DNA of 64,000 bases, taken from IMG/VR virus record IMGVR_UViG_3300031418_000003. One strand, written 5' to 3'. The notes beneath the pieces are model-generated. The model saw nothing but the letters and a program-made list of their open reading frames with translations, made no database searches and was not told the DNA's origin. Positions within the stretch are counted from its first letter, which is position 1. Every line of letters begins with the position of its first letter. This DNA comes from a virus (lineage: Duplodnaviria; Caudoviricetes). Both the position numbers and the translations under genes were made by a program. This document shows, piece after piece, positions 1-64,000 of this stretch.

Positions 1-3000
1 TGTTGTCAAAGAGGTTACCACTCGGATCATAAATACTTGCACCGATAGCTGCACCCTCGAATGTCACGGTTCCCGGCGCCGCCCAACTAATTCCGTAATA
101 CGGCATTGCGCAGGCGGTGTTATCAGTTCCCCAATCCTGAACGAAAAGATCACCCAGCTTGGTAATCTCACTACCGTCAGCTTTAATTTCCATTAAGAAA
201 CCAGGGGGTACTGTTCCACCAAATGTGTCATAGCGGACACTTGTCGTCATTAGCACAACATATCCTGACATATCTGGAGAACCATTAACCATCCCTTTAT
301 AAGGCATACCCAGGAAATAAGGCAATGATGCGCCGTTATTCAGATACCTAGGATGACGATAGACGCCGTTTGGTCCACGATTAGGTCGGTACTCAGTTTT
401 AACTGGTGATTTCTGTACACAGGTCGCACTGGTATAAAGTGAGTAACCATTTACTGTTGTCGGATTTCCGGCCGGGGTCAGTGAGGTTACCATTGCTCCC
501 ATGGTGGCATCTCTGCCAATCATTTTCCAGACGATCCAGACAGCATGCCATTCCCCTGAAGAACTCAGAGCCATATGGACAGCCCAAGATTCCCTGACTT
601 GATCCTCGGTAAAGCCCGCTGCCGAGAAGCCCGGTACAATGACATTAGCGATTGTGCTTTTCAGATCAATCGCAATGGAGGGATCCACCGACATGACGCC
701 ATCAGAAGTCTTGATCGATACCTCATACGGCATGATGTAGTCACCTAAGAACTTTCCTGGTCCATTGGGTTCCCCGTTGGGTGAAGCTCCAGTGATGGTG
801 GTATCAGATGTTGCCCCCAAGAACTTCTTCTGATTGCCCGCGTTATTTCTTCCGGGAATAGGCATTTGGGTTCCGGGATAAACCTGGAAACCTAATTTAC
901 ACTTCAGCCCAGCAGGGGTAAAGGGATAGTGCTTCCAACTTCTTCCCTGGAATACCGTTGAGTTACCCGGTGGAACATGATCCCAATTACTGTTCATATA
1001 AGCAACAGGCCGGAAGAACCAACTGGACTCTAATCCCTCAAACTGTCTTACCAAGATTCCTGCTTTGGTGTAGTCGTCGTTATCGGAAGACAACAACCGC
1101 TGAATTGCAAACTGACTGGTCATCCCAATCGGGTTCTTCTCAGTAAACGTTTTCTGATTATAAATCATAGAAAAGTTACTTTCATTATTAGGCGGAAGTA
1201 ACAATGACTTGTAATCGTTGAGAAACGTTGCTTTACCCACACCATAAGCTGGCGGAAATGCTACACCTGCCGTACCCTGAGCAAACTGGACGTATCCGCC
1301 GGTTAACACTGCATTACCTGTCTGGTCCATTCCCTGCGCAGCCACGAAATTAGTAACAACATTCTTAATATAAGAATCCCATTCCTTGGTACCTGTGCTA
1401 TTGATATCAATGGTATATAGTTTGTCAGATCCTGGAGCAGGCGCCACAGTAACAATGAAGTCATTTCCGTTTCTGACAATTTTTAATGTTGCCCTGAACA
1501 CGCACTGATGTTGAACATTACCGGTGGATGACTGAGAACGTCCAATATGTTCATACCGGAAAGAATACTCACCAAAGTTACCATTGTTCAGCCAATATGC
1601 AAAGATAGAACGGAAATTAAGAACATTGACAATCGGTGGGTTGTAAATGGCGTAAGCGGATGTGGTAACAAATTCGCCATTAATTTGCTCAACCTTAGGT
1701 AACCAAGGTGCCCAGTATTTGTCTTTATAATTACCCCAGATAGGGTGGTTATAATCGACGGTAGAGCGTTTAATGGTTCCCGACTTACTGGCGACAATGT
1801 TAAAACTACAGCCCGCATTGATAATCGATCCATCGCCATAGACTTTTCCACCCAGCGTAGCGTAATCAGGATACTGGCTAGGGCGACGCTTAATAAATTC
1901 CTGAACAATGTACGGTTGTACGATACACCAGTAATCACCGTAGTTCTCATCAGCCAATATAGTGGCCAAACTGGAACTCTCATATACATCGCTGATTGTA
2001 TACGGGGCAGCCATATCTTCACTGACCCACTCACCGGATAATGGGATCAGTTTGTGACGATCTGGGTTAAAGGTTCCGTGTGTCTCACACCACCACCAAA
2101 GATTCTTCGTACGGTCGCCTATCACCATGACATAACGGTTAGACCCGTTGATGATGGTGTCAAGGGTAGCACCCGCTGCTGTAGCGGTTGGGTGCTGATA
2201 CATGTACGAGGTGAAGTCGTAGTTAGGATCAGTCTGTTGCCAGTTAGTACAACGAATAAAATACAAGCCGCGATACTTACCGTTATTACGGTGAGTCATC
2301 ACCAACAAGGTACCATCGGTTTCTACCACTGCCCCACTGCGGCGACTGGTCCCACCTAACCCTTCAAAACTACCAGCAATGGTCGGGGGAATAAAGGTAT
2401 CCGAACCGTAACGCAGAATCGGCAATGAACCAGAAGGGAACAATTTATCATTACGTCCTGAGGAAGCCTCAGCCGCTTTTGCAGCGTTGTAAACAGTAAT
2501 GCGTAAATCGTCACGGGTTCCTTCTAATGTCTCTTCCAGGGTTGCTACACGCACGTTGGCAACATTACCCAGACCGATATCACTCTTATTAACACCGTGA
2601 GCGTCTTGCTTGTTAGCGATATGACTATTCAGTAGCTTAGTCAAGACTTGTTTATAGCCGTTGATATAGACTTCCAGGTGATCTTGGAAACTCTCCAACA
2701 TAAAGTCAGTTGCCGAGCTGGTCGATGCCACATAGGTTGCAATACGATTCAGTTCACGAACCAGGTCAGTGAACCCGAAGATATCGTACGCCAGATCTTG
2801 CTGATGGATCTCAGGAATAAACCACAACGGTTTGTTATCGATATTACCCCACATTACAAAACGGTCATCCTGGTAGATGCTCTGCAGCATGTTCAGGATT
2901 TCATTTGTAATGGCATTGAAGTTACCGACAACCTGATAATCCATCTTCCATTCGAGAATGGAATCATTCAGGATGCGAACAAAAAGACCCACGGGCTTGC

Positions 3001-3238
3001 CGGTATATTGAGTGAGTTTACCCATGATACCGTAGAACTCGTAGTCAGTGCCTTCCACCAGTAACTTGCCTGCTTTATCATACATCTTAAAAGACTTCTG
3101 ATAGAACGGGGATTTGGGTGGAATGAAGATCTGATTGTTCTTGATGTCGGTGCGGGATTTAGATTCTTGTAACACCAGGTTGAATTTTGAGTTCCCGGTG
3201 AGATCAAGTTTATATAAAGGAATATCTTCTTTGATCAT
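1..3238 (-). CDS. Large tail fibre / baseplate-associated virion protein, >1079 aa, truncated at left window edge (not in ORF track)
   Basis: Manual translation from ATG at 3238 (AAGG upstream): MIKEDIPLYKLDLTGNSKFNLV... read open to position 2 (...SGNLFDN). Contains fibre-type motif AHGVNKSDIGLGNVAN and PLWFIPEIHQQDLAYDIFGF, followed by a beta-rich W/Y/G-rich region. Confidence 0.8.
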   Translation of the reverse strand, partial: MIKEDIPLYKLDLTGNSKFNLVLQESKSRTDIKNNQIFIPPKSPFYQKSFKMYDKAGKLLVEGTDYEFYGIMGKLTQYTGKPVGLFVRILNDSILEWKMDYQVVGNFNAITNEILNMLQSIYQDDRFVMWGNIDNKPLWFIPEIHQQDLAYDIFGFTDLVRELNRIATYVASTSSATDFMLESFQDHLEVYINGYKQVLTKLLNSHIANKQDAHGVNKSDIGLGNVANVRVATLEETLEGTRDDLRITVYNAAKAAEASSGRNDKLFPSGSLPILRYGSDTFIPPTIAGSFEGLGGTSRRSGAVVETDGTLLVMTHRNNGKYRGLYFIRCTNWQQTDPNYDFTSYMYQHPTATAAGATLDTIINGSNRYVMVIGDRTKNLWWWCETHGTFNPDRHKLIPLSGEWVSEDMAAPYTISDVYESSSLATILADENYGDYWCIVQPYIVQEFIKRRPSQYPDYATLGGKVYGDGSIINAGCSFNIVASKSGTIKRSTVDYNHPIWGNYKDKYWAPWLPKVEQINGEFVTTSAYAIYNPPIVNVLNFRSIFAYWLNNGNFGEYSFRYEHIGRSQSSTGNVQHQCVFRATLKIVRNGNDFIVTVAPAPGSDKLYTIDINSTGTKEWDSYIKNVVTNFVAAQGMDQTGNAVLTGGYVQFAQGTAGVAFPPAYGVGKATFLNDYKSLLLPPNNESNFSMIYNQKTFTEKNPIGMTSQFAIQRLLSSDNDDYTKAGILVRQFEGLESSWFFRPVAYMNSNWDHVPPGNSTVFQGRSWKHYPFTPAGLKCKLGFQVYPGTQMPIPGRNNAGNQKKFLGATSDTTITGASPNGEPNGPGKFLGDYIMPYEVSIKTSDGVMSVDPSIAIDLKSTIANVIVPGFSAAGFTEDQVRESWAVHMALSSSGEWHAVWIVWKMIGRDATMGAMVTSLTPAGNPTTVNGYSLYTSATCVQKSPVKTEYRPNRGPNGVYRHPRYLNNGASLPYFLGMPYKGMVNGSPDMSGYVVLMTTSVRYDTFGGTVPPGFLMEIKADGSEITKLGDLFVQDWGTDNTACAMPYYGISWAAPGTVTFEGAAIGASIYDPSGNLFDN

Positions 3239-3258
3239 TGTACAAAGACCTTATAAAT

Positions 3259-3285
3259 CTTAACTGGGGAGATACCCCAGTTAAG
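3259..3285. terminator. Intergenic hairpin CTTAACTGGGG-agata-CCCCAGTTAAG
   Basis: Perfect 11-bp inverted repeat between two - strand genes; no strong U-tract. Confidence 0.5.
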
Positions 3286-3292
3286 GATAAAA

Positions 3293-4054
3293 TTATTGCC
3301 ATTCACCAGTTTGGTAACTACGAATCATTGCTTTAATGAAAGCCACATTACCGAGAAGTTCAGTAGAGTTACCTTTCATGTCATCCGGATATTTCGCCAT
3401 TGCCCAATCACCCAGGTTGTTGACACCCAACATTGAGAGATCGGCTTTGTGTGCATCCTGAAGATCATCTTCCAGGTGTTTCTGGAAGCGACTCATCCAC
3501 GTTGCATCCGGGTTCTGCAACACCGCATTCATATAAGACTGCATCCAGACAATCAGGTCGCCGTAGTTCATGGTGTCTGACGCAGGATGCTGATGCGGAT
3601 CCGCAGGCCAAGTTAGCGGCAGGTTAACGATGTTGTTCCAATCTGTAGTGCGTGGAGCATTCAGCTGATTAGCCACTGCTTCGGCATACGCCAGATCACT
3701 CAGCACAAAGTCACCACCAATGGTGTCGTACTCAATGATGAAATCGGTTGGCGTACTGACACCTTTAACCTGAACCGCACCCCACGCTAAACGATTGTAT
3801 CGCTCGTTAAATGCACCAAAGGGATAAAGGAAAGTATAATCGCCAGCTTCGAAAGATAAGGCACGACCAGACTCTTTTAATTTGATGACGAAGTTACGAC
3901 TGAAGAAAGGACCACAACGGGGAACAATAATTCCTGAGCCATTGGTATCAGCCTGTTGCTCCTCACCCGTTACTCGGTTGGCCACATTATCTTGGAACGG
4001 GTTCCAGGTATACGTGATCTTACCCAGCACAGTAAGTTTTGCATCATTTGACAT
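3293..4054 (-). CDS. Baseplate/tail-fibre-associated virion protein
   Basis: 253-aa ORF; PADPHQHPASDTMNYGDL and AHKADLSMLGVNNL resemble motifs in the N-terminus of the adjacent fibre gene. Confidence 0.6.
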   Translation of the reverse strand: MSNDAKLTVLGKITYTWNPFQDNVANRVTGEEQQADTNGSGIIVPRCGPFFSRNFVIKLKESGRALSFEAGDYTFLYPFGAFNERYNRLAWGAVQVKGVSTPTDFIIEYDTIGGDFVLSDLAYAEAVANQLNAPRTTDWNNIVNLPLTWPADPHQHPASDTMNYGDLIVWMQSYMNAVLQNPDATWMSRFQKHLEDDLQDAHKADLSMLGVNNLGDWAMAKYPDDMKGNSTELLGNVAFIKAMIRSYQTGEWQ

Positions 4055-4090
4055 TCACTATGTTCCTCTGAAAAAAGGGTTTTTTAACGC

Positions 4091-5314
4091 ATGTACACTT
4101 ATAAATATTCGGTGGGGCGATATAAAAACTATAGACCGGGATACCACATTGTGGACATCTCGGAATACAGTGTTGCAGATCTAGAGAAATTGTTCGACAT
4201 TCTTTATATCGTCATTAATGATGGCTTTTATAAAGTTGACATGTCTATCGCTCTTGAAGATTATCGCTTTTCATTCGCCACCAATCCATCGATGAATATC
4301 GGGGAGTGGTTAACATCCCAAAATGGAAATAACCTTAAGTCAGCGGGAGTCTTCCCAGGTGACACGTACCAGTATGTTAAGCTGGAAAGGATATTCACTT
4401 ATGGGTATTTCCATTATCCTGCCGATTTAAATCTTGCAAATGATAGGCAGGCTGACTTACTTTCAGATGCTGCACCAGACGTCCGAATCGAACATTACAT
4501 GTACCATAATTTAGATTATGGAAAGATGAACGATTACGCGCTCTTTACAGTGAACGGCATCTTTATGCGTTCAGTTGCAAGGAGTGACGGGATATTCTTA
4601 AAAGGTGCCGGTCTGGATTACATTCAACACCGAAACGATTTACGGATTGGTGCCCTGAATTTCCAGAAGCTCGGTAAAGTAAAAACAGTTCCTATTACAG
4701 ATGACTTGCTCACAGAAGAAATCTTTGACGGCGGTAAACGTTGGTCTTGCCAGTTGGACGACATTTCAGGTAAAACTATTTATGTCGTGGTGAACGGTCA
4801 GTTCATGGTTGATCCTGGAATTGTGTATCGTGTTGCGGAGAATCGTGTGGTTATTGATTTAACCTCTTTTGATGTCGCGCACCACTATCTCAATTATAAG
4901 GAGTATACACGTACTCCAAAATTAACTGTCCTCAGTAAATTTGAAACCTATAAACGCCAGGCATTAACGGCGCACAACAGTTTCTTTGTTATTGTTGACA
5001 ATCCAAGTTTGGGAATCGATGTAACACCATTGACGACCTTCCACTATCCTAATGCCTTGCACACCACTGATCGTTTTGAGCATCCGGTCGTGTTGGACAA
5101 TGGGATGTTCCCGACTCCGTATATTAAGTCTTACGGAATCAAGCAACGTTTGTTAAACCACGACCTACGAGTCTATAAGAAATATCCTTTCATGACTGCA
5201 GGTTCACTGGGTAGTAATGTTCTGCTTAACGAAGCAGTTAATCAGGGCAATCCGGGTACGCTTTCAAAAGGATGGCACTTTAAGATTCATGGCGTTACAT
5301 TAAAGGCTTCTTAA
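4091..5314 (+). CDS. Conserved phiKZ-like putative virion structural protein
   Basis: 407-aa ORF; YALFTVNGIF-type segment; located in tail cluster. Confidence 0.55.
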   Translation: MYTYKYSVGRYKNYRPGYHIVDISEYSVADLEKLFDILYIVINDGFYKVDMSIALEDYRFSFATNPSMNIGEWLTSQNGNNLKSAGVFPGDTYQYVKLERIFTYGYFHYPADLNLANDRQADLLSDAAPDVRIEHYMYHNLDYGKMNDYALFTVNGIFMRSVARSDGIFLKGAGLDYIQHRNDLRIGALNFQKLGKVKTVPITDDLLTEEIFDGGKRWSCQLDDISGKTIYVVVNGQFMVDPGIVYRVAENRVVIDLTSFDVAHHYLNYKEYTRTPKLTVLSKFETYKRQALTAHNSFFVIVDNPSLGIDVTPLTTFHYPNALHTTDRFEHPVVLDNGMFPTPYIKSYGIKQRLLNHDLRVYKKYPFMTAGSLGSNVLLNEAVNQGNPGTLSKGWHFKIHGVTLKAS

Positions 5315-5757
5315 TGAGTGAGAAATTAAAAGCACTTAACACAATCGGGATATGGATCATTGTCCTGGTTGTTGTGGGATATCTGTTCTTCAAACCGTCT
5401 AACGCACTGAATAAAGAAACAATGAATCAACTCACGACCGTTGTTAATAATTTATCAGTGGCATCGGAAAACATGACCAAGCTGGCTAATGCGCAGCGTG
5501 CTTGGTTTGATGACCTTAAGAGCCGTGCTCAAACGGGTGAGCTTGAAAGGAATAATAACTACGGGACTGTGTATGAAAAGTATGGCTACGGGACTAACCA
5601 AGATGCTGGGTTGTCTCTTGATGATTTTTACAATAGTCGGGTGCAGCCACAAACCAACGATCTCGGAAGCGGACACGTACGTCCAGTCGAGAACGGAAAT
5701 AGCAAAGCTGGATCTGTACAAAAGTCAGATAGCCAACCTCAAAGACAGTCTCATTGA
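5314..5757 (+). CDS. Rz: Inner-membrane spanin (i-spanin)
   Basis: Single N-terminal TM helix (IGIWIIVLVVVGYLFF) followed by a coiled-coil-like region; overlapped in another frame by a lipoprotein gene. Confidence 0.7.
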   Translation: MSEKLKALNTIGIWIIVLVVVGYLFFKPSNALNKETMNQLTTVVNNLSVASENMTKLANAQRAWFDDLKSRAQTGELERNNNYGTVYEKYGYGTNQDAGLSLDDFYNSRVQPQTNDLGSGHVRPVENGNSKAGSVQKSDSQPQRQSH

Positions 5758-6091
5758 TATACCGTCAAACGTATACAGTAAAGACTGGAAGAAACGTGAC
5801 TCCAACGTTGGGAAATTAGATTACTACCTTTCTAACAACGATTGTCAAGCAGCTGCTGATTTCCAGGGATGTTACCGTGAGACCCGACTCCTTTTGATTA
5901 CAACCACAAAAGAGTTGGATGCGGCTAACGATAAGATTAATCTGCTTAATGAAGTCATTGATAAGATGACCGGTAATGTGTCGTCTATTATTGATAACCT
6001 CGATAATGATAAAGCACAACAGATTAGTCTCAAAGATAAAGTTGTGGGTACGGTTACGGATAACACGAAAGCCCTTTTGAATAAAAAATAA
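5573..6091 (+). CDS. Rz1: Outer-membrane lipoprotein spanin (o-spanin), overlapping the i-spanin
   Basis: Start re-assigned to ATG 5573 (or 5603): MKSMATGLTKMLGCLLMIFTIVG/C, lipobox IVGC with Cys codon at 5642-5644; two further Cys; begins inside the Rz-like gene. Confidence 0.7.
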   Translation: MKSMATGLTKMLGCLLMIFTIVGCSHKPTISEADTYVQSRTEIAKLDLYKSQIANLKDSLIDIPSNVYSKDWKKRDSNVGKLDYYLSNNDCQAAADFQGCYRETRLLLITTTKELDAANDKINLLNEVIDKMTGNVSSIIDNLDNDKAQQISLKDKVVGTVTDNTKALLNKK

Positions 6092-6102
6092 AACAAACAT
6101 AT

Positions 6103-6132
6103 ACCCTACCCTCCGATCAGGAAGGGTAGGGT
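6103..6132. terminator. Conserved-family palindromic hairpin (copy 1)
   Basis: ACCCTACCCT-cc gatca gg a-AGGGTAGGGT between convergent genes. Confidence 0.75.
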
Positions 6133-6139
6133 GGTATGT

Positions 6140-6814
6140 CTATCTTTGTGTTGACAACATTGCTGCTAAACGATTTCGCCATACATCAATTGCACTGGTT
6201 CCCTTGATTACCGCATTCAGTGTCGCATTGGCACGAACGAAGTTCCAAGAAGTGATAATCGGCCCAAACACAATTATAAACAACTGGGCATCTCCTGGAA
6301 GGACATGATCAGTTAACATTGAATCGTGTATTGTCCAAGTGAACAGTAAACTACAAAAGCAAATAACATGAGTAGAGATCGCTCCTGCAATGGCTCTCAA
6401 CAAAACCGTTGTAGGACCCACAATCTCACGTTCAAATGCTATATCGTGTTGCGAGACAATACCCACAGCAGGCGCCACAGTCACTGGTGGTTGTTCGGGG
6501 ACAACACTACCATCACCTGCCGGCTTACCTTCTAGTTCGTCCGTCACACCCACGATAGTTGAAATAATAGATTTGGCATTAACAAAGTTTATCGTAATGA
6601 TAATAGGACCGATGATCATTAACAACCCTGTCATGAACTCTGGCCACGGTGCTCTGTTGACTGTTACACTGACGTGAACAGACCAAATAAAGATCACACT
6701 CATTACGGACACTGTTAAGCACGAATTAAACCCAGAGACCGCCCGGAGTACCACCGGTATACGATCCCAAGGTTTAACTTCGTAATTGGTTTTAACCTTT
6801 AAGGCAGGTGCCAT
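6140..6814 (-). CDS. Four-TM membrane protein with internal duplication (possible holin/antiholin or other membrane protein)
   Basis: Two similar hydrophobic halves: VLRAVSG..IFIWSVH..IIGPIIITINFVNA and LLRAIAG..LFTWTIH..VFGPIITSWNFVRA. Confidence 0.55.
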   Translation of the reverse strand: MAPALKVKTNYEVKPWDRIPVVLRAVSGFNSCLTVSVMSVIFIWSVHVSVTVNRAPWPEFMTGLLMIIGPIIITINFVNAKSIISTIVGVTDELEGKPAGDGSVVPEQPPVTVAPAVGIVSQHDIAFEREIVGPTTVLLRAIAGAISTHVICFCSLLFTWTIHDSMLTDHVLPGDAQLFIIVFGPIITSWNFVRANATLNAVIKGTSAIDVWRNRLAAMLSTQR

Positions 6815-7367
6815 CGAACACGTCCCAACCTAAGTCTTTGTAATATTGCACAGCAACATACAACGCAATGAGGATCCCGTCATTAGCGTGCTCAGTAAGA
6901 GTGTCCAAATCAAATCCATTCAGATCCAGGAACGGGCAGTCACGCAACCCTTTGGTTACATCATCCTTAGTGGTCCCACGGAAATCGACCTTAACAATTT
7001 GTTTAGCCAAACGTGGTAACACTAATTTAAAGGGGGTGTCTGCTTTATTCGTTACGGTATAGATGTTCAGGTAAGACACTACTTCAATGAGTCGTTTAAA
7101 ACTGGCTGGGTTGACGCCTAAGAAGTTATCTTCACAACCTACTACGGTTGGGTCGATCATATCGAACACATGCCCGTAAGCGCGTGTAAGTCCTTTAGCG
7201 CGGGTTTGTGATGGATTGTCAGCACGAACCCCAAACTCATTATGCTCGCCACTTAAGGTATCGGCATAAATCAGTTTAAACTTCTTTCTCTCATAACAAT
7301 CCACTTCCAATGCAGCGGCACCGAGCTGACCAGTGCCTGGGTCAATCCCTAAGATTTTAACACTCAT
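6792..7367 (-). CDS. ruvC: RuvC-like Holliday junction resolvase
   Basis: N-terminal ILGIDPG, central VGCEDNF, AKQIV..GTTKDDV and C-terminal HANDGILIAL match RuvC catalytic motifs. Confidence 0.9.
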   Translation of the reverse strand: MSVKILGIDPGTGQLGAAALEVDCYERKKFKLIYADTLSGEHNEFGVRADNPSQTRAKGLTRAYGHVFDMIDPTVVGCEDNFLGVNPASFKRLIEVVSYLNIYTVTNKADTPFKLVLPRLAKQIVKVDFRGTTKDDVTKGLRDCPFLDLNGFDLDTLTEHANDGILIALYVAVQYYKDLGWDVFDGTCLKG

Positions 7368-7371
7368 AATT

Positions 7372-7998
7372 TTATCTCACAACAAGTGCATGGAGTTTAT
7401 ACTCCCCATACAACATTAACTCCACCACAGCTAAACACTTAGCCTCAGGATTGAAGTTATAAACGCCCGGAGCATCCGCACCAGCACCAAAGTACCGTAA
7501 TACGAAATACGCCGTCGTGCATCCCTGACTTGGGTTCGAGGTCCAGCCATCCCCGACGTTGTAGTTGTTGAGTAAAGTCATCAATTTGTATGACGTATCC
7601 CCACCAACCACACCTGAGTTATAACGCACGTCAAGACGCACATCTTTTAAAAACTCAAGCTCTTTTTCACTATTTATGATAATGCCAAAATTCTTGATAA
7701 CAGGATCAAAAACAAAGGCTTTGGGGTGTTCTACGGTTTCATTGATTCCGGTCAGTACTGGGAGATTACTTCCAGAGTCAATCACCACCCAAACTAATCC
7801 ACCTGTTGATGCGTTTACGATGTCGAGACAAAGCAAGCCATCGCTGTTAATGTACGCTAAACGATCTTCATAATTATTGGGATCGAGTGTCAACCCGTAT
7901 TTATCATTGATGGTACTGATAATCGCCTTGACGGTTGACCACTTACTTAACGGCACATCTAAAGGGGAACTAGGTTGGGACTTATCGGGTTCTGCCAT
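7372..7998 (-). CDS. Hypothetical protein (possibly virion-associated)
   Basis: 208-aa ORF in a - strand operon. Confidence 0.6.
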   Translation of the reverse strand: MAEPDKSQPSSPLDVPLSKWSTVKAIISTINDKYGLTLDPNNYEDRLAYINSDGLLCLDIVNASTGGLVWVVIDSGSNLPVLTGINETVEHPKAFVFDPVIKNFGIIINSEKELEFLKDVRLDVRYNSGVVGGDTSYKLMTLLNNYNVGDGWTSNPSQGCTTAYFVLRYFGAGADAPGVYNFNPEAKCLAVVELMLYGEYKLHALVVR

Positions 7999-8015
7999 AA
8001 TAAGTCCCTTCTTTA

Positions 8016-8945
8016 TTAGCTAACGTTAGCCGCTGCCAATGCATCCGCACCAATCAGAAGTGGGAGTGAGTTACCGTACCAGAAGAACCATGGCATCTTG
8101 TTGTTTGCGTTAGCATCGCGCGCATACGCTTCAGTGATCTGGTAAGAGACCGCACAAGAAGTCAGTTCTTTGTAGTTTACAGTGGCACCTGTATCAACTT
8201 GACCTTCATTAGTCGTTTCGATACCGTAACACATGTAGACTTCATTGACCGCTGCTTTGCCTTCATCGTTAAACAGAATACGACAAACGTTACGCAGTTC
8301 TTCCAAATCGTTACTGTCCAGAGACAGGTCAATCTTACCAGTACCGTTAATATAAGTATTGGTGATTGGAACGTTGTTGGTCGAGGTCAGCTGATAAGGG
8401 GTCGGTGACAGGTCTGCTTCACGCGGCACATATTCGCGTTCAGTTTCATTGCCTGTAGCCGGATCACGTTCACCCACTTTCATGGTTGGATCAAATTCGG
8501 TAAAGCCCGCCAGCTTGAGCCAGTACAAAATATAAATATCATCACCGATCTTGCGAACTTCACGGATGCGATAATTATCACGAACAGTAGGGTCCAGATC
8601 GTTACCCAGTTTACGAGCAACCATTGGAATCGGATAGAATGCAGCGAAGTCCACAGCTTTGTGCTGATAAACCTGGCGACCTTCTAAACCAAAGCTGTCT
8701 TCCCCAATTGCACGGGAACCACCGATACCGACACCAAAGTAACCCAGTTGGAAATCACGGCCTTTCTTACGACCCAGTGACTCATCTGCCAGAATGCCGT
8801 ATTTCTCATTCAGCGTGGTGTTCTTTGGAATATTAACAGTTTGGTTGCAAGACAACGCGGCATTGATAATCAGACCCATGCCAGTGGCAGACACCAACTG
8901 GTTAGGCAATTTCTGACTATCACGACCTGTAGAATCAGCCATCAT
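8016..8945 (-). CDS. Conserved phiKZ-like virion (baseplate region) protein
   Basis: 309-aa ORF with TLNEKYGI, YFGVGIGG and YWLK motifs recalled from phiKZ-like virion proteins. Confidence 0.65.
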   Translation of the reverse strand: MMADSTGRDSQKLPNQLVSATGMGLIINAALSCNQTVNIPKNTTLNEKYGILADESLGRKKGRDFQLGYFGVGIGGSRAIGEDSFGLEGRQVYQHKAVDFAAFYPIPMVARKLGNDLDPTVRDNYRIREVRKIGDDIYILYWLKLAGFTEFDPTMKVGERDPATGNETEREYVPREADLSPTPYQLTSTNNVPITNTYINGTGKIDLSLDSNDLEELRNVCRILFNDEGKAAVNEVYMCYGIETTNEGQVDTGATVNYKELTSCAVSYQITEAYARDANANNKMPWFFWYGNSLPLLIGADALAAANVS

Positions 8946-8951
8946 ATTTCC

Positions 8952-9209
8952 TTAAGTAATGTACTTACGATATTTAATTTTAAATTGACCGCAATAAATC
9001 GGACACTCAGGATGGATACGGATAAGGTATCCTCCTGTGACGTGCTCAATCGATTCAATGTCGGTAGAATAGAGTTCGGTCCCTATAAAAGAACGTACAA
9101 GCCTCACAACATCCGAAGGGGTAATTTCCTCGAGTGATGTCTTAAGGCTGTGCTTAGTAATAAAGCCCAAATTCTGTTTAGTGAGGGAGGGTGTTCTCCA
9201 CTTCGCCAT
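8952..9209 (-). CDS. Small hypothetical protein
   Basis: ATG at 9209 (MAKWRTPS), overlaps the end of the upstream baseplate gene. Confidence 0.55.
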   Translation of the reverse strand: MAKWRTPSLTKQNLGFITKHSLKTSLEEITPSDVVRLVRSFIGTELYSTDIESIEHVTGGYLIRIHPECPIYCGQFKIKYRKYIT

Positions 9210-11322
9210 TATCAACAACTTCTTTTAATGTCATACTGTTGGAAAGGTAAACGTTATTGACCGAAGGTTCATAGTCAATTGGTTTGAGCACCATCGCGTT
9301 ACTGAGTCGAGCATGGCCGACAGATTCAGCCACAAACTGGAACGGTACAGGACCACCGACATCAAATTTAATCTCGTTTGCAATGAGCTCAGCTTGAGGC
9401 TTCACGGTCATGGCGTTAGAGAGAAATTCATCGCTGGTATACTCAAGACCGGTTTCACCATTCTTGTGCCAATAGTCGCCATCCATTAACATCATGTATG
9501 GAAGGTTGAATTGACCTTCAGCAGTCACCGTACTTCCGATGTACTGAACAGTATAACTGGTGAGATCTTTCATCAGGTTAATCAGGAGACGTTGCTGCTC
9601 TCCTACGCTGACAATACTGTTATCTTCCCAACCGGTAACTTTACTCCAAATTGACCAGGCATAATCCAGACATTCTTCTGGAGTGTAGTCAATGAAGTCA
9701 ATATCCATCTTAGTCAAGAAATCATCGTAGGTTGCGAAATTACCGATCTTCGCCAAGCCATTTTCATAGCAAGCATTGACAGCATTTTCACGACGTGAAG
9801 AGATGAAGAGGTTGTTAACCTGTGAGTACAGTTTCTTGTGTTTCCACATTGCCGACTGTACTTCTTGACATTTCTGGAAGAACGTATCCGGGGAAATCAA
9901 TGTTGGGAAATCCACGTGGACCTTGAGAATGTTTTCACACACTTCTTTGGTTAGGATTTCATAACCACCCAATGTTTGCAATTCGGCCAATGTCGGATCA
10001 ACCAACTTGCGAACATGCCAATAGTTGTACTCTGGGATATCACCAGGTCTTGTGATCCCGCGTGAGCGATCAATGAGATAGTGCCAGAGAATAACCGCTT
10101 CACTGGTGGTCATACGGGTTGCTTTTCCGCTACGGGAGTCAACCACGTCTACATTAATATTGTACAGTCCTTCAAAAGTTAAATAGATCCACTCATTATG
10201 AAGTACCCGCATGATTCGATCGGGATCACGGTCAGTGGTATCCACCAGGTTGGATTCCAGTACCTTGGTCGGGACATCAGAGTGCAACGAGTATTTAATC
10301 GCCGACTCGGTGTCCGTGGTGGTCAAGGCTGAGGCGTCTTCGTTATCCAACGCTAAAGGCAATTCCTTGGTAATAACTTCAGGAACCGTCCAGATCTTCG
10401 TATCCACACCATACAGCTTGGTCAAGTTAATCGGGCGACTCAACACATACGGCGCAGGTTCTAAAGTATCCGTCATCTTCTCAGTAGACTGAATAACTTC
10501 ATAACGAATCAGGGGGATGTTGCGAGAGGTCAAGACTTTCTCAAGAACCAAGTCAAAACTCTCACGTCGGCCCAGCATACGAAGAACATGTTCCAGGTTA
10601 TGATACAACCACATGGTCTGGTCATTGTTAACCACGTTCTTATAAACGTCTGATAATCCCAATGAACGCAGTCTGCTCCAGATATAAAACTCATGGGCAT
10701 AGCGTGTACCATCGGCCTCTTTACGAATCATCAGAATCGAACTGATCAGCATTCCATAAAGTTGTGCCAATAGAGCTGGCAGCATTAAGTTATCAGTGTA
10801 CACATATTCTGTTTTAAACGATCCCTTTACCGTTGCGTAAATCTGCTCTTGTAAAGCAGGGATGAGTTGGTATTCATTCCACAATACATAGTCAGTATTA
10901 TATCTCAGGATTTGGTAATCATTTGCTGGGACAGATTCTGTTGGCGGGATAGGGTTTAGGATACCGTTGATCAGAATTAACTGACCGGGGTATTCAGAAA
11001 CCAATCTCGTGTAATAGTACGACCCTAATCGATATGCACGTTTGGTTGCGGTGTGAATTGCCAAGTTAGCTTTGGTGAACTCAATGACCTCGCCATTGTC
11101 CAAAGACTTGACAGTCATCATCTTGTCCATCGCTTGATGGTACTCGCCATTTAAATTGAGATAATACTTCCACTTGCTTTTGTCAGTACCCGCATCAATG
11201 TTGTAGTACTGTTTAAGCTGTTGGTTATCCAAAATAGCGAGTGCTTCACTTTTTATGATAATCGTTCTGGCGAACGCTATCGTATTTAAGATATAAGCTT
11301 TAAACTCGGTATTGTTAAGCAT
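9178..11322 (-). CDS. Baseplate wedge-like virion protein
   Basis: Start re-assigned to ATG 11322 (AGGA RBS; MLNNTEFKAY); KWKYYLNLNGEYH motif; divergent from the portal gene as in phiKZ-like phages. Confidence 0.7.
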   Translation of the reverse strand: MLNNTEFKAYILNTIAFARTIIIKSEALAILDNQQLKQYYNIDAGTDKSKWKYYLNLNGEYHQAMDKMMTVKSLDNGEVIEFTKANLAIHTATKRAYRLGSYYYTRLVSEYPGQLILINGILNPIPPTESVPANDYQILRYNTDYVLWNEYQLIPALQEQIYATVKGSFKTEYVYTDNLMLPALLAQLYGMLISSILMIRKEADGTRYAHEFYIWSRLRSLGLSDVYKNVVNNDQTMWLYHNLEHVLRMLGRRESFDLVLEKVLTSRNIPLIRYEVIQSTEKMTDTLEPAPYVLSRPINLTKLYGVDTKIWTVPEVITKELPLALDNEDASALTTTDTESAIKYSLHSDVPTKVLESNLVDTTDRDPDRIMRVLHNEWIYLTFEGLYNINVDVVDSRSGKATRMTTSEAVILWHYLIDRSRGITRPGDIPEYNYWHVRKLVDPTLAELQTLGGYEILTKEVCENILKVHVDFPTLISPDTFFQKCQEVQSAMWKHKKLYSQVNNLFISSRRENAVNACYENGLAKIGNFATYDDFLTKMDIDFIDYTPEECLDYAWSIWSKVTGWEDNSIVSVGEQQRLLINLMKDLTSYTVQYIGSTVTAEGQFNLPYMMLMDGDYWHKNGETGLEYTSDEFLSNAMTVKPQAELIANEIKFDVGGPVPFQFVAESVGHARLSNAMVLKPIDYEPSVNNVYLSNSMTLKEVVDNGEVENTLPH

Positions 11323-11350
11323 AAAGGTTCCTGTAAGGAGAATCCAGTCC

Positions 11351-14215
11351 ATGACTACAAATACTCAGCAGCTACCCAATGGGTATAAGCCTGCTGATCA
11401 GGCCAAATTAAAAGGCCGGTTGGAAAACCTTTCACCTCTCGATAAAAGTCTTCGTAGTTTATTAGTCAAGGATGATGATATAAAGAACGACAGACAGATG
11501 GAAGAGAAAAGTAAACCACCCATCTCGAAAGTAAAAAGTATTTCCGACATAATCAGTAATAACGTCCAGGCCAATACAGACCTGCGCACAATTACTCATT
11601 ATATCAAACGCGCTGAGCAAATCTGGACCGCTTTGTTGTTGAAGCCAAATGGGGATCAGCGTCAGTTATTGATCTATGACACCGAAAGTTCTGAAGTAAA
11701 GAATGGTAAACTTCATGAACTGTTACTCCAGAAAGTGGAGAACTATTTCACAACAAAATACCCCTTTGAAGAGTTGGCTCCTCAAATTATTAAAGATGTT
11801 CTTTTTCGTACCGGTTCTTATGCTCACGTAAGCATGAGTCATGCGGTTTTAGACCATCTCATTAATGGCATGGAGGTCTCAGGTACTGAGTCTTTTAAAA
11901 GCTCAACTGAGGCTGTACTGACTCAACACTTTGTTGATCGTGATTGGCGTAAAGCCCGTAACTTAGGTTATATTCGTCAAGAGAAAAAGTCTACTCACGC
12001 CATGAGTGGCCTTGAAGCACTTTACGGGAATGAAGCGCCCCGCGAACCTGAATACTCTCTAGTACACCCTGATCTTAACTGGACCTTTACCGATAACCCT
12101 GTCGTCATTAAAGTCGGTGAACTGACCCAAGCCCTGCGTGAGGAACGCTTGCGTCAGATGGCGGGGATGGAAGGTGTTGACTCTGCGATCAGCAACGTCT
12201 TTAAGAAAGAAAAGGGTAAGCGTCACAAAGCCAACAACAACCATGTTGTTATTCCTGATAAAAAGGAATTGGATAAACAACTGGCTGAGCTGTACCCTAA
12301 TCGTCGTTATGACCATCTTGAAACACTGTCCGTACGTAAAGGGAAGTTCTATACTGGGACGGGTCGTGGATTGGGGATCAGTTACCACTGGCCAACTGAA
12401 TCGTGCATTCCGGTTCATGTTAATGGTGAGATTGGTAAGCCGTTTGGCTTTATCTTACTGACTGACCCCGATACCGGTTCACCACTGAAAACTGTTAGTG
12501 ACGTTAAGTTCTATCAGACCACTAAGAGCGGTGGTGCAGGTGCAGTCGGTGCAGGTCCCGCGGTTAACTCCATCAATGATATCATTCAGCAGATTCGCAC
12601 CATTTCTACAGGCGGTGAATGTACCGCGGATATGGGCTGGATGTCAGAGTTTGCTTCTGCCACACTTGAGAAAGAATTCATTCAGGGATTCTTCAACGGT
12701 GATCTGGGCAAAGACGTTAGCGTGTCATTAACTGAAGAGAACAAAAAGTTGTACCTGTCTCGTGCCCTGAAACAACAGGGTGTGCGTGCGATCTTTGTCC
12801 CTTCTGAATATGTGACTTATGCTGCTGTTGACTGGAACCGTATAGGTGTTGGTCGCTCTCTGGTTGATGAAGCTAAACTGCACATTGCCCGTCTGGCGGT
12901 ATTGGATACAGCAAACGCCCTGGCCCAGGTTGAGAACTCCATCTCTCACACCTTACTGGAAATTACTCCAGAAGAAGAAGATGTGGACATTCGTAACACG
13001 GTTTCCTTGCTGCGTGATGAATGGTTCTCTGGTAACCCGACTCTGCATGATATCCTGGGTTACAACAACGTTTCTATCGATGCGATTCTGGATCGGTTTA
13101 AAGAACAATCACTGACGGTTAAGGTCAATGCTTCCAGCAACCCACACACCGTGAATCCTGACATCACTGCCTCACAGATGGAACGTGAGCCACTGAAGAC
13201 GGTTGACCCAGAAGCCCGTGAACAGTTGTTGAACACGATCTCTGGTTTCTTTGGACTGAAACGTAGTTGGTTAGAAGACACGGGTGAAGGTAATGACTTT
13301 GCAATCGAAGCATTAGCGGATCAAGAACTTCTGCGTAACCAGACCAACGAATACTCTCGCATCTTCTCCCAGTACTTCACTGACATCATGCGCAAACACA
13401 TGCGTGTTAATGAAGCCTTTATCGGTGAGTTGGTTGAGGTCATTAAAGAGAACAAAACTCTTTATATGAAATCTGACCAAACCGGTTCACTGGAAGTCAA
13501 AGAAGAGACTGCTGAAAAAATCAACAAGACTGGTGATGATGATACTGAAGTTGAGGATGTAGAACAGATTGAACTGGTTCTGAAAGATTTCTTGAACACG
13601 TTCTTTGTTCTGTTACCAACTCCAGCGATTACTGACTCTCTGGTTAAACTTGAAGATAAGATCGAAGCGGTTGAGAAGTTAGTTGAGTCTTGGGTTAACC
13701 TGGGTGGTGGTTCTAAGCTATTGAAACGTCGTGCAGAAGAAGCAGGTCTGAACGGTGATGATATTGTCGAGAACATGAAAGCTATTCTACTCAACGAAGC
13801 CTTTGAGCGCTTTAACTTACCGATGCCATTCGAAGCGATTCTGAATAAAGGTAAGACCGGCGGCATGATGACCTATATCAACAAGTCTGTTGATCTGGAC
13901 ACCAACGTACTGTCGTTCTTGCTGGAGTACCGTAAGGGTATTCATAAGAATGCGAAGAAAGCCGAGAAGCTTAAAGAGCAAGTTGACAAGGATAATAACC
14001 CGATAGACAACGACCAGCTCCCAGAAGGTGAAGAGGATTTCACCGGTGATGGAACGCAGGTTGACGTTGGAGATGAAACTATCACTGACGGGAATGGTAA
14101 CACTGATGTAGTTCAGCAAACTGAAAATAGCGATGATCTCGCTGATCAGGATGATGGACTGAATGATGAAACCAAACCTGATCCTAGTGATGATATCTGG
14201 GGTGGTAATCAGTAA
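11351..14215 (+). CDS. Portal protein
   Basis: Start re-assigned to ATG 11351 (AAGGAG RBS); ~954 aa; DVLFRTGSY and GIGRSL-like (GVGRSL) motifs, acidic C-tail, GxE processing sites, synteny. Confidence 0.8.
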   Translation: MTTNTQQLPNGYKPADQAKLKGRLENLSPLDKSLRSLLVKDDDIKNDRQMEEKSKPPISKVKSISDIISNNVQANTDLRTITHYIKRAEQIWTALLLKPNGDQRQLLIYDTESSEVKNGKLHELLLQKVENYFTTKYPFEELAPQIIKDVLFRTGSYAHVSMSHAVLDHLINGMEVSGTESFKSSTEAVLTQHFVDRDWRKARNLGYIRQEKKSTHAMSGLEALYGNEAPREPEYSLVHPDLNWTFTDNPVVIKVGELTQALREERLRQMAGMEGVDSAISNVFKKEKGKRHKANNNHVVIPDKKELDKQLAELYPNRRYDHLETLSVRKGKFYTGTGRGLGISYHWPTESCIPVHVNGEIGKPFGFILLTDPDTGSPLKTVSDVKFYQTTKSGGAGAVGAGPAVNSINDIIQQIRTISTGGECTADMGWMSEFASATLEKEFIQGFFNGDLGKDVSVSLTEENKKLYLSRALKQQGVRAIFVPSEYVTYAAVDWNRIGVGRSLVDEAKLHIARLAVLDTANALAQVENSISHTLLEITPEEEDVDIRNTVSLLRDEWFSGNPTLHDILGYNNVSIDAILDRFKEQSLTVKVNASSNPHTVNPDITASQMEREPLKTVDPEAREQLLNTISGFFGLKRSWLEDTGEGNDFAIEALADQELLRNQTNEYSRIFSQYFTDIMRKHMRVNEAFIGELVEVIKENKTLYMKSDQTGSLEVKEETAEKINKTGDDDTEVEDVEQIELVLKDFLNTFFVLLPTPAITDSLVKLEDKIEAVEKLVESWVNLGGGSKLLKRRAEEAGLNGDDIVENMKAILLNEAFERFNLPMPFEAILNKGKTGGMMTYINKSVDLDTNVLSFLLEYRKGIHKNAKKAEKLKEQVDKDNNPIDNDQLPEGEEDFTGDGTQVDVGDETITDGNGNTDVVQQTENSDDLADQDDGLNDETKPDPSDDIWGGNQ

Positions 14216-14243
14216 GAAACAAAAAAAATTAAGTACAGTAAAA

Positions 14244-14271
14244 CCCTACTCTCCCAATTGGGAGAGTAGGG
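14244..14271. terminator. Conserved-family palindrome (copy 2), perfect 28 bp
   Basis: CCCTACTCTCCC-AATT-GGGAGAGTAGGG between convergent genes. Confidence 0.8.
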
Positions 14272-14277
14272 AATTGC

Positions 14278-14814
14278 TTATGCTTCTGCTGCCAGGTCTT
14301 CAACGTTGACAGCGATTTTGCCTTTGATCAGGTTCAGTGCTGCATCACGCACATAGGCAGATGCAACAAAGGTACCGTTACCTACCAGGCTGGTGCTAAC
14401 CACGCTCGCCATGAAGTTGTTGTTCACAACTGGTACGAAGTCCAGACCAAAACGCAGAGTAGAAGCAACCAGAGCAGTTGCGGTACCCACGCCAGCGATT
14501 TCCAGAGCAGAGTACTGCTCGGCGTTATCACCGTCCAAGTTAGCGCGCAGTTTGTTGGTTACCAGCATATCGCCAACAGAACCTGCTGCAGCGATGGCAC
14601 CAGCACCCACAACGTCAACCCAGCTGCGACGACGCAGTGAGGCTTTGACGCCTTGCAGTTTACCGGCCTTTACAACTTCCGCAACAACGTCATCTGCTTT
14701 AGCGGTATCTGCTGCTGTCAGAGTTTTCTGCTCAACAGTTTCAACGGTTTCGATTGCGCCGTTGTTAGTGATAGTTTCGTTGGTGTTCTGAGCAGTGGTG
14801 TTAGTGTGTTTCAT
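14278..14814 (-). CDS. Ala/Val/Gly-rich putative membrane-associated protein, probably early-expressed
   Basis: 178 aa, AAGGA RBS, three Gly/Ala-rich hydrophobic segments, host-like codon usage. Confidence 0.65.
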   Translation of the reverse strand: MKHTNTTAQNTNETITNNGAIETVETVEQKTLTAADTAKADDVVAEVVKAGKLQGVKASLRRRSWVDVVGAGAIAAAGSVGDMLVTNKLRANLDGDNAEQYSALEIAGVGTATALVASTLRFGLDFVPVVNNNFMASVVSTSLVGNGTFVASAYVRDAALNLIKGKIAVNVEDLAAEA

Positions 14815-14880
14815 GATGATTCCTTACTAAGTTTAGGATTGAGTTTAAGCATTAGGAATTAATACTTATTGTTTATACAC

Positions 14881-14904
14881 TATAATTATATATGTCTGAA
14901 ATTT
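14881..14904 (-). promoter_or_regulatory. Putative early (virion RNAP) promoter AAATTTCAGACATATATAATTATA
   Basis: AT-rich TATAT-containing motif ~70 nt upstream of the 14814 ATG; similar to the motif at 58456-58479 and to phiKZ-type early promoters. Confidence 0.5.
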
Positions 14905-14919
14905 CTTGTAACTGAATTC

Positions 14920-16020
14920 TCAGCGCTTTTTCATCCCCGTTATCGGAGTCTCAAGATGATAACGTTTATCATCGGGATTAAGAAACTTATTAAACAGTTT
15001 CAAAATGGAGATGGTTCTACCACGGAATAATTCCCAATACACATCCTGAAAGTGTATTGCAATCTCCCACTTAGTAAGCTCAGGATCAAAATCATCCGGA
15101 TCAAGCATATGGACGTGACCCTTGTATTCGCCATACAAAGTACCAGCAAGTTCGATAAATTGAAAGGCACTCACCCCATAATTACCATTATAATAAAGCT
15201 CTTTCAATGCTCCCTCTAGTTCTTTGATGTGACTGTTCTCCATCCCTTCGATCTCTAGCGAAAGATAGCTAGGGCTTTCTACTACATAGTTGATATCAAT
15301 TGGGTGAGGAAGCATATCTTCAGCTGTAGCATTTCTCAGGTTCTCACTGTTACTTGTCCTGATTGCATTCAGTGTGGGTTCATGACCTGCCGTCCACTCT
15401 TCTAGCAAAGAAGGTCGAGTATGAAGATACTTCTCATCAAACTCTTTAACAGAGAACCCTTCCAGTTTCATTCCCGATTTCAGCGGAATAGCTGAATTAA
15501 GAATTTGCAACAAGATACCTTTGGTTCTCTTGTCGCCTGAAAATTCAACAAAAGACTCTGCGCTACGAACCCACTCAAACGGGTGTTTATCTGGATAAGC
15601 ATCTATCTGTGCGAGTAGAGCTCTAACCGCGGTTTGGGTTTCAGGGGTTGATTTGGAACTCTTTAGATGCACACCCTTAATCTCAACGGGAGGGAATTGT
15701 TTACACCGTTCGATCTGGGTTTGAGTGGGTCGGTTAAAATTGTACCCATGTTTTTCTTGGGTCCACTCTCGCGTACCAATAGTGAGTTCCTGAAGTTTAG
15801 GGTGTTGTTTATCACTACCGTAGAGGTTCAATAAGAATCCATCCTCAGGAGTCAAGTCAAGTATCGGCACTTCCTGTGGAAAAAAGTTCTCTGTCCGATA
15901 AAGCATCCCGTTATGGAATGTCAACTCACCACTGCTCAGCATCTCCGCTTCTTTTTGAGTGATAAGGAATTGGTCTTCTGTGGTGTCAAAAGTTATTAGT
16001 GCTGGATCAATCTTTTTCAT
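14920..16020 (-). CDS. Hypothetical protein
   Basis: Start re-assigned to ATG 16020 (GGAG RBS); 366 aa; no recognised motif. Confidence 0.7.
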   Translation of the reverse strand: MKKIDPALITFDTTEDQFLITQKEAEMLSSGELTFHNGMLYRTENFFPQEVPILDLTPEDGFLLNLYGSDKQHPKLQELTIGTREWTQEKHGYNFNRPTQTQIERCKQFPPVEIKGVHLKSSKSTPETQTAVRALLAQIDAYPDKHPFEWVRSAESFVEFSGDKRTKGILLQILNSAIPLKSGMKLEGFSVKEFDEKYLHTRPSLLEEWTAGHEPTLNAIRTSNSENLRNATAEDMLPHPIDINYVVESPSYLSLEIEGMENSHIKELEGALKELYYNGNYGVSAFQFIELAGTLYGEYKGHVHMLDPDDFDPELTKWEIAIHFQDVYWELFRGRTISILKLFNKFLNPDDKRYHLETPITGMKKR

Positions 16021-16076
16021 TTGCTTCTCTCCAGAAATTTTCAGAATGGTATTCATGATGCACATTTAGTTAACCC

Positions 16077-16508
16077 TTAACGGTAATTAACCAGCGTACG
16101 TTCTTGATTAACGAGGGCGTGACGAATTAATCGACGAAGGTCTTCGGTAGTAAAATTCTTCAGTTGAAGCAACGCACCTTTATTAGCGGACATTACTTTA
16201 CTTTTATCCAAACGCCATTCCAGAAAACGACGAACTTCGGGTAAAGCAGGTTCCTGTACCATAAGTCGCAATTTGCCATTGCATTTGTTAATGCCTTTCA
16301 AGCGAATAGAATAACGTTCGTATTCACCATTCACAATAAGAACGAATTCCTCATTCTCTTGGATCTCGTCTAACGCCCCTTCCCCAAAAGTGGTACCCTG
16401 GGAGAAACGCAATTTGTTCAGACGTTGTGACAACTCTTCTGTCTTCAATAAGGTCAATTCTTTCTTGGATTTTGACGGTACGAAAATAGAAGTGGTAAAG
16501 GTTTTCAT
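16077..16508 (-). CDS. Hypothetical protein
   Basis: 143-aa ORF with AGGA RBS. Confidence 0.65.
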   Translation of the reverse strand: MKTFTTSIFVPSKSKKELTLLKTEELSQRLNKLRFSQGTTFGEGALDEIQENEEFVLIVNGEYERYSIRLKGINKCNGKLRLMVQEPALPEVRRFLEWRLDKSKVMSANKGALLQLKNFTTEDLRRLIRHALVNQERTLVNYR

Positions 16509-16628
16509 TAATACATTCCTGAGCTGTGGTTAAACAATGTGTAAGAGCCTGTAAACAGCTTTTGCTATATAAAGGATACATATTCCTTCTATATAATAAA
16601 AGACGCTCTGTGAGCGATACAGTAGCAA

Positions 16629-16656
16629 AGAGAGCCTACCCGAAGGCAGGCTCTCT
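16629..16656 (-). terminator. Intrinsic terminator with UUCG tetraloop
   Basis: Minus strand AGAGAGCCTGCC-TTCG-GGTAGGCTCTCT-TTG, downstream of the 784-aa gene. Confidence 0.75.
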
Positions 16657-16695
16657 AGGTTAACTTAATTCATGAATTAACTTATTTGCTACCGA

Positions 16696-19050
16696 TCACT
16701 TACAGACGGGGAACGGGTGAGTTAAATCTTCTTCTGACGACACTGCGCGTAACACGAATACGCCTTCAGGATCAATACCAGAACGAGTCAATACCCAAAC
16801 CTTATTACCCTTATCTTTACGGAACTTCATCAGTACCTGCGGATATTCACTGAAGTGGCGACCTGCTACTTCAATGGCTTTCCGTACTACCGCGAATAGT
16901 TCAGGGTTGATGGATTCCTTTAAATACACTGCGTCAAGTTGAACGGGACCGTTTTCCTTGATCATGTTAATGAAGACACTATCACGCTTGAAAATGATCT
17001 TGCGTTTAGCAGCTGTCATCATGACCGCACGGGTTTCGTCATCTTCTTTCTTGAATAGCTCTTCAAACTCTTTCTGAGCATCTTCTTTGCTCATCAGAAT
17101 TTCGATTCCATTACGGATGAAATCGTTAGAACCATAATCCATGAAAGCACGCAGTGCTGGATGATCATTTTGTTTCAGATACTCCAGGAGATCTTCCAGA
17201 TCTTCAAAGAGATTTCCAACACGCAGATACTCCAGAGATTTATCTGCCTTAGATTCAGCATACCCACGGGATTCAACTAACCAGCGGTTTACCAAATTAG
17301 TCAGATAGTCGTTCAAGAACGTCACAAACTCTTCGTCGCCATACTCACGACATTGACCACGCAGTGAACGAATCACACGCGCCGTGTCAACTTTCTCTTC
17401 TTTATTACCACGAACCATCAGCTTGAACTGAGAATAGAACAGATCCATATCAGTACCCACTGGCAGGGTCCACTGACGAGTGTTCGCCATCGGTAAAACA
17501 AATGCATCAAGTTTGGAGGTCGGATCATGCGATTCAGTAAAGATGTCGATACGAGAGATCGTATTCTCAGTACTGATGTTCGCCTGCATCGGACGACTGC
17601 TTACCATGACATTTGGTTTTTCTTTCAGTTCCTTCATTTCTTCCATAGGTACAATGTACCCTTCACGGATGAATTCAGATGTCTCCATGACTTTCGGATC
17701 CCAGGTTGTTTTCTGGACGCCGTCTTCTTCATACATCAGTGGGAGGAGTTTGGAAGGATCACTAATAAGGTCATTCATTTCCATTGGATCACTGAGGCTA
17801 TAATTAATGAAGCGATAATCAAAAGTACCTTGTTGCCAGTCGAAAGACCACACTGCCAGTTTACCCAGCACGTTGGTATCACGCATGGAATACGAGGAAC
17901 CATCCTGCTTACGGAACGCTTTGGTGATGAAATCCAGGTGATAGCGATGCAATAACCAGAAGCCAGTTTGACCCAGCGGTGCACCGAAGTCGCTCAGATT
18001 AAATTGCATACGATTTTCAAAGCTGAAATCTTCGATCTTCAACGTAGGTTTGTCAAAGTTATCGTAGCTTGGGATGCTCATCTGATTTTGCTGATGAACA
18101 ACTTCACCATAGATGTTGTTTTGTTTATTGCTATTGACTTTCTGGGCAACCCAGTTACTGAAGTCGTTAGCACCAATGTTGGTTTGCTGTTGAATTGTGT
18201 TCATGTCATAGACGTGACCACCCATGCCCATGTTTGCTGGCTCAGCCACATCCAGTAACGGATTATGAACGATGGTGTTCTCAGCGATACTCCCCATCTT
18301 CCCTTTACTGTATGGGCATTCCATATCGGCAAACAGACAACGCGCCATGACCTGTTGAAACGTTGGTTCTTCACGTTCAGCAAGTGCCTTTTTAGCCAAC
18401 GCACTCATTTTATAAAACTCTTGAGAGTTATTGGAAAGATAATCGATGAACTGCAGTGTAAGGATATCAATAGAAGCATGATACACTACATCCTGCATTG
18501 CTTGTTGAGAGCGCATTTGATCGTTGCCGGTCATAAGCTGCCAGGCCATAAAAGAACCAAACTGAATGCCGACCTGGGCCAGAATAAAGTTATGGAGCGC
18601 CTGGTTGTTCTCAACGTCGTTTACAAACTGCTCAAGGGCATGGTCTTTTGGGCCATTACGCTCAACGGATTTAAACCGATCTAATGCAGACTTCCAGGCA
18701 AGATACATTGGACTACCTTGCTTGCGTTGCATACAGAGATTGACCACGTGGTTAGCCACATGTCCGCCTTCCGCCAATGCTTGTTTCTTTATCTGCTCTT
18801 CACCGATGTTGTCATCCAAACCAATCATTGCCGCATAGTTAGTGCGACTTGGTCCATATGAGTACAACGACGCCATACTGTTATTCTGAGTATTCATCCC
18901 GCCAGCAAATTTCGCTGCAGCACCTGCCAACAGTGCAAATGGGTTATAATTACTCTGAGGTTGTTGCATACCGGGTTGCTGCATGCCAGGTTGTTGTGGT
19001 TGCTGCGGACGACCTACCATTACTCTACCGTTGTTGCCGTTGTTCATCAT
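16696..19050 (-). CDS. Conserved large hypothetical protein with Q/N/P/M-rich N-terminus
   Basis: 784 aa, directly downstream of the nvRNAP subunit; begins MMNNGNNGRVMVGRPQQPQQPGMQQPGMQQPQ. Confidence 0.75.
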   Translation of the reverse strand: MMNNGNNGRVMVGRPQQPQQPGMQQPGMQQPQSNYNPFALLAGAAAKFAGGMNTQNNSMASLYSYGPSRTNYAAMIGLDDNIGEEQIKKQALAEGGHVANHVVNLCMQRKQGSPMYLAWKSALDRFKSVERNGPKDHALEQFVNDVENNQALHNFILAQVGIQFGSFMAWQLMTGNDQMRSQQAMQDVVYHASIDILTLQFIDYLSNNSQEFYKMSALAKKALAEREEPTFQQVMARCLFADMECPYSKGKMGSIAENTIVHNPLLDVAEPANMGMGGHVYDMNTIQQQTNIGANDFSNWVAQKVNSNKQNNIYGEVVHQQNQMSIPSYDNFDKPTLKIEDFSFENRMQFNLSDFGAPLGQTGFWLLHRYHLDFITKAFRKQDGSSYSMRDTNVLGKLAVWSFDWQQGTFDYRFINYSLSDPMEMNDLISDPSKLLPLMYEEDGVQKTTWDPKVMETSEFIREGYIVPMEEMKELKEKPNVMVSSRPMQANISTENTISRIDIFTESHDPTSKLDAFVLPMANTRQWTLPVGTDMDLFYSQFKLMVRGNKEEKVDTARVIRSLRGQCREYGDEEFVTFLNDYLTNLVNRWLVESRGYAESKADKSLEYLRVGNLFEDLEDLLEYLKQNDHPALRAFMDYGSNDFIRNGIEILMSKEDAQKEFEELFKKEDDETRAVMMTAAKRKIIFKRDSVFINMIKENGPVQLDAVYLKESINPELFAVVRKAIEVAGRHFSEYPQVLMKFRKDKGNKVWVLTRSGIDPEGVFVLRAVSSEEDLTHPFPVCK

Positions 19051-19053
19051 TTA

Positions 19054-20745
19054 TTAATTCTCTCTAAACTTAAGTCTGCGTTTGGTTGCCTCATAGAGAC
19101 CGCGGTCATCAGGCCGCAAAGCAGTGTACTTACCATGTACTAAGTGAACACGAGGTTGGAGCATTCCGCGACCATCCGGATTCGGTTTACTTGCATACTG
19201 ATAAGACACCACAAAGGGCTGTGAAGCGTCGATCACGCTACCTGGATGGTTAGGATCAAAATCTTCTTTCTTACGACCAGGTCCGCGGTTTACCGTGGAT
19301 TTGGTTTGAAGAATAATGCCCAGGCCATAGTCGATAAGCGGATTATCAGTACCGGTTGCCTCGAGGATGGAATTGTTCTCACGGACCGACTTATCAATAT
19401 TAAACAAACGGAAATGTGCATCCAGTTCGCGATTGATAATCTTCGGGGTGATATTGCTTTTGTTGCGGATCATAAAGCGGAAGTCATTTGCCTGATGAAT
19501 CAGGAAGTCAACCATGAACTCCATAGAGGCCAGTTCTTTATGTAGCATGTCCGCCGGGTTATATAACTTGATCAATGAAGAATAGTTGAGCATGAGATAG
19601 TTAAACAAGTCGTACGTCGTCGAGATGTCGATGTCAAACTTATTATACTTCTCAACCGTGATGTTATCCGCCATTTCCTCAATACTGGTGAAATGCTCAT
19701 TCATCTGACGCAGATAAACACTTGGATCAGTACGCTGTGGAAGTCGAATAGAACAACGTCCAATGATCAGTCGCCAATAATCGATATCGTCAATACGACG
19801 AACATCGAGTTCATGACTAAATACCCCAAACATAAACAACAGCCCGCCAGCGTATTGTAATGCGAGGTTACTGATCTCTCCACCTTTATTACGGCTTCGG
19901 ATTGCCAATGCGGGTTCTGCCAACAACGGCGTGCCCTTTGGACGATCGAATGCCTTGGGATGGATTGCGCCTGTGTTACTCAATACTTGCCAGCCGTCTT
20001 TCTCCGGACAGATGTCCAGGAGTGTGTCCAGCGTGTCAATTTCAAAATCACATTCAGCAAATTCATTCATACATTTACTGAACCCATACTTTCCAAATAC
20101 ATACCAAGCCAGCAGAGGGATAGGAACCTTCTTACTGGTGATCTTGCGATCGTTCTTGGAACTCATGAATCGGTTAGCTGGCAGCGTCATGTTAATGGCA
20201 CTGGTGTTGATGTTACCCATGTTCCGATACACACGGTTAAAAGTGTGAATCTCTTTGGTGACTTTGAACTTATAGCCCAGCACACGGATGAAGATCGTTT
20301 TGTCACGACCACCATCAACAGAGGGCCCACGCTCCGACAGGACATACTGAAGACTGTACAAGCCGTTACGCACTTTGATGTCGCCATGCTTATTGGTATA
20401 AGACAAGAACATCAGCGGACTTTTCAGTTCGGATTCAACCCCAGTGACAGGATCCTTAAAGTGATTAAGGAGCTTGACGCCGAAGAAACTGTTCTTAGCG
20501 ATTTCAAAGTCTTTGGTCCCATTACCGCTGACACGGGTGATCTGATTATAGAAATCAATCGGATCAACTTCTTCAATGCCGTCGAAGATATATCCCTTTT
20601 CCTGCAAAGACCGGAACATGCTCCCGAATGCTTCTTCGAGGTGATCAATGATCCTGTCCATGTCTTTCTTGTGCCAACCATCCACTAACTCAGGGGTAAA
20701 GCCACCACGTTCTTGGCGAAGCGGTTTGAGTACTTGCGGATCCAT
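19054..20745 (-). CDS. Non-virion RNA polymerase beta subunit, N-terminal part (phiKZ gp123-like)
   Basis: LSYTNKHGDIKVRNGLYSLQYVLSE resembles the beta N-terminal conserved segment; 563 aa; position two genes from the capsid gene; AGGAG RBS. Confidence 0.8.
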   Translation of the reverse strand: MDPQVLKPLRQERGGFTPELVDGWHKKDMDRIIDHLEEAFGSMFRSLQEKGYIFDGIEEVDPIDFYNQITRVSGNGTKDFEIAKNSFFGVKLLNHFKDPVTGVESELKSPLMFLSYTNKHGDIKVRNGLYSLQYVLSERGPSVDGGRDKTIFIRVLGYKFKVTKEIHTFNRVYRNMGNINTSAINMTLPANRFMSSKNDRKITSKKVPIPLLAWYVFGKYGFSKCMNEFAECDFEIDTLDTLLDICPEKDGWQVLSNTGAIHPKAFDRPKGTPLLAEPALAIRSRNKGGEISNLALQYAGGLLFMFGVFSHELDVRRIDDIDYWRLIIGRCSIRLPQRTDPSVYLRQMNEHFTSIEEMADNITVEKYNKFDIDISTTYDLFNYLMLNYSSLIKLYNPADMLHKELASMEFMVDFLIHQANDFRFMIRNKSNITPKIINRELDAHFRLFNIDKSVRENNSILEATGTDNPLIDYGLGIILQTKSTVNRGPGRKKEDFDPNHPGSVIDASQPFVVSYQYASKPNPDGRGMLQPRVHLVHGKYTALRPDDRGLYEATKRRLKFREN

Positions 20746-20758
20746 TAACTTCTCCTAT

Positions 20759-21844
20759 CTAAACTATTTTTAAGAACTGCAATAAGGTCAGAACAGTTTT
20801 TGCATTACCCACGATGGAATTAATAAAACGGGTAATCCCACTTACATAATCATCGGCGCGGTATTCTTTCAGTTTCTCAATAGTCACCGTTTGTTTAAAA
20901 TCACTGGTTGCTCTATTGATTTTCTCGACCCTGGTTTTACATTCCAGTTCATCGATTTTACTGGTTAGCTTTTTCTGCTCTGCTTTTAGATCGTTACATT
21001 CTTTCTTGATTTTGTCTTTCTCAGTAATAACCGAGAGTGTGTATTCTCCTGTAGAATGCTTTCTGGCATCCCGTTCTGTTGCGTGTAAATTAAACCCTAA
21101 GAGTTTCTTAGGATCCAGCAGTTCTTCGATTGGAATAAATTGTTTATGTTCTAGTCTCAGTCCACCGGCTAAGTATAGCCCGTCTTGTTGCTCCTCATCT
21201 TTAACAGGTAAAATAGAAGTCACGTTGCCGAACCCACTGGTCCACAACCGACCTACACGGTTTTCATTATCAATCAGTCTGGCAGAGAACAAGGTACGAA
21301 TACCTTTATTAGTATAGTTGTCTGCTTCGTGATCAATTTCTTCCAGATCTTTGACAACACGGTCTTTGATATAACCCAGTGGATTGTCACCATGCGTCTT
21401 CTCAACCATATTCATGGTCTCGCGGATGGTAATCCCCAACAGGTTAGATTTATGCACTGTCCTGTGATCCAGGAAGTCAAAGCTCATCTCAATTTGAACA
21501 GTCATTTTAGTCTGATCACACTGAGGGGTGAAAGGCGTAACACGACCTCTCATTTTTTCAATATTTTCTTTAAAGGCAATTAGAAATTGTTTATCGCATT
21601 CTAATTGGGAATCCGTACTCGGAATATTAACACGGCGGGGATCAACCAATCGTGTTACCCGCACAATGACTTTCCCGCGATCTTCCAATCGTTCAGGTCG
21701 GCCATCTTGTTTCAGGATCTCCATCTCAATACCCAACCGATCTGTGATAACCACATCTTGGTTAGTATAGTTGAAATATTCGATACCCTCGACAATAGGT
21801 GCACTCCGAGACGGCGTCCAGTTTTCACCAGATACTGTACTCAT
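20759..21844 (-). CDS. Conserved hypothetical protein with C-terminal coiled coil
   Basis: 361 aa between capsid and nvRNAP genes; YFNYTNQDVVITDRLG N-terminal motif. Confidence 0.7.
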   Translation of the reverse strand: MSTVSGENWTPSRSAPIVEGIEYFNYTNQDVVITDRLGIEMEILKQDGRPERLEDRGKVIVRVTRLVDPRRVNIPSTDSQLECDKQFLIAFKENIEKMRGRVTPFTPQCDQTKMTVQIEMSFDFLDHRTVHKSNLLGITIRETMNMVEKTHGDNPLGYIKDRVVKDLEEIDHEADNYTNKGIRTLFSARLIDNENRVGRLWTSGFGNVTSILPVKDEEQQDGLYLAGGLRLEHKQFIPIEELLDPKKLLGFNLHATERDARKHSTGEYTLSVITEKDKIKKECNDLKAEQKKLTSKIDELECKTRVEKINRATSDFKQTVTIEKLKEYRADDYVSGITRFINSIVGNAKTVLTLLQFLKIV

Positions 21845-21951
21845 ATAACTCCTAATCTATTTCTTGCAAGAAATAACTTCCGTACTACTGTTCACAAGGA
21901 TAATATCTGCCTAAAAATGTTTAAGGATGAAATTTATATAAACAGCAAAAA

Positions 21952-21983
21952 CCCCCTTCCCCAGCCGCAGCCAGGGAAGGAGG
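21952..21983 (-). terminator. Strong intrinsic terminator after the capsid gene
   Basis: Minus strand CCTCCTTCCCTGGC-TGCG-GCTGGGGAAGGGGG-TTTTT (14-bp stem with G-U pairs). Confidence 0.85.
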
Positions 21984-22021
21984 AAATTTGTTTAAAGCTT
22001 AATCGCCAGGGAGATGTTCTA

Positions 22022-24181
22022 TTATGGAACGTCTACGGCTACTTCCTGAGCGTCGCTGGTATCCGTTTTAGGGATAGTCACAACTGGACCGCCTGCAATC
22101 TGCAGTTTGTTCACGCGAGTGATCAGACCTTCTTCACCCAGCAGAGATGCGATATCTTCAACAACAACGCGACCCACAACTGGGCACAGGCTGTGATGCT
22201 GATAAGCAGGCTGAGTGATGATCATGCGGTACTGACGATCAGACTGTTGTACCTGACCTTCGATGACCAGCAGTTCTTTGGTCACGTTGATACCGATACC
22301 ACCGAAGATGTCAACAACGCCATCTTTGGTCTGTGAAGTCGGAACAACCCACATACGACCAACTTCTGAGTCGATGTTAGTTTCCACGATGTGGAACTTG
22401 ATGTTCTGACCGAAGGTACGGTAGTCACCCTGAGTCATCAGGAACGGAGCCAGTGATGCGTGAGCCACAACGGTGTACTCTTCATCACGACCATCCAGCT
22501 CTTTCAGCGCAGAGATGTTGGAGTTGATACGCAGTGCAGTGATCAGATCCCACAGTTTGTTAACCAGAACTGCTTCGATGTTCTCACGGGTATTTTTGGA
22601 TTCCAGAGTAGACACTTCGTTAACCAGGTTAACGGTGGCTTCCAGACCTACGGTACCCAGGAAGTGCTGACCTGGCAGGATAGAGGCTGAGTCATCGTTG
22701 ATGTTAACGATTTTCATACCGTTGTTGTCGTGGATGTAATCGAAGTGCGCGTTGGCAGCTTTGAATGCATCGTGAGACATGTTACGGGTTACCATCACAT
22801 CCATCTGCTTAACCATCATTGCCAGCACGCCAGCGTTGTTATCCTGATCAAGCATTGGATACTTGATAGAGATCGGCTGACGACGGTTGATGTTGTAAGA
22901 CTTCATGTTGCTTGCATAAACAACAGTAGTACCGTAACGGCTACGGTTCACGTTGTTATGGTTCATGGTCAGATAAACACCATCGATTTCGCCATCGAAG
23001 TCTGCAGCGTTGATCAGCGCAGTGGTGGTATCTGGCATGCCAGCAGTTCCCGGAGTCAGACGGTTACCATCAGCGTCGATCACGTAAGCGATAGATACTG
23101 GTGAAACAGTTGGTGACCAGGTACGGGTAGAGCGGCTGTAAGTCGCAGTCAGTTCGAACTGAAGGAAGACTTTCAGACCAGCGTCAGTCAGTGATTTGAA
23201 CAGAGTGGTAGATTTACCATCTTTGTCTTTCAGGTTGCTGACATTCAGGCCATTGATCGGGAAGTTGATCTGACGTTTTTCTTCTGATGTAACACCAGTA
23301 GAAGGACGCGCAGCCACGTTAGACATGGTGCTGGTATCAACTACGAAGAAACCGCTACCGTCTTTGGTGGTGATCTTCAGCAGAAGCTTGTTCAGCTTGA
23401 TAGAAGATGCTTCGATCTCATCGTTGTTCTCGAACGCAGGAGAACCTGGAGCGCGGCACAGAGACAGCAGGTTGTTAATTTTCTTAACAGCCAGGAAGTT
23501 AGTCTGGTGCGCCTGACGACCCAGCAGGTCACCGTCGTCATAAGAGACAGGCCATGGAGCCCAATCAGCAGATGGAACGAATGAAGCAGCGTTAGGATCC
23601 TGGGCGTTCTCTGGGAGAACAGGAACCAGCTTCAGATCGTCGCCTGGATTGAATTTGGAATCAGACAGGACAGATGCGATAGGACGCATTTGTTCCCATG
23701 CTTCGTTTGCGTTGCCTGAAGAGTTGTACGCACCAACACCAGCGATGTCGATTGGAATAACCAGCGCTTCTTCGGTGTACGGCAGTACGATAGTTGGGTA
23801 CAGTGCTTCAGCAGCTGCCCACTGTTTGTTACCACGGGCGTTCAGATCCAGGGTAGCAGCCTTCATACGGGCCACGCCACCTTGTTCTAACTGCATGGAG
23901 AACGATTCCATACCGCCGTGTTTGATCATGTCTTTCAGGGCATTGGCGCGATTGTTGAAATCGCCGTCGTGCTCAACCTGAGATGCAACTGCGCGCTTCT
24001 GGTTATGGTTCATCAGACCATCCAGTTGAGCGATACCGGCGCTAAAGCTCTCGTTACCAACGATTGACTTCAGTGAGCCATCGGAATGAGAAGCATTGCC
24101 AACTGCCATTGCGTTGATCAGTACTTTAAGATCTTGTCCACTTTTTGCAGTGGAGAAGCTGAAACCTGGAGTTTGTTCCAT
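22022..24181 (-). CDS. Major capsid protein precursor
   Basis: 719 aa, strongly biased codon usage, AAEALYPTIVL motif, GNES/GMES propeptide cleavage sites, own strong terminator, synteny with DnaB and nvRNAP. Confidence 0.9.
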   Translation of the reverse strand: MEQTPGFSFSTAKSGQDLKVLINAMAVGNASHSDGSLKSIVGNESFSAGIAQLDGLMNHNQKRAVASQVEHDGDFNNRANALKDMIKHGGMESFSMQLEQGGVARMKAATLDLNARGNKQWAAAEALYPTIVLPYTEEALVIPIDIAGVGAYNSSGNANEAWEQMRPIASVLSDSKFNPGDDLKLVPVLPENAQDPNAASFVPSADWAPWPVSYDDGDLLGRQAHQTNFLAVKKINNLLSLCRAPGSPAFENNDEIEASSIKLNKLLLKITTKDGSGFFVVDTSTMSNVAARPSTGVTSEEKRQINFPINGLNVSNLKDKDGKSTTLFKSLTDAGLKVFLQFELTATYSRSTRTWSPTVSPVSIAYVIDADGNRLTPGTAGMPDTTTALINAADFDGEIDGVYLTMNHNNVNRSRYGTTVVYASNMKSYNINRRQPISIKYPMLDQDNNAGVLAMMVKQMDVMVTRNMSHDAFKAANAHFDYIHDNNGMKIVNINDDSASILPGQHFLGTVGLEATVNLVNEVSTLESKNTRENIEAVLVNKLWDLITALRINSNISALKELDGRDEEYTVVAHASLAPFLMTQGDYRTFGQNIKFHIVETNIDSEVGRMWVVPTSQTKDGVVDIFGGIGINVTKELLVIEGQVQQSDRQYRMIITQPAYQHHSLCPVVGRVVVEDIASLLGEEGLITRVNKLQIAGGPVVTIPKTDTSDAQEVAVDVP

Positions 24182-24211
24182 CGTTAATACCCTTTACGAA
24201 AAAGCTTTGAA

Positions 24212-24227
24212 AACAAATATATTTGTT
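24212..24227. promoter_or_regulatory. Perfect 16-bp palindrome AACAAATATATTTGTT upstream of the capsid gene
   Basis: Seen directly, ~30 nt upstream of the capsid ATG; function unknown. Confidence 0.35.
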
Positions 24228-24294
24228 CGCGGTTACAATGTTTACGCATAAGATAGCTCTTATCTATAGCGCATCCCAACAATTCCACACAGTA

Positions 24295-24846
24295 TTACTG
24301 CGCGACTTTCTGAATTACAAAACCCAAATCAATGAACTTTCTTTGAGCAACCGTTTTCGTGAGTTCTTTATTATCACGGAAATACGATTCGAAAACATTA
24401 TAAGCCGACAGTAATGCTTGATAAAGAGAACTGGCCAGATCCCCTTGAACGTTCGTGAACATTGAATTGTTCACAGTATTATTACTGTTAAGTATGAAAA
24501 GTTTGCCGTTGAAGATATGGTAGTAGAAAAAGTTACCTAAATGAATACTAGGATCAGCATTTAATACTTCATCATATTTTGCCTTATAAACTACTCCCTT
24601 ACGATTGATGTCACCGATTGTAATATCACTGACATAATCATAGGTTGTAGTCTTAAACCCACAATATTGCTTTTCCACGGCACGCTGGAACTTTAACCAG
24701 TCCAACAGATCCTCGTCAGCAACCGCGGGGAACTTGGGGAGATAAGGCAATTGAGACAATTCAAGTTTATGAGAATTTAGAAGTTGAAGGTGATGCTCTT
24801 GTAAGAAGTACACCTCTAATTTCTTATCACCCGATTTATACAACAT
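24295..24846 (-). CDS. Conserved capsid-associated protein (gene upstream of MCP)
   Basis: 183 aa; synteny DnaB / small gene / MCP. Confidence 0.65.
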   Translation of the reverse strand: MLYKSGDKKLEVYFLQEHHLQLLNSHKLELSQLPYLPKFPAVADEDLLDWLKFQRAVEKQYCGFKTTTYDYVSDITIGDINRKGVVYKAKYDEVLNADPSIHLGNFFYYHIFNGKLFILNSNNTVNNSMFTNVQGDLASSLYQALLSAYNVFESYFRDNKELTKTVAQRKFIDLGFVIQKVAQ

Positions 24847-24884
24847 ACGAATTAACCTTTTAAAGTTTCAATGAGGAGCTGTAC

Positions 24885-26429
24885 ATGAATAACCTTATTC
24901 GTCTTGTTAAACTCACCAGTGCAATCTATCAAGCGTGGCGTTTAAAAGACGTAGATCTCATGGACGAGATTCTGTTGCTGGCCGAAGAGGTACCCAACAG
25001 CAAAGAAAGTTTGGTTTACCAAGACAAGAAGACCGAAGCAAGATTGCGTCGCCTGCTGTCATGGATCAGAGAGCAACCGGAAGACTCTAACATCATAACA
25101 TCACTAATGTCTCCGAAGATTGCAGAGATTGTCATGTTGTCGCCTGAATTGGAAAAGGTTTTAAATGAAGCCTTTAACAATGACCTGGCTGTTGAAGACT
25201 CTCGTCAGTTTGTTTTTCAGATCACCAAAGAACTGCGTGACAATGATACCAGCAGCAAATTCAATACCCAATTCAAAACCATGGTTCGTCCTTTCCTCTT
25301 TGAAGATGAAAAAGATTTGACCAAAGATGATTGGCTAAAGATCAGTGAACTGATTAATGGCAAAATCACTGACATGAATGAAAGTACCTTTGACAAAGCT
25401 GTTGTCGAAGCAACCGGTTCAGATGATCCCAATACCCTGATCGAAGTGATCAATCAATTGAAGATTGAAACCTCAGCAGAAGGTATTATTAAAACGGGCT
25501 TAGCCGGTTTAAATGAAGCCCTGTTCCCTGACCTGGGTATCCGCCGTGGTTTAATGTACATGATCGAGGCATTGACTAACCGCGGTAAGTCTTTTGGTCT
25601 GGGTCACCTGTTAGCGTCTGTACCGCTCTATAACAAGCCGTTGTTGCGTAACAAGGCTAAGATCCCAACTGTGCTGTTAATGTCAGCAGAAGACTCTCTG
25701 GGCTTAATCTTCAAACGCATGTACGAACTGTTTGTTACTGCGAAGACTGGTGTGAAACCAGATTTCTTTGAAGCGACCACAGAAGAAGTGGTTAACGTCA
25801 TCATCAGTACCTTCCATGATAATGGTTGGGCCTTTAAATTCTACCGTGTTAACCCAAGCCATGATAACATCTATGAAATCATGCAGCGTGTTCGCACCCT
25901 TGAACTGAAAGGTCATGAAATCATTGTGGCAGCGTATGACTACCTGGCCATGGCCGACTTGACAGGTTGTACGGGTGAATCTCGTTCTGACAAACTGCAG
26001 AACCTGTATAACCGTGCACGTAACTTCTTCACTTCCCGTGGCGCTGCGTTCTTAACGCCGCATCAGTTAAACCCAGAAGCCAAGAAGTTTATTCGTGAAC
26101 AAGATGATGATTCTGAAATTTACTTTATCCGGGATGTTGGCGGTAAGTCGATGACAGAAGGTTCTACTAAGTTAACGAACGAAGTAGATGTCGTCATTGG
26201 GTTCCACGTAGCCAAACTCCAGAACAACGAGTGTTGGTTCACAGGTTACGTCGGCAAGAAACGTGGAGAGGGCGCAAAAGAATCTGATCGGTTCTTCATC
26301 TACCCGTTACATGAAACAAACGGTTTAGTTCACGATGTAAACTTTGAAAAGAAAACATTCCGTAAATCTCTGCAACATAGAAGTGAAGCAATGGGTGGTG
26401 GTACTGACTTTGACGACATGGCAGCATAA
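24885..26429 (+). CDS. dnaB: DnaB-like replicative helicase
   Basis: Walker A-like ALTNRGKS, LLMSAED, Walker B AYDYL, FLTPHQL, EVDVVIG, KKRG arginine-finger region; GAGGAG RBS. Confidence 0.9.
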   Translation: MNNLIRLVKLTSAIYQAWRLKDVDLMDEILLLAEEVPNSKESLVYQDKKTEARLRRLLSWIREQPEDSNIITSLMSPKIAEIVMLSPELEKVLNEAFNNDLAVEDSRQFVFQITKELRDNDTSSKFNTQFKTMVRPFLFEDEKDLTKDDWLKISELINGKITDMNESTFDKAVVEATGSDDPNTLIEVINQLKIETSAEGIIKTGLAGLNEALFPDLGIRRGLMYMIEALTNRGKSFGLGHLLASVPLYNKPLLRNKAKIPTVLLMSAEDSLGLIFKRMYELFVTAKTGVKPDFFEATTEEVVNVIISTFHDNGWAFKFYRVNPSHDNIYEIMQRVRTLELKGHEIIVAAYDYLAMADLTGCTGESRSDKLQNLYNRARNFFTSRGAAFLTPHQLNPEAKKFIREQDDDSEIYFIRDVGGKSMTEGSTKLTNEVDVVIGFHVAKLQNNECWFTGYVGKKRGEGAKESDRFFIYPLHETNGLVHDVNFEKKTFRKSLQHRSEAMGGGTDFDDMAA

Positions 26430-26444
26430 TAACTAATTGCATAA

Positions 26445-26475
26445 CTACCTCTACTCCTTCACGGAGTAGAGGTAG
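26445..26475. terminator. Conserved-family palindromic hairpin (copy 3)
   Basis: CTACCTCTACTCC-ttcac-GGAGTAGAGGTAG between convergent genes. Confidence 0.8.
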
Positions 26476-26478
26476 ACA

Positions 26479-27831
26479 CTATGATGTTTGTTTATCAGTA
26501 TATCGGTCTTGTGCTTTCAGGAAGATCGTTAAGATAGTCGTCCGTTTCAAGATCGGCCTGACATCACTGGTTACAGGAATGTAGTCATTACGGTAACCCA
26601 ACAACACTCCACGACGGACATAAACAGTATCGTCATCGTAGAAGTATTGGTAAGTTAATGGATGACCTGGTTCCAAATATCCAGTGTCACCATTACGCCA
26701 CTCAACCTGCAGTATCTCACCTTGGTTACGTGCATTCTCAGAAAGACTCACCATGATGTTACCTGTTGGGTTAGGGTTGATAGGAATCCATTCCTCCCCA
26801 TCCCGGCGGTCACTGAGCTTATACTCCTGCATGGAGTCAGCACGCGTTGTAAGCGCTCTACCGGCGTTATAGTGATACCCTGTGTCACCAGCAATCGCAT
26901 CACCCATAATCAAACGTTGCCCCACACCTTCGTTCTGCTTACGGATATCAGCATGGTCAGTATGATCACCCTTACCGGTTAAGATAATGGTCAGCGCCGT
27001 AGGGGTAACGTAAAACGTACTGTTAAGATCAGGAATCTTGTTCTGTGGAACACGAATCAAGTTAAGCGGACGTGGATGGGTCTTTACTCGTTCGGTGTTA
27101 TACAGCGGATAGATCCACCAATGGTTTTGTTTATAGAACGACCCTAGTCCTTTAGAATACACGCCGTGTTCATTGTGCTTCTGTAGGAACTGCGGGACAT
27201 CTTTTAAACGGGTTCCACTGGGAAAGATGATCTGGCGATAATTGTTAACGTTATCAACCGGTTCATACAACTCAAGCCCCTGATACTTATCGTAGCCCGT
27301 TAGCCCAATTGCTTGCGTTCCCTGTTCCATTATCGTCATCAAGGCATCTCGCACATTTGCCATCAAATAGATATTGGAAACCGGAATGTTCCTGATTTTA
27401 GCATACCCTTTGTCGATAAGCTGAAATTCATAGGGAACCAAATTGGTGGTATTCAGGGCATCGGTTTTATTAGCAATGGTGCTGTTTGACTCTGCGTGGA
27501 CATCCTTATCCGTCAGAGGAACAGCCACATACTCTTTCATTACCCGATCGGTACTTGAACTGATAATCACCTGACACGTCAGTGCATCACGGTATTTCAC
27601 TAACTGATCAAAATAGATTCCCGGCTGTAAACGAGCACGTATCTGAATAAGCTCAGAACGCGCATCGATAAAGTCTGCCCGGTTCATCATCCGTTCCACA
27701 CCTAACGCTGTGTACTGCCCTGTGGGCGTAATAAACACCGCGGTGATACTAACGGACTCGGCTATCTTGTTAGAGAGTGTGGCCGTGAGCTGTGCTTGTT
27801 TTAAGACCGTTGCGATTTGACTGGAGATCAC
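26479..27831 (-). CDS. Baseplate hub / tail-tip-like virion protein
   Basis: 450 aa; GVYSKGLGSFY and WWIYPLYN motifs; hub function inferred from synteny. Confidence 0.55.
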   Translation of the reverse strand: MISSQIATVLKQAQLTATLSNKIAESVSITAVFITPTGQYTALGVERMMNRADFIDARSELIQIRARLQPGIYFDQLVKYRDALTCQVIISSSTDRVMKEYVAVPLTDKDVHAESNSTIANKTDALNTTNLVPYEFQLIDKGYAKIRNIPVSNIYLMANVRDALMTIMEQGTQAIGLTGYDKYQGLELYEPVDNVNNYRQIIFPSGTRLKDVPQFLQKHNEHGVYSKGLGSFYKQNHWWIYPLYNTERVKTHPRPLNLIRVPQNKIPDLNSTFYVTPTALTIILTGKGDHTDHADIRKQNEGVGQRLIMGDAIAGDTGYHYNAGRALTTRADSMQEYKLSDRRDGEEWIPINPNPTGNIMVSLSENARNQGEILQVEWRNGDTGYLEPGHPLTYQYFYDDDTVYVRRGVLLGYRNDYIPVTSDVRPILKRTTILTIFLKAQDRYTDKQTS

Positions 27832-28472
27832 ATTCCACCCCCGCCGAACCCTTTCAAGAAGTTCAAGGTATCTGAACCCAGGTCCGTTGAATAATCCTTA
27901 TACCCTATTGACGATTTGTATTCGTCCAGGTAGGAGATGTACGAAATCGGCTCATCGAAGTCGGCACCGAACATCATCTTACCGCGCAGGATATCTAACA
28001 AGGTGGCATTCTTGAGATCCGGAACATGCAATGTCCGGTTGATCTTTTCATGATGATAATGGGAATAGGCCGTAAAAAGATAACGCCCCAATTTCTCCAT
28101 CAGCTCCAGCTCTTTGATCTCTGGTGTGCGAAGGTACCCACCGTTGTGTTTGATCTCGACCCAGTGTTTGATCCAATCTTGAATAGCATTAAACAAAAGC
28201 GGAATATCCTGCCGGGCATTTCGAAATCCAATAGTGAATCCTTCCCCAGTGAGTGCCACTGCACGCAGTATGAATGCCGTTGTGTACGGACGCTCACTGG
28301 TTTGGGTAATGGACTCAAATCCATTAATTGGTGGGTTCTCTTGGTAGTGTTGTAGCTGCTTGGTACTCAAGAAAGACGCTAATGGAAGTGTGACCACGAA
28401 AGTACGGTAAGTGAAAAGCTGATGCAGTCGAATCAGCTCTTTTCTTAAAAACATATAACGTTCAGTGTTCAT
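27828..28472 (-). CDS. Conserved hypothetical protein
   Basis: 214 aa, coupled to neighbouring genes. Confidence 0.7.
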   Translation of the reverse strand: MNTERYMFLRKELIRLHQLFTYRTFVVTLPLASFLSTKQLQHYQENPPINGFESITQTSERPYTTAFILRAVALTGEGFTIGFRNARQDIPLLFNAIQDWIKHWVEIKHNGGYLRTPEIKELELMEKLGRYLFTAYSHYHHEKINRTLHVPDLKNATLLDILRGKMMFGADFDEPISYISYLDEYKSSIGYKDYSTDLGSDTLNFLKGFGGGGM

Positions 28473-28480
28473 AATAACCC

Positions 28481-29779
28481 TTAAGTGAAATCGCTTGTGG
28501 TTATCAATGCCGTCCTGATCGCTAATAAATAAATCCCACCCATATACAGCTTGTTGACGTCATCCAAGATCCAGTAACCATCCAGGACATCTAAGAGCCC
28601 TTTCTTGTCAACGATCTTGTCACGGAACATCCGCCAGATAAACTGCTGTGTTTCGGTACCTTCTCCTTTGAAGAAGTCTGAACCAAAGAAGTACGTCCAA
28701 GGAATACCCTCTACAGGACGGCGTGGCATGCCCGCTGTTGGTGCAGGAACTAACGCACCACTGAACTGATAGGGAGCCACTTGAGCACCTTCTTTATGAA
28801 TCGTAATTGCACGGTCCATTTTGGAGAAGAAGATACCACCGTAGAAACGGGTATTGAGCATGGATGAACGGTAGTGGGTATAGAAGTCATTAACATACCG
28901 TTCTGGGTGAGAGAAATCATTGCGATAGAACATATCCCAAACAGTCATGGGCTCCTGCATGCGAGTACCGCTGACCCAATACTGAACATTAAGCGTTCGT
29001 ATCTTATTACGGGGCGCAATCTCATTAGCCGGAATCACGTAGCTCAGGAATTTAGCAAGATAGGGATCATACAACCGATCGTTGGCTTCGTTAGGAATTA
29101 TGACGGTGTCTTCTTCTGCGTAATAATGGCGAGACAGAAGGTCGTCCATAATCGCAAACTTGGCGTCATACAACTTCTTGTTCATTTCATAATCGTCAAC
29201 CGTTAAAACTGCGTTACCGCCATTAACCGCTGAGTCTTTAGAATAGAACAAGGTTTTGACTGTTTTGGTATCCAGGTTAGTCTGGATAGCTTGAGTCATG
29301 ACCGCTTCAAGTGTGGCTTCGATATAGTAAACTTTATCGGCTTGAATGGTTCGGAGTTCAGGCTGTTCAGTGATGGTATACAATCCTGCTTTGCCACCAC
29401 CGATATCTTTAATGAACAGATCGCCTTTAGCCGGTACCAAGTCAAACAACACATACCCTGTTAGCTGATGTGTCGACTGACCGGTCTCAGGGAGAAAGTT
29501 GTAGTTCCCATTGCCATTATCAACTTTAATAATCATGTTGTTGATACGAATATAAGACTGATAAGTCTCAATACTCTCTGGTTGGAAACTGATCTGTTCG
29601 CTACTGTGCCCTAAGTACTGACGGTAGTAGATTGTGCGTGTGGGCGTACCCGGTACCATTGAGAGAAGGCTTGTCTGGGGAACATAGCGAGACTCAATAA
29701 TCTCGCTTTTGTATTCCTCAGGTAAAGCGCGTACTTCCTCAACTGGTGGCTTGGTCCCACCGATAGAAGTCTGAGCCAT
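28481..29779 (-). CDS. Neck/head-tail connector-like virion protein
   Basis: 432 aa; YYRQYLG, PAKGDLFIKDIGGG and LYDPYL motifs typical of phiKZ-like neck proteins. Confidence 0.55.
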   Translation of the reverse strand: MAQTSIGGTKPPVEEVRALPEEYKSEIIESRYVPQTSLLSMVPGTPTRTIYYRQYLGHSSEQISFQPESIETYQSYIRINNMIIKVDNGNGNYNFLPETGQSTHQLTGYVLFDLVPAKGDLFIKDIGGGKAGLYTITEQPELRTIQADKVYYIEATLEAVMTQAIQTNLDTKTVKTLFYSKDSAVNGGNAVLTVDDYEMNKKLYDAKFAIMDDLLSRHYYAEEDTVIIPNEANDRLYDPYLAKFLSYVIPANEIAPRNKIRTLNVQYWVSGTRMQEPMTVWDMFYRNDFSHPERYVNDFYTHYRSSMLNTRFYGGIFFSKMDRAITIHKEGAQVAPYQFSGALVPAPTAGMPRRPVEGIPWTYFFGSDFFKGEGTETQQFIWRMFRDKIVDKKGLLDVLDGYWILDDVNKLYMGGIYLLAIRTALITTSDFT

Positions 29780-31349
29780 TTAACTTACCTGTATTTTTTA
29801 ATTGAAGATAACGTTGATAAGAATCGGAGTTCTTCGCCACAATCAAGGAGTACAACATTCCATACGGCATGTAGAACCCACGTTGTGGTCCATCTCCCAC
29901 GTCAATACCATCGTAAACGTCCTCCCAATCACTCCACCCATTATCACCCCAGTTATCGGGAAGTGGGTATTGTGGGAACAGAATGCCAATTAACCACTTG
30001 CCGTAGTCGGGGTCATTCAGCAGATCTTCGACACACTCGTCATCGTACAAGCGCAATGCGTAGTCGAGTGAGAACACTACCCGATAGCAGTTACTCATTT
30101 TTGGCTTGCGCAACAGAACCAGGTCACCGTTCTCCTGAAGTACAATCTGAGACGGCAATACTTCTTCTGCATTCTGACCGTCATCTGAGTAGACTTTGAT
30201 GTTCATCGGATTTCGGTGACGAGTGGTGACTTTGTCATGGTACTTAATCAGATATTTGATGAACGTGGCATTCCAGGTGAATCCCTGAATGTCTGTCATG
30301 TTCAACAGGACCTGGGTTTCCGTGTTCTCGACATTCACCAATACCTGCAACTGCGGGCTAAGCCAATAGACTGGGTCTGGACGCCAGTTGTCCTGAGATG
30401 GAAGAACGTGATAGAACGGTGCTTGATTCTTCTGGTAGTCCCACACTTTATGGGCAGCAGCAGACTCAAAGAAACGACGCGCTACATATTCCTCTTTGTT
30501 ATTCTCGAAGACATCAGGAATATAATCCGGTGGCATCGGTTGCTGATAAACCTGAATAGGGTAGTTCATTACCCACTCAGACATCTCAGACCAGTAGAAC
30601 CAATAACGGAAGCTCACTTCGAACTTACCGATATACGAACCTTGGTTAACAAACGCCATGTTCGGGTTTTCCATGTTAACGCCAATATCCGCCATTTGCT
30701 GTTTAAACACAAACACCGGAGCTTTATATGCAACGTTACGCAGAATACCAACCGGAACTGTCGAGCACTCTTCCATCCAGTCAATGAAGTTTTTATCTTG
30801 AGCAACCACACCGGCTCTCTGTAACCGGGTCATGATTTCCTGGAAACATTCGAGCTGAGGATAAGTGGTTGGGAAATGGGTATCCACATTGAACAAGACG
30901 TTCTGATGGGGTGAGAACGTTCCCCGACGTAAATTGGTCAAGTAACGTTCTGCGGTTACGCGATCTTTAAAGTAGGCATTCACAGTCACGTTATAGCGAC
31001 GGGTAATGAACTTAGGGATGATCGTCGATTTGGTATTGGGTTCGTACCACAGCGGTGGGTTAGACAAGTTTCCACTGTAAGCATCTAACTCATCGTTGTA
31101 CCCTGACTCCACACGTTCTAATTCAACAAAAAGTTTGTTGTCGTAACCCAAATCTACACCCAGGTCAGAACCCCTTTTATCGCTACCTTCTCCTCCTAAG
31201 AGTTTAGAGACTTCAGATTCACCATTAAAGAGGATGCGTTGATCAACACTGATGTTGAAATACTTGAGCATCTTTTCCAGTGAAGCTAATACAGCTGGAC
31301 GGGTTCCAATTCTGTATGTCTCAAAAGAAGGAATTCTTACACTAAGCAT
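29739..31349 (-). CDS. Tail completion/neck-like virion protein
   Basis: 536 aa; adjacent to the neck gene; function inferred. Confidence 0.5.
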   Translation of the reverse strand: MLSVRIPSFETYRIGTRPAVLASLEKMLKYFNISVDQRILFNGESEVSKLLGGEGSDKRGSDLGVDLGYDNKLFVELERVESGYNDELDAYSGNLSNPPLWYEPNTKSTIIPKFITRRYNVTVNAYFKDRVTAERYLTNLRRGTFSPHQNVLFNVDTHFPTTYPQLECFQEIMTRLQRAGVVAQDKNFIDWMEECSTVPVGILRNVAYKAPVFVFKQQMADIGVNMENPNMAFVNQGSYIGKFEVSFRYWFYWSEMSEWVMNYPIQVYQQPMPPDYIPDVFENNKEEYVARRFFESAAAHKVWDYQKNQAPFYHVLPSQDNWRPDPVYWLSPQLQVLVNVENTETQVLLNMTDIQGFTWNATFIKYLIKYHDKVTTRHRNPMNIKVYSDDGQNAEEVLPSQIVLQENGDLVLLRKPKMSNCYRVVFSLDYALRLYDDECVEDLLNDPDYGKWLIGILFPQYPLPDNWGDNGWSDWEDVYDGIDVGDGPQRGFYMPYGMLYSLIVAKNSDSYQRYLQLKNTGKLNGSDFYRWDQATS

Positions 31350-31385
31350 ATTTATTCCTCTCTAGAACAATCATAACATCAAACC

Positions 31386-31411
31386 CTCTTACCCCAATTA
31401 AGGAGTAAGAG
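31386..31411. terminator. Degenerate member of the palindrome family (copy 4)
   Basis: CTCTTAC-ccc aatta agga-GTAAGAG in an intergenic gap. Confidence 0.55.
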
Positions 31412-31438
31412 AGCTTAATAATTTAAATGAGTTCTGTA

Positions 31439-32332
31439 CTATCCAATTTCTATCTCCACTTCTTCTGGATTATTACCTTCGGTAGAGGAATAAGGATCCT
31501 CACTCTGTTCGGTGTTATTATAATCCCCTTCCCCACTCACCGGATTCTCCGCACTGCTATCAGTATCTCCATCTGTTAACCCTTTCGAGTTATCAGACGT
31601 ACTATCACTTACACCATTATTTTTTAATGAAATGATATAACGAATCTGGAAGAGTTCCTGATTAGAGATAATGACAACGACATCAGAGAGACCGTCTGAA
31701 TACTTCTCTACCACACGCGCACCGGTTAGCAATGATTTACATTGTGCCAGTGTACTCGCATCAACCTCGGTACTAAACCGATTAATGATGGCAGTAATGA
31801 ATTCCAACGAGAGTGTGTTCTTGACAAACTTAGGTTCGGTAATAGATGCGATCGAACCCATAAGGAAGTTACGGAATTTTAACTTATTTAATCCAGCGGC
31901 GATATCTACATTGGTGATATCCCGTTTAATACCGAGACCAATGCCTGTAAGCGCTTCCAGAACGATGTAGCAACGAATAACACCTTTATAGCCGTAACTG
32001 TTAGCCGAGATCGGTAACTCAATATACTGAGCCACTGAGGACGGATTTAAGACACTGGTGTCGTAATAGTCTACCCCGCGCACTAAACCCAATCCGTAGA
32101 TCTCACTCACTAAGTCATAAAGGTCATTCATTGTCACCGACTGCGGTACAGTGATAGTTGGGATCTTGGAGAAATACTCACCGATATCAACTTTCTTTAA
32201 TTCAAAGAACGTCTTCAGTGACCCCTTGATCCCTTCTATCCGAGTAACGTCAGCATTAAGGGAATAGATCTGATAGATCGCATACCCTTCTGGTAAACGC
32301 GAGGCAATGTCGTCTTTAAAGTTATACGACAT
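31439..32332 (-). CDS. Hypothetical virion-cluster protein with acidic C-tail
   Basis: 297 aa. Confidence 0.65.
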   Translation of the reverse strand: MSYNFKDDIASRLPEGYAIYQIYSLNADVTRIEGIKGSLKTFFELKKVDIGEYFSKIPTITVPQSVTMNDLYDLVSEIYGLGLVRGVDYYDTSVLNPSSVAQYIELPISANSYGYKGVIRCYIVLEALTGIGLGIKRDITNVDIAAGLNKLKFRNFLMGSIASITEPKFVKNTLSLEFITAIINRFSTEVDASTLAQCKSLLTGARVVEKYSDGLSDVVVIISNQELFQIRYIISLKNNGVSDSTSDNSKGLTDGDTDSSAENPVSGEGDYNNTEQSEDPYSSTEGNNPEEVEIEIG

Positions 32333-32334
32333 CG

Positions 32335-33195
32335 TTACCCCTTGAAGTTAGATTTAGCTGGTTTCTCTTTTACCGTTTTTGCCATTTTAGAAACAGCGTT
32401 CAGTGCACCCACGATTTTATTCTGCATCCCGCCGATGATACGTGCTTTCTTTGTTTCATCTTTGGCTTCATCGCTGGCGTCTTTATTCTCTTCCTTGATA
32501 CCGGCTTTAACTTCCGGTGTATCATCTTCTTCCGGGGCTTTCAGATTGCGCAGTTTGTTTGCCGCCTGCTGTGCATTACTCAACACCTTCCGCAGTGAAC
32601 CACCCACCGATTGCAATCCCTGGTTTGAACTTGACTGAATCTCAGCATAGACTGTACGAAGTTTAGCGACAGTATCGCAACCCTTGACTTTTTCAGCGGC
32701 AGTACGGATCTTGTCCATTGCGCCACCCAAGTCACGGTTCTCATCTTTGATTTCATTATACTCGGCACCGCCTTCCAGTGCTTTGATGATGTTATCAGGA
32801 TTGCGTAACGGGGAGTCATCAGGGATCGGCGTGTTCCCTTCCATCTCGTTCAGGGCAGCAATAGCACTTTCTGCTTTCTCAGCCGCATCGTTAGCGTTTT
32901 TCTGAGCATCACCGAAGAAGTACGTGCTGATACGTTTCAACATGTCTGTGATGTTGTTGTAAAGCCGTTGAGCCACTTCTTTAATGCTGTCAGACAACTT
33001 AGCCTCGGTGCCGGCAACCTGACCCACATCGAAATGCAGACAATAAAACGATTCGTTACCACTGAGATTGCGGAACCCATCGCGGGTTGCGGTCGATAAA
33101 GAAACATACCCATCGAACATCCAATTAAGGTGATCGAACTCAGCGTCTAATTCTGGATTAGACGGAACATCTAAAAAGGCATCGTCCTGCGTCAT
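32335..33195 (-). CDS. Inner-head (processed) protein paralog
   Basis: SGNES and AGTEA sites followed by amphipathic helix KLSDSIKEVAQRLYNNITDMLKRISTYFF. Confidence 0.65.
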   Translation of the reverse strand: MTQDDAFLDVPSNPELDAEFDHLNWMFDGYVSLSTATRDGFRNLSGNESFYCLHFDVGQVAGTEAKLSDSIKEVAQRLYNNITDMLKRISTYFFGDAQKNANDAAEKAESAIAALNEMEGNTPIPDDSPLRNPDNIIKALEGGAEYNEIKDENRDLGGAMDKIRTAAEKVKGCDTVAKLRTVYAEIQSSSNQGLQSVGGSLRKVLSNAQQAANKLRNLKAPEEDDTPEVKAGIKEENKDASDEAKDETKKARIIGGMQNKIVGALNAVSKMAKTVKEKPAKSNFKG

Positions 33196-33196
33196 C

Positions 33197-33781
33197 TTAA
33201 CACCCTATGAAACAATCATTACCGAACTGGAACATTTCATCTAACAGCTGTACACAGTTAAGTAAAACAATAAGCTGAGCTACTGAGAAATGTGAGAGAT
33301 CGTCAGTTACCCACTTGTTAATAAGAATTAATGCATCATCAACAGCATTGGCTGCATCAATAAACGTTTGAGCGGTAACAGGGAAACGGGTACCGTCATT
33401 TGTATTTACTTTGTGATCATCAGGACACGTAAGAAGAGGATATTCCATGACACTGCGGTAAAGGTTGTCAGGTTTCTCAACTTCTAAAACTAATTGCATG
33501 GCTTCGTTATTCGACAGGTCCGTTTCACGAAGGTCAGCAGTCCAGAATTTGATTGCCTCAATTGGCGCAGTGAAATCGATCGTTGTCTCTGTGACATTAT
33601 CACCAAAGCGAGGAATGGTAAATTCCTCTTCGATCTCAATAAGCTTCTTGAGAGCCATGTGGGCAGTCGACTCGGGTTCAAGCAACGAGTCACCTGACTC
33701 AACTTCAACCCCGCTGCGTTGCGCCTGAATGATCGTAAGGATCTGCTTCAGAAATAAATAGTTATCTTGATTCGAGATCAT
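33197..33781 (-). CDS. Hypothetical protein
   Basis: 194 aa, coupled. Confidence 0.65.
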   Translation of the reverse strand: MISNQDNYLFLKQILTIIQAQRSGVEVESGDSLLEPESTAHMALKKLIEIEEEFTIPRFGDNVTETTIDFTAPIEAIKFWTADLRETDLSNNEAMQLVLEVEKPDNLYRSVMEYPLLTCPDDHKVNTNDGTRFPVTAQTFIDAANAVDDALILINKWVTDDLSHFSVAQLIVLLNCVQLLDEMFQFGNDCFIGC

Positions 33782-34296
33782 ACCAGAACCTCAATAAACC
33801 CGGTGAGGTAATCATGCGTTGAGTTCACTGAAATAATCAGCTTCCCCTCAATAGTAACAAGATGTACTTCACGTAGGGTTAATTCATAAAAACCAAATGC
33901 TCGGCAAAATGTAAAGAAATCCCGCACACTGCCTTCATCGAAAGATGAAGCGGTGTTCAGTATGTTTGGGTCGGTCATGGTCAGGTTCGTTGAATATTTG
34001 TTATTCAATGTCGCTGCCGCGTCTTCATCAATTTGGTTCTGGGTAATAAACACACTCTTCTTATACAGTCGAATGTCAATTACCGATGGAAACAAATCAG
34101 CCAATTGGAATTTCTTCATCACTAGCCCTGACCTTGATAATCGTTCCACCAAAAGAACTTTATCGTCAGAGCTGGATTTTGCAAACACTAAGTGGTCAGG
34201 GGGTGTGTTAGTTTTAACATTATTCAAGGCGTCAAATGCCCCGATACCCAAACTCTTTAAATGAGTCAAGGTAAAGTTCATGGCATCGATGTTCAT
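33778..34296 (-). CDS. Hypothetical protein
   Basis: 172 aa, 4-nt overlaps with neighbours. Confidence 0.65.
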   Translation of the reverse strand: MNIDAMNFTLTHLKSLGIGAFDALNNVKTNTPPDHLVFAKSSSDDKVLLVERLSRSGLVMKKFQLADLFPSVIDIRLYKKSVFITQNQIDEDAAATLNNKYSTNLTMTDPNILNTASSFDEGSVRDFFTFCRAFGFYELTLREVHLVTIEGKLIISVNSTHDYLTGFIEVLV

Positions 34297-35369
34297 TTGT
34301 GTAATCCTGAATTAACGAAGTCCAACCCAACATCCATACTGGTCAACACGTACTGAAGGTTAACCGACATCAAGCGTTTGTTAAACCGGATTAACCAGTT
34401 AAGGTATGTGCGTTGATCCGATGTCATGGTGCCGTTGTTGCGTTCATGTGTCCGTGCTGATTTCTCAAACTCACGGTACAGTTGAGACACCGTACTTTGG
34501 TTAGAACGAATCTCTTTAATACACTTACGGACCGAACCCAATACCCCATCCATCATTGGACCGTTAGGTTCATATTCAGGTGACAGCAATTTCACGATCA
34601 CACTGGATGACTGGAAATAGACACCAACCTTATTCAGGTTTTCGACATCGGGTTTGTCGATGACTAACTGACGACCACCAGGAAGAATCTTTGAAATAAA
34701 GTTATCCCCTTTATCCGTCATCCCCATCTGGGTTTTGACGATATCAACGGTCTTATCAATTTGGCGCTGTAAATCAAATCCCTCCCCGGTAGAATCGCTG
34801 ATCAGCCGTGTTAACTGCTGATACGCCTTCACGGTATCTTTGTAGTAGTCGGTCACGTTGTTTAACGAACCCACCACCCAGTTCCCGTCGAGAGAGATTG
34901 TGAGTGGATCCATAACACGGCGAATTGTTGCCGGGTATTTAACCGGTGTGGAGGAAATACCTTCACGCTTACGGTTAGTGGAAACACGAAACTCACGATT
35001 GTCCAAACGCGCAATACGGTTGTTAACCAGGTTCAATAAGAAGTCAACAGCGTCCTTGGCTAACTGTACCAGGAAACTAATAACACTCTTAACTTTATTT
35101 GCTGCTTCTAAACCGCCCACAATCAACCCTACTCGTTCTTCTTCAAGATTGGGTAACGTGATAGCACCGGCGGTAATAAAACGTTGTATGACGCTTTCAA
35201 GGCCATCTACAGCAGCTTTGTCTTCATCTTTAACATTATCTTTCTTAACGTCCACTTTCTCATTAAGAAAGAAGTTCATTCGCCCCTCATAAGGTTCCAT
35301 GCGCTCCCCGTAAATATAGTCGGTAGAGTCAACGGGTTCCTTAGGGCTTGGAATCAATTTTTGAGACAT
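34293..35369 (-). CDS. Inner-head protein paralog
   Basis: DGLES and GGLEA sites followed by an amphipathic helix; 358 aa. Confidence 0.65.
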   Translation of the reverse strand: MSQKLIPSPKEPVDSTDYIYGERMEPYEGRMNFFLNEKVDVKKDNVKDEDKAAVDGLESVIQRFITAGAITLPNLEEERVGLIVGGLEAANKVKSVISFLVQLAKDAVDFLLNLVNNRIARLDNREFRVSTNRKREGISSTPVKYPATIRRVMDPLTISLDGNWVVGSLNNVTDYYKDTVKAYQQLTRLISDSTGEGFDLQRQIDKTVDIVKTQMGMTDKGDNFISKILPGGRQLVIDKPDVENLNKVGVYFQSSSVIVKLLSPEYEPNGPMMDGVLGSVRKCIKEIRSNQSTVSQLYREFEKSARTHERNNGTMTSDQRTYLNWLIRFNKRLMSVNLQYVLTSMDVGLDFVNSGLHK

Positions 35370-35413
35370 AATAAACTCCTAGTGAGATCATAGCATTCAA
35401 ACAAACAACAAAA

Positions 35414-35441
35414 GGAACAAGGAGCCGAAGCCCCTTGTTCC
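35414..35441 (-). terminator. Intrinsic terminator with UUCG tetraloop
   Basis: Minus strand GGAACAAGGGGC-TTCG-GCTCCTTGTTCC-TTTTGTTGTTT. Confidence 0.85.
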
Positions 35442-35460
35442 GAATGTTATTCAAACGCTA

Positions 35461-36699
35461 TTACTTAGCGCCTTCTGCTTTAGGAGCAGAACCGCCCAGG
35501 TGTGCCTTAACGAAGGCCAGCTGTGCTTCCAGGATATCAGCACCCAGGTTGGTCGCAGCGCGCGCGTATTTCAGAGCGGCGGTGTGAGCACCTTTAACGG
35601 CACCGACAGTAGACTTGACTTCTTTCTTGTCGTCGTCTGAACGATCAGCTTTAGGAGCCTGGTTCTTCTCGATCGCACCGATCGCTTTATCGCGCTGAGT
35701 GGTCAGAGCATTTTTATCCAGTTTGGCGTTGTGTAGTTTGTCCGCATCAGACGCTACGCTGTTAACCAGAGACAGCAGAACAGATTTCTCCAGTTTGCCA
35801 CCTTTACCAGCTTCACCCAGTTTCACAGAAACAGAGGCTTTACCCAGACCGCCATCGCGTACTGGTGCAACGATTTCCACAGTTGCGTTTGAACCAACTT
35901 TGACAACCAGTTTTTCGGTGTCATCAGTTTTGCCTTCGATGGTTTTAGAACCAGCGGCACCAAACGCATCAGCAACAGCGTGAGCTGCTTGAGCAGAGTC
36001 GCCTTCACGAGCCAGACCCAGACCACCCAGTTCAGAGAACGCTTTACCCTGTACCGCGATCAGAGCAGAGATAGCTTTAGAGCTACCGTTAGCTTCCAGC
36101 AGCGCAGAAGACTTAGGCAGAGAGATCTCGCCATCTTTCACGGTACCGGCGTTAACTGCGGCTTTCAGATTACCAGCTTTTGCTTTCAGACCTTTCAGTT
36201 TGTTGAACAGACCAACAAACATTGCGATGAAGCTGTTGTACAGATCAACGAAGAATTTCTTGATCGCGCCAACGGCTTTGCCAGCAGTCTCTTTGAAAGA
36301 CTCAACGCCAGCGTATGCATTCAGGCTTGCAGTAGAGGCATCGGCATAAGACTCGGCACCCTGGACTTCAACCGGCTGACCAAACTTGGCAGAGATTTTT
36401 GCAGCACGAGCGAAACGGTGCGCAAACAGTTCAGCGTTGAAAGGAGTTGCGCCTGACAGCATAGATTCCATGCCACCGACTTCTTCTTCCAGCTCTTCAA
36501 CTTTCTCTTCCAGAGCTTCGATCGCAGTTTCGTGCGACGCGATGTCTTTGTCGTGCTCAGCGATATCGCGTTCAGCATCGGCAATTTCTTTATCGACGAT
36601 CGCTTCTGCTGCTTCTTCAGCGGTAGCAATGATGGTAGTTTCAGACAGATCAGCGTTTTCTTGGCCGGCAACGCTTGCAAAGATATCTTTAAGAGACAT
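35461..36699 (-). CDS. Abundant inner-head/ejection protein (phiKZ gp93 / SPN3US gp53-54-like family)
   Basis: 412 aa; acidic propeptide with GQE/GMES/GAES/GVES sites; very strong codon bias; own terminator. Confidence 0.75.
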   Translation of the reverse strand: MSLKDIFASVAGQENADLSETTIIATAEEAAEAIVDKEIADAERDIAEHDKDIASHETAIEALEEKVEELEEEVGGMESMLSGATPFNAELFAHRFARAAKISAKFGQPVEVQGAESYADASTASLNAYAGVESFKETAGKAVGAIKKFFVDLYNSFIAMFVGLFNKLKGLKAKAGNLKAAVNAGTVKDGEISLPKSSALLEANGSSKAISALIAVQGKAFSELGGLGLAREGDSAQAAHAVADAFGAAGSKTIEGKTDDTEKLVVKVGSNATVEIVAPVRDGGLGKASVSVKLGEAGKGGKLEKSVLLSLVNSVASDADKLHNAKLDKNALTTQRDKAIGAIEKNQAPKADRSDDDKKEVKSTVGAVKGAHTAALKYARAATNLGADILEAQLAFVKAHLGGSAPKAEGAK

Positions 36700-36739
36700 A
36701 ATGGTAATTACCTTTTTCTATAGAAAATGTTAAAACGAT

Positions 36740-37690
36740 TTAATTAAATTGTTTACTTAAGTAGGACGATAAAGTGTCCACATAATCGTCCAGGTAGATC
36801 ATGAGCTGTGGAAGAAACCCTGAGTACAAAGAGAACACCTTCGTGTTGCCTTCCAAGCGAGAACGCATATCCGTGAGCAGACTCGCAGACAGAGTTCCTT
36901 TCAAAGTATCTAAATGGGCAAAAGACTTACCCAGCACAGTATTGAATTTCTTTGTGTAACTTTCGTACTGGTTAAGGGCCTTCACAACATATTGATACGT
37001 TTCTACCAATTTGGTTAACTTCGTCAAAATGGTTTTGACGTCGTCTTTCGCAAAAGATTCAGTGGTTTCTTCAGCAGGGGTACTGAAGTTCACGATACTG
37101 GTTTTGTGAGAACGCTCATCAAACCAAATCATTTTACCGCCAGGTAACATCACAGAAGAGACGGAATCTTTCATCTTGCTGTCAGGTAGTTTAAACTCAG
37201 GATACTTAAGCGCATCCATTCCGTTTAACACAGAGACTGCGTCATCCGTAGTCTCAACTGAAGCAATACGTTCCAGGTAACTCAGTTCTTTACTTGAGTA
37301 AACCTCAACGTCCTGTAAAAAGGATTTAAGTAAATCCATTGTCTTTTGAAGATCATTCAGTCCATCAAGGATATCGGCCGGATTTCCATCACGAGTGACT
37401 TTCTTCAAAAGCGCAGTGTTAAAGGTTAATTCTTCCTTCAAAGTTTCTTTACTTAAACGGTGGTGGGTGTGTGCGATAAACATACGACGCGTGCCGATAG
37501 TTTTCACAATCCCACTCACAGCAGCTTTGGTAGCCTGAGAGATCGCATTAACTGACGTTTCTCCTGCCGCTGACCCGGCTTGTTTAAGTTTCCCAAGAAC
37601 ATCCGTGAAGAAGGATTCTGCCCCATCAACACGGATATCCTGAAGGATCAAACCTTGAAGAGAGTCACGCAACTCACTTCTATTCGACAT
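36740..37690 (-). CDS. Inner-head protein paralog
   Basis: 316 aa; DGAESFF site; SVMLPGGKMI segment shared with the family (cf. ILPGGRQL in 34293). Confidence 0.7.
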   Translation of the reverse strand: MSNRSELRDSLQGLILQDIRVDGAESFFTDVLGKLKQAGSAAGETSVNAISQATKAAVSGIVKTIGTRRMFIAHTHHRLSKETLKEELTFNTALLKKVTRDGNPADILDGLNDLQKTMDLLKSFLQDVEVYSSKELSYLERIASVETTDDAVSVLNGMDALKYPEFKLPDSKMKDSVSSVMLPGGKMIWFDERSHKTSIVNFSTPAEETTESFAKDDVKTILTKLTKLVETYQYVVKALNQYESYTKKFNTVLGKSFAHLDTLKGTLSASLLTDMRSRLEGNTKVFSLYSGFLPQLMIYLDDYVDTLSSYLSKQFN

Positions 37691-38957
37691 TGTAGCACTC
37701 CAGATGCAAGCTCAACATCGTGATCAAATGACTGACCAATACGATTAACATATTGGAAACCTGGGTTTTAAAGTGGTTGACGTCGTATTGATAGTCAGCC
37801 GTGATCAGCCCATACTGATAAGCCCGGTCCTGTCCTGAGTTACTCTGACGCAGTGTAGATAATACATCTTTCACATCGTCGGGATTAAAGTTAACAGGGT
37901 CAGATTCCTGGTTCATTGATTTCAGTTTATCAATGATGGATTGAATCACATCACGGATAATAAAGATCTGAGTCAACGAGAGAACCTTAACAGTGGCTTT
38001 ACCAGAACGCTCGGCACCATCTTTAACAACCCGGTACCCCGTCATTGAAAGAGAGTCGGCATACAGGGTATTATCTTGCGGAACGATAACGTTGTCCTTC
38101 ACCCAAGCAGGCGAAAGCGTGATACCCTGGAATACCACCCCATCCAACATCCCGAAAGTCTGCTTAGCAAACAACATGTCGGAATTGTCATCAGGAAGTT
38201 TTGAACGTTGATTAAACAGCTTGGGGATCTGACGCTCAATGTCGGTAATGTCATTGTTCTTGTCATTACCGAAATAGCGAATCACAGAGTTCTTATACCG
38301 AACCTGTTCCATTTCCCACACCCGCAGACAAGAGGTGATGTAATTCACCTCACCTTGCAACTGTTTACCTAAATCCCCATTCAGGATGCGACCACCTTTA
38401 GAGATAGAACGCACAATAAGCTCGTTGAGCTCAACTTCAGTGCACCCTTCTCTAACTTGGTCCACTACATCCAGTAAAGCGTCTAATGACTCCAGACGCG
38501 TTTCCAGGACCTCTGTGGAGGTGGTTAACTCCAACCAACTGCGGTGGAAGTTTTCAACCAGCTGGTTTGCCCAACGTTTGATGTTTTTATAGGTTTCCCC
38601 TAACATTTCATGCAGAGCAACAGAACGGACTTTACGCCATTCAGCCGGAGTGATGTTAATCCCGAATGCTTCATTACCAGAGACGGAAACACCGTGTTTG
38701 CTGACCGAGAGGTTTGCATTTTGCATCACCAGGTCATCAACAGCGTTCGCCATCTCTGTGGTAATTTGATAATCTTCGCTGTTACTGAGTGTGTCCAACG
38801 CGGACTGCAACTCTTCCTTTACTTTCAGGTTAACACGAAAGTTATCAATCGCGGTCTTGGCTTCTTCAGTAAGCTTCGGCACGCTTTGAACAGAGGCAGG
38901 ATTGATTGCTGCGGCTTTTAAATTACCGAGCAAACTACTTGTCATAGTAGATACCAT
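37680..38957 (-). CDS. Inner-head protein paralog
   Basis: 425 aa; SGNEAFG site. Confidence 0.7.
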   Translation of the reverse strand: MVSTMTSSLLGNLKAAAINPASVQSVPKLTEEAKTAIDNFRVNLKVKEELQSALDTLSNSEDYQITTEMANAVDDLVMQNANLSVSKHGVSVSGNEAFGINITPAEWRKVRSVALHEMLGETYKNIKRWANQLVENFHRSWLELTTSTEVLETRLESLDALLDVVDQVREGCTEVELNELIVRSISKGGRILNGDLGKQLQGEVNYITSCLRVWEMEQVRYKNSVIRYFGNDKNNDITDIERQIPKLFNQRSKLPDDNSDMLFAKQTFGMLDGVVFQGITLSPAWVKDNVIVPQDNTLYADSLSMTGYRVVKDGAERSGKATVKVLSLTQIFIIRDVIQSIIDKLKSMNQESDPVNFNPDDVKDVLSTLRQSNSGQDRAYQYGLITADYQYDVNHFKTQVSNMLIVLVSHLITMLSLHLECYNVE

Positions 38958-39465
38958 CCATGCTTAAACAGAATTTAGCTGCAAGCTCAGGACCGATCAA
39001 TGCCATCCAATCGTAGAAGTGACGTTCTTCGATAATGCTGAAGTCAACATCCTCGACCTGATACCGGTTTCGGTATTCCTGATGTTCGTCATAGATAATG
39101 GAGGTATGAATGACTTCGCCGTTACGGCTGATGTTGGAGATACGGTTAAAGTCGATCTTAATCTGACCGATAACCACAGAACCCGGCAGACGCCCGGCAA
39201 TATAACCAACAATTTTTCTGGCCAGTTCTTTGCGTGCACCGCCGCCGTTACGGAAGTTAACAATCAACCAGTTACGGAAGCTTGCACCGATGTAACGACG
39301 AGTGATGCCAAAGATTTCAGAATGTGAACCGGCGTCATTCATTAACTGAAACTCATTCCAAGCTCCCAGGAAGGAGTTGATAATGCGTTCGTTGTTTTCC
39401 AGAATACCTGTGTCGAAGTTAGCAGGGACCAAACCGAATTTAAGATACTTAAACTCAGTCGCCAT
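38935..39465 (-). CDS. Conserved head-associated protein
   Basis: Start re-assigned to ATG 39465 (MATEFKYLKFG); 176 aa. Confidence 0.65.
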   Translation of the reverse strand: MATEFKYLKFGLVPANFDTGILENNERIINSFLGAWNEFQLMNDAGSHSEIFGITRRYIGASFRNWLIVNFRNGGGARKELARKIVGYIAGRLPGSVVIGQIKIDFNRISNISRNGEVIHTSIIYDEHQEYRNRYQVEDVDFSIIEERHFYDWMALIGPELAAKFCLSMDGIYYDK

Positions 39466-40327
39466 AACGCGCCTCGATTTGAGCAATCTTGCCCTGTTTC
39501 TTAATGATCTCATCCTGGTAGATTTCAATCTGACGATCCAGGCTTGGATCTTCGATACCAGAACGACGGTTGTTCAGACGAGCAATCTTCATGGCCAGCA
39601 TGTCGATATCAGCATTGGCATCAACCAGTGACTTGATGTCTTTCTTCATGCGGCGCATACGCCACCAGAACAGCGGGTTCAGTTGGTGTGGAGCCAGATT
39701 ACGTTGGACCGTAACAGCTTTGTCACCGACAGAGGCAGCAATAACTTCTTCTGACTGTGCGTCGTACGGTTCATCAGTCAGATCGTCGATCATGGTATCC
39801 AACGTCTTGATTGACTGAGAGAACTTAACCAGCAAATTAGAGAAGTACTTCGCCGTGTCATTAAAGAAGCCCAGGTCCACTTTCGTTAAGAAGGTGTTCA
39901 TGTTAACTTCTTTGCCCGCTTCCGTGATCACGATATCCAGTACAATACCGGAATAGCGATTGAAGAAGTTAATGGCTTGAACGCTGTCCAGAATACCTTT
40001 CTCTTTAAAGGTAATGGTTTCCACGTCGTAGTTGTCGGTCTTGCTACGCGTGATGCGGTCTTTCAGTTTCGGCAGCCAAGCCAGCAGCTGGGTAATGGAG
40101 AAGTCCATTGTTTCCAGCAGGGTGCTGCGTGCATTGATGCGTTTCTTAACGTCGTTCTCAATACCTTTCAGTACGGCGTTACGCTGAACATAGGCTTCAG
40201 CCGCTGTGTAGTTATCTGCATTGTCGCGCAGCAACTTCAGGGTATCGCTCAGACCTCGCAGATAAACGATCTCTTTATCCATCGAAACGAGGACGTCGAT
40301 TTTCGGGGTATCATTAATGATGATCAT
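39455..40327 (-). CDS. Inner-body/head protein (phiKZ gp90-like)
   Basis: 290 aa; LNPLFWWRM and coiled-coil C-terminus; synteny. Confidence 0.65.
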   Translation of the reverse strand: MIIINDTPKIDVLVSMDKEIVYLRGLSDTLKLLRDNADNYTAAEAYVQRNAVLKGIENDVKKRINARSTLLETMDFSITQLLAWLPKLKDRITRSKTDNYDVETITFKEKGILDSVQAINFFNRYSGIVLDIVITEAGKEVNMNTFLTKVDLGFFNDTAKYFSNLLVKFSQSIKTLDTMIDDLTDEPYDAQSEEVIAASVGDKAVTVQRNLAPHQLNPLFWWRMRRMKKDIKSLVDANADIDMLAMKIARLNNRRSGIEDPSLDRQIEIYQDEIIKKQGKIAQIEARYGD

Positions 40328-40330
40328 GGA

Positions 40331-41470
40331 TTAACGTCCACCAAACAGTTTTGCCAAAGAAGCCAGATCCATTGATGTGTCTTTCTTAGCACTCACGGTG
40401 ATCTGACGCTGAGTCCACTCTTCCGGTACGTTGTTGCCAGCGTAGTAGAATGTAAACAGACCTAATGCATCGTTAACAACAACGATGGTGTTAGCCATTA
40501 CAGCTTTACGAATTTTGTTGATACCGCTGCCGTCGAAACGCACACCCAGTTCCAGCTCGATGTTGCGAGCAGTATCTGAGGACATGATGATGGTGTTAGC
40601 CTGGGTATTCATGCTAACGATACCTGTACGCAGAGCAGCCTGCAGGTTCTTACTTGCACGGTCGGTGACTTCGCTGTAATAACCAGACAGGTCATTTTTA
40701 CGAATCTGGAACTCACGTTTGATCTCGTCTTCACCGGTCAGTAACTCAGGAGAAGTGATCTCGCCAGTGCGCGCCATCATGATACGTGCCAGCCAGCCAT
40801 CCTGCGGACGAGCCGCTTCAAAGATCTTTTGAAGATCTGATGAAGTTACCGGGACCGGAGTCTGACGGAAAGTCAGTGGGAAAGTCAGTTGGGTGCCGTT
40901 GATGTTAACAGAGGCGTCAACAGTACGACCTACGGCCAGCGGTTTGTAATCTTGCAGGTCAGCGTATTGTTTACCGTTAATGGTAACAACATTCTGCAGC
41001 GGTTTGCCGGTTGGACCTTGTGCTTCCAGGCCAGCACGTTCTTTCATGCGCTCAGCCCGCAGAGCTGATTCGGATTTACCGAAAGACTCAGCACCTTGCA
41101 GTGAAAGGAAACCCGCACGACGAGGTTGAATACCATCGATCAGATCAGAAACTTTGATGCCGTCCACACTACCCTGCTGGGCGAAGTGAGAAAGAACATC
41201 ATTGATGTCACGCAGGTTAATGACGGTCATCAGATCGGACATGTAATCTTGGTGGATCAGGGTGTCTTCAACAGCAACTAAAGGCGAGATCAGAGTTTTG
41301 GAAGCAGATTTAGCCAGACTACCAGTCTGGAGAACATTGTATGTCGCTGCCGCTCCATCAATGATTTTCTTAGCTTCGTCAACGCCTTTCTTACTTGCGC
41401 CAAATGAAGTTGCTACCTGAAGCAACGTGGCACCCAAGGAAAGAGCTTGAGGAATCATTACGTACTCCAT
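40331..41470 (-). CDS. Inner-body/head protein (phiKZ gp89-like)
   Basis: 379 aa; SLAKSASKTLISPLVAVE motif; GAES/GLEA sites; synteny. Confidence 0.7.
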   Translation of the reverse strand: MEYVMIPQALSLGATLLQVATSFGASKKGVDEAKKIIDGAAATYNVLQTGSLAKSASKTLISPLVAVEDTLIHQDYMSDLMTVINLRDINDVLSHFAQQGSVDGIKVSDLIDGIQPRRAGFLSLQGAESFGKSESALRAERMKERAGLEAQGPTGKPLQNVVTINGKQYADLQDYKPLAVGRTVDASVNINGTQLTFPLTFRQTPVPVTSSDLQKIFEAARPQDGWLARIMMARTGEITSPELLTGEDEIKREFQIRKNDLSGYYSEVTDRASKNLQAALRTGIVSMNTQANTIIMSSDTARNIELELGVRFDGSGINKIRKAVMANTIVVVNDALGLFTFYYAGNNVPEEWTQRQITVSAKKDTSMDLASLAKLFGGR

Positions 41471-41482
41471 TAAGGTTTATTT

Positions 41483-42541
41483 ATGAGTTCAAATGAAAAT
41501 GATTTTACAAATTATTCAGGGGAGAACCTACCTAATAGAGACGCGATATTTGACGCTTCTTTATTAGAGGGCGTTTCCCCAGGATGGTCATCGCCTTTAA
41601 TTAACTCTTTAAGAGGGTTAAAGATCCTAGGTCAGGGACCGGCAATGATGCCGTTATCCGATAACACCATAGGATTGCCGTTTGTCACCAGACCGCAGCT
41701 AAACCTTACAGATGATAACATTAGTCGCTCTGAGAAGCTGGTGAGTTTGTACGGTGCGGGTCAAAACAGTATTGGTGCGTATATAAGAGGGATGTTGGAT
41801 GAACGGTGGGCGGCCAGTAATGCTGGTAAGATTCTGGATAACCGCATGCCCTTCATTGTTCCCCTTACAACCTTTATTAAAACCTCTACGGGATTCAGTG
41901 ATCTTCAGTTATCCATTGAAACTTCTGAACCTGGATTACGCAGCCAGGTCTACCAGCGGGTTGCCAGTAAGCTCGAAGAGAACGGGGTGTATAGCATTAA
42001 CCAAACGTATTACAACCCCAAGCCTTCCGTTATTCAAGCACTGTTCCAGTACTGGGAAGACTATATTTCAGAAGTAGTTTCGGGAGACCGTCAGGTTACA
42101 CCACGTGACTGGTACTTGATGGGTAACCGTATCGATTACGATTGCCGTATCTATCACCTGATCATGAACAAAGATGCCATGTTCCTGGAACACATCTTTG
42201 CGACGATACAGTCTATCCCAACTACCTATCCTGCAGGAGCTATTGCATCCATTGATACCACCCAGAACACCTTGCGTGGGGAAGGGCAAGATGACTTCAC
42301 CGTTCAGTTCTCATCGGCGGGTCAACGGCAAGATGAGTTTGGATTGATTCAATCTTTCAATGAGCACAGTTTCCTTTATAACCCCGGTATCATGCCAAAT
42401 GTCCGCAATAACAATTTTCGTGAGCTGTCTAACGAAGAGTACATTGCATACAGTGGTGGAGCATACCCTTTATTACTTCCGCGTTCTTATAAAGGACGCA
42501 CCGGTATTAAATTAACATGGTGGGTTCCTAAAAATGAGTAG
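41483..42541 (+). CDS. Tail-tube-like baseplate protein
   Basis: 352 aa; FVTRPQLNL and RIDYDCRIY motifs; upstream of the wedge gene. Confidence 0.6.
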   Translation: MSSNENDFTNYSGENLPNRDAIFDASLLEGVSPGWSSPLINSLRGLKILGQGPAMMPLSDNTIGLPFVTRPQLNLTDDNISRSEKLVSLYGAGQNSIGAYIRGMLDERWAASNAGKILDNRMPFIVPLTTFIKTSTGFSDLQLSIETSEPGLRSQVYQRVASKLEENGVYSINQTYYNPKPSVIQALFQYWEDYISEVVSGDRQVTPRDWYLMGNRIDYDCRIYHLIMNKDAMFLEHIFATIQSIPTTYPAGAIASIDTTQNTLRGEGQDDFTVQFSSAGQRQDEFGLIQSFNEHSFLYNPGIMPNVRNNNFRELSNEEYIAYSGGAYPLLLPRSYKGRTGIKLTWWVPKNE

Positions 42542-45512
42542 TAGCATGACCTTTGAAGAATTAAATAAAATCTCGAATAACCCCAGCCGTGTAATCGCTA
42601 CGATCTTTAATAACATCGAGTCGACCTTTACCGCTGAACAAGGGACACTGAACTCGGCCGATCATCCATTTGCGTTTATGGTGGATTTGGTGACCGGGAC
42701 ACAATACGGATTCATCTCCCGTCTGGGTGATGTGGATGCAGGACAGTATCGTGTTCATGCCCGTAATATCGGTGACCTGTCCAAGACCATGAGCGACGCT
42801 GATTGGTACGGTGTGTATGGTGAGCCGAGTGGAACCACAGTGCGGTTTATTATCTCTGAAGAAGCTTTGGATGAGTTAGCAATTCGCTATACTGAAACCA
42901 GTGGCACATTGGATAATACTTACCGTAAGCTGGTCATTGCTCCCGATACACAGATCACTATTGCTGGGATTCCTTTCCTGTTGGAGAACCCGGTTGAGAT
43001 TCGTGTGATGGATCACGGTGGCTACGAAGTTGTGTATGATAGTACTCGTCAGTCTAAACTGAATCCGCTGTCAACCAACACTCCCGACGTCACCTATCTG
43101 GATATCGACCGGTTACGTTATCTGGCAATCCATTTACCGATTCGTCAGTTGAAAGCAACGTTGATTCCCAACAAACCCATCAACGCCAATGCTGGCTTCC
43201 GTGAGACGATTGATTACAAAGACTCTATCTATGCGGTACGTGCGTTCCTGACACCCGATGGATCCACTACCCGCTCAGAGATGGCAGTTATTTATAACAA
43301 TCAAAACTACGATCCTAACCAACCTACATTGGTGATTGATCTTAAAACAGAAACCACCTTTGAAGCATCGGTTCCTCCGGTTTATACTCAGAACGGCATT
43401 ATTGGGTCTGCCCGTATCAATATCCTGGTCTACACTACCAAGGGTGAATTGTATCGAGATCTTTCAACGTTAACAGGTCAGTACTTCTCTTACGAGTTCT
43501 TTGACTACGCTAACGACAACGGCGCCTTGAACCAGTTTGAGAAACCGTTTGCTCGAATCAACACCGTGCTGGTTGATGCCCTGACTGCGATCACTGGTGG
43601 TCGTAATGCCATTGCCTTCCAGGACCTGAAGGACACATTGATCTACGGACACCGTCAGCGTCTGATCCCAATCAGTAACAACGACATTTCTCAGTTCCTC
43701 TTATATAACGGGTACTCTTCAGTTAAATCGATTGACTTGATTACTGACCGTTTGTACCGGGTAACGAAAGATCTGCCGATTCAGGATTCCAAACTGTATA
43801 CCGACAGCAGCGTGGCAAGCTTTAACTCTGCAATGGGTGTAAACGTAGGATCCATTCTGACAAGCCTGGATGAAATTGTGGGTTCTGGTTGGGGTATTGA
43901 CAACGGACTGCGTGTGACGTTGTTACAGCGTGCTGTATTCGATATCACGCAACAGACTCCGTATCTGGTACCGAAGATTCAGTATGAAATGCTGATGGCG
44001 TCAAGTAACCAGAACAAAATTGATACCATGGCGAAGAAGTCAATGGTGTACACGCCGTTTACTTACGTCTTTGATACTACCAAGAACCGGGCGGTAACAC
44101 GTATCTATCGCACCAACCATCCATCTATTCGTTATCAGACTTTCCGGTTTGAGAATGCGACGTTGGGGTTACAGGTTTCTGTGGGGAACATCGATATTCA
44201 GTATACCGATGAAGGGTACACAATCACCATCGTTACGTCTTCTACTGATGCGTACAAAAACCTCAGTGATGACAACGTGGGACTGCAACTGTCATTTACA
44301 CCGTCTGGTGTGACTTCTCCAATCACAATGCGGGCAGAACTAAAAGGCACGGATTCTGATAAAGAACGTCACTTCGTATTCAAGATTCCGAGTAACTTCG
44401 ATATCACCGATGCTGACTTGATTGCACTGAAAGGATTCAATCAGTTTGGTCAGCCTGTGACAGCGGGAAGCTTTGTGGACTTACAGACCACGGCTAACTT
44501 CATCTTCACCCTGAGTGGGTCAGGCGTAAAACTGACGTCGGCTTCTGATATGAAGATCGATCAGTCGCTGTTCTCCAGTACCAACATCTCGATAATTGAG
44601 ACCGAGTACGTGGTGGAGTTTGGTCGTAACCTGGGATCACTCTATACGCGTATTCGTCCGATGTTGGGTGAAGCGCAGTATGAGAAGTACGAAGCAAATG
44701 TACCGTCGATCTATGCCAACGATGAATACGAATATGAAACTGTCACTAATCCTGATGGAAGTACAATTCGTAAGCTGGTTCTTGTTGATGGTCTGCCTGT
44801 GATTAAGTACAAGGCTGGGACTCAAGTTATGACTGCTGACGGTAAACCAGTGTGGTTATTCTTGAAAGGTCAAACCAAGTACGATGATCAGGGTAATCCT
44901 GTTATGTTGGCTCCACGGAAAATGAAGTACTATTGGGACTTCGTTGGATTCGACTTCTCATACATGCTGTCTCAGGACGATTACGACAAGGCGTATATGG
45001 AAAGTACCGAAGCGTTCTTTGTGGATCAAGTTGTAGCACAGCTCGATAGTTTTAACAAGATCACACTGGATGAAACGAAGCTGGTCTTCAAACCGCGTTC
45101 AACCATGGGCTTCACGAAAACAGTTGTGAACGAAATGATTCAGCGTACTCTGAAGAACGATCTTACTTTTGCCGTGGTGTACATGTTGACTCAGAACGGT
45201 ATGCGCAATCAGAATCTCAAAGATAACCTGAACACGTCTACCCACACTCTGATCAACACGACATTGTTGAAAGATACCGTCTCTCACAGTGATATCGTCA
45301 GTATCCTGAAAACCAATGGTGGATCAGAAGTCATTGACGTTCATCTTACTGTGATGGCCGGTGATTACGAAGTGGATGCAATCACTAACGTTGACACGAC
45401 CAATGGATTCAGTGTGTCGAAGAACATTGAGCAGACTGCCGATAAATTCCTGACTATTAAGGAAGCGGTGGAAATTCAGTTCAAACGCCATTTGCCAGAC
45501 TCTATCCTGTAA
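42534..45512 (+). CDS. Baseplate wedge protein (T4 gp6/baseplate-J-like)
   Basis: 992 aa; ITGGRNAIAFQDLK resembles the baseplate-J 'GG-d-E' motif. Confidence 0.65.
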   Translation: MSSSMTFEELNKISNNPSRVIATIFNNIESTFTAEQGTLNSADHPFAFMVDLVTGTQYGFISRLGDVDAGQYRVHARNIGDLSKTMSDADWYGVYGEPSGTTVRFIISEEALDELAIRYTETSGTLDNTYRKLVIAPDTQITIAGIPFLLENPVEIRVMDHGGYEVVYDSTRQSKLNPLSTNTPDVTYLDIDRLRYLAIHLPIRQLKATLIPNKPINANAGFRETIDYKDSIYAVRAFLTPDGSTTRSEMAVIYNNQNYDPNQPTLVIDLKTETTFEASVPPVYTQNGIIGSARINILVYTTKGELYRDLSTLTGQYFSYEFFDYANDNGALNQFEKPFARINTVLVDALTAITGGRNAIAFQDLKDTLIYGHRQRLIPISNNDISQFLLYNGYSSVKSIDLITDRLYRVTKDLPIQDSKLYTDSSVASFNSAMGVNVGSILTSLDEIVGSGWGIDNGLRVTLLQRAVFDITQQTPYLVPKIQYEMLMASSNQNKIDTMAKKSMVYTPFTYVFDTTKNRAVTRIYRTNHPSIRYQTFRFENATLGLQVSVGNIDIQYTDEGYTITIVTSSTDAYKNLSDDNVGLQLSFTPSGVTSPITMRAELKGTDSDKERHFVFKIPSNFDITDADLIALKGFNQFGQPVTAGSFVDLQTTANFIFTLSGSGVKLTSASDMKIDQSLFSSTNISIIETEYVVEFGRNLGSLYTRIRPMLGEAQYEKYEANVPSIYANDEYEYETVTNPDGSTIRKLVLVDGLPVIKYKAGTQVMTADGKPVWLFLKGQTKYDDQGNPVMLAPRKMKYYWDFVGFDFSYMLSQDDYDKAYMESTEAFFVDQVVAQLDSFNKITLDETKLVFKPRSTMGFTKTVVNEMIQRTLKNDLTFAVVYMLTQNGMRNQNLKDNLNTSTHTLINTTLLKDTVSHSDIVSILKTNGGSEVIDVHLTVMAGDYEVDAITNVDTTNGFSVSKNIEQTADKFLTIKEAVEIQFKRHLPDSIL

Positions 45513-45523
45513 GCATGCATAAC

Positions 45524-45553
45524 CCTCTACCCCTCCGAAAGGAAGGGTAGAGG
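45524..45553. terminator. Conserved-family palindromic hairpin (copy 5)
   Basis: CCTCTACCC-ctcc gaaa ggaa-GGGTAGAGG between convergent genes. Confidence 0.8.
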
Positions 45554-45565
45554 AATTATGTTTGT

Positions 45566-46219
45566 TTAGAACTCGGTGAACGTATCGAGATATTCAACAA
45601 AAGACTTCAGTGAAGCAAGATTTTCATCGTTGTCCAGATGGTTGTAATCGTAAATGTGAGAAGACCATTTCATGATCATTTCATCATTATCGATTTTACC
45701 TACCAGAGTCGGAAGATCAGTTGTCAGGTAATCGATCCACTCATACGGCTCAACTTCGCACCACTGTTCGGTCTTGATAGAAACAGGAAGCTTGGTATGG
45801 AACACTGTCATCAGACGAGCCACTGCACGACGCAGATAAACCTGGCGCTCTACTTTATCAAGCAGTGTTGTTTCATCTAAACGACGTGAGGTGTCCAGAA
45901 TGTATTCTGAAATAAGTTTCAACAGGGACAGTCGACCTTGTTTCAGTGCTTCGCCGTAACCTACAGTGATGGGATGGTTCTCAATAAAATGACGAGTATC
46001 GTAAGCGTTACTCATTGTCTTACTGGCAACCAGTCGAATCGCTAATTGATCACGCCCTTCAATCTGAGGAAGGTTAAACACTTCCCCAATGAATTCCAGG
46101 CAACCTTTCTTACAACGTGGTTCGTTTGTGAATGTCATCAGATATTCAAAGAACTTGTTGTATTTGGTTTGATCAATGTACAGGCGATCCAACACCGCAA
46201 AGATTTCTTCTTTTTGCAT
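45566..46219 (-). CDS. Hypothetical protein
   Basis: 217 aa, AGGA RBS. Confidence 0.7.
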   Translation of the reverse strand: MQKEEIFAVLDRLYIDQTKYNKFFEYLMTFTNEPRCKKGCLEFIGEVFNLPQIEGRDQLAIRLVASKTMSNAYDTRHFIENHPITVGYGEALKQGRLSLLKLISEYILDTSRRLDETTLLDKVERQVYLRRAVARLMTVFHTKLPVSIKTEQWCEVEPYEWIDYLTTDLPTLVGKIDNDEMIMKWSSHIYDYNHLDNDENLASLKSFVEYLDTFTEF

Positions 46220-46224
46220 GTCAG

Positions 46225-47799
46225 TTAAATCCTGCTTTGAACACCCAATGATTTCAAGCCACCATTGATGCGTTCGATGATTTTAAAGTTCTTACGCAGG
46301 TCGCCAGTTTTAGCGCGGTAAGTATGAAGAGCAGTACCGATGTACGGGTGCTTCGCTAAGAACAATTCATCATAGCTGATGTTAGAGGTCGTATCGACAC
46401 GTTGACCTTTGTCATTGTACACCGCCGCGATCTTGTTACCGTTTTCATTCAGTAACTCTTCTTCGGTGTTGATGATGGTCTGAATATCTTTGGTCAGATA
46501 CGTCAGTAACAGCTTGTCAACGTTGGTTGACCACTTGACAATGTTAGCGATGCTACGGCGGATGTTCCCGCTGATGGTGATCAGCTGGTTCAGTGACCAG
46601 GTGTACTCGTTAATGGTCGAGCAGTAAGAGGTATATGACATTTTCAGAATAGCGGCTTTGTCAAATACATTATCGATCGATTCAATCAACTCGGCATCTT
46701 TCACTTCGATCACATCTTTCAGGAAGTTCAGCGTTGCGGCATCAAAAGGATGTGCCGCTTTCAGCATGATCTTGCCCATGCGTTCGGATACTTTCTTAAC
46801 GCGTTCAAACTCATCCGCACTCACCCGCACAGGGATCGTTTTATCCAACACATCTTTATGTGAGGACAGGGTTTGTTTGAATGCCTTGTCAGCACCAATT
46901 GAGCCCAGATCAATATCGTACGCTTCATCAATCAACTTCGACAGTTCTTTACGAATCGGCGTCGGGTTGAGTTTAACTGCTACTTCTTCATCAAGCATTG
47001 CACGAAACTCAAGAACGTCAGCATTGCTGAATGTCTCTTGGTCCGCCCATGCAGCACGAAGCTTGGCAACAGCCTGCTGATAACGACCACGAGATTGTCG
47101 TGCATCAGTACCGGCATTCTTGATGATTGCGTCAATACCATCCAAACGCGTCTGCAGACTGGCGAGTGTATCCAACTGGTCAATGACTTTCTTATTGCGG
47201 TTATAGACAATAGAGAAAGCATCGCGTTGTGTCAGATCACCCGGTAACGCTTCGTAGAACTCAGCAACGTTCAGGTCAACTTTATCCGCCCCAATTAATG
47301 AAGAGAGTAAAGCAACCAGTGACTTCTTAACGTCATCGCTGTGTTCGGCCACAATGGCCAGCTCTTTCTCGGTCTTTTCAAAACCCAGTAGAGTACGGAT
47401 ACGTAACACAATCCAATCAATTACCGCTAACAAGAATTTCTTTGCCGCTTTGATAATGGCAATAAAGCCTTGCTTCAACGTAGACAGGAACGACTCGCCA
47501 CCACGAACTGCATTCATGCGATCGTAATTCGGGATCATTCCTTCGCAACCGGAGATCATCAACACAGTGAACGCAGAAGGATGCAGGCGCTTATTGTTCA
47601 GATACTCACGACAGTTCGCCGCCAGGACATTTAATGATTCCTGACCAGTCACTTCATACGTTTCATCCAGAGAGATGTATTCCTGACCCTCTTTGCCTTT
47701 TACCACTGACACTTTATCAGTAGGGCTATGAGGACTGAGCTGAATAACAGTACTCAGATCAACGGAATCGTCATCAGTCGTTTTATTTTCTTCAGACAT
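46225..47799 (-). CDS. Processed head protein (inner-head paralog family)
   Basis: 524 aa; GQES, GCEG and GGESF sites followed by amphipathic helix FLSTLKQGFIAIIKAAKKFLLAVIDWIVLRIRTLLG. Confidence 0.7.
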   Translation of the reverse strand: MSEENKTTDDDSVDLSTVIQLSPHSPTDKVSVVKGKEGQEYISLDETYEVTGQESLNVLAANCREYLNNKRLHPSAFTVLMISGCEGMIPNYDRMNAVRGGESFLSTLKQGFIAIIKAAKKFLLAVIDWIVLRIRTLLGFEKTEKELAIVAEHSDDVKKSLVALLSSLIGADKVDLNVAEFYEALPGDLTQRDAFSIVYNRNKKVIDQLDTLASLQTRLDGIDAIIKNAGTDARQSRGRYQQAVAKLRAAWADQETFSNADVLEFRAMLDEEVAVKLNPTPIRKELSKLIDEAYDIDLGSIGADKAFKQTLSSHKDVLDKTIPVRVSADEFERVKKVSERMGKIMLKAAHPFDAATLNFLKDVIEVKDAELIESIDNVFDKAAILKMSYTSYCSTINEYTWSLNQLITISGNIRRSIANIVKWSTNVDKLLLTYLTKDIQTIINTEEELLNENGNKIAAVYNDKGQRVDTTSNISYDELFLAKHPYIGTALHTYRAKTGDLRKNFKIIERINGGLKSLGVQSRI

Positions 47800-47811
47800 G
47801 ATGACCTCTTA

Positions 47812-48246
47812 TTAAGCAATGGCGTCAGTATTGGTGAACTGAGGAAGCTTATGACGTGCTTCATCGATCAGCGTTTGAACCAGGGCGCCGTAGCTGTCCA
47901 GATCGACATACTTCACGTCACCGGCTGCTTCAACCGTTGGGGTGATCTTCAGGATAACAACGTCACCGGTAATGGTCTCGTTGAAGACCTTTTTCAGGTT
48001 ACGATAGACATCGCCCAGCTGAGCCAGAATCAAATTACCTTTATTGGGGGTAACATCATTCCAGTAAGCCAGAATCCAGCGAGCAAAAGCAAAGCGAGTT
48101 TCTTCGCTCATGTCAACAGCACCGGTAACGTTCAGCAGAGCTTTGGTATAAGCAGTTTGCACGATGTTGATCTGGACTTCTGGGTTAAGTACACCCAGGC
48201 CCAGCAGATCTTGCTTAAGTTTTACAATGTGAGCTAAATGACTCAT
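47812..48246 (-). CDS. Small conserved virion protein
   Basis: 144 aa, strong codon bias. Confidence 0.65.
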   Translation of the reverse strand: MSHLAHIVKLKQDLLGLGVLNPEVQINIVQTAYTKALLNVTGAVDMSEETRFAFARWILAYWNDVTPNKGNLILAQLGDVYRNLKKVFNETITGDVVILKITPTVEAAGDVKYVDLDSYGALVQTLIDEARHKLPQFTNTDAIA

Positions 48247-48255
48247 GACACGTCC

Positions 48256-49581
48256 TTAAATGGCATCTTTATAAAGTGATAAGGTATGACCGACTAACTC
48301 ATCGGTGTAATGTTCAAATTCTTGCGCCCGGAAATCATTACCATTGAAGATATAACCTACGGTACGCTGTACCCAGGTTCCTTCGAGGAAAGGTTTGGTA
48401 TCATCAACGATCTTTTCCATCTCTTTTGCGTCTTTCAGCATCTGAGCTTTGGCTTTGGGATCAATCTCTTTGTGGCTGTTAATTTCAACAACAAAGTCAC
48501 GAAGGATTGTTTTCACACGGCGATACTGGCTGTCATAGCTACCATTTCCATTCAAGAAACCGTTCAGATGACACAGGAACATGAAGATGCTGTTTACGCC
48601 GGCCAGGGTAGCGACGACAGGAGCGAAGGCAGCCGCAGCAGTGATACATAATGCCAATGACTGCAGTGACATGATTGCGCTGGCCTGACTGATAGGTAAT
48701 GAAGCAAGTGCCGCAATCATTGATTTCGGGCAACCCATACGGGCAGCATAGAGATCAGCATAGATCTCCGAGGAGCGCTCTTGCGTTCCCAGTGATAACG
48801 TACGGCGTATATCACGTGTTCCGGTGGCCTTGTTAAAATAGACCACAAACTCATTACCGGTAAAATCAGCAATAGCGTCTTCATCCACTTTCTGACCAAC
48901 TTCCAGTAACTTGAATGCTTCCTTAACCACTTCCACACGTTCTTTACCGTATAGTTTACCTTCAACAATCATTTTGATTGCGGAGGTAGATACGATCGGA
49001 TCGACAACCGTACGGTACACATAGAGGAAGCCTGTGAAGATATGACCACACTCATGAGTAATAATGCCAGCCAATGCCTCGGCCATGGTGACTTTGGCAC
49101 GCTCTAACACTTTGCGCTTCATGAAGGCATTCAGGTAGTCATTCAGGTACAGTGTAAATTTGATTTTACTAAAATCACCACCAACACGACCGGTCGATGT
49201 ATCAACCCAACCTTTTAATACATCAGTTTTAAGACGTTTGAAAGTCTGACCGATACTGGAATCTTTGGCTGCAAAGAACTGTTCAACATTGCGGATGTTC
49301 AGCACATTACCGGGATTAATGTACCCAGCGTCAACACCAGCATTGGGAGTATGCTCAGGACTTAGCTCCATAAGAATACCGGTATGTTGCATGATCAATA
49401 CTTCAAGCCCTTCTGGACCGTCTGAAGCGCGGTTAAAGAAGTACTGATTTCCTTCCTGAACAATCGAGTTTTCAAGTAACTTCGTGAGATCTTTAAACAG
49501 ATCTCCTTTTTGGTAATCCATGAACTCTTGACCGTCGAACCGGAGTTCTTTTGATCTGTTCAGGAATTCAATACCGAGCAT
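48256..49581 (-). CDS. Virion-cluster zinc metallopeptidase (M48-like)
   Basis: HECGH (49042-49056) plus downstream EIYADLYAARMG (EIYAD at 48754-48768) and a hydrophobic C-terminal segment. Confidence 0.65.
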   Translation of the reverse strand: MLGIEFLNRSKELRFDGQEFMDYQKGDLFKDLTKLLENSIVQEGNQYFFNRASDGPEGLEVLIMQHTGILMELSPEHTPNAGVDAGYINPGNVLNIRNVEQFFAAKDSSIGQTFKRLKTDVLKGWVDTSTGRVGGDFSKIKFTLYLNDYLNAFMKRKVLERAKVTMAEALAGIITHECGHIFTGFLYVYRTVVDPIVSTSAIKMIVEGKLYGKERVEVVKEAFKLLEVGQKVDEDAIADFTGNEFVVYFNKATGTRDIRRTLSLGTQERSSEIYADLYAARMGCPKSMIAALASLPISQASAIMSLQSLALCITAAAAFAPVVATLAGVNSIFMFLCHLNGFLNGNGSYDSQYRRVKTILRDFVVEINSHKEIDPKAKAQMLKDAKEMEKIVDDTKPFLEGTWVQRTVGYIFNGNDFRAQEFEHYTDELVGHTLSLYKDAI

Positions 49582-49666
49582 AGGGTAGTACTCCGGAGTA
49601 AATAAATAGGGCGGGTCAAATTATGTAGAAAATTTAACTCATGACGTCATAACATTCGGGTATAAC

Positions 49667-51430
49667 ATGACTGATAAAAACGAAAGTCCTATTGTTGGAC
49701 GTGTGTGTAAGCATGCTTATCTGTCTTACAACAAAGCCAATCGAGATAACGATCTCTTGGTGGCAAAGATTACCAATGTTCATGAGGATGGAAGTCGTAC
49801 TCATAAACTAGCACAGATTGAAAACTTTAAACGTGATTTCTACATTGTTAAAAAGAAACACCAGGGATTCAAAGATAAACGTGATTACATTGAAACCAAT
49901 AAATGTGACAAGTTCTCCTCCAATGAATCGCGTCTTGCATTAAACATCAGTAAGATCTTGTTTGGTCGTCCTGATCGTAATGCACAGTTGTATGACTTGA
50001 AGAACAACCCCTATGTGTTTGGTTGTCAGGAAACCGTTCCGGTTGTATATAAGGAACGGTACTATAAGAAGTATCCCGACTATCAACCACAAGAAGCATT
50101 TGGGGTAGCCGCATACGACGTCGAAACCTACATCCTTGAAGACGGTGGCGTGGGCCCTGTTAACATGGCATCTACCACTCATGGTTCCCATGCGTTCTGG
50201 GCAGGTATTCGTTCTTATTTCCCAATCGAAGATCAGAAAGACGATAATATCATTCTGCGTAAGTTAAATGAGTGTGCGGCGAAACACCTGGCTGACTACA
50301 TGAAACTTCACAATGTCGAGAAGATCGATTGGAACCTCGTCAATACCCCTGGGCAGGTTGTTTATGAGAATATCCAGTATTGGCATCGTTGTGGGATGGA
50401 TTTCATTGTTAGTTGGAACGCAAACTTTGATATGGAACGAAACCAAGAAGCACTGATGAACGAAGGGTATGATCTGGCGGCAACTTATAGTGACCCGTCT
50501 ATTCCTCAAGTCTATCAGGATTACTTCTACTTCCCTGGTCGTCAGTTCAAAACCAAGGTTGATGGCTCACAGTCTCCGTTGGAACCACAGGAACGTTTCC
50601 CGGTTGTGCAAGCACCTGCTAACTGGCAGTGGTTTGATGGGATGTCTTTCTATGCAATTAAACGTGCCCCCGGTGGTAAGAAAGAATCTTACTCGTTACA
50701 GAACACGGCTATTGCAGAAGGGGTAGAAGGTAAGCTCTATATTCCAGAGGCCGACCATCTGCAAGCAGGTTCAGCAGAGTGGCATAAATTCATGGTGAAG
50801 AATTATCCTTATGAATATGTCATGTATAACATCCGAGATAACTGGGTTATCGAAGACCTGAACCGTAAAACAAATGACTACTCTCTGTCGTTACCTTCTC
50901 TGGTCACGTCGTCTGAACTGAAGTCGTATCAATCACAACCTTCTATGATCTCTGACAAACTGTCGTTCATTGCGTTAGAGCACGGTTATGTTTGGGGGAC
51001 GGTGGGGCGTAAGAAAGAGGATGTCTGGAAAGAGATCAAACCTGACTTACGTGATTGGATCGCTCTGCTGCACGCTGAGCTGAATGAAGATAAAGGTAAG
51101 GCAATCTATGCTGGTCTTCCTTCATGGCGTTCACGTGGTCGTGGAGACACAGATGATATCGATGTAACGGGCGCCTATCCTCACATCACTGTTTCACTGA
51201 ACGTGTCTAACAAAACTACCAAAGTGGAAGTGTGTGAAGTAGAAGGATTGGATCGTATTGAATTCCGTCGTTTAGGGGTGAACTACGCATCAAGTCCAAT
51301 TGCTAACGCGGTGACACTGTGTAACACTATCTACGGTATGCCGCAGTTAACCGAGATCAACTCTTTCTACGAAGAGTCTGTGGTGCCGTTTATTAAAGAA
51401 GCAAAAGCAGATCTGAAGAAAGCTGCGTAA
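49667..51430 (+). CDS. Family-B DNA polymerase, split subunit (exonuclease domain plus motif A)
   Basis: ExoI YDVET, ExoII SWNANFD, ExoIII YNIRD; polymerase motif A DIDVTGAYP near the C-terminus; phiKZ-like polymerases are split over two genes. Confidence 0.85.
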   Translation: MTDKNESPIVGRVCKHAYLSYNKANRDNDLLVAKITNVHEDGSRTHKLAQIENFKRDFYIVKKKHQGFKDKRDYIETNKCDKFSSNESRLALNISKILFGRPDRNAQLYDLKNNPYVFGCQETVPVVYKERYYKKYPDYQPQEAFGVAAYDVETYILEDGGVGPVNMASTTHGSHAFWAGIRSYFPIEDQKDDNIILRKLNECAAKHLADYMKLHNVEKIDWNLVNTPGQVVYENIQYWHRCGMDFIVSWNANFDMERNQEALMNEGYDLAATYSDPSIPQVYQDYFYFPGRQFKTKVDGSQSPLEPQERFPVVQAPANWQWFDGMSFYAIKRAPGGKKESYSLQNTAIAEGVEGKLYIPEADHLQAGSAEWHKFMVKNYPYEYVMYNIRDNWVIEDLNRKTNDYSLSLPSLVTSSELKSYQSQPSMISDKLSFIALEHGYVWGTVGRKKEDVWKEIKPDLRDWIALLHAELNEDKGKAIYAGLPSWRSRGRGDTDDIDVTGAYPHITVSLNVSNKTTKVEVCEVEGLDRIEFRRLGVNYASSPIANAVTLCNTIYGMPQLTEINSFYEESVVPFIKEAKADLKKAA

Positions 51431-51436
51431 GCATAA

Positions 51437-51464
51437 CTCCTACTCACCCCAGGGTGAGTAGGAG
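51437..51464. terminator. Conserved-family palindromic hairpin (copy 6)
   Basis: CTCCTACTCACCC-ca-GGGTGAGTAGGAG between convergent genes. Confidence 0.8.
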
Positions 51465-51470
51465 AGTATG

Positions 51471-52160
51471 TTATTTGGCGGCGTCGTCGACTTTATAGTT
51501 ATAGACCTGAACAATGGCGTTGGTCAGTGCTTGTGCTTTTTCTGCCCAGGCTTTGTACGCTTTCACGGCTTTCTCATAAGGGGCGTGCGATTCACCTGAT
51601 TTACGAGGTAGTGCCTTGGCGCAGTGGCTTTCAAAATCACTGCTGACTTTGGTGACCGCATCCAGTAAGGCGTTCATCCCGGCCATGACGTCCATTGGGG
51701 ATTTACCTTCAGCCATCGAGGCGATCGCTTTGTCAGCCTTGTCCGCAAACCCTTCTGCCTTAACACCCTCAGGCAGTGAACCGACAGCTGATTTCAGTGC
51801 TTCAATTTTTGGGGTACAGGTTGAGCGAAGTTTTTCACGCATGGCTTTCTTTTGCTCATCGTCACCGCTTTTGAAAATAGACGCCAATTTACCCTTGGTG
51901 GTGCGGAAGATATCGGCAAACCATTTCTTGATGGCTTCGTATAACTTTTTGATGAACTCACCAGTCTTCTGGGCACCGGCCTTCACGCTGTCAAGGAAAC
52001 CTTCTTGCCCCACATGAGCACCAAAATCGGGATTGTCCTGAGCATGGAGCTTAAGTACTGCAAACGCATAGCGTGCTTCTGGTGCGGTACGATTACCGCT
52101 ATTAATGGCTTCACAACCCGATACGATTTCTGCAAAGTGTTCTACATCTGAAAAGCTCAT
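51471..52160 (-). CDS. Displaced inner-head protein paralog
   Basis: SGCEA and VGQEG sites then FLDSVKAGAQKTGEFIKKLYEAIKKWFADIF helix. Confidence 0.7.
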   Translation of the reverse strand: MSFSDVEHFAEIVSGCEAINSGNRTAPEARYAFAVLKLHAQDNPDFGAHVGQEGFLDSVKAGAQKTGEFIKKLYEAIKKWFADIFRTTKGKLASIFKSGDDEQKKAMREKLRSTCTPKIEALKSAVGSLPEGVKAEGFADKADKAIASMAEGKSPMDVMAGMNALLDAVTKVSSDFESHCAKALPRKSGESHAPYEKAVKAYKAWAEKAQALTNAIVQVYNYKVDDAAK

Positions 52161-52210
52161 GGGACGTTCCTTGAAGGTAAGAAGAAGAAAAAAAGAATGT
52201 TACAAAATAT

Positions 52211-52240
52211 CCTACTCTATCCCGTGAAGGATAGAGTAGG
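52211..52240. terminator. Conserved-family palindromic hairpin (copy 7)
   Basis: CCTACTCTATCC-cgtgaa-GGATAGAGTAGG; U-tract on the - strand further downstream. Confidence 0.8.
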
Positions 52241-52254
52241 GAATAGATCGTTGA

Positions 52255-52791
52255 TTAGCGATACACGTAGGTATGCAGGTTAGTGCGCGCCTGACCGTTG
52301 AACATGGCTTCGAACTTGGTCATGTCAAACATTGTGGTGAACTGATTACGGTTACGCGCGTATTCAGACAACAGGGTCACAAACATCATGAAACGTTTGT
52401 AACGAGTCAGTTCAGTCGAGTTGACTGTACCTTCCAACACAGCGAGTGGAGAAATGATCTTGTCCCAGGCAAATTCGTTGGGATTTTGCTTGACGGTAAC
52501 CAGAAAATAATCCATCACTTCTTTCATGTTTGAGTAATCCATTTTCAGGAAATTCCAAACACTTTCCAGGAATGACTTCTGGATTTTCTGGCGTTCTTCC
52601 AGACTTCCACCGCCAATTTCCCCTCTCAGGAACTTGGTGAACTCATCAATACCATTCTGGTAGATGTGGACAGGAGAAGTTACCTGGCGTGTTTCTTGTG
52701 CCTGGGTATTCTGCTGATCGGTCTCAGCTTGGGTATCTACCGTGTTGTTACGGCGTTCAATCTTTGGAGGGTTGAAGTTGTCACCCATCAT
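52255..52791 (-). CDS. Conserved hypothetical protein
   Basis: 178 aa. Confidence 0.7.
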   Translation of the reverse strand: MMGDNFNPPKIERRNNTVDTQAETDQQNTQAQETRQVTSPVHIYQNGIDEFTKFLRGEIGGGSLEERQKIQKSFLESVWNFLKMDYSNMKEVMDYFLVTVKQNPNEFAWDKIISPLAVLEGTVNSTELTRYKRFMMFVTLLSEYARNRNQFTTMFDMTKFEAMFNGQARTNLHTYVYR

Positions 52792-53126
52792 TATTTTCCT
52801 CTTTGTGCAGCGGCGATTGCGGCTACTTCGTTTTTATCCAAGCCGGTGTCCCTGGCGGCGTCGGCAGCTGCTTTATCGGCAGACTTCTTCTTAAGAAGAG
52901 CCAACTCCTCAGCACCCCGACCGTTACCTTCCAAAAGATCGTCAAGGAGGTCAATCGGGATCTCAAGATAATCTTTAAATGGAAGGAACCTGCTGTATTC
53001 CCGTAACCCGAAGGTGTGCCCAACGTTCTTTGCAGACCAGAGATGGAATAGATCCCTTCGCTGATGATTGTAGCGGATTTGGGCGTTATCTGATTCAGAT
53101 ACATGAACCCATCCCCGCATAATCAT
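52791..53126 (-). CDS. 'T'-like ORF of a putative tail-assembly chaperone pair; its frame stays open upstream to 53327
   Basis: 111 aa from ATG 53126 (GGAG upstream); same frame as the -1 frame of the upstream gene; HTFGLREY..LP..DYLEIP motif. Confidence 0.6.
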   Translation of the reverse strand: MIMRGWVHVSESDNAQIRYNHQRRDLFHLWSAKNVGHTFGLREYSRFLPFKDYLEIPIDLLDDLLEGNGRGAEELALLKKKSADKAAADAARDTGLDKNEVAAIAAAQRGK

Positions 53127-53239
53127 GGCAACTCTCCGATCGATGATTTTGCGTTTAAGAGCGTCCCGTTCATTAGCGTGTTCGATAAAATAGCTTATTG
53201 CTTTATCAACTAAATCCGGGGACAGGTCTCTCTCATCTA

Positions 53240-54862
53240 TTAGGAAAGATTTTCCTCGATGGTGTTCGATGTTTCTTCCCTGATACCAATCATCATTCGG
53301 GTACGGTCGAAAAAATTCATAACCGGATCAATTGGAGTAAACCCTTTGATCAGTTCATGGTCTTCGCCGTCTGCTTCCTTTTTGCACGATGGACACGCGT
53401 CATTCGGAATACCTACAAAGGTATACGTCATGCGAGGAATCACTGTAACCAGACGTTTGAGGGTATCGACGTAGAGATCTTCATCGTCGTTAAAGATATC
53501 CAGCAGTCCTTCTTCAAAGCTGCGAGGATCATCATCACGGGCAATGACTTCAACTTCGCCCTCTTTACCCGGTTCTGGATCATACTCAATAGAACCAATC
53601 CACTGAGTATACTCGCTGCCACGAATCCCGGACATGTACTCTTTGCGTTTCTCTTTAAAGTCACGCTGATTCGGGAACTCAATGGCCAGCTCACGCAAGT
53701 CCGGGTTAATGCGGTCACGCATGGCAGCGTAGGTTTCAAAGTACTCGTTCAGCGTAGGCACTTCAATGTTCATCCGACCCACACCTGGGATAGGAATAAC
53801 GTTATCGAGTGCCTTGCCTTCAGGATCATTATAGACTGGACGCCATTTGGCCAATTCCTCACGAGAAAGCTTACGGGCTTTGTTAACAACTTCGTAGAGA
53901 ACTTCACGGCGATCAGCTGGCATGTCTTCTTCGATATCCAGAATCATTGTGGTAGGATCCACAACCTGAATCTCGTTATGTTGGCATTTGTTTGCCACGC
54001 AGTACATGCGGAAACTCACACCCTTCGGTGCAGTGATGCACAACAGGCTCATCACGATAGGGTTAATATCGTTGGCCAGGATATACTCTTTCAGTTCGTA
54101 GACATCAGCGACGTCTTTGACACTATGGTAATCCAGGCGGTCCAGTACAAAGTCAACCAACAGTTCCGCAATACCTGCACGTTCTAACTGAAGTGAATTG
54201 ACATTGAAACGTTCACCGTAAGTCTGTAACCGAGTTGCAATGGTGTTGATCAAACGAATCAGATCCGGTGCAGTTGGAATCACCACGCGCATCAAGATCA
54301 TGGAGTTTAACAGAATAATGTTAAACTTATCCGGCTCACCGCGACCACCACGCAAGTTACGACGCATACGGTCACGTACCGACAGTTCACTGTTACGCTG
54401 TGGGATGATTGGATGGACTGTGCCAATACGGCTACCGTCTTTACCAGGAACAGTGTTACTGAGGTTATCGCGATTCAGTAATTCCAGGTTTTCATCACGC
54501 AGTAACAACCGGTCGGCGGTGCGCATAATAAAGGTCATGTAGTTGACCAACATCGGAACCAGATCAGCTTCTTCCATTTCTGGGAAGTTCTCGGCTACCA
54601 GTTCGTCAAACTTCACCTTCAATGCTTTTGCATCACGGGCAGGGGCACGTTCATTGACTTGTTCAGCCAGTGCTTCCTGCAGCGCAGTATACGTCATTGC
54701 CGTTTTATAGATAGCGCGGTGAACGTCACCGACTTTACCGACGAACAAAGGAATAGCGGAAGGGTCGTAATTCTCCATCTTACGAATTACGGCATCACGC
54801 AATACTTTTATTGCGGTTTCCTTTTCGATTCCTTTCTCAAGTTCACTCTTTTCTTCAGACAT
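53240..54862 (-). CDS. Putative tail/baseplate-hub assembly chaperone (T4 gp26/gp51-like or 'G'-like)
   Basis: 540 aa; Cys clusters YCVANKCQH and ACPSC; IEVPTLNEY; NFF near the C-terminus encoded by a slippery heptamer. Confidence 0.55.
   Translation of the reverse strand: MSEEKSELEKGIEKETAIKVLRDAVIRKMENYDPSAIPLFVGKVGDVHRAIYKTAMTYTALQEALAEQVNERAPARDAKALKVKFDELVAENFPEMEEADLVPMLVNYMTFIMRTADRLLLRDENLELLNRDNLSNTVPGKDGSRIGTVHPIIPQRNSELSVRDRMRRNLRGGRGEPDKFNIILLNSMILMRVVIPTAPDLIRLINTIATRLQTYGERFNVNSLQLERAGIAELLVDFVLDRLDYHSVKDVADVYELKEYILANDINPIVMSLLCITAPKGVSFRMYCVANKCQHNEIQVVDPTTMILDIEEDMPADRREVLYEVVNKARKLSREELAKWRPVYNDPEGKALDNVIPIPGVGRMNIEVPTLNEYFETYAAMRDRINPDLRELAIEFPNQRDFKEKRKEYMSGIRGSEYTQWIGSIEYDPEPGKEGEVEVIARDDDPRSFEEGLLDIFNDDEDLYVDTLKRLVTVIPRMTYTFVGIPNDACPSCKKEADGEDHELIKGFTPIDPVMNFFDRTRMMIGIREETSNTIEENLS
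53309..53315 (-). promoter_or_regulatory. Candidate -1 ribosomal frameshift site U_UUU_UUC
   Basis: In-frame X_XXY_YYZ heptamer; the -1 frame opens after TGA at 53330-53328 and runs 172 codons past the site to the stop at 52791. Confidence 0.65.
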
Positions 54863-54891
54863 CTTTCTTTTCCTGTATAGAGGATGAGGGG

Positions 54892-55599
54892 TTATTCTGT
54901 AGTTGCGACTTCAGCCTCAGTTTGAGGAGTTGGATTAGTTTTGCTATCAATTTCCTCTTTAACTTTTGTGAGGTACTGATAGGCGAAAGTCTGGAGAACT
55001 TCCAGTCGTTGTTGTGCTGGGTCATCGATACCTTCGATATCTTTAGCCAAACGCGCCCAGGTCTCTTCAATGATCAACGCATGCTTCTCAGCACGAGCAA
55101 CTTCGGCATACAGTTCCTCTGCGTAGTTCTGAAGTGTAGTGCCAATCTCCAGACACTCAGTGACCACCGCTTCTTCTTCATCGCGTTGAAGCAGCTTCAC
55201 AAGGTTCTGAACACGCTTGTCAATACTGATCAAGTCAGCAGAGACGGCAAAGAGATCAATGACCAGTGGCTGGTCAATAATGTTCTGTTCATCCAGTGCC
55301 TGAACCAGCGTGATATAAGAGTAGAGCTTGAATACTTCGCCTGCCGCTTTCTGGAGACCGACAACCATTTCTTCAGGTGAATTAAACTCACCATTAATTT
55401 GCTTGCGATGATTCACATCACGCACTGCATTTGCTAACACCTGATCGAACTCCAGGCGATTACCCGTAAACTCTTTACGGAAACTCTTTTTGTTCAACTC
55501 ACTTGGCGTTGTACGTGCCTTGTTAGCAGAAACTTTCTTGGCTTTAGCACGGGCATTGCGCTTGGTAGCACGCGCTTGTGAACTCTTTGCTTTGGTCAT
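54892..55599 (-). CDS. Hypothetical protein with basic N-terminal tail and acidic helical body
   Basis: Start re-assigned to ATG 55599 (GAGGAG RBS); KAKSSQARATKRNARAKAKKVSANK. Confidence 0.7.
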   Translation of the reverse strand: MTKAKSSQARATKRNARAKAKKVSANKARTTPSELNKKSFRKEFTGNRLEFDQVLANAVRDVNHRKQINGEFNSPEEMVVGLQKAAGEVFKLYSYITLVQALDEQNIIDQPLVIDLFAVSADLISIDKRVQNLVKLLQRDEEEAVVTECLEIGTTLQNYAEELYAEVARAEKHALIIEETWARLAKDIEGIDDPAQQRLEVLQTFAYQYLTKVKEEIDSKTNPTPQTEAEVATTE

Positions 55600-55623
55600 C
55601 TTATGACTCCTCAAAAAAGATGA

Positions 55624-56514
55624 ATGGAACTAATTATGTCAGATATGATTGATCTCACTAATGTGGATCTTGGTGTGGAAAACATGGGTGAGATGTGGGT
55701 AGACTTTATTGCTCGCTGTACACCTCATCAAGCTACACTATTCAATGAGTCGTACAATTTAATTGCAATCTCTTTCCCAGAAAGTTTCATCGACAATACC
55801 CTCAATCAATTATTCATTGATGAATCTCTGGATACGTCGGAATTAATAGCATACGTCAGAGAGCTGTTTATTAACACAATCATCGACGCGTTACAGATGA
55901 TGGGAATTGTCATTGATAAAGATTTTATCGAAATGAACAGTTTATCTGAACTGAAAAGTGTTCTGGATACAATCTATTTGTTCGATGGTCTAACCGACTT
56001 ATTGGGTCTGGTTGATATCTTAAACGATGAAGAACAAGATTGTAAAGATCGCTTTATTCAGATTGTTCAGATGACTCAACCTCAGTACGACATGAGTAAT
56101 ATGGATTACTTCATTAAAGAAGTTTCTGCTAACACGATTCGTGGTATTCTGATCGGACTGAACATCATTGATGAAGATGATGCCGAGTATGTCGATCACA
56201 CCATCCGTGACCGCATTAAAGCCAACAAGCAGTGGCTGGCTGATACTCACGGTGGGCAACACATCATTAACGGTGGTGGTGCGGGTTTAAACATCGACGG
56301 GTATCTGAAAATATTCATGAGTGACTTAGCCAAAGATTTGGCAACCAGTCCTTATGACTATCTGAAGAATGTGCTGTCGTTGATGATTGTCTCGTCATTA
56401 ACCGATTCACAAATCCAAGGTCAGTTTAGCTCATTGATTGAAGATCAAACCACAAATGTGGAAGAAGCATATCGGGCAATGGATATTCTTAAGAAGGTGA
56501 AGTTAAATGCATAA
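55624..56514 (+). CDS. Conserved virion-associated protein upstream of the vRNAP subunit
   Basis: 296 aa, acidic, coupled to the RNAP gene. Confidence 0.65.
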   Translation: MELIMSDMIDLTNVDLGVENMGEMWVDFIARCTPHQATLFNESYNLIAISFPESFIDNTLNQLFIDESLDTSELIAYVRELFINTIIDALQMMGIVIDKDFIEMNSLSELKSVLDTIYLFDGLTDLLGLVDILNDEEQDCKDRFIQIVQMTQPQYDMSNMDYFIKEVSANTIRGILIGLNIIDEDDAEYVDHTIRDRIKANKQWLADTHGGQHIINGGGAGLNIDGYLKIFMSDLAKDLATSPYDYLKNVLSLMIVSSLTDSQIQGQFSSLIEDQTTNVEEAYRAMDILKKVKLNA

Positions 56515-57817
56515 GCTTGATTTTCTCTTTCTTGCTTTCAAGAATCGAGCATACACCAGAAAGACATTTCTGTTGTCTATCTTCAGTTTGGTTCATGATA
56601 CTCCAAACAACAACAAGAAGTTAGCTGAAGTTCCATTCGCAGTATTTCGCGACAATGAAAAGAAAGAACTCTATTTCATTGATGAGAATAAACAACGCGT
56701 AGTGATCGAAGGACACGATGACTTTAATCGTCCCCTCTTCTATAAGAACGACCCGATTACTGTTGACATGGATACGGTTGATTTTGTTAAAGAGAAAATC
56801 GAAACTACCATTGGGATTTTCCTGACTAACATTGTTGTGTTGTATGAGTCTTTCGGGACACGCGCTAGTTACATCAATGGTCGTATCAGTGGCGGAACAA
56901 TCATGGGTGTCATCGACGGTTTGATGGTCGATAACCCCACGCCTGATAAACCGGTACCAGAAGGTAAAGCTTCTGTTAACGATTGTTTAAAAGTGACCAA
57001 GCAGTTAGATTACCTGGAGGGGATGAACAACGTATTTGTTAAGGCATCTTCGATTGATGTACTTACTGTTCACCCTGAGGTAATTGCGCTACGTGACAAG
57101 CTCCTCAAGGAACTTGAAGACCAGGGTAAACTTGATGATCCTACTGCAGTCGCTTTGGCAATTGATGAAGTTATTGCACTCGATGCCAAAATCCAATATG
57201 CGGGACCTTCTGCGGACTTCTTCATTAACGGTAAGTTTATTGATAACGCCCGTAAGAAGATGTTTATTATCTTTGATATGGTGCCTGATTTTAATACTGG
57301 TAAATACCAATTACTTCGGAAGTCTCTAAATGAAGGGTGGGACCAGGACCATTATCCGGAATATATCAATACTGCAATCTCGGCGTCATTTGACCGTGGT
57401 AACGCAACCGGTGAAGGTGGTGCAGAGGTTAAGGTTGCTATTCTCTTAACCAACCGTATCGTAATCGGTAGTCAGGATTGTGGATCCCCGCGGACTGAAT
57501 CAGTGAAGATCACTAAACACAACTTTAAAGGTTGGGTCGGGGGATTCTATCTGATTGACGGCAAACCGGTGATCATTGAGAAAGGCGGTTCTGACTTAAT
57601 CGGTAAAGTCGTAAACATGCGCGTCCCGCAGTTCTGTCAAGAACCTGAGGATAACTTGTGTAAGACTTGTGCTGGTAATAAGCTCGGGGCAATTGAAACA
57701 CGTGTCTCAGCGGAAACGGTTTACATCTTTACCCAGTTCATGTTAACGAGGATGAAGGCCATGCATGTGTCACAGTTGAAGACAATAACCATGACCTTAG
57801 AACAGATCCTGCGATAA
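56507..57817 (+). CDS. Virion RNA polymerase beta' subunit, middle part (phiKZ gp80-like)
   Basis: SLNEGW, SFDRGNATGEGG (bridge-helix region), DCGS, RVPQFC..LCKTCAG Zn site, trigger-loop-like QFMLTRMKAMH. Confidence 0.9.
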   Translation: MHKLDFLFLAFKNRAYTRKTFLLSIFSLVHDTPNNNKKLAEVPFAVFRDNEKKELYFIDENKQRVVIEGHDDFNRPLFYKNDPITVDMDTVDFVKEKIETTIGIFLTNIVVLYESFGTRASYINGRISGGTIMGVIDGLMVDNPTPDKPVPEGKASVNDCLKVTKQLDYLEGMNNVFVKASSIDVLTVHPEVIALRDKLLKELEDQGKLDDPTAVALAIDEVIALDAKIQYAGPSADFFINGKFIDNARKKMFIIFDMVPDFNTGKYQLLRKSLNEGWDQDHYPEYINTAISASFDRGNATGEGGAEVKVAILLTNRIVIGSQDCGSPRTESVKITKHNFKGWVGGFYLIDGKPVIIEKGGSDLIGKVVNMRVPQFCQEPEDNLCKTCAGNKLGAIETRVSAETVYIFTQFMLTRMKAMHVSQLKTITMTLEQILR

Positions 57818-57837
57818 AAAAAAAATAAGTAACGTAA

Positions 57838-57865
57838 CCTCTACTCTGCCTAGGCAGAGTAGAGG
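57838..57865. terminator. Conserved-family palindrome (copy 8), perfect 28 bp
   Basis: CCTCTACTCTGCC-TA-GGCAGAGTAGAGG between convergent genes. Confidence 0.8.
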
Positions 57866-57873
57866 ATTGTTAT

Positions 57874-58416
57874 TTAGTCAAACAGAGAGATTTCGATCTC
57901 ACCAGTTAATGCCCTTTCTTTAATGAAGTTAAATAATTCGGGTACCACTTGCTTGGTTGTCTTATCGTAATCTGGATAATGGTTAATTACCACAATCGGA
58001 TTACCTTTATACCGCATAACCATTTGCTTGATGACAGCATCGCCAATATTCTTGTTTTCAGAAAAGCCAGTGATGTTGTATGCTGGCATTTCAATTGGGT
58101 TGCCGTTTAATGCCAACGTCCAGACTTTATGTTTAACCGAGTCAACATAAAGTCTGACATACCGACCCCAAAATGCGTCTGTTAAAATAGAAGGGAGCGA
58201 ATGATCACAACAATTTTCACTGCCGATAGTCATGATGTAATTATCGTGGAAATAAACATCCCAAGTTACGGCATTAAAAGAACGAGCCTGGACTAAGTTG
58301 ACTCCTTCCATGATTCTGATTGGGCTATCCTCAGTAACCGGTTCAAAACTGCTGGACTCGGTAATGTTGAGAATTCCGATGGCAATGGTGCTCATGTTTT
58401 CTTTAGTGAAGTTCAT
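57874..58416 (-). CDS. Accessory hypothetical protein
   Basis: 180 aa, AGGA RBS, preceded by a promoter-like motif. Confidence 0.65.
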   Translation of the reverse strand: MNFTKENMSTIAIGILNITESSSFEPVTEDSPIRIMEGVNLVQARSFNAVTWDVYFHDNYIMTIGSENCCDHSLPSILTDAFWGRYVRLYVDSVKHKVWTLALNGNPIEMPAYNITGFSENKNIGDAVIKQMVMRYKGNPIVVINHYPDYDKTTKQVVPELFNFIKERALTGEIEISLFD

Positions 58417-58455
58417 TTGTTCATTCCTGTATAAGTTAAATTGCGTGGTAGATTA

Positions 58456-58479
58456 CTTAAATAATATAAGTCTATTATT
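58456..58479 (-). promoter_or_regulatory. Putative early promoter (AATAATAGACTTATATTATTTAAG)
   Basis: Shares the AGAC-W-TATAT-W-ATT core with the 14881-14904 motif. Confidence 0.4.
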
Positions 58480-58520
58480 CTTTCTAACTAAAAAGAATGA
58501 AGACAATGCATGTTTCTCAA

Positions 58521-58967
58521 CTAAAGACAATAATTGAGGGAATAACCATTTTTCTTTAACCAATCTAAAATAATAATGGGTTCAATACGATCATATTGAA
58601 TATGATCAGTAGTTTTAAATTCTGAGAAATCTTTATTATTTTTATTATTTACCTTTATCCATTTTTGATTTGGTAAAGGTTTGATGGTATAAAGATAGAT
58701 TTCATCATTTTTATCAATACTTACTTTAGATTCGTTAGGATAAAATTCAATTGTGATGATTTTATCAGATATCGAGAATTCTTTTAAAGTATTATTCTTT
58801 TCTAAGAGTCCAGCTATTCCCATAAGGATGGCTGATTCTTTATTCTCGGTAACATAAAGATTCTTATTAGATTCGGTACTATCCCAATTTATTTCTTTAT
58901 TAGAATAATTAAATCCTGGTTTCAATATATTATTTTTATACCTAGATCCGTGATATAACACATTCAT
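58521..58967 (-). CDS. Putative ADP-ribosyltransferase-fold protein (Arr-like)
   Basis: LYHGS at the N-terminus, LYVT..K..A, IYLYTIKP and late EFKT; visibly much more AT-rich than flanking genes. Confidence 0.6.
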   Translation of the reverse strand: MNVLYHGSRYKNNILKPGFNYSNKEINWDSTESNKNLYVTENKESAILMGIAGLLEKNNTLKEFSISDKIITIEFYPNESKVSIDKNDEIYLYTIKPLPNQKWIKVNNKNNKDFSEFKTTDHIQYDRIEPIIILDWLKKNGYSLNYCL

Positions 58968-59007
58968 ACATTGCCTCTAACATTAAAAAAAAAGTACAAA
59001 TAATAAC

Positions 59008-59034
59008 CCCTACCCTCCGAAAGGAAGGGTAGGG
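59008..59034. terminator. Conserved-family palindromic hairpin (copy 9)
   Basis: CCCTACCCT-cc gaaa gg a-AGGGTAGGG, near-identical to copies 1 and 5. Confidence 0.8.
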
Positions 59035-59041
59035 TATTATG

Positions 59042-59599
59042 TTAGTCTTGTGTTGGTAATTCGGCGTGCAGCATCTTTACCGTTTCTTCGATCACGGTTG
59101 TATTGATGTCAGACTTGTTCAGCTGCCATTCCAAGTTACAGAAGTGTGTCTGATAACTTTGACCGTTGAGGTGGAACACTTCAAGGTCATGATAAGAGAT
59201 ACCCTGGTATTTATCGGGAATCGTCAGGAATGTACAAGCGATCAATCGTGACACACCGATATTACTCGCATCCCGGAAGATCGGGATGTTAACCACTGGA
59301 TACTCGTAGTTCGGATTGCCTGTGGTGATATGCATCTCTTCACCAAAGTCATATGCAACCAGACCACGTATGGAAACCAGTGCATTGTCACTAGCCAATA
59401 CAAGATCATTCTTATATCCGTAAAAACGGAGAGGTTCCCAGGCGTCGTAAGACTTGTTTAAGGCCAGCTCATCGCGAATGTGTTTTTCTTTGACGAGTTT
59501 AGCTTGTTCCTCTGTCAGCCCTGAAAGCACAGTATCCAATTCCTGTGACAGGGTTCTAATGTTTTTAACGGAACGCTTCTCATGGATGACGATAGTCAT
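59042..59599 (-). CDS. HNH-endonuclease-like protein, degenerate active site
   Basis: VSRLIACTFLTIP...EVFHLNGQSYQTHFCNLEW aligns to the HRLVAxAF...VnHkDG.k.NN...NLEW pattern with substitutions. Confidence 0.6.
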   Translation of the reverse strand: MTIVIHEKRSVKNIRTLSQELDTVLSGLTEEQAKLVKEKHIRDELALNKSYDAWEPLRFYGYKNDLVLASDNALVSIRGLVAYDFGEEMHITTGNPNYEYPVVNIPIFRDASNIGVSRLIACTFLTIPDKYQGISYHDLEVFHLNGQSYQTHFCNLEWQLNKSDINTTVIEETVKMLHAELPTQD

Positions 59600-59713
59600 A
59601 ACTTATTTCCTTGTGCGTTTAACGATGGTGTGGGTCTATCGGGGTTAGTGGTGGATACCCTCTTAGGCCAAGAATGGTAAAGTGAGTATTTTATTAAATT
59701 AACCAACTAAACC

Positions 59714-59739
59714 CCTACTCTCCCTTGCGGAAGAGTAGG
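59714..59739. terminator. Conserved-family palindromic hairpin (copy 10)
   Basis: CCTACTCT-ccc ttgc gga-AGAGTAGG. Confidence 0.75.
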
Positions 59740-59753
59740 AAGTTATGGAATGA

Positions 59754-60311
59754 TTAATCGCCTACAGATACGGTCAGGGTTACTGACAGTACTTCGTTCT
59801 TCGTATCATAACTGTAAGTGAACAATTCGATACGATTGAAGAATTGCATTTCGCCATACAGAGTAGTAACGTCCTGGTTGTACTCATCAGCGGCTACAGC
59901 AAGAGCAAACTGATCAACAATACCACGGAACGTTTCTTCCAGTTGCGCGTACTGTGGGGTGTTCTCTGGATCCTCAACCGGTACCATTTCGGTAACACCG
60001 GAAGCTTCAGCATCCAGACCCTGCTGATGCGCAAACAGTGCAAAGGTGGTTGCACCGACGATCTGGGTTTCGTGATCCAGTTGATCTTCTTCTTCGTTCT
60101 GATCTTCTTCCAGCTCATCGCTGTCATCATTGGCCGCAGTCAGCAGGTTTTTACCAGCCGCTTGACCAAAGACGATATTCAACGCACCTTCCAGTGCGAT
60201 ATGAATTTGTTCTGCCGACAGACTTTCAAAGAGCTCAGCGAATTCAGGCACCTTGAACTTATAGGTCACAGCCTGGTCAGGAATGATTGCATTGGTAGTT
60301 TGACTTAACAT
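59754..60311 (-). CDS. Acidic hypothetical protein
   Basis: Start re-assigned to ATG 60311 (GGAG RBS). Confidence 0.7.
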   Translation of the reverse strand: MLSQTTNAIIPDQAVTYKFKVPEFAELFESLSAEQIHIALEGALNIVFGQAAGKNLLTAANDDSDELEEDQNEEEDQLDHETQIVGATTFALFAHQQGLDAEASGVTEMVPVEDPENTPQYAQLEETFRGIVDQFALAVAADEYNQDVTTLYGEMQFFNRIELFTYSYDTKNEVLSVTLTVSVGD

Positions 60312-60345
60312 GACACTTCTCCAGGATATAAAATTTGTGTGGGTG

Positions 60346-60726
60346 TTACCAATGCATCCATGCGGATTCACTGGGGTCTACATAAAGTTGTATTCGGGTA
60401 AAGTTTTTACCCAGGTAGTAATCATATTTGAGATAGAATTCTCCATTGACCAGAAGGTTCTGATAGACCAACTCAGATGATAACTCTTCCACTCGTTTTC
60501 TAATCTCGTTATAGATCACTTCTACATTGGGTTTATCCAGATCATGCAAACAGGAATGGAGGTAACCTAGCAACACCCCATTCAGTTCACACTCGCCTTC
60601 CATCCCCAGAATTAACTTCTCACCTAACATGTACACGATGAGCTCATTTAGCTGCATACAATCTGTTTTCATTGCAGTATGAACTATCGTGTTACGAAAG
60701 GTATAACTGACTATATTGGTTTGCAT
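60346..60726 (-). CDS. Hypothetical protein
   Basis: ATG 60726 (MQTNIVSY); overlaps the upstream gene. Confidence 0.6.
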   Translation of the reverse strand: MQTNIVSYTFRNTIVHTAMKTDCMQLNELIVYMLGEKLILGMEGECELNGVLLGYLHSCLHDLDKPNVEVIYNEIRKRVEELSSELVYQNLLVNGEFYLKYDYYLGKNFTRIQLYVDPSESAWMHW

Positions 60727-61114
60727 AGATTGGATTCTCAAGTACGGCTAGACGAATTAATCCCGGATACCAAAATGTCATGATATCGTGGATATTGTCG
60801 ACTTGAGTTGTAAACTCCTCTAACTTGCTCCAAAAACAACCTAGGATGATTTCTAAGCGCTCTATGACATCATCATATACATCGGCAAAGCGATCATGGT
60901 CAGACTCGCCTATGATCTCTGTGATGTGATCTCCGATGGTTAATCGTGCGTACTCTTGCATCGACTCATCAGTAAATGACAGTCCCAGTTTCTTATGCTG
61001 TTCAATCAATATAGCGACACCTGCTGCCGTGGCTTCCAATATAACTTCATCGAAAACGTCAGGAATCGGAATATTGATCGTAACTAATTCTACATTCATT
61101 GCACCACCAAACAT
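60692..61114 (-). CDS. Hypothetical protein
   Basis: 140 aa (alternative start 61099). Confidence 0.65.
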   Translation of the reverse strand: MFGGAMNVELVTINIPIPDVFDEVILEATAAGVAILIEQHKKLGLSFTDESMQEYARLTIGDHITEIIGESDHDRFADVYDDVIERLEIILGCFWSKLEEFTTQVDNIHDIMTFWYPGLIRLAVLENPIYANQYSQLYLS

Positions 61115-61148
61115 AAACTCTAGAGACCGAAGTCCCTAGAGTCATGAG

Positions 61149-62693
61149 TTAGATTCGTGAACCGCTATCTATCAATGTAAACTGTTTCATCTTCTTATCG
61201 AAGATAGTTTTACGTTTGCGATGATATTCAACCTGCTTGGGAATATCAGGACACACGTAATAAACAAAGATAGGATCTAAGTCAGGCCACCATTTGTCAA
61301 TAGGACGCGTACGCCCAACCATCTGGTCATTACGCTGAGACGAACTCACCGCCATTGGACTGAATACCACATACAACTGCGGTATATCTTTACCTGTACC
61401 ACAACTACCTGGTGTCGTAATAACTACCTGGTGTTCGCGGTAAGCGGATTTGGTTTCCTTCTTCTTACTCTGGTCAGCAGTAAAAATGATGGCATCCAAA
61501 TCAGGTTTATCTTTCTTCAGTCGTTCCAGGAACATACGGCACATTTCTGTTGTCGCAAAGAACCACATGGCTTTTTGACCTTCACGGTACGTATCGAAGT
61601 AATACACTTTGAATGATTCCGCCAGCATTAGATAATACTGTTCAAAGAGATACTTACTCTTCATGATCGCTTGTTCAAACTTCACATGAGAATAGCCACC
61701 AAACCCTTTGGTGTTAATTCGATACTTGTTCACATCGATACGGTGTGTGTACGCAATGACGTGAATGTACTTGGTGTATTCAGGCGGTCTGAGATAACTG
61801 GATGGCGGGAAGATCTGACTATAGATGCTATTGATGAATTCATCATCGCCCTTTAGAGTCGCTGACAGCGCTGCGGTTTTGGCGTGATTCCCAAACATCA
61901 ATGACATATAAACCGAATAGATCGATTCATGTGCCTCATCGATAATACGATACCCACAAGCAAAGTCACGATATACGTCATCTAGGCTTGGCAGGAGTGG
62001 ATCTTCTTTCATACGTTTCAGATAAACATCAATCTTGGTCAGTGGCAAGATAATGAATGAAGGATTAATCAACCCTTCTCGCATTGCCTTGTGTACATCT
62101 TCAATCGAGTGCTTATCGACAATGAGAATATCCGTTGGATGAACATTCAGGAATTCTGCAATTGTCTTAACCCAGATATCCACATAACGAGGCAACACCG
62201 TAATCAGCGTTCGCTTCTGTAACAGATAAGCCACAAAGATTGCCATAAAGGATTTACCGAAACCGGTGGTTGCGTTATTCACCACAACTGGCTTCTCACC
62301 CATCATGAACTCAACGTAGTCTTCCTGCAATTCGTTACGTGGTTTGATGTTCGGGTTCTTTAACTTGATGTTGGCGGTAGCTCCGATAATAACAGGTTCG
62401 TCTTTTATAACGATTCTGTTTTCTGCATAGCCGTTTTCCGTCATCATCTTTATCAGTTCAGGTAGTTTCTCTACATTGAACCTCAACTCGGTTTTATCAG
62501 TGTTAAACCGAGCGAATACATGACTGACTTCCCACTTGATGGCATTCGGTCCGCCACCGGGTATGGGAGTTTTCTGAACTCGATAAAAGTGTCGTTTGCA
62601 AAAAGGAATGAGCACTTGTTTAACAAGTTCAGGTTTATAGTCAGTCAAACGAACATATGTGTTCGCTTTATGCACGGTAAGTGTACTACGCAT
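61149..62693 (-). CDS. SF2 (UvsW/DEAD-like) helicase
   Basis: Start re-assigned to ATG 62693 (GAGGT RBS); ATTGFGKS, IIDEAH, LSAT, QMVGRTR motifs. Confidence 0.9.
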   Translation of the reverse strand: MRSTLTVHKANTYVRLTDYKPELVKQVLIPFCKRHFYRVQKTPIPGGGPNAIKWEVSHVFARFNTDKTELRFNVEKLPELIKMMTENGYAENRIVIKDEPVIIGATANIKLKNPNIKPRNELQEDYVEFMMGEKPVVVNNATTGFGKSFMAIFVAYLLQKRTLITVLPRYVDIWVKTIAEFLNVHPTDILIVDKHSIEDVHKAMREGLINPSFIILPLTKIDVYLKRMKEDPLLPSLDDVYRDFACGYRIIDEAHESIYSVYMSLMFGNHAKTAALSATLKGDDEFINSIYSQIFPPSSYLRPPEYTKYIHVIAYTHRIDVNKYRINTKGFGGYSHVKFEQAIMKSKYLFEQYYLMLAESFKVYYFDTYREGQKAMWFFATTEMCRMFLERLKKDKPDLDAIIFTADQSKKKETKSAYREHQVVITTPGSCGTGKDIPQLYVVFSPMAVSSSQRNDQMVGRTRPIDKWWPDLDPIFVYYVCPDIPKQVEYHRKRKTIFDKKMKQFTLIDSGSRI

Positions 62694-62935
62694 CTGACAA
62701 ACCTCATATACTGAAACCCTGGAAGAATGGGCGTCCAAAGGATACTTGACTATCTAATTCGGGCTCCAGTACTTTAAAATACACATTCCTTTTTAAGGGA
62801 AATCCTTTTCCCTTTCAGTCACTTAGAACTTATTTATTGCATCGACTTTAAAATCTCGATAGACTTCCTCAGGAAGAGGTCCAAATATGTCCGCTAATGA
62901 TACACCGTCAGGGAACCCATATTTGGGCTGGGGTT

Positions 62936-63397
62936 TTACTTTCCCATATCCCCGCCAGAGTTGTCCTCGGCTTCTTCCAGAGCTTTGGACGGCAGAGCGG
63001 CATCAGGCAAACTGTTTTCATGAGTCTCCTCTTTCTCCACGTGCTTTGGAATTTCAACAACCAGATTAACCTCCTTAAAACCAAAACCACTGATTTTGAC
63101 TTCATGGGTTTCCAGATTAACCGATGCCACAACGGAGATCGTTGCCGGGACATCTTCTTCGCTGTTGCTGTACTGCAAGATCAGGACTTTACCTTCTTTC
63201 GATTGATCAAACGAAGGCACGAACTCTTTTGGCTTGTCGAAGCTTACCAGCACTTCTCCATTCTCGCCCTTGATCTCATCAATGAAATACTTGAATGGGT
63301 TCGGGGAAAGACTAACCAGGGTAACGGGAAGATCGATTACGTTGGTCTGTGGGGGCTCAGATGCAGTCAAAGTAAAGTTCTTAAGTACAACAGTCAT
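62936..63397 (-). CDS. FVPSFD-motif paralog 3
   Basis: ATG 63397 overlaps the TGA of the upstream gene; KEFVPSFDQSKE...SGFGFKEV. Confidence 0.7.
   Translation of the reverse strand: MTVVLKNFTLTASEPPQTNVIDLPVTLVSLSPNPFKYFIDEIKGENGEVLVSFDKPKEFVPSFDQSKEGKVLILQYSNSEEDVPATISVVASVNLETHEVKISGFGFKEVNLVVEIPKHVEKEETHENSLPDAALPSKALEEAEDNSGGDMGK
62939..62945 (-). promoter_or_regulatory. Candidate -1 frameshift site G_GGA_AAG directly before the stop codon
   Basis: ATG GGA AAG TAA; the -1 frame continues 38 codons to TAA at 62825-62823 and has no start codon of its own. Confidence 0.5.
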
Positions 63398-63774
63398 CAA
63401 AAATCTTCCTTATATAAACGGTACATATGAATGGTCACGTACTCAAACCCAGAACCGGTAACTTTGATTTCCTGGGTTTCAATATTGATATCGGCGTAAA
63501 TTTTCACACGAGCTTCGTCAGCGGGCGCACGACTTGCCCAGCTAATGATTCGCGTTGTCTCTTCCTTCTCTTTGTCGAAAGAGGGGACGAATTGTTTCTT
63601 TGGCCAAACAGCGTAATGGAAGTTCATGCCGTCAAAAGGAACCAGCGATGCAGCTTCGAGAATAAAGACACAATCGTCATCGATATCCTTAGCATTGGGA
63701 GGTAATCGAAGAAGTTCTTTTCTCTTAACATGAATTCGACATGGTCCCACTAACTTCTCTTTTGGGATGCCCAT
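63397..63774 (-). CDS. FVPSFD-motif paralog 2
   Basis: KQFVPSFDKEKE...TGSGFEYV. Confidence 0.7.
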   Translation of the reverse strand: MGIPKEKLVGPCRIHVKRKELLRLPPNAKDIDDDCVFILEAASLVPFDGMNFHYAVWPKKQFVPSFDKEKEETTRIISWASRAPADEARVKIYADINIETQEIKVTGSGFEYVTIHMYRLYKEDF

Positions 63775-63776
63775 AA

Positions 63777-64000
63777 TTACGCTTCTGAAGTTGGACGGTA
63801 TTCGTAGACCTTAATAACGATCTTCTCGAAACCTTCTCCTGTGACAGTCAATGCGTTGGTAGGAATGTGAAACTTACCAGAAACAAAGACGCGGTCGTGA
63901 CCTTCTTCATCTTTGTTTGACCAGGCCAAGATCTGTTCTTCTTCTGTTTTGTTTTTATCAAAAGAAGGAACAAACCGACGTCCTTTAGCGAATACAACAC
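63777..64000 (-). CDS. FVPSFD-motif paralog 1, truncated at right edge (not in ORF track)
   Basis: Manual translation: ..VVFAKGRRFVPSFDKNKTEEEQILAWSNKDEEGHDRVFVSGKFHIPTNALTVTGEGFEKIVIKVYEYRPTSEA*. Confidence 0.7.
   Translation of the reverse strand, partial: VVFAKGRRFVPSFDKNKTEEEQILAWSNKDEEGHDRVFVSGKFHIPTNALTVTGEGFEKIVIKVYEYRPTSEA

Follow-up and report, generated by a model that had tools for sequence, protein, structure and literature searches.

The window analysed here, a 64,000-nt stretch of DNA from a virus of the Caudoviricetes (IMG/VR record IMGVR_UViG_3300031418_000003), carries a gene for a 540-aa protein followed, after an apparent intergenic gap, by a small ORF in another frame (Table 1). 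The neighbouring genes encode a virion RNA polymerase (RNAP) beta' subunit, a virion structural protein, small conserved ORFs, an internal-head-protein-like product and DNA polymerase, and in every relative the locus sits between virion-RNAP/virion-protein genes and the DNA polymerase gene. The 540-aa protein matched phrog_4585, a function-unknown family (E 1.4e-94), and its homologues include phiKZ gp077, PhiPA3 gp074, EL gp047, Goslar gp081 and AH04 gp95; this family, hereafter gp77, is a core protein of the Chimalliviridae. The name 'gp77' is also used in the literature for unrelated products, namely the capsid decorator of Goslar and a vRNAP subunit of PhiPA3.

Table 1 Features of the slip-site locus, with positions in the window.
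Feature	Position	Strand	Basis
540-aa short-form gene	53240..54862	(-)	0-frame ORF and translation
Slippery heptamer U_UUU_UUC	53309..53315	(-)	Direct read of the sequence, X_XXY_YYZ phase
-1 frame after the slip, 172 codons plus stop (predicted C-terminal extension)	52791..53309	(-)	Translation
Dual-coding overlap	53240..53309	(-)	Last 22 short-form codons plus stop; first 23 extension codons
Apparent 113-nt intergenic gap, predicted coding in the -1 frame, without a start codon	53127..53239	(-)	
Small downstream ORF, 111 aa from ATG 53126, phrog_19747	52791..53126	(-)	
TGA closing the -1 frame, 12 nt 5' of the heptamer	53328..53330	(-)	
Small hairpin-like element GGAAA AUC UUUCC, just 5' of the 0-frame stop	53243..53255	(-)	

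The AF2 model of the 540-aa protein had a pLDDT of 78 and a pTM of 0.79. Across 91 diverse representatives, sampled from the 150 listed matches out of 741 clusters (E <= 1e-3), residues D265, C288, C293, C490 and C493 were invariant, and the four cysteines probably form a zinc site. Pfam returned no match to the body of the protein and Foldseek against the PDB gave nothing at E <= 0.001. Sequence matches in the PDB were spurious hits to designed PPR proteins, and a wide VIA-align search of the PDB recovered generic helical hairpins only (body, Z <= 7.6; extension, Z < 5); both were rejected.

Near its 3' end the gene reads ATG AAT TTT TTC GAC. This places UUU (F517) in the P-site and UUC (F518) in the A-site of a potential slip, and after a shift to the -1 frame both could pair again, with UUU UUU. 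The initial annotation had proposed that this heptamer lies in frame 22 codons before the stop, and the re-derived coordinates and counts (53315-53309; 0-frame TAA at 53242-53240) all hold. Its reading of the -1 frame, closed by the TGA at 53330-53328 and thereafter open through the 113-nt gap, was confirmed from the sequence, and translation likewise gave 172 open -1 codons running into ORF 53126-52791 and a predicted fusion of 518 + 172 = 690 aa. The junction of this long form would read ...VMNFF-RPYPNDDWYQGR. The small downstream ORF accounts for the last two thirds of the extension, and the earliest ATG, GTG or TTG in the -1 frame is its own ATG at 53126, 61 codons past the slip site.

Homologous loci from 26 non-identical relatives (35-85% protein identity, hereafter the clade) were aligned, a check that the initial annotation had itself proposed, and both the heptamer and the open -1 frame were kept in every one. 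TTTTTT was present in 26/26, as T_TTT_TTC in 25 and T_TTT_TTA in one, and was in phase throughout. All 26 also shared a 0-frame stop at +67 and lacked an ATG, GTG or TTG in the -1 frame before +81. On the upstream side, a stop closed the -1 frame of the relatives at a distance of 21 to 93 nt from the first -1 codon, and no relative examined had a start codon in that interval. Between +69 and +183 the 26 sequences together contained no stop in the -1 frame, whereas the two remaining frames had 58 and 110, and codon-position entropy over the 113-nt gap was 1.48/1.23/1.77, highest at the third position. By these measures the stretch without a start codon has the character of coding sequence. Together with the conserved T-run, the stop at +67 and the start-less -1 frame, the stop counts indicate that the slip-site pattern is not due to chance.

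Codon choice and nucleotide conservation also set the site apart. Elsewhere in the 540-aa gene TTC was used over TTT (343:202) and AAC over AAT (476:199), and the other FF dipeptides were written TTCTTC in 9/9 cases, whilst the slip site is written in the disfavoured codons TTT and AAT. Synonymous codon identity reached its maximum in the overlap, at 0.70-0.76, against a baseline of 0.39-0.63 along the gene (typically ~0.45-0.5), and nucleotide entropy there was low at all three codon positions. The overlap contains a 45-nt block identical to AH04 (overall identity with AH04, 73%), and in metagenomes a shared 38-nt unitig and a spike in depth were found at 53283-53320. The T6 run was free of indels in contigs from four sequencing runs belonging to four studies and is therefore not an assembly error.

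The pattern extended well beyond the clade. We examined another 12 relatives, drawn from distinct Chimalliviridae genera (Aphrodite1, Miami, RisingSun, EL-like, FishSpeaker, PhiPA3, phiKZ, SPN3US, Goslar, Ea35-70, RSL2 and JM-2012), each of which carried a run of T6-T8 at the equivalent FF. In all 12 the downstream gene lay in the -1 frame, open back to the T-run and without a start of its own at the overlap. The heptamer was a perfect, in-phase U_UUU_UUN in 11/12, PhiPA3 having G_UUU_UUU instead. The site and the open, start-less -1 frame were thus conserved in 38/38 relatives read (26 from the clade, 12 from other genera). FF was kept in 84 of the 91 sampled representatives, and every protein ended 8-39 residues after it. 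The 49 close clusters were all 527-559 aa in length, and no fused, single-ORF homologue occurred among them or among the 150 listed matches of 741. A pattern scan of IMG/VR recovered five loci, including those of OBP and pEt-SU. All database records examined annotate two genes and leave the frameshift unannotated, with downstream-ORF starts placed anywhere from +96 to +306.

The extension itself is conserved as protein from its first residue. When it was used as a tblastn query, matches began at residue 1 in 33/33 phage records; R1, P2, P4, R18, G19, F22 and L23 were invariant in the alignment and RP.PNDD...RG.SFL was among its most conserved parts. The AF2 model was all-alpha (pLDDT 68.6), with the first ~25 residues disordered in isolation. 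No match to the extension was found in the PDB by sequence, and a sub-threshold Pfam hit to RsmI_C HTH (E 0.045) was disregarded. A predicted complex of the body (residues 130-518) with the extension scored 0.13, below the mark, and weighs neither way. Profile comparison by hhalign of the extension with the -1 ORFs of phiKZ and PhiPA3 gave no significant match; homology between the extensions of the phiKZ group and those of the window's clade is a candidate only.

These comparative data strongly support the central claim of the initial annotation, a programmed -1 frameshift joining the downstream ORF to the 540-aa gene, and do so family-wide. We consider it likely that the gp77-family gene yields two proteins through programmed -1 ribosomal frameshifting (PRF). 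Under this model the majority of ribosomes would pass straight through U_UUU_UUC and terminate 22 codons on, producing the 540-aa short form. In a fraction of ribosomes, the two tRNA-Phe on UUU-UUC would slip back by one base, re-pair with UUU-UUU and go on reading the -1 frame from CGA CCG..., across the gap and the small ORF, to give the 690-aa long form. In the latter, the last 22 residues, i.e. the end of the C-terminal helix, would give way to a proline-rich linker plus an alpha-helical domain (~150 residues). We infer that the slip is ribosomal, and likewise its efficiency and the roles of both forms; our best guess is that the long form is a minor species. Published proteomics of Goslar virion preparations, in which the annotated ORFs were searched, detected both Goslar homologues, gp081 with 24 peptides and gp082 with one, the mass-normalised signal of gp082 being ~1/7 that of gp081 (Table S4, 10.64898/2026.04.21.720040). 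This fits a minor long form, without proving it. The same preparation also held chimallin and PhuZ (Table S4, 10.64898/2026.04.21.720040), so detection there is no proof of virion membership.

Stimulators are common at -1 PRF sites, but are not obligatory. RNAalifold on 21 sequences found no conserved stimulatory RNA structure 5-9 nt 3' of the slip site; the only signal was four pairs (-1.5 kcal/mol, no compensatory change) located ~55 nt 3' of the site. MFE z-scores for the 70 nt after the slip site were mostly positive and no SD-like motif was seen 5' of it. With neither a 3' structure nor a 5' SD-like element, frameshift efficiency may be low. In E. coli, U_UU.U_UU.C/U are among the efficient -1 motifs, and are so with no stimulator present (PMC4066793). 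The hairpin-like element encodes E-E-x-L-S, the conserved end of the short form's 22-residue tail, in one frame and R-G-x-S-F-L in the other; dual coding may be the reason why it is conserved.

The main rival is transcriptional slippage, in which a phage or host RNA polymerase would add one U at the T-run and generate the same 690-aa fusion. Bacterial-type RNAPs usually need runs of 8-9 for efficient slippage, for which T6 is short, and the run was strictly T6 in all clade sequences. The exact X_XXY_YYZ phase, kept in 37/38 relatives (26/26 in the clade, 11/12 in the other genera), also argues against a polymerase-driven event. In favour of slippage, the site is a homopolymer, reaching T7 or T8 in other lineages, which would suit an RNA polymerase too, and the RNA structure that would stimulate a ribosomal shift was not found. 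Homopolymer runs are, moreover, avoided in E. coli genes partly owing to slippage (PMC4066793). One sequencing run labelled RNA-Seq (contigs, probably DNA) had T6 without indels and is uninformative on transcript slippage. Taking both sides together, we regard transcriptional slippage as unlikely.

Two ordinary genes, with the downstream ORF initiating only at ATG 53126 and the -1 frame upstream of it untranslated, is the reading of every database record. In the window's phage, a GGAG 7 nt 5' of this ATG is a plausible SD, so separate initiation, giving a 111-aa product, is possible there. However, the SD/ATG pair is not conserved: few relatives share the SD-like CGATCGGAGAGT that precedes ATG 53126 in the window, and annotated starts vary as described above. 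Furthermore, the 61 codons 5' of ATG 53126 are conserved as protein from the exact slip site onwards, are stop-free in 26/26 and contain a start codon in no relative. Internal initiation at ATG 53126 may occur in addition to the frameshift, but is insufficient by itself because it leaves the conservation of the start-less part unexplained; as the sole explanation, we find two ordinary genes highly improbable. That a homopolymer sequencing error split one 690-aa gene, or that the locus is a recent pseudogene, is negligible: homopolymers are prone to error and the gene is in two pieces in the EL-like record HHBS8_1, but the same frame relation held in all 38 sequences, isolates and metagenomes sequenced independently, the four runs were free of indels, a fused homologue was lacking from the 49 close clusters and from the 150 listed matches of 741, and the short form's 22-residue tail is itself conserved.

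Programmed -1 frameshifting at the gp77 locus can be set beside several known systems. One is phage T7 10A/10B, whose capsid gene has a -1 frameshift at G_GUU_UUC towards its 3' end (PMC5009743). In both cases a U-rich heptamer decoded by tRNA-Phe lies only a few codons short of the end of a fairly large phage gene, there is no obvious nearby stem-loop, and a minor, C-terminally extended isoform would accompany a major short one. They differ in protein family, in the predicted gp77-family extension being far longer (172 aa, a helical domain, annotated separately), and in the conservation of the gp77-family site over a whole virus family. Homopolymeric heptamers also direct -1 PRF on bacterial ribosomes in IS3/IS911 (OrfA-OrfAB) and E. 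coli dnaX (tau/gamma). The IS3/IS911 and dnaX sites are clearly stimulated, by an SD on the 5' side and a hairpin or pseudoknot on the 3' side, whereas such elements were not found at the gp77-family site. U_UU.U_UU.C itself is used by some IS elements (PMC4066793).

The initial annotation had assigned the locus to the G/GT type of tail-assembly chaperone known from lambda. As in lambda G/GT (also P2 E/E+E' and Mu), the -1 frameshift site is conserved and falls close to where the upstream ORF ends, the downstream ORF has no start of its own at the overlap and would be translated only as a fusion, and the two products would presumably be made in a fixed ratio. Lambda G is ~100-150 aa and is encoded between the tube and tape-measure genes, whereas the gp77-family body is 518 aa and lies beside virion-RNAP and DNA polymerase genes. 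Neither the size nor the neighbours fit, and no Pfam or PHROG tail-chaperone family matched; the G/GT label is unsupported.

The suggested likeness to T4 gp26/gp51 may be a weak fold similarity: Foldseek against BFVD listed T4-like baseplate hub subunit and hub assembly models, alike over residues ~150-520 (E 3e-3 to 6e-2; TM by target ~0.5), matches 20-47 of that list spanned E 3e-3 to 0.4 and TM by target 0.4-0.56, an ESM-Atlas cluster partly carrying PF12322 reached TM 0.44 to the 540-aa protein, and 'baseplate protein' matches in AFDB had E 0.17. We know of no solved gp26 or gp51 structure. Family-level matches were not obtained. Both T4 proteins match PF12322 (T4_baseplate), which matched neither the 540-aa protein nor 45 close homologues, and only one of the 91 diverse homologues reached E 1.1e-3. 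PF12322 was also unmatched in the whole phage genome, as it was in control genomes, so this carries little weight. Alignment by hhalign with T4 gp26 and gp51 gave probabilities of 1.5-42% over the CPxC motif only, with single-sequence targets that afford low power. The shared features are this CPxC motif near the C-terminus and, by annotation, the two products of T4 gene 26 (26 and 26'). The second T4 product, however, arises through internal initiation and not frameshifting, and the gp77-family protein is twice the size.

Our best guess is that gp77-family proteins act in morphogenesis or associate with the virion, and bear a distant likeness to the T4 gp26/gp51 hub-assembly family. A more specific reading, which we offer as speculative, is that this locus is what corresponds, in the Chimalliviridae, to the tail/hub assembly-chaperone frameshift. 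The helical domain added by frameshifting would then tether a gp26/gp51-like hub-assembly module, in a fixed low ratio, to a partner such as a tape-measure/needle protein or the tube. If so, the G/GT logic of long-tailed phages would persist in nucleus-forming jumbo phages in a version that is fused, relocated and far larger. An alternative of equal standing is that the product is packaged into the virion and linked to the virion-RNAP genes next to it, its two isoforms having different fates.

The initial annotation knew of no report of the site for this family, and literature searches agree: none found a description of it (subscription-only papers lay outside their scope), and the matches they gave were unrelated usage only, e.g. 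frameshift mutations. This matters given that phiKZ, PhiPA3, 201phi2-1, Goslar and SPN3US are intensively studied nucleus-forming models and phage-therapy candidates, and that the core genome of nucleus-forming jumbo phages has already been catalogued gene by gene. If our interpretation of programmed frameshifting is correct, all records examined mis-annotate one core gene pair and proteome databases lack a core protein of ~690 aa; owing to this absence, neither MS searches nor the assignment of cryo-EM density could find the long form. Disrupting the 'small downstream gene', by knock-out or by transposon, would in fact truncate the long form. A deeply conserved, stimulator-poor U-run site would also join the few cases of PRF on bacterial ribosomes and would provide a clean system for asking whether phage-modified ribosomes or phage RNAPs tune recoding.

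The window is drawn from a virus record that is complete at 266,753 bp and bears terminal repeats, and its closest isolate, Erwinia phage AH04, shares 73% nucleotide identity over the frameshift locus. The gene for the 540-aa product (the short form) is a homologue of phiKZ gp077, PhiPA3 gp074, 201phi2-1 gp136 and EL gp047 (including assignments in record notes). Around its 3' end the window reads ...GTT ATG AAT TTT TTC GAC CGT... on the minus strand, with a heptamer 22 codons before the TAA from which the -1 frame stays open for 172 codons, across the apparent gap and the 111-aa ORF. Programmed -1 ribosomal frameshifting at U_UUU_UUC, which we consider probable, would yield a 690-aa fusion (the long form), the ribosome slipping on the heptamer and then reading these 172 codons. 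This had been proposed in the initial annotation, and the position and phase of the heptamer, its distance from the stop, the upstream closure of the -1 frame, the open codons, the bridged gap and the sum of 518 + 172 = 690 aa were all confirmed in the window DNA. Next after the frameshift locus in all relatives is a 178-aa ORF (52255-52791, phrog_14374) whose ATG overlaps the preceding stop (TAATG); two genes downstream, a 229-aa ORF (51471-52160, minus) matched phiKZ_IP (PF12699, internal head protein; E 1.4e-6).

Coordinates of features at the frameshift locus
Feature	Position	Strand	Remark
540-aa gene (short form)	54862-53240	minus	
C288 codon	53999-54001	minus	
C293 codon	53984-53986	minus	
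C490 codon	53393-53395	minus	
C493 codon	53384-53386	minus	
TGA closing the -1 frame upstream of the heptamer	53330-53328	minus	
T_TTT_TTC heptamer	53315-53309	minus	exact X_XXY_YYZ phase, on F517-F518
Apparent gap between the two ORFs	53239-53127	minus	113 nt, open in -1 frame
Downstream 111-aa ORF	53126-52791	minus	

A tblastn search with the -1 product matched 33 phage records, every match beginning at query residue 1 and running ~67 nt into the 3' end of the gene upstream. Homologous loci were aligned, as the initial annotation had advised, for 26 non-identical sequences (15 annotated phage loci, 10 metagenomic or IMG/VR loci and the window; 35–85% protein identity), and the T run and open -1 frame were kept in all of them. 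TTTTTT was invariant (T_TTT_TTC in 25, T_TTT_TTA in one), the 0-frame stop lay exactly 67 nt past the first -1 codon after the slip site in 26/26, and upstream closure of the -1 frame occurred at 21–93 nt. Counting from that first codon, no ATG, GTG or TTG was found in the -1 frame before +81 in the 26 sequences, nor before +183 in the window. Annotated starts of the 'downstream gene' in relatives were scattered between +96 and +306, as expected where a real start is absent. Over +69 to +183 the -1 frame held no stops across the 26 sequences, compared with 58 and 110 in the other two frames, and codon-position entropy was 1.48/1.23/1.77; to judge from the alignment, this start-less stretch carries the signature of coding sequence.

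Synonymous codon identity rose from 0.39–0.63 along the gene to 0.70–0.76 in the overlap, as expected where both frames are read. The slip site is built from disfavoured codons, given that clade genes elsewhere use TTC over TTT for Phe (343:202), AAC over AAT for Asn (476:199) and TTCTTC for all nine other FF dipeptides. The T6 run was present without indel in contigs from four sequencing runs of four studies, and a 38-nt unitig around it (53283-53320) was common to co-occurring strains. On these comparisons, the slip-site pattern is not due to chance. No DNA of the locus is better conserved than this unitig; contigs of several co-occurring relatives break on either side of it in runs from plant and food metagenomes, and depth spikes there (up to ~1000 vs ~60–90). 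An SD-like AGAGGA is also conserved in the clade, ~8–14 nt upstream of the 0-frame stop; together with the fixed 67 nt it could be a mere dual-coding constraint or a pause/queue element at termination. Other lineages differ here, their stretch from slip site to stop ranging over 8–39 codons.

Junction DNA was read in 12 more relatives belonging to distinct genera of Chimalliviridae: Vibrio Aphrodite1, Klebsiella Miami, Erwinia RisingSun, an EL-like phage, Shewanella FishSpeaker, PhiPA3, phiKZ, SPN3US, Goslar, Ea35-70, RSL2 and Halocynthia phage JM-2012. All 12 had a T6–T8 run over two Phe codons, 14–25 codons upstream of the stop, and a downstream gene in the -1 frame, open back to the T run. 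U_UUU_UUN was perfect and in phase in 11, PhiPA3 carrying G_UUU_UUU. In phiKZ the -1 frame has no stop over the 219 nt that separate gp077 from annotated ORF 076.4; RefSeq NC_004629 (71442-71903) gives this ORF as 80 aa, and the frame upstream of it stays open as far as a T7 run in gp077. Among 1.84 billion representatives, an HMM search returned 741 clusters (E <= 1e-3), and in the 150 matches listed homology stops near the C-terminus. All 49 close clusters were sized 527–559 aa, and among 91 diverse members FF was present in 84 and the proteins ended 8–39 residues past FF (91/91). No single ORF merging both frames was found among the 49 close clusters or the 150 matches listed of 741, an argument for a need of both products, short and long. 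In Pseudomonas phage HHBS8_1 (EL-like; PQ287644.1, 42322-44042) the gene was matched in two pieces, annotated as two hypothetical proteins, unlike in seven other EL-like records; the probable cause is an indel within the gene body, either real or from assembly.

In E. coli, U_UU.U_UU.C and U_UU.U_UU.U belong to the efficient -1 motifs, shifting >0.1% without any stimulator, and some IS elements use the former (PMC4066793). MFE z-scores of the 70 nt past the slip site were mostly positive, RNAalifold on 21 sequences gave no more than a 4-bp element, located at the 0-frame stop and lacking compensatory change, and no SD-like element was found upstream of the slip site. As no stimulator was found, we expect a modest shift rate and a minor long form. 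A separate 111-aa product may be initiated in the window as well, at ATG 53126, the first ATG/GTG/TTG of the -1 frame (61 codons past the slip site), which has GGAG seven nt upstream. This GGAG-ATG signal is, however, unconserved among relatives, and separate initiation leaves the 61 conserved start-less codons unaccounted for; both points count against translation of the downstream ORF solely from this ATG, as the initial annotation had allowed. The same fusion protein would result if transcription slipped on the U-run, which would suit especially lineages with T7–T8 runs, but the strict T6 of this clade and its exact phasing speak for the ribosome, and we regard transcriptional slippage as unlikely. 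Any remaining explanation appears highly improbable.

AF2 modelled the short form with confidence (pLDDT 78, pTM 0.79); its terminal helix spans residues 513–539, and the slip cuts it at 518. Its end is replaced in the long form by a highly conserved RPYPNDDW...RG.SFL segment, disordered when the extension was folded alone, followed by an all-alpha domain (pLDDT 68.6). D265, C288, C293, C490 and C493 were invariant in 91 diverse homologues (~18% mean identity). The invariant cysteines (CxxxxC ... CPxC, two pairs 200 residues apart) point to a putative structural Cys4 metal site, probably a zinc site joining two distant parts of the chain.

Pfam gave no match, PHROG matches were to families of unknown function and PDB searches returned nothing useful. 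Foldseek on BFVD retrieved Chimalliviridae homologues first, then T4-like models named 'baseplate hub subunit / hub assembly protein', at E 3e-3 to 6e-2 and a TM of ~0.5 by target, and an Atlas cluster partly carrying PF12322, which T4 gp26 and gp51 both match, had a TM of 0.44. For the gp26/gp51 likeness suggested in the initial annotation these are weak fold matches, but PF12322 had no match in the short form, its genome or close relatives, E 1e-3 was reached by only 1/91 family members, and hhalign against gp26/gp51 aligned the CPxC motif alone. Such a function is therefore a lead rather than a finding. Virion LC-MS/MS of Goslar (10.64898/2026.04.21.720040, Table S4) detected gp081 with 24 peptides, at an estimated 15–35 copies, like vRNAP subunit gp078, whereas gp082 gave a single peptide and roughly one seventh of gp081's mass-normalised signal; both are missing from the 28-protein cryo-EM model. 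Goslar therefore makes both parts as protein; their ratio is compatible with a minor fusion and proves neither fusion nor virion membership. Goslar gp081 may be internal to the virion or ejected from it or, since chimallin and PhuZ were present in the preparation too (10.64898/2026.04.21.720040), a contaminant.

As in T7 10A/10B and lambda G/GT, a -1 slip close to the 3' end would give a minor, C-terminally extended form. The G/GT-type tail chaperone originally suggested did not hold, and the gene is not placed in that family: its body has 518 aa, the flanks in all relatives are virion-RNAP/virion-protein genes and a DNA polymerase gene, and no tail-assembly-chaperone family match was found. 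No frameshift was annotated across the junction in 27 phage records, and literature searches across 8.4 million full texts, on frameshifting in phiKZ, jumbo phages, Chimalliviridae or SPN3US and on PHIKZ077 itself, found nothing relevant, consistent with the earlier impression that it was unreported for this family; the accessible sections of a recoding review (PMC5009743) mention neither phiKZ nor jumbo phages. The gp77-family slip site would be a new, deeply conserved case of -1 recoding, with practical consequences for how a much-studied phage family is annotated and for work on its proteomics and genetics.
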